From Amoeboaphelidium protococcarum X5 (lineage: Eukaryota > Fungi > Aphelidiomycota), in the NCBI GenBank assembly GCA_023515725.1, contig JALDTO010000208.1:714533-778532 (forward strand): 64,000 nucleotides of DNA, read 5' to 3'. Both the position numbers and the translations under genes were made by a program. A model generated the notes under the pieces. It worked only from the letters and a program-made list of their open reading frames with translations, searched no databases and was not told the origin of the DNA. Shown here in pieces: positions 1 through 64,000 of the stretch (the stretch's first letter is position 1; each line of letters opens with the position of its first letter).

Positions 1-1347
1 ATTCAGCCATTGCTTAGAACCGCGATTCTATTCGCCCCATTCTGAAGCGTCGATGCGTTTACCCAAGTAATAGAATCCATAGTACCAAGCAATAAAAAAG
101 TAGTACAATGACGGCAAACCAAAAATCATTGGCCAATACAGCAGTTATCCAGCACTTGAATATGCGCTGTACACGCAGGCTGCGTAAATGACAAGCATAA
201 CCGATAAAAGTGTCCAAAAACGCTACTGTCTCAGCTTTTAGTCAACGCCTTCATAGGTTGCTATAATTCCAGCATTGTTCTTTAATGCATGCTACTAATA
301 CTCTTCCACTGACCAACCATTCAGATAACGTACAACAATAGGTAGTCCCCAAAAGGTAGACATCATAAACAGGAATACAAAACTGAAGAAGAACATTCTG
401 TACAGCAGACCATCCATAATACCCTGGAAGAATGCAACAACTGTAGCATGCAATATTATCCACATTTCAAGAGCAAACGCGGTCCAGTACTTGTTCTTAT
501 GCTCCCTGTGATACAACATTGACGACTGCCAGAATAGCAAGAAGATATGAATGAATCCAGTCATGTGGGCAAATGTGCTCTCAAAGCAGTGATACCAGAA
601 CGTCAGAGTTATTCCGAAAGATGCCAGGTAACCATGATACTTGCCAGTGAGATCTGCAAAAGACACAATCTTGGACTTGCCATTCGCTGGAATCCAAGTG
701 AAAACCAAACCGCGACGTCTGATCTCAAAGATCATTGGCATAATTAGAGATGTGACACCTGCAAATAGAGTACTGATCTCCGGGAAACTAGCAGCAAGTC
801 CATCATAAAAGAAGTATCCTTGGACATAATGCAATAGTGCGAATGCAACGTTAAGCTTGAGCATAGACAGAGCGTATGGGTTCCAACCAGATTCAAACAA
901 GGAAGTCCACTCCAAATCACCGCGTTTATGAGCGCGACGTGCCTGGGTCAGAATGTAGAACTATCCAGTCTGATGCAATAAATAGCAAGTCCAAGGTGTG
1001 ATAATACTAAGAAAATTGCGCTTCAGCAGTCTAAATGGGTACTCAAAAGGGAATGTAGTACCATAGATCACAAAGCGACCAAAACCAAGTTGTCCACGTG
1101 CTGGAGCGCCGTTAGTCAGATCAAGGAGCCATTGCCTCAAGTCGGAACCATTAGGAGCATTAAGATAAGCAATCACCACTGCAGAAACAATACTTGACAG
1201 CATCAACACTCCAAATGACAGCTTCACTTGAACGCCTAAAACATTAATAGACGCAGACGAGTACCGTGTCCACAAGTCATTCGCAAACACTTCCTTAGGT
1301 TGTTGGGACTTTTGCTCGGATAACTACTACTTCACCGCTGTAACCAT
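1..1347 (-). CDS. Multi-pass membrane protein, uncharacterised conserved family (3' end outside window)
   Basis: ATG at 1347. Track ORFs 961-1290 and 295-915 are in the same frame and join through TAR codons; no TGA up to the window edge. Many hydrophobic segments with His-containing motifs (YLLHQ, LHYVQ..FYDGLA, KYHGY, FWYHCFE, HMTGF). Confidence 0.8.
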
Positions 1348-1522
1348 TGTCAATTGTGCAAATGTTCAAATTTTAAGTTTCAAAGTAAATAAAGAAGATA
1401 CACCTGTCCGCCAGTCCTGATTAAATGCGCTTTGGGAACGACAATTTTAACTGAGACAACGTAATACCGCGTGGTTTCAGCCACTTTAAACATCACAGAT
1501 TCTAACAACAACGCCGCCACTT

Positions 1523-1538
1523 AGAGAGAGAGAGAGAG
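1523..1538. repeat. (GA)n microsatellite in upstream/intergenic region
   Basis: agagagagagagagag tract; similar purine tracts occur in other promoter regions (e.g. (CT)n near 56652-56672). Confidence 0.8.
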
Positions 1539-1731
1539 CCAAGTGAAACTCGTTTAAAGCAAATCCACAGATACAACGTAGCATTTTAATTCGTGTTTTA
1601 CTCAGTAAAAGTTACAATACAAAACATTTGAAAGTCATTAAGAGCAATATATTTGAAATGTGCAATACTGAAATGTCATTTCGTCAGTAAACAGAGATTC
1701 ATCAATCAACGAACAGCTTGAAACATCCGTA

Positions 1732-2556
1732 TCAAGGAGGAGGAATACGAATAACAACGTCCATACCAAAATGATCACTCAGATAACCACCTTGGTAATA
1801 CTTGTCTCCCACGAGTTTGTGCTCTAAGGCTGCCAGTTCAGAGGACAAGAGAACGCGATCAAAACGGCATTGAAACTGGAACGCGCCATTTCCGTGGTAT
1901 CGATTCTTGAAACTATTCCACGTGTAGAACGGTTTTAGACCACCAGATGTTGTATCTAAATCATCAACAATATCGTGTAATTCCTGATTTTAACTTTTAG
2001 AGAGTCTCAGCATAGTCTTCACCTCATCAGCTCGTACGTTTGCATCTCCTGCAACGATCAGATGTTTGACTTTCAATTAACCGTTCCCGTTAGCATCACT
2101 GAGAGGCAGTTTCAGAATATTCGCCATCTGCACAAGCCTTTCCTGACCACCCTCTTTGAACGGAGCGAAATGCACAGCTGCTATTCGTATGAGTTACGTC
2201 TCACCTTGAGAACTATTAGCTTCATCATCAGTCAGATCAATCGCGAATGGGTATTTAAAATCGGCGACTACTGCGCAGTCCATCTCTCTTACCTCCTTAA
2301 GAGAGCTTTTAATTAAACGATTCACCAGCAGTACGCATTACTCGCAATAAGATGTTACCTGACCGACCAATTGATAATCAGTACGGTTCAGAATGAGCTA
2401 AATCAATACTGAAGTGGCTTCCTGCAGACAAATCACGTCAGCGCCGCTACCTGCCAATATATCCACAATTTTAGAGAGTTTGTGAGATAAAGATATTGAG
2501 TGTTGTTCGCTAACATTCCACGCGCTAACATTGTATGTTACCAACCGTAAATCCAT
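1732..2556 (-). CDS. Endonuclease/exonuclease/phosphatase (EEP) family protein, TDP2-like
   Basis: With TAR=Gln, one 274-aa ORF with EEP motifs LVTYNV, DVICLQE, IVAGDANVR, RFDRV and YLSDHFG; ends in TGA. Confidence 0.85.
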
Positions 2557-2701
2557 CCTCTTTAAATCTGGTTATCGATAAACTACTAAAAGACGATCGG
2601 GATTCTCTTGACACCGATTGATCAGAGTGACATGAAATTGAATAATGATCAAACATAAAACGATTTGTAAATTCGCATAATAATATATTCATGAGCAGGA
2701 C

Positions 2702-5227
2702 TCAGTTCTTACTGAATAAATCATATTTTTGTAGGATATGAACTAATTAATCCTTCTTAAAAGGCTTTCCATACACATCATTAAAGGCGGCCAGCGAGTC
2801 AATCTCATACTGATCATTGTGATTTTAGTTTACCAAGTTGGCAGTTATGGCGACAACAGGCAAATCTGATTTTCCCAGTCCAAGCTCATTCCTAATCAGT
2901 TCGATAGCTTCAAATCCTGTCATTACAGGCATCTATATGTCCATCAACACTAAATCATAATGTGCACCTTGCTTAATTAAATCTACAGCAGATCGCCCAT
3001 TGTCGGCTTCAGTGATATTAGTAAACTCTATGCTCTTGAGCATTCGCACGATAATGGCTCTATTAATCTAAGAGTCATCAACGACAAGAATAGCTTTGTT
3101 CTACGAGATTTATGTTCCAAAATCATTGGATAAATGACTATCACTCGACTTTTATAAAGACTCAGTTGATTAAGGATTGTTCGCCTTGTTCAGCAAGCAG
3201 TATTCAACAGGTATAGTGATGGTAAACGTGGATCCCTTGCCCACCTGACTTTAAACATCAATAGTACCATGCATAAGATCTACAATCTACTTTACAATAG
3301 AGAGCCCAAGTCCAGAGCCTCCAAATACCCTTGATGTGGATACGGAAGCTTGTGCATAAGGCTAAAATAGCCCATCCACTTCTTCCTGTGACATTCCTAT
3401 ACCAGTATCTCGCACCTGAACAATAAAATCAATATAATGGCCAGGCGATGATTATGATAAGGATGATGCAACAGAAGTCAAGCTGCACACAATTTGACCA
3501 CCAGACTGAGTAAACTTGGCCGCATTGGACAACATATTCAAAAGGATCTGCTAAAATCTAGTCGGATCTATTAGAATATGAGCGGGAAGACCATCAGCAA
3601 TTCTCAAATCAAATTCGACGCCTTTCAATTTTAGCTACTCTACAATAGGCTTTACAATCTTCTGAGATAATTCTCGCACGTCTGTGGGTATAGAATCCAG
3701 CTGAACTTTACCACTCTCAAATTTTCCACTATCCAAAACATCATTAATCAAATTTGACATGTACTCGGTAGACACTTTGATAGCCTGCGTCATTGACTTG
3801 AAGTCCTCATACTTGACAACTGTTCGAGACTCTACATCTGAATTACTATTATTATCAGTATTAATGTCGGTCTCGTCGTGAATAAATTCAACCATGTTTA
3901 ATATTGCATGCAAAGGATTCCGAAGTTCATGACAGAGAAAGCTCATAAATCGAGTCTTTTACAAGTTACTCAACTCGGCTTGCTACTTGGCTATAAGAGT
4001 CTCCTGGTATGCCTTTCTTTTCTCCATCTGAATAGCGGCAAATGCCAATGCTGTAAAGAATATCACCAGAACGAATATCATCAACTTTATAACCTTGAGC
4101 ATGACTTGATCAAGTTGTTCCTAAGTTCCCGAGTCCGCAGAACGTAGTATAACGTATAATCCACTGCAACCGAGTACACAATTGCTTAGCTTGTAACCCA
4201 AGTGTCCAATAAGCAGACCACATGCAATGACCAATGGGAAACAGAGGAAATGCGCCAAATAGTTTACGGTGTCTCCATAAAATAGCGTAGTGTTAATAAG
4301 TAGCGGAGGTATAATGATTTCAATCACAACGATGGTGGTAATTATACACAAGACTGCAATCACTCGCAACCTACGGCGCCAAAGCTTATTCAAGTTTGTA
4401 GCTTTGACCGTAAGAGCGAGTGGAGCAAAGAGGAAGACACCGACAAAGTATGAAGCTGCCAGCTTCACAGTGTATACAGTCAGATCATATTGCTCGTAGT
4501 ACTTCTCAGGCTCAAAGTATAGCTGCCAACCAGCACAAGCTCCAACCACAGCAAGTCCCGATATGATAGACGAGGCGACAAATACAAAAGCTATCCTCCT
4601 CTCAGCCAACACAGTCCCTTATTGCGCCGTTGAATAACGAGATGATGCCCAAAGCAGGGAGAGTGCAAACATATAAACAATCCACGTCTTGGTGAGACAT
4701 ATACAAAGACTACTAACAAATGGATTCCACACCACTGTTCTTATAAGCAGAGCACTGAACAGAAAGAACAAGGCTATTACTAAGCGCTTAGACGTATTCT
4801 CTCTGATCAACCGCTGCTTCTCAGCATCGTCATAGTGCAGCTCCATCCGATATCTCGACCGATCAACAATCAAAATTATAACGACAAGCACCAATCCGGT
4901 GTCTGCCGGCCATATAGCGCCAAGATTAGCAGCGAACAGAGATTACCATAACATAAAGTAGGCCAGCTAAGCAAAGCAGCATACAACACCTATCATGAGA
5001 GCGTAAAAGTAGCCATGCAGCCGCACATCGATTCGATCGGTCCGCTTCTTTAGACGACCAAATTCAGCGAGACAGTGCTCACAGATAATCTTAAAATAGC
5101 TGGTAAACTTTGTAAAACGTCTCAAACTTCTAATAGACAATCGCTTAATCCTTGTTGGCTATATGACTCCACTTCTTTCAATAGATTCCACTTCAACAAT
5201 AGTCTAGTCACAGATATTACTCCTCAT
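2702..5227 (-). CDS. Hybrid sensor histidine kinase (multi-TM MASE1-like sensor, HisKA, HATPase_c, receiver)
   Basis: Single frame joining track ORFs 4619-4894, 4121-4612 and 3635-3946. H-box FLCHELRNPL, N-box NMLSNAAKFT, G-boxes DTGIG and GGSGLGL, receiver LVVDD...LMDI(TAG=Q)MP. 841 aa, TGA at 2702-2704. Confidence 0.92.
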
Positions 5228-5492
5228 TCTTCTCAATAAGCTTTCACCAATCAGTGCTGGGAAAAGGAGGTAATAAACAGAATGTAGATGACGAAATCGA
5301 AGGGCCAAATGATCTGGAAATACAATCAATATGACCCAATATAAACAAATAAAATTTGTATTGATAAGGAAATCTTTATCACTTTTCACTGAAAATACAC
5401 TTACGGGGATCAAAGCGCAGTGTAATAATGAAAGTCTAGATCCCGGGGAAGAGCGACGGGGCCCAGGCTTTGGTTTGTCGAGCATTTGTGAC

Positions 5493-6398
5493 TCAACGGC
5501 CGATTTGTTCCAGCCGATTGGACACCGATGATGACGCCACGCGGTCTGTTGCCTGATTAAAGCTGCCCGCACGACGGATAAATGGATGATTGTCCACATC
5601 TTCGGATGGAGATTTACAATCTTGATTGTTATTATTGGCAGACCATTAGTGCATCTATGTAAATGACTGTGGATACATTCCGCTACTGTTAATCTGCAAA
5701 TGTTCAGGAAACACGCCGTTGGCAAAATCCTCTTCAGTGTACGAAGCAGCGGTGTTCACATTAGCTCTACCATTTGTGAACTCGTTGATGACATTATCAA
5801 CGCGTTGCCAGAATTCACGCTCCATCACCATCATTCTCTCCATAGCGCGACGGGAATAATTTGCCAGCTCTTCTGAGCGCATAGATTCTTCTACCAGACT
5901 TTAGTTTGCTACCACCACTGAACCCCCCTGAGAATCCGAGTTGCGACGCGAAAAAATATCATTTGGGCCTCTGCCTGCTGTTTGAGGACGATCCTACTGC
6001 ACTGCTACCTCTACTGTTGTCTCATCCATTCTTCTCTCTTGACTCAATTGATCTTCCAAATGACTTGATATACGTTGATAATATGTTCTTAAATCATCGA
6101 TTTGAGAATCAATGTCTTCCAAAGTGACTTGATCGCTGTTTCTAACAGATAATCTACCCACCAATCGCTACGTAACAGCAGAAACATTATTCACCTCAGG
6201 ATGCGGTACGGTATCTTCAGCCATTTCAGCAGGTGTAGTTTAACGTTCACGCGACTACTCTACTTGACGTGGATCTGGCTCATTAAACGCGTCAGCATCG
6301 GAAATCAGCCTTCCAGTGTTGGGGTCAATAAACACATGGATTCTTGGCTGCTAAGTTGGCTAAGGCTATACCTCTGAGTTTAAGTTCAAAATTGCCAT
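5493..6398 (-). CDS. Hypothetical protein (301 aa)
   Basis: ATG-to-TGA frame containing track ORF 5655-5882; hydrophilic and low complexity; no recognised domain. Confidence 0.65.
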
Positions 6399-6622
6399 TT
6401 ATTTTCAAAGATATATGTATATTTATTTTGTGGTATTTGTTATTAGAAGAAGAAGTCACTTTAGATATCAGATGATGTTAATGCTAATCTAACAGGAGCC
6501 ACTTCTTCCCAAAATGGGATCATTCAATTGTGCGGATTCGCTTACTAATTGAATTTTCTATTCAAATCGAATCAAAATTGAATTGACAATATTTATAGCA
6601 ATTCAAAGATCAGCGTAATATA

Positions 6623-7210
6623 ATGTCTGACGTAGAGTCATAATTTGAAAGGTGGCATGAAAATATGCTGACATTGCATGAGAATATATAGGCTCACCAG
6701 AATGGCATTTAGGTATGATTCTTAATGTTAAAACTCAATTTCAATGATGTACAATTATATAAGTAATAAAAGACTTCTGTTATGTAGTCTGCCGCGTCAA
6801 AATTATCTATCGGATTTAAAGAGCTAAATATGCTGATGGATTCATAGCCTGCTTTGCACAGAATTAGCACTGAACGGCGGACGCGTGAGCATAGTGCAGC
6901 AAAGCTGTAGTAGTAAATTGAACTCTCATCCATGAAAATTACAGCTGATCAGTTGCATACGATGGCGTATAAATTGAACCGAAATTTAGCTTAAAACGAT
7001 AGCTAGCCGTCAATAAACGTCGTGGATGCTTCACTTTCAGTAGCCGAGGACGACGTGTTAGATAAAGTCATCAATGCTCCTCCTTCCAAAGGTCTGTAGT
7101 AGCAAAGTAGCAGCTCTAGAAGTCAGGCAAGTTATTAGAAATAATCGCTTGATGATTTATTATTTGAACCGTCTGAAGCTGAGAAGGCACTCATGAAACT
7201 CTTGGAATGA
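6623..7210 (+). CDS. Hypothetical coiled-coil protein (exons 6623-6712, 6788-7210)
   Basis: A GTATGA...TGTAG intron at 6713-6787 gives a phase-0 join; about 170 aa, ending in TGA. Confidence 0.6.
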
Positions 7211-7444
7211 ATTGAATTATAAATCTGTATTTTACGGAAATATTCAATATAACCTTCTATTTTATGAGATCAACCTTTATGACGATAATTAGGACATATT
7301 GAGATCTGCGTGAGTCATATCGCTGAAACGCGTCGCTTTCATTTTTCTGTTTTCATATCAAACCAATTCACAAAGCGTTCCATTCATCTTTCTCTTCTAC
7401 GTTATAGGCTTCTACGGTACTTTCGTTGATAACTAAAGAGAATA

Positions 7445-8773
7445 ATGAGCACGGGTAATAGTTATTAAAATTCTACTCATAATACAGAGGATGAAGAGGA
7501 TGGCGAATTTATGGATTTCGAGCTGGAATGGTCTGAAGAGTAAGCTAATAGAAGTCGGTCCTCATATGCATTTTATTCTGATATTTTCAATTTGGTTATT
7601 GGTTCACGTCCACAAAATAAGAGATTGCCTGATGCCGAAGATTACTATGGTAAATAAGCTGGTGGTCGCAGTAAATTGAGAGCATCTGCGCAAAAGATAT
7701 CAGATTCAATTAAATAGAGTCACGATCGGGTGCTGTTGAAGCTTAATCGTAAGGAGACAAAGTAGTTGACTGAGAAGATTGCATTCGTTCTTGGTGTCTC
7801 TATTATATGGATATGTGCATTTATTGTGGGCAAGTATCCGCAGCATATTTCTCTCTGGTATTCGCTGCATAGTATAGTGCTATTGACGATTAGGTGGTTC
7901 ACATACAAGCGGTAGAGTCTGCATTATTTCTGCTTTGACTTGTGCTACTTTGTCAACTTTCTCACCCTGTGGTGGCTCTATATATCTCCATAAAGCCAGG
8001 TACTCTATATGGCTGTATTCTGCTTGAGTCAGGGACCAGTGTTGTGGGCTATTCTGGCATGGCGTAATTCTTTAGTATTTCATTCACTTGACAAGGTGAC
8101 TAGTCTATTCATTCACATTGCACCATCTATTACTGTTTACACGCTTAGGTGGATGGATGACAATAGTGTGTCGTCAGTATCTCATGAATCGGCATCCTTT
8201 AGTAACTCCAGTGATATAGCGCATGATATAAGTGAACACCTTACACATGGCTCTAATCCCTTGTCGCAGTAGTAACACATGCCCTTCCTTGCCTCGATGA
8301 TATACTCATTGCTGTACTACATTCTATGGCAGACTTTGTATGTGATTGGAATATACATTGCGAAACAGGATAAAGTTTTGAATGGTGCTAGGATTACAAG
8401 TTATAGCTGGCTGCTGGATCCATCAAGAAATTAGAAAAGTAAGAATCTGATGTATGTTCTCTGTACACTTCCCGCTACTTCTGGTTCTAGTACTACTGCT
8501 GCTCCACAGTCGCCGTCGGATGATTCAAGATATGTTCATTTCAAGTAGTAGGCTCTGTTCATATTCTGGTAGTTTATGTACGCGATCTTAACGCTGATGC
8601 CCACATGCCTGTTTTACTCTAGTTTCTACCTGCACTCAGCCTTTCTTATTATTGTGCTTACTATCAGTATATGGAATGGTGCGTGTTATTATGTTGATGT
8701 ATTCTCTCGACGAGGCGTTGCTCATTCTAACCATCAGTCTCATAATGCTGCGAAAGAGGCCCATATTGACTGA
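7445..8773 (+). CDS. GPC1: Glycerophosphocholine acyltransferase (DUF2838)
   Basis: Motifs HYFCFDLCYFVN, GPVLWAILAWRNSLVFHSLDKVTSLFIH and WNGACYYVDVF in one frame of 442 aa. Confidence 0.9.
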
Positions 8774-8898
8774 TCAGTTAATGAGTCTTTAAATTCAAAT
8801 GGTTAATGATAGAGCAATAAAATTTTATTCAGATTCAAAATGTTTATTTCTATTAGATTATAATTTTGCAACTACTTCAATTACTCTGTTTATTAGAG

Positions 8899-10305
8899 TC
8901 AAAGGGAAGCATCGCGATCTTTTAGGTACTGATCAACTTCACTTTGAGTATGTAGAGGAGGATGATTTGATGGTGGGTACTACTCGGGCACCAACTTGGA
9001 GTCACAAGAACCAATAATTTGTCCATAATTCAACTTTTAACCTTCTTTAATACAAAATCTGAAATCTTTCGGCGCTTCAAATACCAAAATTATCGAGGAT
9101 CCCAAATTAAATAGTCCAACTTCATCCCCTTTGCGGAATTGTAATCCACCACTACCACCACAACTGTTCTAAACATTTTCACTCTAATCCAATTCATCAC
9201 TAACATGCAATTCAACATCTTCCTCTGGCGGATCAATCATGTCCATCATCTAGTCTGCCACTGACTCCTCTACATCTTCCTATTCATGATGCAACTTTAC
9301 AACCTTTGATCTCGGCTGATGATCAGTACGAACATCATCTTACTCTTACTCTTTAAAATCGTCACCATTGCTATTCTTCGTAGAACCGCAAAATGCCTTC
9401 TCCTCATATGAGCCAAACTTACCTTTAATCCACTTGTTGGTGCGGAGAGATTTATCAAATACCAGCTCAATAGATCCAACGTTAGTAGCACCGACCGCGG
9501 CCATAGCAAAGAAGCCATATCGCCAGTCGCCGAGCATTACGACGCGTTCATTGAGGACAAATAGACCACGCACCATCTTTATCACGGCGGGTGCGACTGA
9601 GAACAGACGTCCACCAAAATGCTTCAGTCTCTCAACCTGCCACTCTGCCGGCGAGTGGAATCTGTGATAATCTCCCGGTCCAAGATACAGGACGACGTGG
9701 TACAATCTATTATTGTCACTATCGAATGGCAGCGTATGATATCTGCTTTCATCAACCGTGTTGCTTCTTATTTGATTGGCAGATTATGACGACTTTAAAC
9801 TTGAACCAACACCTAGAAAAGCATCCATTGAGAATGTGACACCTTTAATCTGCTCTAGCGATTAGCCTTCTACCGGACCATAATGCAGCACTTTACAATC
9901 AGCAGGAGATACTAGCTCTGCTTATGGATGGACAGGTCGACAGCCAGGTCGGAGTCGCCGAGTGAAAAACTCTCCCAGATTTCGATACTCTACATACGGC
10001 TTCTGCATCTCCTCGGGGTGCCCATCGAACGCCTTCATCCATGAGGAGTATATGAATTCGCGCATAAATACAGGCAATTCATATTGATTGTTCACGTAGC
10101 CCCATAATCGACTTATAGATCGGAAAGGTAAGCTTTTCAGTACCAACACTTTGAGATCTGATGAAATGTGAGGCTCCACCTGAGAACGATCTCTATGACC
10201 ATAAACCAGTCCACGCTCCTTCTCTGCAGTATATTTAACACTTGCATACGTTATTAGGGATATTCCCACTGGAATAGACAATCGTTTTAATATCAGCGAA
10301 GACAT
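8899..10305 (-). CDS. PSD1: Phosphatidylserine decarboxylase, mitochondrial type
   Basis: Motifs [41 protein letters not shown] and the autocleavage site FNLGSS; single frame, 468 aa. Confidence 0.95.
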
Positions 10306-10416
10306 TCAAGATTATTTATTGAATATCTATTACAAGACTAAATTAAAAGACAAAGATCGGATCAGAACAAAAATGTAAGATGATTTTGATAATAATTTTC
10401 GTTGATTCATTCATAG

Positions 10417-12114
10417 TCACTTCATATCAGATTCCCCTGACTAACAGTCTGAAAGACGCGTAAAAGACAACACCAATTCAACGTGCGATGTCTGAGGAAA
10501 CATATCCACAGCCTGAGCAGATTCCATGACAAATTGATCAGATCTCACCTCTGGATACTTTTGCGTTCTATTACTAGACTTGCTCAGTCTCCACATTGGC
10601 TGAGTGAGATGAAGCCAATTCTATTTCGCAGCAGATGGATTACAACTCACATAAATTACGTTCTGGATGTACTTGCACTACTTGATAGCCTTGATGACTT
10701 TTTTGTGTACACCAGCTCTAGGAGGATCTAGTATGGCAATCACTTGATCCGTCTCTGGATCGATATCAACCTGATCAAGCAACTTCTCAATCGTGTCCTC
10801 AACAGGTCCGCAGATATAAGTCACTTTATCGCGGACATTATTCAAAGTCGCGTTATGTTCAGCATCCTGTATTGCGGGTTCACATAACTCTATTCCATAA
10901 ATGTGCTTGACATTAGATAATTAAGACATTACAATCCCAATAGTTCCTGTACCGCAACACAAATCCAAGATGACAGTCTACTTGCCATGGAGTTGCTTCT
11001 ACACGATGATATCCCCGACAGCTTTGTACAGAAGTTCACAAGTAATCGCATTGCTCTAATAGAACGCCATTGGACTTATTCTAAAATTAATCGCCTTTTA
11101 AGAACTCTGGTCCTCAACAGATAAATTACGCAGAGAATCATAAACGTATCCATCCCCGTGTAAAGTTATCAATGGCATATCACCAGTTAGAGCACAGTGC
11201 ATGTTATCGTTGATGGTATATTACACAGTTTTAACATTCTCTGTATGCTCAAGAAGATACTCACAATACTCCTTCATTAGCGCAAATATCTCAGCATCCT
11301 CAACAGAAACTTCGCGTTAGGATAACATCAGGATAACCATAATCTGCTAACCGCATTGATGGGATCTGACAATCAAATTTCTCCAAAATCCGCGGTTAGT
11401 ATCGCGACAGTATACCGGCAGGTGCGGTTTAGTATTAATGAACTACAGTGTAGCAGATGCAATCTTGATAGAATACTTGCACACATGTGGACATTGCGAG
11501 GCTTCAGATACAAATCGTCTGCCACTCTTATAATCACCAAGCATGAAACCAACACTATTCTGATCATTCACATCTTTGCCGATAGAGAACTCGCATTTAG
11601 TTCTATAGTGCTCGCGGGCATTAGATGGACTTTGGATGATATCACTGATTACACAATCTTTGAATTCAGACTATTACTGTATCAGCTGGGAGATGGAATT
11701 TTACTTTTACTCACACTACTATTCGTAAGGCTCTTCCCATAGAGGTACGGTACGATCATTGAGCAATTACCATTATTCGCGATTCTCAATTTCAACGATG
11801 GCTTTCTTATTACGGCGTCCACCATGAGATTATCCACCGCTATAAGGCCTCTTTCTTGAATCTAAACCCTCCGATACTTCCACTTGTAATTTGCCACCAG
11901 CGGCAGCATCAATACTTGAGAGCTTCTACTACGCGTCAGACATTTTCTCACTACTATCAAATTTGATAAATGCGTAATCCCAAGACGGTCTCTTCTTTAC
12001 ACTTAACGCATCCATAATTCCATGACTATTTATCAGAGTTTAGAATTCCTCCTACTTGATCTTTCCAACATTTTAGACGCGTAATTCAAAGACTTGCTCA
12101 CTATCTTGGGTCAT
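10417..12114 (-). CDS. TRM2: tRNA (uracil-5-)-methyltransferase TRM2/TRMT2A-like with N-terminal RRM
   Basis: Motifs YRTKCEFSIG, FRISPMAFY(TAG=Q)SN, LDLCCGTGTIG, DPPRAG, YVSCNP and VDMFPQTSHVE. Confidence 0.9.
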
Positions 12115-14565
12115 ATTTAAGCTACTAATTTTGCTTATACCACTTTTTACAATTTTGCTAACTGAGATTTTAAAATTTGTTGTTTTGTGCAAAGATCGCG
12201 CTATTTTAGAGAATATTGAGTATGACATCAATCAATATAATATCTTGTTGATACATTAAGTCGAACAATACACAATTGGAAATATATTAGCTTGTTTGCT
12301 CTTTGGAGAGTTGAAGCGTGATCGTTTGTACACGTTAAGTTGGGCATCACAGACTAACTATGATGGATCAAATCTACTATTGCGCCAATGATGACGAAAA
12401 CAGATTATCACTGTATGTATAGTTGATTATGCATAAATTGATTATATCGAAACAGGCACTTACTGTACTGTACAGACGCTCGTAGATATTACGCGTCTCC
12501 AGTACTTGCGTGTAGAATGACAGAAAAATTTCAGTGTCAAGACTGCACACATACATCAAATATTGTAAAATCGAGTAAGCCTTTAAATTGACTGGTAAAG
12601 TCTATTCGCTCATAATATATTTAATAGTTGGACGGTATTGAGACAAATCATAAATACTTCTTCTTTGCAAAACTGTTGACCAGATAAAGACACCTTGGTG
12701 ACTATTATCGCAGGATTTTTAGGACGTCTATCAGCGGCCCTTCGATGATCAGACTTACCTCATTTATTATAATCTTAATGTATTTAAACACACACTTATA
12801 ATCATATTGTCCATACTACCGTGTCTCCTGCTGACTTGCGGTTTTACATGGGGAGTTAACTGGACGGTTCCACTTCGGACAAGTGTAATGTCACAATTTA
12901 TTGCGGCCGTAGAGCGGCTCTCCGCCAGGCAGACTTCTCACAGTTGTAGCATTCATCATTAAATGCTTTCTTGTCATTGCATACAGGGACTACAAGCTCA
13001 GTACTTGACGCTAGCAAATTAAATTACCAAACACAGACAAAACTCATATTTACTTCTATGGAAGGACAGTATACAAAGAGATTGATCTAGTTTCATATTC
13101 CATTGGCGAGGTGCCTACTTTAAGCCATAAAGACTCTTAACTTGCATCGTTATCTCTTTATATCCATAAAACACATAAATATCTCATGTCAATCTCAGAA
13201 ACCGTTATGGTTGCATAATGTTCACGCTGTTGACATTGTGGATGTGATAGTAAAAACAATAATCTATGCTTCTTTGTTAAACACCTTATTCACTGCAGCA
13301 TTACACTCAGCCTTCCTCAGCGTTAACATAACAGACCGTTCTCGAGAGCGCATCGGCGGTAGCAACATATACTGTCATCAAAATCCTGCATACTAAATGC
13401 AAAGCTTTTGAAAGAGTCTGATTACTACCCTAAACGAATTTAGGAAAGAGAGGACCTGATCTAATTCCAGTTAAGAGGATTGAATTTAATTTTTAGTCCA
13501 ACTTCAGCTACTTCATCAAAGATACGAACATCAATTAGCATTGATTGACAAATGAGAGCAACTCAGTTACATTACCATCGAATTTCTCAGGATAGACAAT
13601 TTAACGCTTCTACAATGCAGATGGCGGAGGCGGCGCTGATGAAGTTGAATGCGCAGCGTTATCAGCATGAGATATTGTTCAACCAAGTTATCTGTACCCA
13701 TACTTTGGGGGTCACGGCACATTCCATAATTGGCCATCTTAGGGGATATAAAGACGGGAAATCTACGGAATTCCTTTGCTCTCTCTCTGCAGTTTTTCTA
13801 TATACATTCAAACCAGTGTAGATTAATCCAAATGACGCTCATTAGTTGTAGCACGTTGAACTGGATGGACAAGCAGGATTTAGCATTATACGCGCAATTG
13901 GTATATTATATTGGTGTCTCTAAAACAGCATATTAAATGCATAAAATAGCATATGACAGGTTCATTGAATTATATTGTGTATTACGTGTAAACATATCTT
14001 GAAGCAGTCAATATTTATAGGATGCTGTACTGTAAAAGCTACGGCTTAACGTTCCATAGAGTTAAAGGAGTCCATTGGATTACTCATCACTTCGGCACGC
14101 GCATGTTCCTCAGATCTGTTTCACTCACTCAATAAATCTACAGTACAGTGCATTCACTCATAGGTGTGACTGACTGTGTGCGTGTTTGTTTCACAGTCGT
14201 GAGTAAATGAGTGAGTGAGTGAACGATCATCTCTGTTTCACCTACCTGTTGCCACGCGGCGATTGACCGACACAAGGGACAAACTAAAACAACAAACGAA
14301 GAGAAAAGGTGGCGATCGCGCAGAAGGAGAGAGCGACGAGAGAAAGAAAGGAAGAAATTCAAACAAAGTTGGCGCAGCAAGATCTTTGACACTCTTCTAC
14401 TTTAATTTTACTCTCTCTCTTGCACTAACAACAACAGTCATATCAGGCAGGACAGGAGCAATTTCTTGCTGTTTGTGGTCATTCTGAATATTGTTTATAT
14501 ATCCACTTTGTAAATTTGATTCTCTGTTTGTTGTGGATTTAATTTCGTTGAAATCATCTCTGAAT

Positions 14566-16401
14566 ATGCCTGAAGCTGTTCGGAATCAAGGTGCTGCTGC
14601 AGCTGTGGATATGCCGTCTCATTAGATGCCTGCTGGAAATGCTGTTTAACCGCCAGATGCTCGAAGGACTGTGCCAGAAGTCTTGCCATCATAGCAATAG
14701 TCTTCCCCACCGGTTTCTTTGGATAAGCAATCTAGTAGTTACTCTGATCTTTAGCAGAACACCAGTATCAGCAATTACTCGCTCCGAGTCACATAGTAAT
14801 CTGCGATAAATGTCACCAAGACGTCTACAGATGGTTAGACTACAACTCAGTCTGTGTCTGGTTAAACTACTCCGTCTACTGGTAGGGCCAGTGATATTGA
14901 AATGGTTGTCACTCAGGTATTACCTGCACAGTCCACGTTTCTCAATGTACCATCTAATGGGGGTATTAACAGAGGAGGTAGTGCTTCTGCTCCGTCAATT
15001 AATGAAGATCGATACAATAGGTATAGGAAAAAGCTGGAGAAGGTGAAGACTAGCAGATCTTTGAATGCCTCTTAGCAATCCAAGTAGAATTCGCAGTATA
15101 TTTTGGATTAGCAGTAGCAGTAAGCGGCTGATGCGAGTAATGCTCAATTGTCTAAAACTGAATCTTCTCAAGATGCGGAGATTATCTCTTCTACGCCGTC
15201 AAATTAAAACCATAATGGGCATAATGACTAGGCGTAGATGCATTCTAGTAATGCTCACATTAATGCACCACCCATGTCTGTAGATCGTGCAAAAGGACGG
15301 CCGTCTTCTGGTATTTTCTCATCATTGTTCTGCTGTTTACCGTTCTTTGGAAGACGTTAGAATGGCGGTAATGTAAAGCAGAGTAATTAAAAGCCAGGTC
15401 AGAAAGATAAGACTTAAAACTAGGCTTAGTAGTAAAAGCAAGGATTAGCTGATATCCCGTCTGCTCAGATGAAGGTGCCAAGTGTTATAATTCAAAGTAG
15501 TGTGGATGAAGCAGCCGGCACGCAGAATAATGGTTAATTGGCTCATCCGCCACCACCTCAGGCTGATCTTGATGAAGACTCTCCTATTACTCAAGTCTCC
15601 CCTGGTAGTGACACCATATAGCTCAATCTCAAGCCGCCTCATACTCAGTCTCGCAAAGGATCTAGATCTAGCGTGAAGAGCGATTCGTCATCTGGTAAAG
15701 GGAAATAGAAGTGGCTTCTTAAACCGGTACATGCCAGAGATGCGAATAAGAAGTGCCTGGTACTGGACTTGGATGAGACTCTGGTGCATAGTTCTTTCAA
15801 GCCAATTCCCAATCCTGATTTTATCATCCCTGTTGAAATTGAAGGCACCGTCCATAGTGTCTATGTGCTCAAACGGCCGTATGTGGATCTATTTTTGAGC
15901 ATAGTGGGTCCACTGTATGAAGTTGTAATATTTACGGCCAGTCTTCGCAAGTATGCAGATCCGGTGATTGATCAGCTTGATCCGCCCTATTAAGATCAGA
16001 ACTCTAGGCTTAGCAAGCATGACAAGGCTGTGAAGCATAGACTGTTTAGAGAGTCTTGTATTAATCACAGAGGATCGTATGTAAAAGATCTGTCTCTACT
16101 TGGCCGTCCGCTGTCTCAGATTATCATTATTGACAATTCTCCAACGTCATACCTCTTTCATCCGACTAACGCCGTGCCTGTCACCACTTGGTTCTCAGAT
16201 CCGGGGGACACTGAGCTGAAGGAGCTATCTGCAATTCTCACCGATTTTGCAATGACTGAAGTGAGTGATGTGCGCGTCATTCTTAACGATGATGATGACG
16301 ATGAAGAAGACGAAGATAACCTGTTGGAGAGTATGGGCAGACCACAAGGTGTTCTACTAGACAACTCTATAAAGCATGCTAAACTCTCTGCGAGACAATG
16401 A
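14566..16401 (+). CDS. PSR1: FCP/SCP-family HAD phosphatase (Psr1/CTDSP-like) with long low-complexity N-terminus
   Basis: Motifs [33 protein letters not shown] and IIDNSP; Cys pair SLFCCL as in Psr1; 611 aa. Confidence 0.9.
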
Positions 16402-16940
16402 GAACCTAGTACAGTTGTGTATTGATTTCAGATCCATTGGCATTGTAAGTGATTTGATAATAGTAAAGTTTGTTGATGTTAACTTCGTCTTTTGGAAGCT
16501 CTATCAATTGAATGTATAAAGAACGTTGAGCTTTCAATAGAGAGCAAGACTACGCAAGAGGTATTGCTAAGCAATCGATTTTTAATCGTGATTTCGAAAA
16601 CTTGCATTTAGTCTAGGTAAACTTCAAACTTAGTCAGGAAGCAAACAGACAAGTACATTAAAGTTTAAGTAAATATCCACTGCCTTTATGAAGGTCATCA
16701 TTTCCGAGGAGCTTCAAAGAGCACCAAGCGGCGGTTCGATCGATCGGGTCAAAATACAACGCGAGCGCGCACGAATTGTGAGAAAACGAAAGGTGATCAA
16801 CTGTGATCAATTTAGATCGCGAATTATTTAGTCCTTATATATCTCTAGAACGGTTCAATAAGACTTCGAATTTCCAGTTGTACTTCCCCTGCCAGTTCGC
16901 TGTATTAATCAACTTCAGTCAACTCAAGAATCTTTCAGAA

Positions 16941-18649
16941 ATGACTAATATGCCTGTAAGTTCTGCGAAATAACAAATGTCCTTGAAAGCTAATACTTCT
17001 AGCAGGATCTAATGGTTGGCTCAACAGAGCATCCACAGCGAGCCAAGACTGAACCGCAAGACTTCAATCATCTGCACTATTGGTAAGATCGCTCACTATA
17101 AACTTATTGCAATAATCTTCATGTATCATCAACTAATCAATCAAGTTTATGTGTAGGTCCAAAGACTAACTCTGTCGATATGATGTGCAAGTTGCGTCAG
17201 GCGGGAATGAACATTGTCCGCATGAACTTCTCCCATGGCTCTTATGAGTACCACGGCTCGGTGATTAAGAATGCTCGTGATAGCTTCCAGTAGATGTCTG
17301 GCCGCCCTGTCGCCATTGCTTTGGACACGAAAGGTCCTGAGATTCGTACTGGTCGCATCAAGGGTGACTAGGAGCTCAGTATTCCGCACGGTCACGAGAT
17401 GGTGCTGACAACCGATCCTGCTCGTGCCAATGATGGAGATATTGACTGCATCTACATTGACTATGAAAAACTTCCGCATAGCACCGATGTTGGAAAGTAC
17501 ATCTTTGTCGATGATGGGCAACTTCGCTTCCAGGTGGTGAGCATCCAAGGCAGAGAAGTGCGTGTCTAGGCTCAGAACAGCTGGAAGATCAGCAATAACA
17601 AGGGCGTCAATCTACCAATGACCACTGTTGAATTGCCGGCTCTGTCTGAGCGTGACAAGAGAGATCTGCAGTTTGGTATTGAGAACGATGTCGACATGAT
17701 CTTTGCCTCCTTCATCCGTAAGAAGGAGGATATCTTGGAGATTCGTCAGATTCTAGACACTTTCATGAACGGAAGAGGTAAAGATATTAAGATTATTGCC
17801 AAGATTGAGAGTCATGAAGGCTTGGATAATTTTGATGAGATTTTACAGGTCACTGATGGTATTATGGTGGCTCGTGGAGATTTGGGTATTGAGATTGCAG
17901 CAGAGAAGGTGTTCATCGCTCAGAAGATGATGATTGCCAAGTGTAATGCTGTCGGTAAGCCTATCATTTGTGCCACCCAGATGTTGGAGACTATGACTTA
18001 TAATCCGCGTCCTACCAGAGCTGAGGTGTCTGACGTTGCCAATGCTGTGCTCGATGGTGCAGATTGCGTCATGTTGAGTGGAGAGACTGCGAAGGGTCAG
18101 TATCCGCTTGAGACTGTGGATATGATGAATAGACTGTGTAAGGAGGCCGAGTCTGTGTTATTCTATCCGCAGCTATTTAATGAGTTGCGTGATGTCACTC
18201 CAAAGCCGACTTCAACCACTGAGGCTATTGCTTCATCAGCTGTGAATGCCGCTGAGGAATAGGGAGCAGCTGCTATTTGTGTGCTTACCACTACGGGAGA
18301 ATCTGCCCGCCTGATCAGCAAGTATCGTCCACACATTCCCGTGATTACCGTCACTAGAAATGCCAAGGTTGCACGCTAATGTCATCTCTATCGTGGCTGT
18401 TATCCATTCGTGTATGAGAAGGCACGTAAGCAAGGTTCTGAATCTGCGCCGGCTAGTCCAAATTCTTAGAGTATGGTGCACGATCAATGGCAGGAAGATG
18501 TGGATGAGCGTTTCTTCTGGGCCATGAAAGAGGGTAAGAAGTTGGGAATGTTGAAGGCTGGCGATGTTATTGTTGCCGTTCAAGGTTGGCGAGGTGGTGC
18601 TGGATCTACTAGCGTCATGAGAATGATACCGGTCCCTGATGCGCTATGA
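16941..18649 (+). CDS. PYK1: Pyruvate kinase (exons 16941-17082, 17157-18649)
   Basis: Motifs [10 protein letters not shown]|[37 protein letters not shown] and MLSGETA; GT-AG intron at 17083-17156. Confidence 0.97.
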
Positions 18650-18980
18650 TATTGAAATATTGCGTGCCATGTTTGAAATCCGTCTATGAATAAAATGAAT
18701 CTCTACTAATTTATATCCACATTTCAAAACTATCGCTTATAATTCTCTGTGTGTATTGATTGTACTTTACACGGTCGATTTTAAGTATAATGGTCAAATG
18801 TGGATCCTGCCTATGATATAAATGCAGCGTCAAAATATTGTGCAATTACTGTACAATACAAACCGAAAATGATTTTGTTAATAGATCATAACCATCTTTT
18901 AACAGTTATGCAATTCATAATATATCTGGCCTTGCCTTCCAACAGCCTTATTTGACTGTACAGCTGCTAATCAAAAATAA

Positions 18981-21300
18981 TCATAATGCTTGTACAACAA
19001 TACCTGCTGCCACAGTCTCTCCTTTACTTCGCAACATGAATCGCCCATACTCTTTAGATGTCTTGAACGGTTCAAAAGCAATTGGCTTTCCAGATTTGAG
19101 TTTGAGTTCCACTGTGGCAATGCTCTACTTGGGCACAGCTCTGGGCTTCTACTTTGTAATCTCACCCGTGGCCTTGTCTTTCAAATTGATCAACTTTGTC
19201 ACCACAACTGGTTCATTGATAGATTGTCTATGGAATAACAATTCCGAGCCAAGTATGACAGGAATCTTGATATCAAAAGTCAATATCTACACCTCGACGG
19301 CACATGACATTGATACAGGACTAGAGGGTGAGCAGAGAACTGACTCTCCGAATACTTGATTCTCTTCCACACCACTGAAGGACAGGCGCACAGAATCACC
19401 GCTGACCGCAAAGTCCACCTAATCACCAGCTGGCTCCTTGAAGATACTCTTGATAAAAACAGAGATGCCACCGGGAAGCAGGAGGCAATCATCGCCAACT
19501 TGAACGTAGCCTTGTTCAATGCGACCAGATACAGAGACGGCACCACTTGAGCCAGGAATGTTCAACCCTCCTGCAATGGTGTACACTGTGAATCTAAAAG
19601 GTTTATCGAATGTCCGCACGGGAGCCTCAAGCTGATTCATCAACTGCACCAAAGACTACTTTTGTGATGGAAACTTATCAGCTGCACTCAAAGACAATAC
19701 ATTCTCGCCAGTCATACCACTGCAGGCACAATACGCAATGGAGTCTGATTTGAATCCAACACTGGATGTCAAATATTGATGAACTTACTCCTTGATGGAC
19801 TAAAATCTACCCACGTCCCAGTCCACTGTATCCATCTTATTCACAGCCACAATAACGGATGATACACCGAGGGATCTAGCCAACAAAGCATGCTCTTTCG
19901 TCTGTCCATTATTAAGAAACCCAGCCTCAAATTAACCAACTCCGGCATCTACGACCAATATAGCAGCATCGGCCTGAGCTGTACCACTGATCATGTTCGG
20001 TATAAAGTCTCTATGACCAGGTGCATCGAGCAGAGTGAATACTCTATCATCAGTCTCCAACCGCTGATATGCAACATCTATCGTCACTCCACGTTCCCGC
20101 TCCTCACTACCTTCATCCATAACCCATGCGTACTTGAACGATCCTTTACCAATCTTTTGACTATCGCGTTCATATTTGTGCATAGTCTTTGCATCAACCT
20201 CTCCCAATAAGTAAAGCAGATGCCCCATCAACGTACTCTTACCCGCATCAACGTGTCCAATAATCACCAAATTTATATGAGGCTTCTTCTCTTTGGACAC
20301 ACGCTCAAGTACATCTTTAAGTGTCATCTTATTCTTTTGCTTTCTACACACACACACACTCTCAAATCTTATTTAAGAGATATTCATAAAGAGTGCAACA
20401 TGATCAAAAACGATACTTTTTGGTAGAATGAACAACTTTAACAGCTGACTGTGATGATTAAGTAGGCAGCGATTTATCCTGCAATAGATCCACCTTTTTC
20501 AATTGGTCATTAATGTCCTTGATTGATAAATCGCGATTAACAGCATTATGAACGGGTCCACTCTTCTATTCAACACTCTTCGTAGCCTTGTTATTATTAT
20601 CACTAGTACGACTCAATTTGGTACTCTATCTCGCCTGTACCATCTTGTCATCCTTACTCGGAGCCTTAAACACATCGATATCTTTACAAAAACGGTTGAA
20701 ATTCAAAATTTGAGCTAAAGGAACGGCCTAAGCGGGAGCATTATTATACACTTCCTAACATACAAGTGCAGCAAACTCTGATGGGTATTACAGACAATCA
20801 ACATTCACCAGATTAGTAGTAATAGAGGAGTCCTCGCTGTCAATAACCATCGAATCGTATGTCTATAATTAAGTAAAATAAGCATCTGCTTTCTTAACTG
20901 ATTAAGACTATTCAATATGATTATCGATCATAGATTTAAGACTGAATAGCGGTTTATCGTTACTGACTGATGGGACGATATTTGTAGATTATTAACCGAC
21001 TTTAACAGATTGCGAACTCAGCGACTTTAGAGATATAGGCTTCCTCTATGTCTATGTAGATCCAAAATCATTGCCACCAGATTATTCACTCTTAATGCTA
21101 GGCTCTTTAGCGGCTCCAGAGAGGACTTTAAGAGACTTTAGTGCAAATTTAGGCTTCACCGCATCAGGCCGTTCCTCCTAGCTCTTTACAGAAAGCTTAC
21201 CATAATCGTCCTCATAATATTCACCCTGATCATCCTCATCATCATACTGCTCATCATAATACTCATCCAGCATTCCCTTGACAAAGCGATGTCTACTCAT
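18981..21300 (-). CDS. HBS1: HBS1/SKI7-family translational GTPase (exons 21300-20417, 20343-18981)
   Basis: N-terminus MSRHRF followed by an acidic tract; [45 protein letters not shown] 73-nt intron at 20344-20416 restores the frame; 748 aa. Confidence 0.93.
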
Positions 21301-21727
21301 GATGAATATTTTCTAAATCTTCAAAGTTAAATCAATGCTCTTTAAGACGCAGAAGAAGAAGAAGGGGAGGAAAAAGTCGCACAAAAGATACTGAGCGAGG
21401 CTTTTGTACTTAGAGAAATGATGCATTCAAAATGCTAAACTTGTCCCAGTATTCATAGTGAATCTTGCAGCTATTTCACACTATTGTCTAATATTAATTT
21501 CACTTCTATCAATAGTTAACAGTAAGACTCTCAGGAAGGGATAGATAGATTTACATGAAACTTAAACGTCATGAAATTCCCACGTGGTTGAAGTGATTCG
21601 CAAATCTTTTAAAAAGTAATCGATCCCTTTATAAAAAGTAATTCTACTACTGTAATAAATAGAGTAAGAATATCGCTGAAGACACATTTGATACTAAATT
21701 TCACCAGCGATAAGTGATACAATACTA

Positions 21728-23266
21728 ATGATGATTGGAAGGCATGATACCATACTATCGATAGCAGTGCTACTATCATGCTTACTGCTCGCGCCTTTAT
21801 CACGCGGTCAACCTACTTCCAGCTCTATATTTACTCCGGGCGGACATGGTGCTGGCACAGACTTTAGCTCTCTTGGACGTGATGGCGTGTAATCTATGGT
21901 TGATGTGATGTAAGCTAATTGGCTGCCTCAAATGATTCCGACGGAATCTGCTGATCATTATATCTCACGCGTCAAGCAATATTGTGCGGTCATGGGTAAT
22001 ATGCGGCGTATATCGCGCACCTTCTACGATGCAGTTGCTTAATCCCCAATATTAGTTCAAGACTGGTGTTCTTAGTAAGCTTTAATATCCCGCATTTACA
22101 ATATATTTCGCGAAGACTTGAATCCAAAGTTTGCGTAAGATATCGTGGCTCACCATCGCATTCTGTTAGATATTGAGAACTCCATAGATGTTATTGATAT
22201 TGTTAATGGAATTGCGGATACTGATAGTAAAGCTTGGGATGCACTTGATTTCTATTTTGTGTACAAAGTGGAAGATCTTCAAGATTAGCACATTTAAAGT
22301 AATGCAGAGTAGCGAGCTTTAGATCAGTTATAAACTTACGCTTAGTCTGGCCTCAATAAGCCCATATACTTGTCCCTTGATTGTTATGGCTCGATCGACA
22401 TGTAATGGTCAACATCACTAATATTAAGTGTGAACAAAGAGTAAATTTCCAGCTGCATTGCCCAGTATTAGAGGGGAATTCTGATAAAGATATGGAAAAT
22501 GTTCGACGAATCTTCAAAGTTATTTGTCGGGTCCCATTTCACTATAAATCTATTTTTGGATGTAGATAATGGAGCGATGCCTGGCAAAGTGTCTGAAATA
22601 GTGCTCGATCCAACTCTGAAGTAACTCACTAACACGATAAGTTAAGAATTTGCTGAAAATTAGAAGAGCGTGAGTGATTTGAGCTTCGATAGCAGCGTCC
22701 TATTAACTATTAACGCGTAGGATCATGATGTTTAACGCCGATAAAGATAGATTTTTTTGGATGTTTAGCAGCAGATTATGAAATTATTTCCTCAGGCCGA
22801 AATACAGCTTGAGATCGCAGATGACCGTTTGAAGATGAAACTGGAAGCAGATCAGCTGCGTAGCTTTCTAACCAATGGTCTCCGGCATTAGATGGGAACG
22901 GCTTTTATAACGCTCTTTGCTCAAGGTGAACAAAAGTATGGTGATGCGTTGTTCAAGACATTGGGAGACAAGGATATCTGGCAGCGCAACAGTATTGTAG
23001 TGGAAGATTTACAGATAGTTTTGATAAATGACGCGTCGCGCGGGAAGTTTGTACCGCTCTTGGCATAGTTGGCACGAGCCTTGTCATCCGTTAAAGTGCG
23101 TCGCGTAGTTGTACAGTTCTATGTGTAAAGCCTGACGCGGAACGATATCAAAGTGTGCGGTTAGATGTTTACGGCAGCACCAAACTAATTTTTGGAAAAG
23201 ATTACTCTAGTTAACGTAATGACTGATGATACATATGAGATTACATTGAATGAAAGAATATATTGA
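21728..23266 (+). CDS. Orphan secreted protein (512 aa)
   Basis: Uninterrupted TAR=Gln ORF with signal-peptide-like start MMIGRHDTILSIAVLLSCLLLAPLSRG|QP; no recognisable family. Confidence 0.75.
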
Positions 23267-23361
23267 AAATTGATTTAGATTTTTACAGCTAGACTCATTT
23301 TCTGCTGTTGCCTTTTCTCTATTAAAACATTTTACAGAAATCTTGACTACGTAATATAAAA

Positions 23362-23811
23362 ATGGTATGATTGTTCAAAAGACTATTAGGGTATGCAAAA
23401 TTTATATTGCATATTTTTTTTATTGTAGGGAGTTACTATTTAGAAAATTCAGCCTGGAGATGGAAAGACGTTCCCAAAGAAGGGAGACCGTGTGAGCATC
23501 CATTATGTGGGCACTCTGCAGGATGGCTCCAAGTTTGACAGTTCGCGCGATCGCGGAAAGCCATTCACCTGCACCATTGGTGTTGGACAAGTCATCCGGT
23601 AAGATTGTGTTTTCCTGCTTAGTCTTTATTATATCTATCTACCTTAGCAATGTGTAGCGGTTGGGATGAAGGTGTTGTTCAGTTGTCTGTCGGTGAGAAG
23701 GCTCTGTTGGTTTGCACTCCGGATTACGCGTACGGCCAACGCGGATTTCCTCCAGTGATTCCAGCTAACGCTACTCTCAACTTTGAAGTTGAACTTTTGG
23801 GCGTCAACTGA
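23362..23811 (+). CDS. FPR1: FKBP12 peptidyl-prolyl isomerase (exons 23362-23364, 23429-23598, 23658-23811)
   Basis: MGVTI...[18 protein letters not shown]...VIRGWDEG...YAYG..GFPPVIP; two GT-AG introns; 108 aa. Confidence 0.97.
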
Positions 23812-23897
23812 GGCATAAGTTATTGGAGTGTGCGCCTTAGTACAAGAACTATTATATATGAATTCAATAAATATAATAAGAATTCATTAAAAAAAGA

Positions 23898-25811
23898 TCA
23901 TTATTATTATTATCGCGTAATCATCTTTGTAATTTCAGAGACACTCAACTGCTGATTTGCTTTCAAGTGCCGCATCGTTTTTTCAACTACAGCTTAAACT
24001 ACACTTGGTGGTGGGTTGGTGCTCAATTACTATATCACCACATCTGGGCGGAGGAATAGATGCTGCAACAACTCAGGAATAGTGTACCGCTTTTTGGGAT
24101 CTCTCTGCAGACAGTGCTTCAATACATCCAGCAGGTACGGATTGGCCACTTGGGGATAGTCGATTGGGTGTTTTGCATCAATAATTCTCTACAGTTTGGG
24201 TATCATTGCATAGTCGTGGAAAGGAGTCTTGCCGTAAATCATCTGATACAAAATACACCCCAGAGACCAAACATCACTGGCTCTACCTAATTTCATGCAC
24301 TACGGCCGTCCCTCCTTATTGGCATTAGTATCCAATATTGCTTCAGGAGACATGTAATTTACGGTGCCCATAGTGTGCTCCCTATGAATGTTCGTAGTAT
24401 CATTCTAAATAGCTTTCGCGATACCAAAATCAATCAACTTTAGAGCACCCTTAACAAAGAGGAAATTCGCAGGCTTAAGATCAGAATGAACAATACGCTC
24501 CTCATGTATAGCATCTACAGCCTGTAACATTTACTCCCAATACACTCTGACAAAGTTCATTGATAGCCGTTCTCCAGTCTGCGCGTGCTTCTACAACACA
24601 TGAGCCAAATCAATTTCACCACACTCCATCACCATGTGTAAGAATCCCTCCTCCTTATTAATCTCCTGATCAACCAGGTGAATTATACGTTCGCAACTAT
24701 CCAGCTTCTTCAATAGAGCAATCTCATTCAAATATCCAGAAATAGTCTGAGCATCCACGCCTTTTAACTAGACTCTCTTCAAGGCATAAATCTATCCATC
24801 AGGAGATAAGACTTTAAACACCTTGGATGATCCTCCCTTGCCAATGAGATCCAATTTGGCATAAACCTGTCCATTCACCATTAGTGCAGTCTTTCTAGAC
24901 AATCCGGCCGGTGTAGAAGGTGGTGGTGCATGAGAAGGTTATTGCTTCGAGGTAGCAGCCGGAGTTGGCATACTTGAAGAAGACAACGGCATCTATTATT
25001 ACTTTTGCTGACTGGACGCTTGAACAGATGTACGTTTGACCAATGGCGTGACAGTGACAATACTCAACTGCTCTGTGATGGTCATAGCATCATCATTCTT
25101 AAAATCGTCAGAGCTATCACTATCCTGAGCAGCAGTCTTCTATTTCAATCTCTCACTGGTATAATCCTACTACTGTTACTGCTAGGGAGGAGACTTTGAG
25201 TACTTCTTGCCAGTCAATTCTACCGGTTCTTCGACTCCATTAATGATTCTCATAGGTGGACCCATAAGACCAAGACGTTTAGGCTTGTTAGAAATGGATG
25301 CACGTGAGGATCCACCACTAGGCTCGGCATTCTCTTTATTCACACCAGATGCATTGACAGTCACCTGAGAAAATGAGGTATCAGCAAACTTACCGATCAA
25401 CTTGTCAATTTCATCCTTATTAACAATCGACTTTCTGGACATATCAAGCACCCGTTTCAGTTCATCCATATCACCCAATGACTTCAGATAGGAACACCAA
25501 TGCTCATAGAACCGCGGTATTCTTGAACCAACCTCCAGAGACTTCATCTTCTCATACAAGTGCCCAACAGCTTCACCTTCATTCTTCTTAAAATCAATAA
25601 AATCAAGCCAGATAGAAAGCAGGTATATATCGTTGGAATGCTTCTAGAAATCCAACTCTTATATGGACTTTGTATACTCTTTTATCAGCAACTGCCTGTC
25701 ATTAACACGCTGTTTCAACTGTGAAAGCCTCTTATAATGCTATTACGGTGAGCCTTAAGGATTACTTGCAGCATTATTACCACTACCACTACTACTATTA
25801 ACAGAATACAT
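23898..25811 (-). CDS. MPS1: MPS1/TTK spindle-checkpoint kinase
   Basis: Motifs [38 protein letters not shown] and [11 protein letters not shown]; N-terminal helical (TPR-like) region; ends TAAx4-TGA. Confidence 0.93.
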
Positions 25812-25838
25812 GACTATAAACAATAAAATTCAGTAACT

Positions 25839-25966
25839 CGCGAAAAGAGGAACGAAGAGTTGAAACGTCCAGTGTTAAATGCAGTACGGCGGAGAGAAAC
25901 AGAGAAGAGAGAAATGGAGAGAGTGAAACAAGACAACGATCATGTTCAACAGCGATTCGCGGGAAA
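25839..25966. promoter_or_regulatory. Putative G1/S cell-cycle elements upstream of MPS1 (SCB-like CGCGAAA, E2F-like TTTCCCGCG)
   Basis: CGCGAAA at 25839-25845 and CGCGGGAAA at 25958-25966, within about 160 bp of the MPS1 ATG. Confidence 0.45.
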
Positions 25967-26565
25967 CAGATCAGCCTGAGATCTCTGAGAGCGGTAAAGC
26001 AATTTTAAATGGAAAATACCTTCAAAAACTCTATACTGTATGCTCACTTATAAAGTTTATTGCAGCTCAGTACAACCACTCTCGGCGCACTGAGATAAGA
26101 TCTGTTGTTTCCATTGTGTTTTGAGCTAAAAACCGTAATTTCAAAAGATACAAAGGTGAAAGCGATAATTTTGGGTGGAGGAACGCGTCTTGCCACTTTT
26201 GCGGCATAATGTTGAAATGTATAGCCTAATAGCTTACTATATTGACACAATTGCATGTGTGCCTCGGTCTACATTCCGTAGAAACTTTATGGCAAAGCGC
26301 GTTGTAAATCACACGCGCACTTTGGTACACAAATAACATAATGTACACTAGATCAAAGTCTACTATTAGTTTCAAAATCGTTCAATTAAAATCTATAAAC
26401 AAAAAGAGTTGGAACGTTCGGTACTATTTTATTAACTCCATTTTTATATTGCTACATTTATTAACATCATTGATGCTCATTCGAGGCTGATTAAAAATAG
26501 GGGCCGCCTTTTCAAGCTCCCCACTCTCTGATACTCGGTAGCGGCGGCGCTGTATCCGCAGGTGC

Positions 26566-27159
26566 TCAAGTTTAAGGCTAGCCATTATTGATTAAATTAT
26601 CAACGTGGACATCGAGTGATCCCTTTCTATCATAGACAAAGCCGTTTGGATAAGGAATGTTCAAGTTACTCTCAGACGTAGGAAGAAGCGGCTATTGGCC
26701 TTGAGATTCAATCTCCCTGACAATATCGCGAAGTGTAGAAGGATCGACAACCTGATACATTTCCTAAACTTACGCTGGAATTTAGAATCCAGTCTGTTAA
26801 CCCAAGAGCTGAACCTTGGCAATTCTGCGCGGACTTGTTAGAGTGCCCGTTGCAGCTTACACCGCGATCATGTTGAACGCGTCTACATCAATACTCTCTG
26901 GATACATGTTACCCTTCATCAAACGATAATCCAATGCACGCATAGGATTACTCGTTTCTACAGTCTGAATTTAGTAGTCAAACCAGTCAGGCATATCTTT
27001 GAAGGTGCGCTATATTGAACGGGCCATTTAATCAGTATAGCCATCTTTGGAGGGAACATTAGGTATGGGCACCAGAGCTGTGAAAGATTGACAGCACACG
27101 GAGACAAGCAGCAGGGCCTAAACAAGAAATGCAAATTTAAAATAATTCCTCCGATACAT
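26566..27159 (-). CDS. Orphan secreted protein (197 aa)
   Basis: Signal-peptide-like start MYRRNYFKFAFLVQALLLVSVCCQSFTALVP; frame open to TGA at 26566-26568. Confidence 0.65.
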
Positions 27160-27437
27160 AACAACAAGTAATAAACCACTAAAAAAATATACTATTTATA
27201 AAGAGAAAATATTGAAATGACCATATAGATTGTTGTGCGATTGACATTTGTGCTATCTAACTTGACTACTGATTGGACAAAAATAGAGTTCGGGTATCAC
27301 AATCTTGGCAGTCTCACTGAACCTAATGCATCATGTGGGATACTATAACCATCAATTGTAAGCAGAATCCAATTGCTAAGTTAAGAAAAATACACAAGTT
27401 GTAAAGCTCAATCAAGTAGATAATATAATCGTAATAC

Positions 27438-28652
27438 TCAATACAATCGGTCATGCAACAATTTAGGACCATACTGTTCGTAATCAGCTCTTGTCAGATA
27501 ATTTTTGTTATCATTAAACACCAACTTGCTAATCACACTTGCACCAATATACGGCGAGATGTACAGACTCTACTGGGTATTGCTCACCTCTTCACCCAAA
27601 TATGATGGAAACTGACCAAACTTCACATATCGCGGCTGCAGTTCATTCAAAAACTCGGAATTACACAAATACTTCTTCATTTCCAACTCCAATCTCAGAC
27701 GGAAACTCTCTCTAAACTTCCTCCCTGATGGTAAATGTCCATCAATGATGATATTATCCAAAAGTTGGACGCGTTTTTCCAAGTCACAAGAGTACACGGC
27801 ATCGTAAATCAGTTTAGTCAATCCAGTTTGTCCATTGGTGCCTTTAAATAGTGACTCTCCAACTCTAAGATGAGCATCATTCAGCGCATACTCGACATCT
27901 TTATACGTGAACTTTATCTACTACTTCTTACTAGCGGGACTATCTTGTTTTTCTTATTACTACGCCTAAGCAATAACTCCAGTAGGATGAACTTGACAAA
28001 TGTTATCATAAACATAAGAGACCAATTCCGCATCTAGAGCATTGCCTTTAAACAATTTATCAGATTATAACGCTTTAACAAGTAAAGATCTCAAGTTATC
28101 GCAGCTCATAAAGCTCAACTACTTGGAATAAGTGATTGAAGTATCCGTAATACAATCCAACTGACAAGTGGACATTCCAAAGTACAGTAATACTCCCGAT
28201 AAATGCTGACCATAACCATAAAGGCTGAGCAGAGGGGTGGACTAAACATAGAATTCATCCACTTGAAAAATCTCATAGAATAGCTTTATAATTTTGATCA
28301 TCGTGGGCTGATGCCTTTACCATTGAGAAGGGACAGACAAAAGCAGTGGTTGCCTCTTATTATCAGTGTTATTATCATCGTTATTCTCGCCGCCATACTA
28401 AATCATCTTCAAGACAGCTGAATAAATCATTGCCAACACATCAATGTCTACCAAGTGACCATCTTCATCTACTGGAGATTTGAAATTAGCTGGGACATTG
28501 CTTTAATTGTACTGTGGAATGTTTACGCTCTACTCCTATTCATCAACTACAATGCCCAATTTGAGGTGCACAGCTGGAGTACTGAATGGATCAGCATATC
28601 CAGCCATGACATAGTCGTTTCCAGTAACTATAACCACAGACTCTTGAACCAT
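27438..28652 (-). CDS. Actin-related protein, Arp9-like (SWI/SNF-RSC)
   Basis: Actin-fold start VVIVTGNDYVMAGYA, segment LIYDAVYSCDLEKRVQLLDNIII, and C-terminus YIGASVISKLVFND..NYLTRADYEQYGP resembling fungal Arp9; 404 aa. Confidence 0.75.
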
Positions 28653-28907
28653 CTTTATCTACTAGCAATCGGAACTACTGAAGCAGTTTGTATTTTTAGC
28701 GGTAAAACTACAGTGCAATAGGAGAGAAGAAAGGCTACGAGAACAAGAACGCGCGGAGAATGGGAAAACGACACGATGAACTGCAGTAAAAGATGCGCGA
28801 GAAAAGGTTTTAGAGAAGTTTCCATAAAGAGGGAATTGACAAAACAGATCAGGCGACTTTTTAGCTGTACTTTGACGCGTTAATTTTAGTTTATAGTAAA
28901 AGCGTAA

Positions 28908-30215
28908 ATGCGGTAGTCTGAAGAATATAATGATGTGGCCGGTCGCTTAGAGAAGATGATTGAATTTGAGAAGGATTATAGCTTTATATACGCGAATAAT
29001 CTAAACTTTTCGCTACTTGAATAATATTAATCGAAATGTCTGCTTCAATAATGGATTCAAACTGTCCCTATCAATAACGTGCTGCGGTTATTAACAGAAA
29101 GTGATAACGCGCTTGATGGTATTACTGATCAGTCATTCATCAGATTCTATTCTAGATTTTAAACTCTTAAATTGGATAGAGAGTAGTAGTAGTTAATGCA
29201 TACACCTCCACGGGAAATTAACGATAAATTAAGATTTGGAATGAAGCCGAAGAAGGTTCATGAAGTTTAGAATTACAGCGCGTTGATAAGCCAATTGCAT
29301 TCAGATCTACTACGATAGGATAATTGTAACTGTACATTAGTGGATTGTGGGGCTGGATAAGGATACCTGGCTGGGGTGCTATCTTGTTAGTACGGACAAA
29401 GAGTAATAGCACTAGACAATAGTCAGGTATAAATTGATGGTGTTATACGTCGATTGACACAGTTGGAAAAGATGTCGCGTAAAGATGCAAATATAACCTT
29501 CAAGTCTCTCACCTTTATTCAGACTGAAATTGACGAGCGCACGGATTTTGACCGTAATGTTACTACGGAGTCCAAGATTCTATATGGTCTACATGCTTGT
29601 GGAGATTTAACAAGCATTATGATCAGCAAGTTTGTTGATACATAATCTATTAAAGGTTTAGCTGTAGCTGGTTGTTGTTACTAGTGGATCAAGCAGTATC
29701 CAATGAGTCAAGTTGCACGCAATTAGAATCATGAGATATCATTCGCCGGACTTAAAGCGGCCACCTTCCCAGCTGATCTGGATGCAGAATCGTGTCATGA
29801 CTCTGTGGAGCGTCTTGTATGGCGGGCTATGCTACAAGTTTATTTGCATGATCACTGCGGACATGATAATTTTTAAATTCTCAAGTATCAAGTGGGCAAG
29901 ATTCGATAATAAAACTTGGATTTTCCGGCTTATTGCCACTTGGCATTGAAGAGGATTCTTCCGGATCACATTCCGAACACTCAGGTTATACAATCCATAT
30001 ATGATAAGTAGTATAAACGGGGATATGATAAAATTTACAAGCTTCATGCGTTCAGAATACTTATTGGTCGCATTAATGAGGAGATCGTAACGCTGGATCG
30101 CGTCGCTTATTTGCATGAACAGAGTCAAAGTGCTGGTATCCGGAATATCCGCCTGATTCCCTTGTTCGAGATGACGCACTCTCCTCGGAATATGGTTATC
30201 CTGGCAAATAGATGA
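28908..30215 (+). CDS. METTL25/RRNAD1-like SAM methyltransferase (Methyltransf_32)
   Basis: Motifs MKPKKVHEV, VDCGAG(TAA=Q)GYL, GLHACGDL, GCCY and C-terminal SPRN. Confidence 0.87.
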
Positions 30216-30566
30216 TAGATTACAGTTTAAAATTGCGCTTTATTATACAAATTTAATCCCTTTTATACCAGCCTTTCGATATCGTTCAGAACTAACAAGT
30301 CTCATGGCTAAAAATCCACAAACGACATTACGCGTTTTAGATCAAAAACTCGCTGAATGGTACATAAAATTACATTTAAATACTGCGGGGAAAGTGTACA
30401 GTACAATGAGCTCAGTGCCGACTTTAACAATAGTACAGTAAAGTCGCGACTAAATTTGACTGAAACAACCGCGATCAGCAGAGAGAGGAGAAGAGCTCGC
30501 GATTCTTTTAATATGCAACTATCGCCTTGCTGACTCTCAAATTATTGATACGGGCACTTTTGGATT

Positions 30567-31802
30567 ATGTACAAAATTCAAGGCATTAACATAAAGCATC
30601 TGTTGAAGCTTTATGCTGTGGTTTATGCGGTTGATAATTCGGACTTGATACTGGACTCTGTTAGGCAGATTCTGAATGTGGCTCGCATTGGAGGGAGTGG
30701 TTCTTTGCAATAGAAGCAGCTGAAAATGAAGGTTTTAAGCTTGAAACGACATTAGACGCCATAGATTATCACGCTGTACTACCTATTATTTACACTTTTA
30801 TCTTTTCATGGCAAGAGAAATATACTTGTGGCTTCATTTCTGTCAGGCGCTGTTTTGGCGGGACTTCCTCGACGACTATTGACTGATATGGCACTTACTA
30901 TGACTGTGCGCGCTATGGATACTCAATTCCAGAATGAGGTCAGTAGTGTGGTATCTTCCTCTTTATTCATTCTGTCAGTTACTGAGATTATGTACTCTTG
31001 GTTTTATTATCCAGAGAGTCTGCCTCCATCATATCGATCATTCATCTCCAAATTTGCAGAGATCGACTTTGATTTACTCAAACTGCTGCGAGCGTTTAAA
31101 GAAGGCCAAGTATGGTACGGACATAATAAGCTGCCTTCTTATCTTTAAGACTTTTATCAGCGAACGGGAGTTACACCTGCGAAAGATGATTGTAAATTCT
31201 TTGAGTGTAATCATATTGTTCATCCTGGCATCGGTTGCGGCTAGAATGCAGTTATGCGATTGTGCAAAGGTGCTGTTAAAGCATTCAGTATGTATGGGCC
31301 TTTATACATGATGCCTTTAATTATCTCCACACTCTTAATGGGAAAGAAGTTAACCATGCGCCGCTTACTGCGAACTTTGATATCAGCTGCAAGATCCTCA
31401 TTGTTCATTGGCACGTTTATTGCTCTTATTTGGGGTGGGATATGTTCGGTCAGAAACTATGTGCGCAATGAGTATGTATTTGGTCCTCTTATAGCTTCTT
31501 TCCTCAGCGGATTCTCTATATTTATTGAACACGCTCATCGACGCCATGAGTTGGCATTGTATTGTCTACCTCGAGCTCTATACTCGTTTGGTTACAGATT
31601 GACGCAAGCATTAGATTCAGACAAGGAGTAACAACGAGAAATAACAAATACTGGTAAATCGTTGAGATAGTTTGTGTCCACGCTAACTTATGCTATCATA
31701 TTCTCGTCCGCCAGTAGTATCATTGTTACGCGGACGTTCACTCGGCCCAAGAGTGTAAGACCACTCACTGCTAAATTGGTCAAGTCATTATTGAATGTCT
31801 GA
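30567..31802 (+). CDS. TMEM135-like membrane protein
   Basis: Motifs EIMYSWFYYPESLPPSYRSFI, CNHIVHPG, RSSLFIG and RRHELALYCLPRAL. Confidence 0.85.
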
Positions 31803-32164
31803 TTTTGGAGTGTAGTATGAGACGTTTAAGTTAATGATCTATATAGTGAGTTCCCGTATTGTGATATTTCTCTCCTAGCGCGCCCTCTTGTTATCATTTT
31901 CTGTTTGCGTATCATAGCACTCTATTCATAGAAATTAGAACATTTAATTTGCACCACTGACTTTACAGAATATTTATACCTTAATAAGTAAAAGCAATCG
32001 ACGACAGTATCCCAAAGGAGTAACCGTCCGACATTAGCCCATTTCAAACTGGACCTGGTATGGTTGGAAACGGAATGAAACGATTGTTGTTTGTTGCATC
32101 ATAAACTAGTGTAAAAACATGAATTATTATTCTTGTCTCTCTGAATCCGGATTGATATTCCAAA

Positions 32165-33919
<1,755 letters not shown>

Positions 33920-34076
33920 TATTCTATTGATGATTATTGTGAGTATGAATAGAGTATTTGAAATACGTTTTTTGCTAATAGAGATATTTCTTATTTGATC
34001 AGTTAGGTCTCTCAATATAAAATTTTCATCGTTCGTTTTCCCTTTCAAATTAAAAAACATTGCAAAAATCATAACA

Positions 34077-34975
34077 ATGGCTGATTTTAATATCAAATCT
34101 GCAAGCATAATCACGGACTAATCAACATAAAGTTACGCGTATTATGCAGTTTGCACAGAAGTCCAGGCCAAAGATTTACATAAACTTGTAAGTCTTTGTC
34201 ATTCGTCATGGCCAATGATAGATTATCAATGATGCTTTTTAAAATATTTCATGCTAATTCAGAATGAATTTGATGAAAACTATATATTTACTGAGATAAT
34301 CTAGGCTCTTGTCATTTTATTTACTTAATACTATCTCAATCTTTATCTGTAATGTAGACTCCAGCTCAATACAAAATCACAGAGCCAGATATGCGACATT
34401 TACTCGTACGATAAGGTCCCTCTGATGGACCTGTAGTCATGAGCAGATTGACTGTGATTGTGAATGACGCGTCCGATGTTCACACTATGAACAAGATGAA
34501 AGATCAGATTAGCTCTATGGGTTATTTCATAGTCGCGGCTAAACCACTTAATGAACCTGCCTTTACTGCTGCAGTCAAAGATCTTGCCAGCGTTGATTTG
34601 ATCACTCTGGATTCTGCACTGGGCGGCGCGAAATTTTCCACTTTTAATCTGGCTCAGTAGAGAGGCCTGTTTATTGAGATTTGCTACGACCGACTGGTTG
34701 ACGTGAATTCTAGTATGTAATAAAAGTAATACTTGGTCAATACAATCAAGTTTGCATATAGAACAAGTAGACGGCGAGGATTAGTTATCTCCAGTGGTGC
34801 TGGGCTGTCCGAAAATCTGTTATAGCCTGAGAAAGTTGCCAAATTGCTTGACGAGCACGCTGATCTATCTGTTAGAATGAGCACTAAATATTTGCAAGAT
34901 AATCTTCGTGAGGTGTTGTTGCATGCATACATGAGAAATTTTACCTACAAGGCTACCGTTGCTTTAATTGATTGA
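34077..34975 (+). CDS. RPP30: RNase P/MRP subunit p30 (exons 34077-34187, 34358-34975)
   Basis: Motifs SRLTVIV, IVAAKPLNE, DLITLD, RGLFIEICY and GLVISSGA; GTAAGT...TGTAG intron. Confidence 0.78.
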
Positions 34976-35151
34976 ATAGTATTGGAAATTGCATGTTGTA
35001 AATGATGATGATTCCAATCTTACTTTTATTGTTACTTTCACAGACATACATACACTCAATGATTGTTTATGTCAACTTTAGTAGTATTATTAAAAATTCA
35101 ATTGAATGACATAGTGTATAGAAATTGTATCAATTGACAGCAGTCATCAGA

Positions 35152-35748
35152 TCATACCATCCTGTCGCGCTCTTGCAGTTCTCTGTCCATTTCCAGTAAC
35201 CTGTCAGCTTTCGACTTTACACCTTGAGGAGGCTTCACACCATACCATGACGCGTAAAATCCATTCTCACTCGAACCATGAGTTTCGTAAATGTTCATAT
35301 ACTTAAGCATCTATTTTACATTATCGCCGTGCTGCTCAAGCTTCAGTCTTGATGGCAACTCTTTACTCAGATTGTTCATTGCAAAAATCTCATGAATATC
35401 AGTAATCGATAGCAGATTGCTGTTCTTTTAATCTTAAGCTTCAGTCTCGCGCTACTTCCTATTCTAAATTGTATTCAATAACAGACTATTATTATTAGTA
35501 TTCGACGCATGTGAACCAGATAGACCAGAGGCGGATGAAGATGACTCTTTAGATGATATTTGATACCGAATGGCGTCGTAATTCTTCAAGACGCTTTCAT
35601 ACTCCCTTCTGATGGACGCCGCCTCCTTTTCAAGCTATTACTCTACGGCAGTCTAAGTTATCGTCACTTTGTCTTTAGTAGAAGTTCGCGGCACTTTCCT
35701 GGCTGCCTATTCAGCTATTACTTTCGTCTTGCTCGTCACCTGTCCCAT
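35152..35748 (-). CDS. Hypothetical protein (198 aa), possibly NDUFAF4-like
   Basis: Myristoylation-like start MGQVTSK; C-terminal LSITDIHEIF...VKQMLKY. The family assignment is weak. Confidence 0.55.
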
Positions 35749-35963
35749 TACGATTGTTCTATTTGCGCGATCGTCGCGGTGAAATGAAAACGTGCGACGT
35801 TGTTTCACTTCCTCGCTAAATCTTTTCATTCCCTCTCTGTCGTTCTTTCCGTTTGAAATGTTCTGAACGCGTCTTTGTTACATTGTACTGTATTCGATCA
35901 TATCTGGTACAAAGAAGTGCGTACTGTACACTGCTATAAGCATAATATCAATAGTCTTCAGTA

Positions 35964-38900
35964 ATGGATCGTCTTGCGTAAGAACTGGTTTAGTGTAAAA
36001 GGTTGAATTAGAGAATAAAGATTGCCCAAGAAATTGTTCATATTCTAAAAAAGAGTACTTTATGTGCAGACAGTGTGAATAATGTGCTGTTGAAGATGAT
36101 GAAAGTGATTGAAGAAGAGTTCCCCAGGCAAGTTGGCAATGATAGTAAACGAGAGAAGTTGTCTGAACTTGTGCTCTAACTAAGATACATGGTTGTTATA
36201 GTCTGTGATAGTGGGTCGCCAGATGGCAGTCTGTCTCAACGTCTCATCCTTGATTAGATTGCCGTCTCATTGGTTCGTCACGTCCACAATCACTGTTTCG
36301 CGTCCGCTGATTCTCTTCTGGATTACCTCAGACTCACTTCTTCTCTCATGGTTAATTACTCTTACATTACAGATGTCTCCGCACTATTAGTCTCCCTCTT
36401 TGATGGTTTAACTGGACGCGATTTGATGTCGTATGCTGCCATAGTTGAGACATTTAAGATTCTGAATTTTGCCATAAAGTATAGGTGTCCCGAAGATCTT
36501 TATGTCTAGGCATTCACGTTCCTTCTTGAGTATGATAACTTCAAGTTGAAACTCTAGTTTATTGGACTTTTAGCTGAATTATACAAGTAGCTGACTCTGA
36601 CTAATCGACTAAGTACTCCCCTCATGGTGAAATATATCGGACTTCTGGAAGAATATTGGAGATATCACGTTGATAGGAGACTGACTTTTGATCAAAGCTT
36701 TTTTCATATTTAACTCAGTTTAGTTCTGGACTATGTTGGACACGTTAAAGCTGAAATACCTCCTCTGGGCGGTCTTTTAGAGTGCTATTATCAAGCAATA
36801 GCGGGTTCTAACACTTAGTTATAGTCTTTAAAAGAGTCTTTATCCTCTGCATTATTGCAAAAGTAATGTTTGGATTGCTTTTATGCTACTGACTAAAATG
36901 TTCTTTTGTGTCGAGTTGCATTTTCTCTGATGAAAGCATGTTCTCGTAATTATAATAATAGCGACCGTGGCACTAAGCGGCTCAAGTATCAATCGATCGG
37001 AGATATTCTTCGAGATTTACAGTAGTCGAATGCCTTGTGTTACTTGCTCTTTATCGCTGTAAATACAGAGGATTTCCTGAAAGCTAATACCGACCTTGAT
37101 GTTGAATCATTTGCTGACTATGTATTAGGCATTACGGAGGTGTCATCGGAAATGACATGCGCGCGATTGATTTGTCTTTATAAGATCTCGAAGAATATTT
37201 AAAGTTCTGTAAAAGCTGTCAAGTATGCTTGGAGTCATGTTGGATCTGCGAATTAACTTATAAGTGAACTGGCTTGTCTTGTGCTCAGTGCTCTTGATTA
37301 TCAAAGTTCTATCCGATAGTTCATTCCAATGCTGAGTTAGATTTCATCTCCGTGCGGTTAACTTGTTCTCTCAAAATTTATATTAAAGCAGAATTTGCTG
37401 GCATTTGATCATCTCGCAGTACAGGATCTAGTCGACGTCCTCTTGAAGTAGTCTTCAAATAATTGTGGGAGCTTGTCCAGTTGGTTGCAATTCATTGTAG
37501 ATTTGAACCTTGAGAGATGCCTAGAGTGTCATTAGCGGAATGAAGAGTATCATCATCTGATATCAATTTGGAGTATTAAAAGTATTAGTCTTGCTTTACA
37601 GTTAACAGATGGCAACGTTTTAGAGTAAGTTTTGATTGCCATACCTAATTGGATGCCGTATATCACGATATTCTCCCATTTTGAAGCTGCTGCAATTGGT
37701 TTAGCGGATGAAGATTGCTTGTTGGCTATCCAGAACTTTGTATTGCTAATGACTTTGAATGAATAATATCGTCTTGGCAAGTAAAGCGAAATCAATGCAA
37801 TCTTATCTCGATCATCAGATGCTCTATTATCGGGAATCAGTATGGAAAATCTGAGTTCCATGATTAGCTGTTTTTACAAGTATGTTACTGGTGAAATGCT
37901 GTCGTGTTATCCGGCCATTTCGAGTATTTTATAGGCTCTCTCTGTACAAGTTCTGCAAAGTAATAGTATTAGCAATGCCGATCTATAACACTCAATGTGC
38001 GTGCAAATTGCTTTGAGGAATCCTATTCAATGTAGAGATCTTTTGATAGCTTACCTCTTTCCAGAGTAGTAAAGCCAGATTTAGGCGGCATGTCTGGTGT
38101 TAGAGTGTATCGATCGAATCTAGCTGGACTAAGGTGATTACAAAGATTTGCTTGAATATTGTGAAGAGCTCCTATTAAGCGAATCAATGCATGCTTTAAT
38201 ATGCGCATCATCTGTTCTTAGTCTATCTGACACAATTTCCCGTAGTGATGTTAAGGAGAGTTTGTCTCAGTTGACTAGATAGTTGGATATATCACTATGT
38301 AGTCGAAGGATATTGTCAAAGAATGTTAGCAGTGTTTTAAATTGGTATATTTAACAGGATTAGAACACAAGCGCGGTTGGAATACTCACTAGCTCCGTGG
38401 CTATCAAGCGGATACTTGCGTTAAATTGTTTTGGAAACGAAATATGTCTTGCTTTGGTTCATAACGATATCTCGTTTTGGAGTGTATTGAACCTTGTAAA
38501 GTAGCTCAATTTGGAACTGTCTATGAAGATGTCATTGTATCTGTAGTACTTGTCAGTGAAGAAAAATATTCATCAAGACTTAGTCCCCTTCATCGATTAT
38601 CTCAAGAAGGCTGACTATGATTCAGCGACTATTAAACAATTCATCTTGACAGTTATCACTGATCTGAGATTGCTGCTGAATGGTTTTGATTATGATTACT
38701 TCTAAGCATTAGTGTATCCTCTATGTAATGATAATTACATTAGTCGCACTGACTCTTTGAGGTAAGTTGATTATCCATCGTCTGGTGTTGTTAGTGCTGA
38801 AAATTTCTGGATGCTTGCCTAACTGCTAGACTCTATTGACTCTGCATAGTTATAATGTATCTTCTCTTCTCCACTTAGTAACAATCTGGTGTAGTTGCAG

Positions 38901-41900
38901 TTATTTGCTTATGGCGTAGCGTCGTACTTTTGCCAAGAGAAAAGAAACGATGCAGATGCTGTGATGTAGAAAATCAATTCTGTTCTGACTCTCAGTGTCG
39001 ATGATATGCTCAAATGTCCTGCTTAGATAGCATTCTGGTCTATACTTGCTTTGACTCATCTCGATGGTGACACGCTTCTTGGCGCTAGCGTAGATAGAAT
39101 GGTTGAGCATTTGTGTAAAGTATGTGACGTTGAAGGTGAAGAACTTTTTTCTGCGGCCAATCTTAGGTGGATATTTCATCAACTTGTCGCTATTGCTAGA
39201 TAGACGGAACTGTAAACTCTGTTGTAATTATTTATTAACTGTTTCCATTACTATCTTGACAAAGCTGAAATTTATGGTATCATGAACTCTATTGATGTCT
39301 ATGTGCTGCCATGGATTGATGATTTGTTTCGAAAGTGGAATTCAGATGTTGCCATTGGTGGTTTGGACCCTGGTATCTGTTTTTAAGCTTATGAGAAAAT
39401 TAAACAGTATTGTTAAGGAGAAACTTGGACTATAAAACTTTAAAGTGCCATTTCTCTGGTGCAGAGTGGTATTGATAGAACCCAGTGGAACAAGCAAAAG
39501 ACATCAGGCAGTAAAAGTGATTTGGACGTTTTTATCTGCGCGCTTGCATAGTAGACATAGTTTTCTCTGTTGCGTCTTGTGTTGGAGTAGTAGAATGTGG
39601 ATGCTGCTAATCTGCTGTCTTGTCTCTGCGCCAATGCATCATTGCGCGTTTTATTGTAATCTGAACCTGATTTGGCGATATTCGCCTGTCCTTCTGTTAA
39701 GTACAATGTATCATCCAAGTCGTCCAGTTAAGTCACCCCTTTTTAAAGTCTGTTTTTAATCTGCCTCCGAGTCCTTGGGGTAGATTAAGTTTACCAGATG
39801 CCTTAGGACGTCGACTTGGTAGTAAATATTATATTGCTAGCATTGGTCACCTGTCATAAAGACGAAAGTTTATATGAAGATGTGATCATGGCCTACGGTC
39901 AATGCCTTGAAAACAATGATAGCCAAATTTAGGTTCAGATTCTTCTAATTGTCCTTGAGAGATTGATCAGGTTAATGTACATAATGTATCCCAATGCTAA
40001 TATATGTTAATGTGCTACTAAAATGAAGGTAAATTACTTTCATGTTGCTAAAGCTCTGTAATCTTAGAAGATGTTTGAACAAGCTGCTCTATGGTTCGGG
40101 TTTTGCCATGTGTTTTATTAAAATTCAGATCTGGCTCTGGAGGGATTTCGCTTAAGTGTCAGTTGTTTATAGGATGCCAACTATTTCTCGTGCTTTTAAG
40201 ATAGCTCATTCAGTATAAGCACTATCACTGATCAATTGCTCACAAATAACGACTGGCTCACTGCGTTATAGATGTCTGGCGTGACAGGTAGTGGCCTTGC
40301 AGCGGTCAAGCTGTAAAGTCTTTGTTAGTTGGGACTTGAATCTGTGGCACTGGACTCTATTGGTTAGTCCTCTGATTTGGACATTCCAGCTGATGTAGCG
40401 ATTGAGCTTGATAAATGGGATTTGGATGTAAAGCCTTGGAATGAGCCTCTCGATTATACTACTTTGACCATGGCGCGATTATTGAGTTTCAAAGATTTTA
40501 CGAGTGAATTGTTTGAATAGCAAAGCAGCCTAATCATTAAAATGATTGAATCCAAGTCTGTCTCTGTAGATGATTCTGATGCTATTTAAAAGTAGTTTGA
40601 CATTGTACATAGCGCTCTCGGCGCCGGTGGTTTGTAAGAACTGACTGCTATGCTTCGTGGTAAGAAAAGTAAATTTCCGAAATAGTCTCATGTGCTTAAA
40701 CTTGGAGAGCTTGTTTTGAAGCAAAGTGCTATGGGCAATACTAAGTTGAAATTAGATTTTATTGAGGCCAAGTGTGAGTTTCTCGCGTCTCTGGATTAAG
40801 GATCTTCCTTGCTGAACGAAATTGTCTAGCTTAGAACGGATCCGGATGTTAGTTAAGAGATGATCTCGTTGTATACTGTCATGGCTTTGGATATGCTGAA
40901 TTTGAAGAAGTTGGCCATATAGGAAGCTTAACAATCTATTGCCTATCTCTCAGGATCGCCAAGCCATTTACTCAGGATCAAGACTCTTTTAGCTGATCTA
41001 CATTATACTACCAAGTCTGCTTCACTGTCTGATATATAAAGTCTATACTCCTCTTGCATGCAGTCAATTGGTGATAATGCTGAATCACACGCATGTCTTC
41101 TGCAGTTCAATCAATTCTGCTATCAGGAGCATCGACGATTGCTGTAAAGTCATCAGGCAGAAACGTTGTAAAGTATCTTGAAGTCATAAAAGACGCTATT
41201 GTCAAACACTCCCCGGTAATCGATGCCGTCTGCCGATGGATAGCCTACTGAAGTCGACAAATTCTATCATAAATTGAACAAGTAACATCAGCATGATTAA
41301 ATTCTCCTTGAAGAACATCTGAAGCTGCAATCTCAATTTTTGAGCGACTATGTTGACTCCACTTTGCGCCTGCTCTCCTCTGCTCGTCTTAACAAGAATG
41401 GTTATCGTCTGGTTGTTTTTAGATTTCTTGCGGTATTGAATGAAATAGATGATGCGGATTTAATGAGAAGTATTCACTAGAAACTGGATAATGTCGTCTC
41501 CGGATATTTTGTCTCTGTTGTTAATCAACTCTGTGCGATGCTATCATCAGAGTCGAAATCTTCTCCTTAACTATAGAAGTCTGTTGCAAAAGTGTTGTTG
41601 AAACTTCTAAATGATCACTACTATCATTCGATGTGGCCAGTCTTGGCTTCTTATAATTCTGCTATCGATAATGGCCATGGTGGCGCTATAGTCGATTTGA
41701 TATAGTAATTGCAAACTGATGGCTAGTCTAAATGCTTGAGTTTACTAAATGCTGGACTTTTATTTACAAAAGTTTGTGTCGATATTGCAAATCTTCCATC
41801 TTTTAAAAGGCTTTCACAATGTACCTTGTCGTCGATTGTTACAAAAGAGGTCATCAAACAGCTTTAATCTCTGCCCATACCTGTACAGAATGTTGCTGTC

Positions 41901-43073
41901 GATTATTCTCAGAAATATTGCGATGTAGACTTGTTCAGCGACATAGAAAGGCAGTTTTAACCAGTTGGTGGCTTGTCTAAGCCTAAGAAGATCTGCGTAT
42001 AAGGAAAATCCGGGTTGAAGTACAATATTTTGCTAAAGAGGGATGCTGAACTTCGTCAAGAAGCCATCTTGCAGTCTATATTCATAGTGGTGAATGATTT
42101 GGTTCGCTCAAGGGATGACATTCCGGATAGTCTTAAATCTTTTGTCAGGACTTACAACATAGTTCCGCTTAATCAGAATATAGGCGTCATTGAATGGTTG
42201 GATGGAACATCTGTAGTTGGTGAACATCTATCTCTGCTCCACGAAAAGTATTTCCCCTAGGATTGGAAATCTTCTAAATGCATTCATTATTTGAATGGTA
42301 TTGTCGCTGGGTCTAAAGTATCGTCCAACGATATCCTATCAGCTTATCTCGATGTTGAGAAGAAGTTCACTCCTGCAATGAAATATCATTTCTTTGAGAA
42401 GTTGCCACTAATGAATGCAGCTGAAGTATGGAGGATGCGCTTGGACTATTCAAAAAGTGTAGCTAGCAACTCCATGGTTGGGTATATATTTGGTATAGGA
42501 GATCGGCATCCTTTCAATATTCTTCTCGATGATAGTACTGGAGAATTGATTCATATAGATCTTGGAGTGGCTTTCAACGCCGGTGAACTGTTAAGATTTC
42601 CTGAGGTTGTACCGTTTAGACTTACGCGAGACATCATCGATGGTATGGGATTATGCGGTGTGAATGGACCATTTATGAACAACGCGACCAAGATGTTGGA
42701 CATTCTGAGGGATGGCAGAGAGGAACTATAGTCAATGCTAGAGGTTCTTCGTATCGATCCTCTGTACTCTTGGGCACCCCCGATAAAAAAGAATATTATT
42801 GCGGCTGATGATGATCCATGTGACTAAGAGAATCTACCCATCAGAGTCAGTAGAGGTGGAAGAAGCCTGCGTTCTGATAGAAATGAGCAGTTCATATCCA
42901 TGGAATCAGTAAGAGAGAATAGCAATGTACATGCTTAACGCGTCATAACTCGAGTAAAAGATCGACTGCAAGCGCGAGACTCTGCTGATTATCTCGTACG
43001 GGATCTGATAAGGCAGGCGATCGATGTTGGCAATCTATCTAAAATGTTCCCCGGATGGCACGCTTTCATGTGA
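35964..43073 (+). CDS. TEL1: ATM/Tel1 PIKK kinase (apparently intronless, about 2369 aa)
   Basis: Track fragments at 36270, 42015 and 42291 share one frame. Kinase motifs LRQEAILQ, RTYNIVPL, GDRHPFNIL and HIDLGVAF; FATC end NLSKMFPGWHAFM-TGA. The central frame was not checked codon by codon. Confidence 0.9.
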
Positions 43074-43397
43074 TTGATGTGTGAACTCTGTATAAATTCA
43101 TCACATGCATAAGCTCTCTCACGAAACTACTTAATTTTTACAGTATCCTGAAACGAAATCAGCCGTAACTCTCTTCTATACTTTCTTTCAAGCGAAAGAG
43201 TTTCAGTCGCGTTCGTGTGTGACTCTTCTGCACCTGGAACTTCGGAGAATGTTTCTTTCTTCAGAGAGTAATTTCTAACGAGAAGGGGGATTCTGCTGCG
43301 CCATCTCTTCATTACAAAGTGTCAGTCAGCAAGTCCCACATTATCATTGAAAGACAAAGACAGACATCTGGACGGGGGCGATCTACAATTATTGATC

Positions 43398-46232
43398 ATG
43401 TAAGGGATCGATCTTGTGACTTTTTAATCTGAAATTCAGCAGGCCAAATAGGCAATACTTGGTAATCCTAATATCGATCATGTCATCTTTGCTATTCAAC
43501 TCACCACCAACTCCGCTGATGATACTAATAATGCTTAAAATGGAACGTAAGAACAATTATAATAGTAGTATTAGAATGCCATGAGTTTAAAGTTGCGACC
43601 AGTGGGTGGTGGCCCAGGTGGACTGGCAGCTCTTAGGCGAATGTTGTCCATGACTGACATGTCATTCATATTGGTTCGTGTAATGGATGGTTTGAGTCAG
43701 GCCTTTAAAATTGTGTTAATTGGATGGATTGGAGAGTAGGCCTCACCACTGTAATTAAAAGTATTTCAGCTATCTCTACCCACAATTAGGTAGGTGTTCA
43801 TGGGATATCACGCTGAGATTTTGGCGAGGAGTCTGCAGGATTTAGACATGGCTCATATAATGCGGAAATTGCATGAGCAGGCTCTCTTGAATGCACAGAA
43901 TACTTAATAAGTACAGTAGCTGAATATTAACAGTAACAGAGATTCTATGCCTAGTAGGCCAGTATCGTAATAGAGTTCACGTCCAACTATCTCTGCTTAG
44001 TCCTCTCTGCATTATCCATAATCCCCCTCCAAGTAGTTGGCATAAAAGACGATGTTGCAAAGATAACTTAGTGCTGCGTCTTCTTAACCTTAAAGTTCTG
44101 CTTAATCTCACTCCTTAAACTTGCCTGGAACTAATCTTCCCTCTGATAATAATAGAGTACGTGCTGCATCTAGTGATTAGGTGTCTAGAAAGAGTTCACT
44201 CGGTACATCATAATAGCAGCAGTAGTAATAATAACAGTAATTTGTATTAACTCCTACAGAAACTGAATCAGGTCGCGATGGCCTTTCATAGTAGCAATGG
44301 TAATAAATGGAGTCAAATTAGGTATAGCAAAAGCCTTAAGTTGCTTAGAATGTTCTTATTAGACCGTTGTCGACATTTGGTGGATACGATGTAGATAAGA
44401 TGCTGGCCGCTATTCGTGGTGGTGGCGAGTGTAATTCTAAACGGCCATTTATTATTAAGGATGATCTCGGCAAGGTGGACGTGTTCAGGCTTGTCATGAT
44501 GCTGAATGCAGATTCCGCTATTGATCAGTATGAAGCTCTTAGGATTCTGTTGTACCTGTCATATGATCCATATTCAGGACTCACGTTTGGTAGTTATTAA
44601 ACTTTATACTCGAGTCTATTATCTGTCTTATAGCGGTCTCTTGATTACTATTAATTGCTCGGATTTTTGAATAATAATAGTGATGATGATTTTAAATTCT
44701 GGACTTATATGGAGCTATTTGAAATTGATTATTAAAAGAGTATTGTGAGATTTCGATAATGTCATTAGAGTCCGGATCATGCTTAGTTTGAGAGATTCAA
44801 ATACTTTGGCCTGTCTGCTATAGTCATAATCTCTAATTTACTTTAGAATCCTGTTAATGCTGATTATATTGCTTAATCCACCGCGATTGCTGATATATTT
44901 CTATCAATTTGCATGTGCTGCCTCCGATTATCTCCATTCATAGAATCTCATCCGGTCGGTAGTTTACAAAATGAAATTGATTTAAATCTCGCTGATGTTG
45001 TTCTATAATTCAGGAAAGAAATACTCAAGATACTCACCGTAATTGGTCATAGAATTGAAATACGTAGCTGGGAATAGCTGCATCTCTTGCTTCAAATCGG
45101 ATTAGACTTTCTGGTGCCTTGCGATAATGAGTTTATTGGTAGAGCTCATAATCTTTCATCCAATTCATGTTTAGGATAGGCGTCATTTGGACCATATAGC
45201 GATGACTCAAAATCTCCTTACCATGCTCAGGCTCTGGAATTTTTATGTAAACTCACCGCAGTTGCTGCCAACATTCAATTGATTGCTGACATTTTATCTG
45301 CTGATGATGATAATCCATCTTCGTCACATCATCTGTTAGTCTATAAATTGGTAGATATTCTTGTGGATATGATACCTGCTGGTAGTTTTGGACATGGAGG
45401 TCTTGGTAAGTACAAGGATTTGATTGTGATGCCTGTGGATATTTTGACTGTACTCGCCACTCTTTAAACTCTATCCCATCTTTGTCAAGTGCCTGCGGTG
45501 ATCTCGCATTTGTTAACTAAATGTCCTCTTTTATTAACACTTCTCTCACGAATGACCACTGGTATAGTGTGGACTCATAGTCCCACATTCCTGGATGATG
45601 ATGAGTCTTTGATTCAGTCTAAGCTTTACATGGGATACCGGAACAATCTGGAGTTTACACCAACTGATAGGGAACTGGTTATGAATTTGACTAAACGGAC
45701 TGCCATCATTGCTGGAGAGATTCTACTTGAAATTGTGAAATCTGACCCATTTCGCTCTCGGCGGAGACATTATAAGAGTAGAAGTTTATTCCCTATTGAT
45801 GATGGTGTCGATGAATGTAATGGAGTTTCTCTTGATCAGTATCCCGAATTCTAGAGGTCTGAATATATTTCATAGGTGCTAGTGAGTGCGTAAGATGTAG
45901 AGGGCGTTGGGATTGATGACCGGTATGAGTTAATTGACAATTGTGGCCTTGATATTGCGTGCATTGACATGGAGCAAAGCTTTTTATAATTGTTACTAAG
46001 TCCGCGCATACCATCTGAATTGCAGAAGCTCATGTCTTAAGTGTTATTGCATATGTGTCCACAATCTCACTGCAAATCAGCGACAAATAGCGACCTTGAA
46101 CTAAATGTACGAAGTGGCTCAAGAGAATCAATGAGTAGGGATTCACAGCCTGTTTATGTGGACCGTGGTCATGATGTAAGTGCATCTTTAGAATAGTCGT
46201 CAACTTTGACAATAAATGGTTAGTAGAATTGA
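43398..46232 (+). CDS. Swi1/ARID1-like SWI/SNF scaffold with N-terminal ADF-H (coactosin-like) domain
   Basis: Single 944-aa frame. Residues ~1-160 look like ADF-H, followed by a Q/S-rich linker, then RPLSTFGGYDV...LGKVDVFRLVMML...EALRILLYLS resembling the Swi1/Sol1 C-terminal region. Confidence 0.7.
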
Positions 46233-46355
46233 ATGACATTGTCTATTTTTATACATTCTAGTTTATCCCTTTCGTTGCTTCCCTCCGTGACTAAGAGTCT
46301 TCTTTTAATTGAACATTTATTGTCGCCGATAAATTCAAAATCTAAAGAATTGGCC

Positions 46356-49022
46356 ATGAAGATACCACATCTTATGAAGCTTCTATGGCTGGTATAAATT
46401 CAACTATGTTTGAGTGTCCAGTATGCAGTAAAGTTGTCGCATTAATCATCAATCACGCAGAAACTGTTTCGCCAGTGGCTGATTGATCTACCGCGAGTGC
46501 CGATCGTTTCAAAGTCTCTAGCTCTAAAAGTGGCCACAGAAGCTGGCTTTAATACTGCAGAGACTATCCATATTGGTAATCACGATGGTTTATTCATATT
46601 TGATGACACAAGGACTGATAGCTCTCTTGATGAATAGCGATTCACTAACAATGACAATCTTACCATGATTGAGCAGTTGCTAACTCAGAGTTGTCATGTC
46701 GAGTGGTTTGAAAAGTAAATGCCAAGGCGACGCGTCAAGAGAGAGACACTATCACCTGCGGCTGCTTTTAATGATCCTCTTTATGCTGATTAATGGTTTC
46801 TTAATAGCGGAGTTCAGGATGGTGGTAATGTTTATGATTTTGGTGCCAGTGATTTATGGTAACGTAATTACACCGGACGCGGGGTACAAATCGCCTTAAT
46901 CGATGATGGCCTAGAGTTCAGTCATCCAGATATCGCGCCTGCTTACGACTCCATTGGAAGCTATGATTTTAACTCGCGATCTCCACTAAGGCCACCAAAG
47001 TCAATTCTGGATAATCATGGAACTAGATGTGCAGGATAAATTGTTGGTAGGCCTAACAATTCTGTATGCGGAGTGGGACTATCTTATGGGGCAACCGTGG
47101 CCGGTATCAGATTGATTAGTGAAGATCCTACAGATTCTGCCGAAGGTGCAGCGTTGACTTATTAATATCAGAGAAATCACATTTTTAGTAGTAGTTGGGG
47201 ACCGAGTGATGATGGGCGATCCATCGATGGACCAGGTAGATTGGGACAGTTGGCTTTTGAAGAAGGTGTCACTAATGGGCGGAGTGGTCGAGGCTCGATA
47301 TACGTGTTTGCTAGTGGTAATGGAGGTAATTAGAATGACATTTGCACGTATGATGGATACGCAAATTCTATATATACTATCAGTGTCGGTGCGGTGACTC
47401 AGCAAGGTAAGTGGCCATATTATGGTGAGCAATGTGCGGCAATGTTGATTTCAGCATACAGTGGCGATGGCATGATCAATGTACCGACTGTGGACTTATC
47501 AGCGCTCTGTCAACAGCCACCATGCTGTACCAAGGATCATTTTGGAACATCCGCTGCAGCACCTTTCGTGTCGTCCCTTATAGCAATTATGCTTTAGATG
47601 AGGCCAGAGTTGAGTTGGCGTGAAGTACAGCACGCATTGATCAAGTCCACCATCAAGAATGATCCTACCGATCAGGATTGGGTGTAAAATGGCGCCGGCT
47701 ACCACATTAATCACAAGTATGGATTCGGTACTGTGCAGGGTGGATTACTTATAAACAGCACATTATCGCAGCCTCGACTGCCTAATTAGTCCCTCATATC
47801 AAAATCTATGGTAGATGCACGACAGGGTCCTATCACAATTGCAGCGGGAGAAATAGAGAAAGTTGATATCACTGTGTCATAGGACGATTTAACGATGGAT
47901 AATAGTGGATATGGAAATATCTAGTCTATAGAGCACGTTCAGTTGTTTATGGATATTGAGCATCCTCAGCGAGGTTAACTATCTGTAGAATTGATCAGTC
48001 CAAGTTTAACGTCTTCGATACTGGCCATGCCACGTCCAAATGATGATGATACCACTGGCATCCGCAAGTGGACATTCATGACTGTTCGCAATTGGGGAGA
48101 GAGCCCGCAAGGTAAATGGACCATAATAATAAAGGATCACCGACAGGCTCAGGATGGAGCTATTTAGGCGGGGAAACTCTTAGACTATAAGTTGACTGTG
48201 TGTGGAATAGCTTGTAAGTCGTCGGAATATAAGATTATAGATGCAGATGGACGCGTTGAATGCCCATGGGAAACTATACATAGAATGTAGGCGTAGCATA
48301 ATTAGCGCATCTTCATCGCTGGCATAGCAATAGGCACCATTGTGTCAATAGCACTAGTCGGTGCATTAATGTATACATTTATCATCCGGCGAAGGCAGAA
48401 GAAAACTAATGTACCATAGAAAGGTAGGAATCCTAGTCTATTGTTGTAATTGCCATCGCTAAAGTACCAGAGAATTGGAAATGCTAATCCGGAATTCGAA
48501 CTGACAGAGATCATGTCACCTGCAGACAGTGTTCCTCTGAATAGATCTTCATTACCGCCTAAAACACCAGTGGTGGATATATCCCCTACAAAGTAGTTCC
48601 CCATAGTTACTGCAGGACGTCCGCGTACTCCAACAATGACGCGCATAAGCTCCCTTAAACAGTTGCAGGTCAGCACTAATCTGGATTCGTAATCATTGCA
48701 AAATTCCATGGTAAGTCCTGCTCCATTTAGTCTATTTCAAAAGTCTCAATCGTTGCCGCGACTGACAATATCAACTGCTAGTTTAGAATCTTCGTCATCC
48801 CGAAGTCAATAATAATCTTAATCGCGGGTGGAAGATCAGCAGTTGTCAGATGTTAGTAGTCCGAAGTCACCAACGTCAAAGCAGCGATTGCTCAATAGCA
48901 GAAATTAGCCTTATCCACTTACACCCAGCTCTAAGCGAGTACGTTCTAACACGCTCCTAAGTAGATTATTTGGCAATGTTATTACTCCTCCACAGCCTCA
49001 ATCGAGACCTCAAGATTAATGA
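46356..49022 (+). CDS. KEX2: Kexin/furin-like S8B proprotein convertase
   Basis: Signal peptide, propeptide end RRVKR, catalytic IDDG / HGTRCAG / GTSAAAP, ASGNGG, P-domain ([11 protein letters not shown]), TM segment and cytosolic tail; 888 aa. Confidence 0.92.
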
Positions 49023-49980
49023 TATTGATCATGTTGAGTTAAGATCACGACAACTTCTCGCCTTTTTTGATCGATCTTGTTTTATTTTTGTTTTCTAATC
49101 AGAAATTTAGATTACCATCAAATCTTTTTATTAGACTCAATATTAATGCTTTTGCGGTAGAGTAGATTATTTTAGTCGCAATATAGCGGTACTATTACCA
49201 GGCGGTATAATTTAAACGGAAACCCAATTAGAGTTGTGCATTGCCGTTTTGCCTCTAATGGCACTTAATCACAATAACTCGATAAATCTCTAGGTGATGA
49301 TGAATCAAATAATGATTTAAAAATAATCAAAAGTCTTGGAGTTTATATCTGGCCAAAAGATGATAGATCAACCAAGGTGAGAGTTGTTGGTTCTCTGTCG
49401 CTGCTAATCGCTGGTAAATTACTCAATGTGCAGGTGCCTATGCTATTTAAAGACATTATAGATCAACTCAACGTTCCCCTTATAGAGGCTTCCGGTTCAT
49501 CTGTTATGAATGCTGCGGGTGCTCTGCTTATTGGATATGGTGCTGCTAGATTAGGTGCCAGTCTGTTTTCAGAATTTCGTAATGTCGTATTTGCCAATGT
49601 GGCTCAGTCTGCGATTAGAAAAGTATCACGTCAGGTATTTTATCATCTCTTGAATTTGGATCTCAGTTGGCACTTGTCCCGTTAGACTGGTGGTCTCAGT
49701 AGGGCTATCGATAGAGGAACCAAAGGAATCAGCTTCTTGCTGAGTAGTATTGTCTTCCATATCGCTCCCACTGCGTTAGAGATTACCATGGTGTCTAGTA
49801 TACTCGCCTATCAGTATGGACCTTCTTTTGCTGCTCTGACAGTCGCCACTATGGCAGCATACACTGGATTCACGTTTGGTATCACTTCATGGCGTACAAA
49901 ATTCAGACGTGATATGAACAAGGCCGACAATGCTGCAGCGAGTAAAGCCGTAGATACTCTGGTAAATTTCGAAGCTGTAA

Positions 49981-50100
49981 TGTTAAAAACGTAATAAGTA
50001 GAAAATAAATAATAACCAATTATTGTTATTTCTACTTCACTTGAAGAAGTAGTTTGATCATTTTTCACTGACGTTGTACGTGTTTCGTCACAACCTAACA
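49981..50100 (-). repeat. 3' LTR (120 bp)
   Basis: Identical to 55206-55325; preceded on the element strand by the purine-rich tract AGGCGAAAG (putative PPT, 50101-50109). Confidence 0.96.
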
Positions 50101-50126
50101 CTTTCGCCTGAGGATATACGTGCAAC

Positions 50127-53100
50127 TCAACAGCGACTTTAATCTAGACCCAATCTGGCAACATGTCTTCGGAATAGCGTAGGAGTCAGCGGCTTGGTTA
50201 GAACATCAGCAGTCTGCTCCTACGTATTCACATATTCAAACATAACGCGGCCGCTTTCAGTTAACTCCCTGACAAAATGATACTTAACTTCGATATGCTT
50301 AGTTCTGCTAAACTTCTCCGGATTCTTTGTAATGGCAATACAACTCTGGTTGTCTTCCATAACTTTAAGTGGATGAACCTTCACTCTATCAACAGTTTCT
50401 TCATCAGCTAACAACCTTAGCCCATCAACCACAATATCGAGCCCTACTTCATTCAGAATCTCCCTAAACCAGCACAGCTCTTAACACACAGCAGCAGCGG
50501 CATAGTACTCTGCTTCAGTGCTACTTAACGCAACTGCACTTTACAACTTGGACTTCCAAGAGATACTAGCGCCACACATTTGAATTACATAGCCGGTGGT
50601 AGACCGCCTTCCCTCTTAATCGTTAGCAAAGTCTGCATCGGCATAAGCAATGGGAAGCAGATCTTTCTTCCCATCGAAAATCAAAACAAGATCTTTACTA
50701 CCAGCCAAGTATCGCAGGACCCTTCTGACCATACTGTAGTGTTCCATCTTAGGATTCGACAGATATTTACTTAAGTAACCAACAACGAATGCAATGTCGG
50801 GACGCGTACCCACCATAAGATACATCAATGAACCAATCAACGCTCTATAAGAAACATCCAAGAAACCATCATCAACATCAACGTTAATCGCCTAAAGACT
50901 CATGGGTGTTGAGACTCCAACACAGTTGTCCGCTTCAAAGCGAGTAAGAACACGTTCCAGGTAAGTGCGTTGATCTAATTAGATAATCTTCTAAGGCATT
51001 GACCTCTTGATCCGAATCCCAACAATATGCTCAGCAGGACCTAAATCTTTCATGTCAAAACGCTGAGCCAGCTGTGCTATGACGGCATCAATATCTGATT
51101 AGCGCTAAGTAATTAAAAGAATATCATCGACATAGAGCACTATCATAAATAATCTACCGTGCTTGCGCCTGATGTAAAGACAATTGTCGGCATGGCTTCT
51201 CTTGAAACCAATCTCGACAAGAAACTAATGAATTGTATTGTTCCAGCATTTCGGTGCTTATTTGAGCCCATAAAGACTTCTCAGTAGACGCAGTATCTGA
51301 CCTTCAAATTCGGTACCCACAGGCCCTTTCATGTAAATCTCCTCATTCAGTATTCCGTTTAAAAACGCAGTATTTACATCCATTTAATGGATTATCATAT
51401 CATACTTTGCAGCTATAGCAATTACCATCCTAATCGTGTTAAACTTAGCCACCGGAGCAAATGTCTCGGTGTAATCAACATCCTTCACTTGACGGAATCC
51501 TTAAATAACTAATCGAGCCTTGAATCTCTCCACCTACCCACTGGAATCAAGCTTGATCTTAAAAACCCATTTGCAAGGGAGCGCTTTAAAGCCTTATGGC
51601 AGAATGGACCTTTTCCAAGTCCCATGTTTAAGAAGACTCCTCAACTCATCCTCCATCGCAGCCTTCCACTGCGGCCATTCTTTAAGTAACATAGCCTCTG
51701 CAACGGTCTTAGGAGTCACAGGTATGTCTGAGCCACAATAGATTTCATTGAATAGACAAGTCACATCATACGGCATCTCTTCAACCTCAAGCTTAGAGAG
51801 ATAGCATTGAACAAAGTCATCAATTAGTTCGTTTATCTTCACCTGAGACGAGAGTGCCTTGATATCAGCCCGTGTGTTCATGTCGATTTTGAGTTCTTCA
51901 ACCAGGCGTTTGAGTCTCTTATTCACCAGAGCGTCTTCCTCATCCTCTTGCTCTTCACTTTGCTCTAAAGGATTAGACTCTGCACTGATATTACGCAGGC
52001 GACGACTGATTCGCTTACCACCAACTTTAAGACACGCAGATCTCTGTTATATAGCTTACACATTCGTCGCGTCTGCATCATCCCTCACATTCACATTAGG
52101 CTCTTAATCATTCACATTCACATTAGGCTCTTAATCATTCGCATTCACATTAAGATCTTGAACATTCACATTCACATTCTCTTACGGCACATTCGAGCCC
52201 GATACTTACACATTCACTTAAGACACATCACTTTAAGTGTTCACATAAACATCATCTACCAAACCGGTAGGCATAACATCAACATCATCACTTCCGCCCA
52301 CCTCCATCTGAGGATTTGGCGTATGTTAATCATTGTCATGCACATTGGTCTAATCTACATGTCTTTCGCCCAAAGTGGAGCGCATATTATCAGAGCTTTC
52401 GCCGAATGAAGAACGGGATTAATCTGGATTCTATGTCAAGTCACAAGAGGTGCTGCTTTCGCCCAACATCAAACCAGATTCCGACTATGTGTCTGAGAGA
52501 TCTGGAGGATAGAACGATTCATACATCAAGTCAAACTCCTAGGCACCATAAGTCTAACGTGCAACCTCGTGAAAGACGACTTCATCAAAAGGAACATCGA
52601 GTAATGAATTTTAAGCAGTGAGAATCTGATAACCGCTTGGTCTATACCCAATGAAATGACCTTTAGCAGTACGACTAGAGAATTTGAATTTATCAGCTCT
52701 TGCTTCTTTAGGTACGAAGTACGTAACGGGACAGCCCCAAATTCTCAAATGATTGTAGCGCGGTTAGCTCCCATGGTATACTTCGTACGGTGTTATTTAC
52801 AGTTATCCGGCGGCATTACGAGCACTTGTTAAAACTCTATTCGCCACATATACATAAGCCTGCACTGCAAGGCCCCAATATCTTCTGGGCAACCCACTGG
52901 ATAGTAACATACTGCATACACCTTCTACAATCCGACGATTATATCTTTCAGCTACTCCGTTCAACTAAGGTGTATATCTAGGCACCATATCTAAAAGGAT
53001 TCCATAATCACGACAGAATCCTTTAAGATCTTAGTTCACAAACTCAGTACCTTAGTCGCATTTTAGAGTGTTGATCTTCTCACCAGTTTCCACGTTCATT

Positions 53101-55157
53101 CTAGCGTTAAGCACTTAAATGGCCGAGGATGCTTAATCTTTGCTGTACAACAATTCCGCCCATGCATAGCCTGAGTAGTCATCTACTATAGTCAAGATGT
53201 AGGATTACTTCTGAGGTGTTTGAATGCCAATGGGACCGATGAGATCCGCATGAAGCATATAAAGAACACGAGGTGTCCGTAGAGGCATCTCTTTCTTGTC
53301 CCACCGAGAATCTTTCCGTTTAGAAAAATGAGCGCGAGTAGCTTTCGCTTGCAGACAGGGATCACAGTGATCTATTTAATCAAAGTCGATGTCATGGCTA
53401 ACTTATCCTAACATATCTAGTCACACCATTTTCTTCACGATTCCCTTGCTAGGATGTCCGAGACGTTCGTGGATGGTCTTAGCATTGATACTTGCTGACA
53501 GACTGACTACATCTGCCTCGCTCTTACTTTGATCATCAGACTTGTGACGCTTCGGATCACTGCCTTCGGATTGATGAGACTTGGGCCAGATCACCTTGAT
53601 GTCCATAACATACAATCCATCAAAACGTCCAGAACTCATTTTCTAACCAGTTGCAATACATTCTCCATTTTGGTAGATTTTCTTCATGCCTTCCCCAAAT
53701 ACCACATACATTTTCTTGTCATCAACCGGCCCAACAGGGAATAAATTAAAGGAGAAGCTAGGAGAGTACAAGACGTCCTCAACAGTGGCAATGGTTAGTT
53801 TACCTTGGTCATTACGCATTTCAAACTATATGCTGCCTCTACCTACCACGGTAACCAAAGTGCTATTATCAATAGTGGTGCAAACAGCAGAACAATCTTG
53901 GTAATTGTACAACCAGTCTTTTCTACACGTAACAAATTTGTTGCAACCTCCATCACTTAACCAGACATTCTGGTTGTCTAGAGCAGTAGAGTCAATAGCC
54001 GCATTGAGGGTCATGACGTGAGTCACTAGAGACACAAAGTTAGCGTCTTCAGCACTTTGAGCAACATTAGCACTGAACTTGACTTTCTTTATGCCATGAC
54101 TTTAATCTTTGTCTCTAGGTATTAAGTGAGCAGGACGTTTGTGCTCAGCACCTCCACCAGGCCAGTAGCATTCTTCAGCAGTATGGTTCGCTTTCTTGCA
54201 GTTAGTGCAGTACTTGCTACTACTCCCGCCTGTAGAGAATTACTGCTTGCGATTACCTTTAAACGAAGCTCCTTACTTAACCATTGCATTAGCTTACACA
54301 GATTCAGTAGACTCACCACCAGATTAACGTAAGGCTTGTATCTGGCGCTATAGCTCAATACTAGTCAGAGTGTCCATCAGATCCGCGGTAGTCAGAGGCT
54401 TCTTTAAGTAAGTGGAAACGTTGTCCAACGCGCGGATATCGCCATACGTTGGGCCCTACGGTAGCTTATCTAAGAACTTCTAGGCTAGTTTTTACTCCGA
54501 AATAGAAGTATCTCCACACTTCTACATCTCCTCAACAATCGTTCTCATCGCAAATAGAAGTTTCACTGAATGATTGAACTGTTGGAAGGTGAGACTTTCC
54601 AATTGTTCAGCAAGCAGGCCAGAGTGCTTAGGAGACTTAGCGTTCCAATATGCCTCCACTGCTTATACTGCTTCATACGCGTACTTGCACTTGATGATGA
54701 TATATCTCAGCTGAGGTTCGATGGAATTCTCGATAATTGCCAGAGCTTTGCTGTTCATTCCCAAAACTTCCGAAATCACCTTATGCTTATCCAGACTTGA
54801 AGATCCACCTGAAGATACGGACTGTACAGAGGACGGGACTACATCCTTTCTAGCTCCACCTTACTTTCCAACGTCACCTCTCTATGCACTACTATCGGGA
54901 GCTGCCTGATTAACGGCTGACGCGTCCGTTCCGACGGAGACGACGCGAGTTTGGCTGGCGCTATCCAGATTAGACAAGAGATTTGCATAATAGTCTTCAA
55001 CAGAGCCAAGCTTCTTGATCTCTTTGTACACCTTCTTACCCAGCACCGCGTCCACCTTCTTCTCTCTGGCTTAAGTGAGTAACGACTTGTGCCAGGCAGT
55101 GAAATTAGGGCCGCAAAATATCGTTCCATGATACGCATCGTCCTTGCTGCTGTCCAT
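50127..55157 (-). CDS. Copia gag-pol polyprotein (about 1676 aa, single frame with TAR=Gln)
   Basis: Gag with zinc knuckle CTNCKKANHTAEEC; PR WLSDGG; IN HERLGH..CDPC, ADLIGP, CDQGTEF, TPQLNGVAER; RT HQMDV, LYGLKQAP, YVDD; RH YADADFA, STEAEY, RTKHIEVKYHFVRE. All pol-type track fragments share the frame. Confidence 0.92.
52085..52180. repeat. 27-bp tandem repeat in the IN-RT linker of the retrotransposon (encodes NVNVNDQEP-like units)
   Basis: tcacattcacattaggctcttaatcat twice (52085-52138), followed by degenerate copies. Confidence 0.8.
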
Positions 55158-55205
55158 ATTAGCTTTTGATAGAACCTGATATGATATGATAAATTGAAGT
55201 AGAAA

Positions 55206-55325
55206 TGTTAAAAACGTAATAAGTAGAAAATAAATAATAACCAATTATTGTTATTTCTACTTCACTTGAAGAAGTAGTTTGATCATTTTTCACTGACGTT
55301 GTACGTGTTTCGTCACAACCTAACA
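55206..55325 (-). repeat. 5' LTR (120 bp)
   Basis: Identical to 49981-50100; TG...CA ends. Confidence 0.96.
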
Positions 55326-56829
55326 TGTAAAGTATTTCAACAATGAACAGTATGAAGTGGATCGATATGACCGGTAGTTGTAAAAATACGAGCAAGCCTC
55401 ACTGAAGACTGCCACTTCTCTTGCTCTACTTAACGTTGGTCAGAATGCGATATTTAGTGTCACGTTAACTGCCATGATGTGGATGGCCAGTCAGTAGTTG
55501 ATTGAAGGCTCTCTGACTGTGGGAGATTTAGTAATGATAAACGGCTTGGTGTTCCAATTGAGTATGCCCTTGAACTTTTTGGGAACTGTATATAGGGAGT
55601 TAAAGTAGAGCTTGATTGATATGAACTCACTCTTCTCACTGTAGAAGCAGGTTCCATAAATACACGACAAATAGGATGCTATTGCTATATCAGCTCAATA
55701 GTTATTGCTGTAAGGCGCTAAATCAGATACCGCTCTGATTGAATTTGACAATGTTCACTTTAGTTATTCAAGTGATCGGCCCATGGTACGAGGATTATCG
55801 TTCCAGTTACATCAAGGCTAGAGCCTGGGAGTAGTTGGGCGAAGTGGATGTGGTAAAAGTACACTGTTGCGATTGCTTTTCCGCTTTTATGATCCATCCT
55901 AGGGATAGATTAGATTGAGTGGACGGCCTTTACCTGATTATTAACTACAATCGCTAAGGAATCTAATGACCGTAGTGCCTCAAGATACTGTTCTATTCAA
56001 TGATACCATCTACCACAACATATCGTACGGCAAGTTGAACGCGACCAAAGACGAGGTGATAGAAGCTGCGCGTCAAGTGTAATTGGATGAAATTGTGGCC
56101 AAATTCCCTCAGTAGTATCAGACGCAGGTAGGCGAGCGGGGACTTAAACTGAGTGGTGGTGAGAAGTAGCGCGTCGCTCTAGCCAGATTTGTCCTCAAAG
56201 ACGCTCCCATTTGCCTGTTAGATGAACCAACTTCTTCTTTGGATGTCAGGACAGAGTAGTTGATCATGGAGAAGTTGACGGGTAATCTTCGCCGCTCTCA
56301 AGGCAAGTGTTCGATTCTGATTGCTCACCGTCTCAGCACAATCATGAACTGCGATAAGATTATAGTGATGGGCACAGATGATCGACAAGGATAAATTATT
56401 GAGCAGGGAAGTCATCAACAGTTACTGTCCCAAAATGGTACATATGCTGACATGTGGCGGATGCAACAGCACGAATTCAGTGAAGTTCTCCCCAAAGCCA
56501 TCAATAAATGATTCATTTCACTTCAAGTTGGTAGCTCTTATGTTTAAGATTTTTCAATTTTAAGATTTATACCTGGATTTTATACTCAAATATTTCTGAT
56601 TTAGTCAAGAGGAGCGCGCTGTGTTCTTGACACGAACTCTGTAGAAGTGAGCCTCTCTCTCTCTCTCTCTCTTCATCATTCGCCTTAGAGGAAGGAAGCG
56701 TCGCGCTCTTTCTTTTTCCCTCTACTGTCCTTGCCTTAAACCACGGTCTTTGCTATCACTTTAATTCAATTATATCCTATCTATAACATATTGCTGAATA
56801 TTACTGTGTATCTAAGTAGCATTTGAAGA

Positions 56830-58548
56830 ATGTTTTGTGTTGGTGATAAAGATAGATTATATTATCCATAATCTGATGGTCAAGTTGCTTGTAAACAGTT
56901 GGATTTGACTGTGGATTATAGTGAATTCAATGCTAAATTAGTATCTGATGAGTATAGAATTGTTAATTTCCCCTCTTGTACTGTTGTGTGGAATGATCAA
57001 GGACTGCTTATGTACTGGAATGTCAATATGATCAATGCGCATAAGTGTAAACGGTTAAATGTCAACGGAGTGGTTATTGTTGTTGAACGCGATGGATAAT
57101 TGTTTGCTCTATCCTAGGATGGAATTATAACTCTAATAAATTGCGATTCAGGTCAAGTTATAGGGGAAATGCGTATGGAGTAAAAGAATGTAATTAGCTG
57201 CTTGGACTATGACTTTATTCAGAACTGTGGTAGCTCTAATAGCGTTCTAGTTGCATCTTGTGATGGTTTGGTCTTTTATGCTAATTTTGATGACAGGTCG
57301 GTGGAAAGAGTTTGTATTATACCCGATGATATTGTTGGTGATATTCAGACCTTTAATACTTTATTAATATGTGACGAATCATTTGGGGATATGGTCATTG
57401 TACTGATGGGACAGTCTGATGGTCGACTTCACGTTGGCTTGTGGGATGCCGGTTCTATCAGCATTATAATAATCGCTTCTGTGCATTTACCAGTGCAGTC
57501 GCAGTATAGAATCGTCAGCGTTACAGAAGATTCAATATTCATTATTAGCACAGAAGGTCTCTATCAGCTGTCTGTAGATGTGTAGTCTCTAAAGTAGTGG
57601 CTTTAACGAATTCAATCCGACTCCAATCTTGATGTTGACTTTGATATTATCAAGGACATCACGTATGTTATGGATTGCTCTATTAGTAATGTTGAGGCAT
57701 GTTAAGTAGTCAAAGATGATCTTGGATTATTTCATATGATTTATTAATAATCAGGCAATTAAGATGGTGGTCAGAGTTAACTGATTCAAGTCAGGCTTCC
57801 TCTACAGACTAATTCTAGTAGTCAGGATTAGTCTGTGTAGTAGAAAGTTAAATCTATTTCATAATAATCAAGCGCAACATCTACAATTGATCACAAGCTG
57901 CTGGACTAATTAAAGCTTACATCTGCTGTGTAGACAAAGCTGAAATAAGATACTTAATTCCCGGACCATGTCACAGTGTAAATCCATGATGAGTTTGTCA
58001 GTAGTAGCAACAAAGTTCTTGATGATATTGAACTGTTGTAGAGAGGATGCTAGTACATGAGCGAGTAGTCTGATGATATGCGACATTTGATGGAATAGTC
58101 TGAAGCTAAATTGCTACAATTGAAGACTTTGTCGATGAGTGAAATTGATCAGAGTGCAGTGTAGAGGTTTTAATTTCTTGTGGAGAACTAGAAGCGTCTG
58201 AACAAGAGATCAGGTGTTATGTTGTCATTGTTGAAAGAACTCTTCCCGTAAAATTATTTATCGCGTCAAGAGATGGAATGGATTAGGAATGTGTATGCTC
58301 TCCAACCTGTGGTTAAGAATCTACAGAGACAGATGGATAGGATTTAATCTGCTATCAATGCCTTTTCCGTAAATGTTAATAAAGATAGCAATAGATAGGC
58401 GGAGAGTCACCATAGCACTAATAATCATGCGGGATTATCTTAATCTGTGTCATTGTTATTCCGCGAAGATAATTCCATTGATCAGATGAAGACTACTGTT
58501 ATGGAACTCTCACGCAAAGTTCAGGCTTTATCTGTGATGAGTAAATGA
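56830..58548 (+). CDS. Beta-rich N-terminus plus C-terminal coiled-coil protein, possibly nucleoporin Nup82/Nup88-like
   Basis: 572-aa frame containing track ORFs 56899 and 57202; LLSRQEMEWIRNV resembles the Nup82 coiled-coil motif. Confidence 0.6.
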
Positions 58549-58844
58549 AATTGAATTATTCAACCTATAAAAATGAGGCGCTCTTGTGTTTATTTTATCT
58601 AATAATACAGTGTATGGCAGCAAGTTTTATAATGCACTCAGTTACATTATAATGATCTACTTGAATGTTATAATGATGACAGTGTGACGAACAGAAGGCT
58701 TTTCTCAATCTCTGACCGTCGCTCGTCTCTTCAATTTAAGCGCACGCGTTCAAGTTCTTTTTGTATTGTAGCTATCAGTGTTTTCAAGGCTCTATAAATT
58801 TGCTCAAGTCATAGTTCTGATTATTAAAATATAAAGTAACAGAA

Positions 58845-60699
58845 ATGCAGCAAGCTTAGCCCGTTATTGTCATTAGTAAGTACTTAATTCCAGTTGAAGT
58901 ATTAATATTATGACGCGAGCGATCTCAATATGTGTGTAGACTAGAATACTGAGCGCGAACACGGTCACAAAGCTCAACTATCTAATATTAGTGCTGCCAA
59001 GGTGAGTCTCATTGCGGACATTGTCAGTAGAATGTTTTATTATTATGAACAGTTTGTAGGCAGTCGCTGATGTTATCCGTACTTCGCTGGGTCCACGCGC
59101 CATGTTGAAGATGCTGTTGGATCCAATGGGCGGCATCGTGTTGACCAATGATGGAAACGCCATCCTGAGGGAGATTGAAGTGCAACACCCAGCTGCCAAG
59201 TCCATGATTGAACTCAGCCGTACGCAGGATGAAGAAGTTGGAGATGGTACCACTTCAGTCATCATTCTTGGTAAGTATAAACCGGCTTGTTACTGATGTC
59301 TTGACCATTGTGTTTGTTTAACTTTATCTATTTAATCCGTGTAGCTGGTGAAGTGTTGGTCAGTGCTCTTCCACATTTGGAGAGGAAAATCCATCCTATA
59401 GTCATTATTGGTGCCTTTAATCGTGCGCTCTAAGACTTGCGCGCAGTGTTGGATGAAATCTCTATTCCCATTGATGTCAAGAATCAAGATCAACTACTTC
59501 AGCTGGTAAAGACTACTATTGGTACAAAGTTTGTCAGTCGCTGGAGTGATTTGATGTGCAAACTGGCGCTGGATGCTGTCAAATGTGTCTCTGTCGATGT
59601 CACTGCCACGAAGAAGGAGATTGACATTAAGAGATATGCTCGTGTGGAGAAGGTGCCCGGCGGAGAGATCGAACAGTCTTGCGTGCTGGATGGTGTTATG
59701 CTGAACAAGGATGTCACCCATCCAAAGATGCGCCGGTACATTGAGAATCCTCGCATCATCCTACTTGATTGCCCGCTCGAGTACAAGAAGGGTGAGAGTT
59801 AGACTAATTTGGAGGTGAGTAAGGAGGAGCACTGGAACCGCATACTGGAGATTGAAGAGGAGCAGATTAAGGAGATGTGTGACAAGATTATTGCTCTCAA
59901 GCCAGATTTGGTGTTCACTGAGAAGGGCGTATCTGATCTGGCACAGCATTACCTGGTCAAGGCCAACATTACCGCAATCCGCCGTGTACGCAAGACTGAC
60001 AATAACAGAATTGCGCGGGCTGTTGGTGCCACCATTGTTAACCGTGTCGATGATTTGAAAGAATCCGATGTTGGTACATAATGCGGTCTCTTCAAGATTG
60101 AGAAGATTGGCGATGAGTATTTCACCTTCCTGGTCCAGTGTAAGAATCCAAAGGCTTGTACCGTTCTGCTGCGTGGTGCCAGCAAAGACATTCTAAACGA
60201 AGTGGAGAGAAATCTGATGGATGCCATGTGTGTTGCGCGCAATATCTTCTTTAATCCTCGTCTGTGTCCTGGTGCGGGTGCGACTGAGATGGCTATTGCT
60301 ACTCGCTTGTCAGAAAAGGCCAAATCTATGGTGGAAGGTGTTGAGCAGTGGCCATACCGTTCTGTTGCTGAGGCATTCGAAGTGATTCCGCGCACCTTAG
60401 TCCAGAATTGTGGTGGTAATAGCGTCAGAGTTCTGGCCGCGCTGAGAGCCAAGCACATGGCTGGTGCACACTCCTGGGGGATCAATGGAGAGCAGGGTGT
60501 CATTGCAGATATGAAGGAGTATGGTGTATGGGAGCCGTACTCTGTCAAGGTGTAGACTTTCAAGACTGCTATAGAGTCAGCTTGTATGCTGCTCCGTGTT
60601 GATGACATTGTATCTGGTATTAGTAAGAATAAGAAGGAGCAGTCCTCAGGTCAACCATCTGGTCCAGCAATGGATGCAGATGATCTGGAAGGTCGTTGA
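58845..60699 (+). CDS. CCT3: T-complex protein 1 subunit gamma (exons 58845-58875, 58940-59001, 59060-59270, 59346-60699)
   Basis: Motifs [49 protein letters not shown] and LEYKKGES(TAG=Q)TN; three GT-AG introns. Confidence 0.97.
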
Positions 60700-60821
60700 A
60701 GTTACTATTGATAACTGCGTAAACTCTGTGACTAATGAAAGTAAGTTTAATATAACACACGCATCTTTCAATTGAATCATATATACTACAGCAATTATTT
60801 ACTTGCTTGAATATCTGATCA

Positions 60822-61808
60822 TCATCCAGTCCACTAAACATGAAAATCATCAATAGTGGAATAGAGGTGACCATCTTGAACCATAGTCTCAATTTCACGA
60901 TTGATATCCACACCTTGCACATTCTGCCGAGTGAGTAGAGCAGCAATCTGATTAATGTGGACACCTTTGTCTCCAGCTGACGTTTAACCACGAACAATTT
61001 CAATAATCTTGCGCTAGATAGGAGTCAATCCGTCATTGAAACTGCCACCACCACTTTGATTATTATTGTTGTTGCTGTAAGTAGAATTCTAGTTCACTGA
61101 TGATTACTATTACTATTAAGGAGCGGAATAAGGATTGCCAGCAGCACTAGCATTGTTGAACTACAATGGCTACTAACCTCCAATACCACCCATAGGTTGA
61201 CCGCGAGTTATCTTAAGATGAGTTGCAATAGCCTCAAGATAATGAAAAGTGATCTAATTATGATCAACTATAGGCTGAACTTTCATAGCATTCACAAGAC
61301 GCTTACCATTCACCATTCGGACACTGCCCATCACATAGACGTACGTGTTCTCAGGCAGAATCTCTCTCACACCAAGCAATGCTTCATTAGCCTTATTGTC
61401 ATACAGACGAACTTCAGCCGAACCAGTTCCATCCTCAATCGTGTACTAAATGCTAGCAGTGGCTTCCTGGGCCTTTCTCACACAGCCTACCAGGGACACC
61501 ACGCTCAACTCACGACCGTCCAATTCCAGCGGAGACTCTGGATTAGCACTGTACGCCGTGTCCATAATTTACAGAATAGTGACCGGTCTCAGTGACTGCT
61601 GTGCCCTCTTTTGCCCAGCATTGGCCTACACCGAGGGAGAGTCATAGTTGTTGCCTTGACTCAAAAATCCGCCGTTCCCTCCCTGGTAGTTGTTACTGGG
61701 AGAGGCAAATTGATTCATATTATTATTACCGAACGCTACACAATGCTAAAGGTAAATATCAAGTCTTAAAAGTCTACATAACTTTATAAACTTACGTCCA
61801 GTAGTCAT
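60822..61808 (-). CDS. RPA2: Replication protein A 32-kDa subunit (short first exon, intron ~61736-61795)
   Basis: SLRPVTILQI, OB-fold YTIEDGTGS, FHYLEAI, and winged-helix end DGHLYSTIDDFH. Confidence 0.88.
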
Positions 61809-62173
61809 TTTTATACGCTTGTGAGCAGTAATTAGTTGGTTAATATAACTGCTTCAAAACACCAAGTAGGCAATCTAATAACCAGGAGAAGTTTATCACG
61901 GAAACAAAACGCGCGCGCGGTGAAACGAATATGAGAGAGAAGAGAAGAAACGTTAACAACTTGTCGCCCTCTTACCGACTCTTGCTGTACTACACTCCAA
62001 GCAGCTAAAGGGAACGCTCTGGGTGATGAATTTTCGCTGAAACGGTTGAGACTGAACATAAGCCCTGAGTAAATCTATCTCTTCCAAGATCCGCGTTAAA
62101 CCACATGATTAAAAAATAAATAATGCACAAGAGTGTCGGCTTAATGTTCTATATATAGATTAAACAATCCCAT

Positions 62174-62807
62174 TCACATTCTATATCCAACGGCCCAGCG
62201 AAGATGAGCAAATGCACGGTTATTCAAAGCCTCCCGGTGCATTTCCACCTTGCGTTACAGCAGTGGACTTTTCCCCTCCAGAATCGCCAATATCTCTGAG
62301 CATATCCTCTCCTCCAATGGAATAAATGGTCGTTTCTTCTTACTCAGAGACTTTTTTAGCCATCTACACTAGATAATAATACGTAAAGGACATTAGCCTT
62401 ATTGTGTTAAACATGATGATGATCGGAGCTATCTCAATTTAAACAAAGACTTACCGGAACGCGTAAGACTGACTACGATACTCAGTGATGGGGAGAGGTA
62501 CTCGAACTAATTTAGCACCGCGTTTATAAGATCCACATTCCACCACGGGAGAGAGCATTTCAATAGCTTTCTCAAACAATTTCACAGGATCATTATTGGT
62601 CTTGCTGCGTAATAATTGAAGAGAGTCAGCGACGCTCCTCTCCACCAGCGATCTCTTATCACCCGTCTTTGTCAGTGTGGCCGCGAATCTACTGACCAGC
62701 GTGTGTGGATGCGACGCGTGTCTATGCACCATTGAAGGCACCTTATGAATAATAGAGCCAGATTCCTACTACGTACTCAACAATCTTTTACTGATCCAAA
62801 ATATCAT
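62174..62807 (-). CDS. RSM7: Mitochondrial ribosomal protein S7 (exons 62807-62455, 62363-62174)
   Basis: KAIEMLSPVVE...VPLP...AFR|W and C-terminal NRAFAHLRW; GTAAGT...TGTAG intron. Confidence 0.85.
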
Positions 62808-62977
62808 CACGTCTTTGTAATAATTATCCACCAAGTATTTTGTAGTAAAGAGAAAAGATGGCGCACAGATGTAAAAAAGCTGATATAGTAAATAGCGATT
62901 AAAGAGTGTAGAATGATAAATATCAATAAAGAATATCATAAAATATAAAGAGATGATTTCATGTATTATTAGAGAAA

Positions 62978-63310
62978 TCACTTCTTAATCTTTTGTGCCT
63001 TGAGAACCTTCTTCACAATCTTCTGTTCCTCAATCAAGAAAGCACGCAGAATTCTCTACTTCACACAGTCTGCACATCTGGAACCGCCATATGCACGAGT
63101 AACATTCTTTTGACGCTTGGAGATCTAGCTGTACTCTCTTGGGCGAAGTGCTGGAATACCGGAAAGTTTGCATCCACAATCTCCACACTTGACACCGCTT
63201 GATCTCTTCTTCACATACTGCACAGTCAGAGTGCCACCAGGAGTCTTCAGCTGGCGAATTTTATTAGACTCAGTGTTATAAGACAATCTACGTTTATATG
63301 TGACGCGCAT
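62978..63310 (-). CDS. RPL34: 60S ribosomal protein L34
   Basis: MRVTYKRRLSYNT...KTPGG...KCGDC...LIEEQKIVKKVLK; reads through a TAG at 63125-63127 to TGA; 110 aa. Confidence 0.97.
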
Positions 63311-63624
63311 ATTTATATTTTTTGAATTTATTCTTATTCTTATATTATACTAACTAAGAAATTACTGTCTAATCACTGGCGATTCCGAGAGCGATTTGAC
63401 TGTGCAAAGAATTGTTCAACTTTTGATTAAGGTTAGGTTGAAGAGACTGCGAGTCGCTGTGAGGAAACGACACACCGCGGAAGAGCGAGAACGATTACAA
63501 AATAGGAGAAAAACACGCTTACAACTACAGTAAAGAACTACAGCACATAGAACCTAAAGATAGATAGTTGGACATAATTTTTCAGTAAGAGATATAGTGT
63601 ATTTTAGAGACACTTTGATACAAT

Positions 63625-64000
63625 TCACTTTTTGGCAGGTTCATCCTTTTTATCTGAAGCATTGCTTGCAGCAGGGATCTACGGTTTCCCTAGTCCAGTC
63701 TGCTCCCACGGCGACTGATAATCAAAGTAACGGAACGCCTGAGCCAGTTCAAGCTTCTCAGTGATGACGCGCTTCTTCTCTTCATCCCATCTGACTTCAG
63801 TGTATCCAGTCAGGGGAAAGTCTTTGCGCAGCGGGTATCCTTCAAAGCCGTAATCAGTCAGTATTCTTCTCAAATCCGGATGGCCTTCGAAGAAGATGCC
63901 GTACATGTCATACACCTCTCTCTCGTGCCAATTGTTACCAGGATATACTTCACACGAGCTGGGGATCACGAGCGTGGAGTTCTCATCAGTATAAGTCTTC
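63625..64000 (-). CDS. NDUFS3: NADH:ubiquinone oxidoreductase 30-kDa subunit (5' end outside window)
   Basis: [37 protein letters not shown]; TGA at 63625-63627. Confidence 0.95.

Follow-up and report, generated by a model that had tools for sequence, protein, structure and literature searches.

Self-priming has been shown experimentally for the retrotransposon Tf1 and has been inferred for gypsy relatives, including Tj1 (PMC4600332, PMC10085805). In Tf1 the process requires an RNA structure of three duplexes, the 'pretzel' (PMC10085805). Among the Ty1/copia elements, self-priming has been predicted for 89% of 203 plant TAR elements (Neumann et al. 2019, PMC6317226), the criterion being that 10 bp or more of the 5′ LTR are complementary to a region that starts 0-5 bp after the LTR (PMC6317226). 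The same paper credits to Capy 2005 an earlier proposal of self-priming for the copia families Houba and Osr-1 (PMC6317226). A further arrangement is found in the fungal GalEa copia elements, which have a Conserved Hairpin Site instead of a primer-binding site, or PBS (Donnart et al. 2017, PMC5445492).

The locus studied here is a copia element of Amoeboaphelidium protococcarum X5 whose candidate PBS is complementary to its own LTR. The original prediction for this locus was that it is a candidate for self-priming outside the gypsy lineage, its author being aware of no described copia case. The claim of novelty is refuted by the TAR predictions and by the proposals for Houba and Osr-1. Self-priming is therefore not new for copia elements; the present element is perhaps the first case outside plants. 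Our literature search found no paper naming both Amoeboaphelidium and retrotransposons.

Structure of the element

The window, by which we mean the whole 64,000-nucleotide stretch of DNA that was analysed, was searched for direct repeats, and a single repeat pair was found, with its members about 5.2 kb apart. Contigs of X1 and X2, two public runs from one study, were compared with the window. The element has the following features:

49981-55325, minus strand: Ty1/copia element, 5.35 kb
55325 to 55206, minus strand: 5′ LTR of 120 nt, TGTTAGG...TTAACA (TG...CA), matching at 120/120 positions the reference used for the 3′ LTR
50100 to 49981, minus strand: 3′ LTR of 120 nt, matching the same 120-nt reference at 120/120 positions
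55330-55326, minus strand: target-site duplication TTACA (5 bp), upstream copy, from alignment of the element ends
49980-49976, minus strand: target-site duplication TTACA, downstream copy, from the alignment and from the empty-site joint 49975 to 55326 in runs X1 and X2
50101-50109, minus strand: short polypurine tract AGGCGAAAG, adjoining the 3′ LTR
50127-55157, minus strand: single gag-PR-INT-RT-RH frame of 1676 codons, with its ATG at 55157 and a TGA stop at 50129-50127
53421-53423, minus strand: the only TGA inside the 1676-codon frame, falling in the integrase zinc finger after its HH half and before its CC half

The polyprotein frame includes 41 TAA and 19 TAG codons, from which it follows that the host decodes TAA and TAG as sense codons; TGA is the only ordinary stop of this host. 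Motifs appear in the translation in the order CCHC knuckle, D-G-G protease motif, HH..CC integrase finger, YVDD and RNase H. Searches with stop-free translated pieces placed gag_pre-integrs at 53424-53642, upstream of an RVT_2 (PF07727) match of 233 bits that lies inside the element on the minus strand (C207:765433-766152 in contig coordinates); Pol_BBD was also matched. The RVT_2 match, the gag_pre-integrs match upstream of it and the motif order, in which integrase precedes reverse transcriptase as is the rule for copia, identify the element as Ty1/copia. We note that the protease active site reads D-G-G rather than D-S/T-G (LSDGGCNKF in the translation; window 53946-53954, minus strand).

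The in-frame TGA at 53421-53423 is the same in contigs of runs X1 and X2, although those contigs differ from the window elsewhere. With this one codon in the frame, the copies described here may depend either on readthrough or on help in trans for their mobilisation.

Complementarity between the PBS and the LTR

Four segments at the 5′ end of the element bear on how it is primed:

55205-55195, minus strand: candidate primer-binding site TTTCTACTTCA, abutting the 5′ LTR with zero spacer
55253-55264, minus strand: candidate self-primer, LTR nt 62-73 (TGAAGTAGAAA + T), complementary to the last LTR base and the PBS
55229-55221, minus strand: internal U5 copy TTTCTACTT, LTR nt 97-105, a weaker alternative partner for the primer
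55271-55277, minus strand: third copy, the U3 CTACTTC at LTR nt 49-55, forming a 7-bp inverted repeat with GAAGTAG at nt 63-69

The sequence TTTCTACTTCA is the exact reverse complement of TGAAGTAGAAA, which occupies 55264-55254 (LTR nt 62-72), and A120 stands opposite T73 to give a 12th base pair beyond the 11-nt complement. The original prediction had placed here a PBS without a spacer, complementary to LTR nt 62-72 and reaching 12 bp with the last LTR base, and had noted an internal competing copy at about LTR nt 97-105. The coordinates of the PBS and of its complement were confirmed, and the competing copy was located, as TTTCTACTT, at nt 97-105. It was likewise correct that the PBS is not of the TGG type, and the 48-nt leader holds no TGG apart from one at the start codon. 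That sole TGG was considered as a downstream tRNA-type PBS and was rejected, because it sits at the start codon and the letters that follow it are unlike a tRNA 3′ end.

How does this arrangement compare with what chance would supply? Where Neumann et al. (2019) looked for at least 10 bp of 5′ LTR complement starting 0-5 bp after the LTR, the present element has 11 bp at offset 0. When perfect complements starting 0-5 nt after a 120-nt block were counted, complements of at least 11 nt were found at 34 of 64,318 background positions (5.3e-4), and in 188 of 200,000 composition-matched shuffles (9.4e-4). The PBS 11-mer as such is not rare genome-wide, with 76 matches against 72 for the reversed control.

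The PBS TTTCTACTTCA is identical in the four full copies of the element (L001-L004). One contig of run X1 has an A to G change at the 11th PBS base, after which the last pair would be G-U or the primer would be 10 nt long. As to the third copy, the U3 CTACTTC is available for pairing only at the 3′ end of the RNA, where U3 is transcribed; its hairpin has a predicted energy of -8.2 kcal/mol.

Further upstream in U3, nt 10-31 (55295-55316) carry inverted TGACG / CGTCA half-sites around a central CACGTA, an arrangement that is plausible as a candidate bZIP-type binding site. Downstream of the half-sites, at about LTR nt 35-41, there is an A-rich, TATA-like stretch, some 25 nt before LTR nt 62.

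Search for a tRNA primer

ARAGORN, run on 74 loci, found 26 distinct tRNAs in 18 anticodon classes. This set is incomplete, covering 30 of the 63 Rfam tRNA loci, and the tRNAs for initiator Met, Leu, Ile, Val, Pro, Glu and Asp, together with the TAA/TAG decoders, fall outside it. When the 26 tRNAs were compared with the 41 nt around the LTR end, the best perfect complement was 7 nt long, and none lay at the PBS. None of the 76 genome-wide sites of the exact PBS 11-mer is inside any of the 63 Rfam tRNA matches; with one mismatch allowed, the pattern has 1434 genome matches. A search for the T-loop consensus preceded by an 8-nt core of the complement gave 4 and 1 matches, against 4 and 5 in the controls, and none was at tRNA coordinates. 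No host tRNA that fits the PBS was thus found among the 26 tRNAs or at the 63 Rfam coordinates, which excludes a tRNA match well but not completely.

Two observations on the tRNA genes themselves may be recorded. ARAGORN reports a tRNA-Ser(CGA) at L031:261-343 (C150, ~26840-26922) that is absent from the 63 Rfam matches, so that the Rfam list is incomplete for long-arm tRNAs. A tight, AT-rich cluster of tRNA genes (Trp, Gln, Asn, Tyr) lies on a short contig (L052 / L061; C346:4445-7646) that looks like the mitochondrial genome.

Might the primer be a host tRNA, a tRNA half or some other small RNA after all, the match to the LTR being a secondary structure of the leader or a coincidence? Half-tRNA priming is the usual non-canonical mode of copia elements, as in the Osser, Bryco and Bianca lineages (PMC6317226), and the tRNA search extended to only 26 distinct tRNAs of 18 anticodon classes. 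Yet the best complement that those tRNAs offer is 7 nt long and lies off the PBS, the Rfam tRNA matches contain no exact 11-mer, the core with T-loop pattern stays at control level, and a host-RNA primer would leave a coincidence of 5e-4 with the LTR unexplained. We know of no stretch similar to the PBS complement in the highly conserved eukaryotic initiator tRNA-Met, and this too counts against a tRNA. Priming by a host RNA is, in our view, unlikely.

Predicted folding of the leader RNA

An RNA starting at LTR nt 62 is predicted to pair its first 12 nt with A120 and the PBS, in a fold with an MFE of -13.9 kcal/mol (z -4.4) that was not equalled in any of 200 shuffles. The predicted pair probabilities between primer and PBS range from 0.81 to 0.996, and the primer-PBS duplex is put at -13.3 kcal/mol, against -9.0 kcal/mol for pairing with the U5 copy TTTCTACTT. 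The predicted energy of the leader is only -4.9 kcal/mol if the primer is blocked, versus -17.7 kcal/mol if it is not. The pairing of primer and PBS still wins in an RNA that carries 21 more upstream nt.

The predicted fold is a single extended hairpin, made of the 12 bp and AU-rich extensions. The three-duplex pretzel of Tf1 was sought in this fold and was not seen, the pairing of the post-PBS segment with R-U5 amounting to only -5.2 kcal/mol. On this modelling, the absence of a pretzel lowers the case for an element that is Tf1-like in detail, not the case for one that is self-primed.

It is conceivable that the duplex of LTR and PBS is real and serves packaging, dimerisation, translation control or shielding of the PBS, with the primer being some other molecule or being recruited in a different way. 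Retroviral and Ty1 leaders do contain functional long-range pairings around the PBS, a precedent for pairing with another purpose, and the three copies of CTACTT(C) suggest a structure that can switch. Against this, the pairing covers exactly the position of a PBS, leaves zero spacer and ends at the LTR border, which is the geometry of a primer 3′ end, and a separate primer without a detectable PBS would still be needed. We judge a purpose other than priming to be less likely again than a host-RNA primer.

Copies of the element and conservation of the LTR

The genome contains four full copies of the element (on C207, C164, C314 and C253), identical over every part compared, and also solo LTRs of the family that have target duplications of their own. 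In runs X1 and X2 a contig at a depth of ~35 joins position 49975 directly to 55326. The part that this contig skips ends in TG..CA, and five letters (TTACA) are shared, so the joint represents the empty site; these ends and the shared 5-nt target duplication rule out the joint as a splice. The insertion is therefore either polymorphic or heterozygous. The same runs cover the interior of the element only as fragments, at a depth of ~3-9 and with a few differences, a pattern more readily explained by RNA or by a mixed sample than by clonal DNA. Taken together, the identical LTRs, the identical copies, the solo LTRs and the empty site indicate that the insertion is young and polymorphic, and that the PBS of this family must work.

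The four public runs consist of assembled contigs of unrecorded kind that end at branch points of the graph, and they cannot show RNA 5′ ends. Run contigs end at 55235, which is 30 nt into the LTR, and at 50039, which is nt 62 of the 3′ LTR, at a depth of 2.3. Both ends were considered as RNA ends and set aside, as graph branching or low depth explains them better; the 30 nt of the former is taken to be k-1 for k=31.

Six distinct variants of the LTR were found, down to 78% identity and with 25 variable positions. There is no substitution at nt 62-73 or at nt 97-105, while nt 61 and nt 74 vary. The statistical weight of this conservation is small (P ~0.05), and since the two oldest variants share flanks, they are not independent. 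Covariation between LTR and PBS is absent within the family because all full copies are identical.

The two oldest variants are old solo LTRs of the family, at L011:1501-1621 and L014:1505-1636, with 89% and 78% identity and common flanking sequence. The shared flanks point to one ancient insertion that was later duplicated with its surroundings, whether segmentally or as homeologous sequence. In the L014 LTR the CTTCTTCCAA stretch has undergone an internal duplication of 12 nt. L011 also holds, ~650 nt from its old solo LTR, a fragment of a different copia-type RNase H region (L011:537-845, minus strand), which is 37% identical to residues 1388-1492 of the element.

Relatives of the element were sought within and beyond this genome. 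A profile search with RVT_2 places about ten other copia families in the genome, with matches for example at C233:292636, C162:378947, C192:903365, C264:1489903, C146:738184, C264:99926, C155:579524, C264:2176906, C32:5425 and C235:120882; tblastn over the extracted genome loci found no second copia family with a 5′ end. Scans of metagenomes with the protease piece and with the LTR-PBS junction gave no match, and a homologous-protein search with the gag piece gave no candidate. The RNase H piece had as its best matches among protein representatives unnamed sequences of no more than 61% identity; of two that were looked up, one could be placed, on a contig that is 1.5 kb long and has no LTRs.

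That the complementarity arose by chance in an AT-rich, internally repetitive LTR is very improbable: the LTR is indeed of low complexity, with CTACTT present three times, and some 1-in-1000 events are expected where many elements are screened, but P is ~5e-4 to 9e-4 per element with the match at offset 0, diverged LTRs keep the motif unchanged, and the element still needs a primer, of which no other is visible.

Discussion

What primes reverse transcription in this element? The best reading, and one that we think is probably right, is that the element primes its own minus-strand synthesis rather than using a tRNA. The position of the complement at the PBS, its exactness, the predicted fold, the recent activity of the element, the lack of a tRNA match and the precedent in other elements all favour self-priming. 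All of these but the last also support the original prediction, short of proving it. The suggestion of a first copia case fell, and the transcription start near 55264 stays a prediction.

We propose the following path for a self-primed element. Transcription would start at or very near LTR nt 62 (position 55264), downstream of the TATA-like stretch and of the TGACG/CGTCA half-sites in U3. The 5′ end of the RNA would fold back over ~47 nt of R-U5 onto the PBS, and the RNase H of the element would nick the RNA after nt 72 or 73. The 3′-OH set free in this way could then be extended through U5 and R, and the resulting strong-stop DNA would be transferred to the 3′ R. Plus-strand synthesis would recopy the primer into the PBS, so that primer and PBS would stay complementary. 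It may be, and here we speculate, that the U5 copy (nt 97-105) and the U3 copy (nt 49-55) compete with this pairing and thereby tune or restrict priming.

A more far-reaching proposal is that self-priming arose independently in a non-plant copia lineage, in a host that reads TAA/TAG as sense, with a single hairpin simpler than the pretzel and with the U5 and U3 copies as decoys controlling the place and time of primer annealing, which would make this a third, convergent origin of tRNA-independent priming in LTR elements. We offer this combination tentatively, and regard it as possible but rather doubtful.

Experimental proof of self-primed reverse transcription is confined to the Tf1 group of gypsy elements; in copia elements it is a prediction made from sequence, so far for one plant lineage only. 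A compact, recently active copia element with a self-primer of 11-12 bp, in a non-plant genome of 23.6 Mb, would widen the range of the mechanism. It would also offer a simple system for two questions. Did self-priming evolve repeatedly? Is the complex RNA fold of Tf1 needed? There is a practical warning here for annotation as well, in that a tRNA-based PBS finder would record this intact element as one without a PBS.

Which of the known systems does the element most nearly resemble? The plant TAR elements belong to the same superfamily and share with it the gag-PR-INT-RT-RH order in one frame and the 5-bp target duplication. In both, 10 bp or more, beginning 0-5 bp after the 5′ LTR, are complementary to that LTR, and in both the mechanism is predicted from sequence only. 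TAR elements are without a tRNA PBS, and here none was found among an incomplete set of tRNAs. The hosts of TAR elements are plants, whereas the present host is not a plant and reads TAA/TAG as sense. The LTR of the present element is also much shorter, at 120 nt, and the element as a whole is 5.35 kb long, compared with 6265 bp for TAR (PMC6317226 supplement).

The Tf1/sushi chromoviruses, the clade of Tf1, Tf2, Tj1 and Tcn1, are alike in that ~11 nt of the 5′ LTR are complementary to the adjacent PBS, in the predicted folding back of the RNA, and in the need for an RNase H nick to free the primer. They are Ty3/gypsy elements, however, and the present element has integrase before reverse transcriptase, an RVT_2 domain and no chromodomain. 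Where Tf1 has its pretzel, a single extended hairpin is predicted here.

The fungal GalEa elements are copia elements without a tRNA PBS, as the present one would be on the tRNAs compared, and both have a conserved structure at the PBS position. In GalEa that structure is a local palindrome, the last LTR base being part of it, and no partner for it was found in the LTR (PMC5445492). In contrast, the PBS of the present element is non-palindromic and pairs with a segment of the LTR that lies 48 nt upstream.
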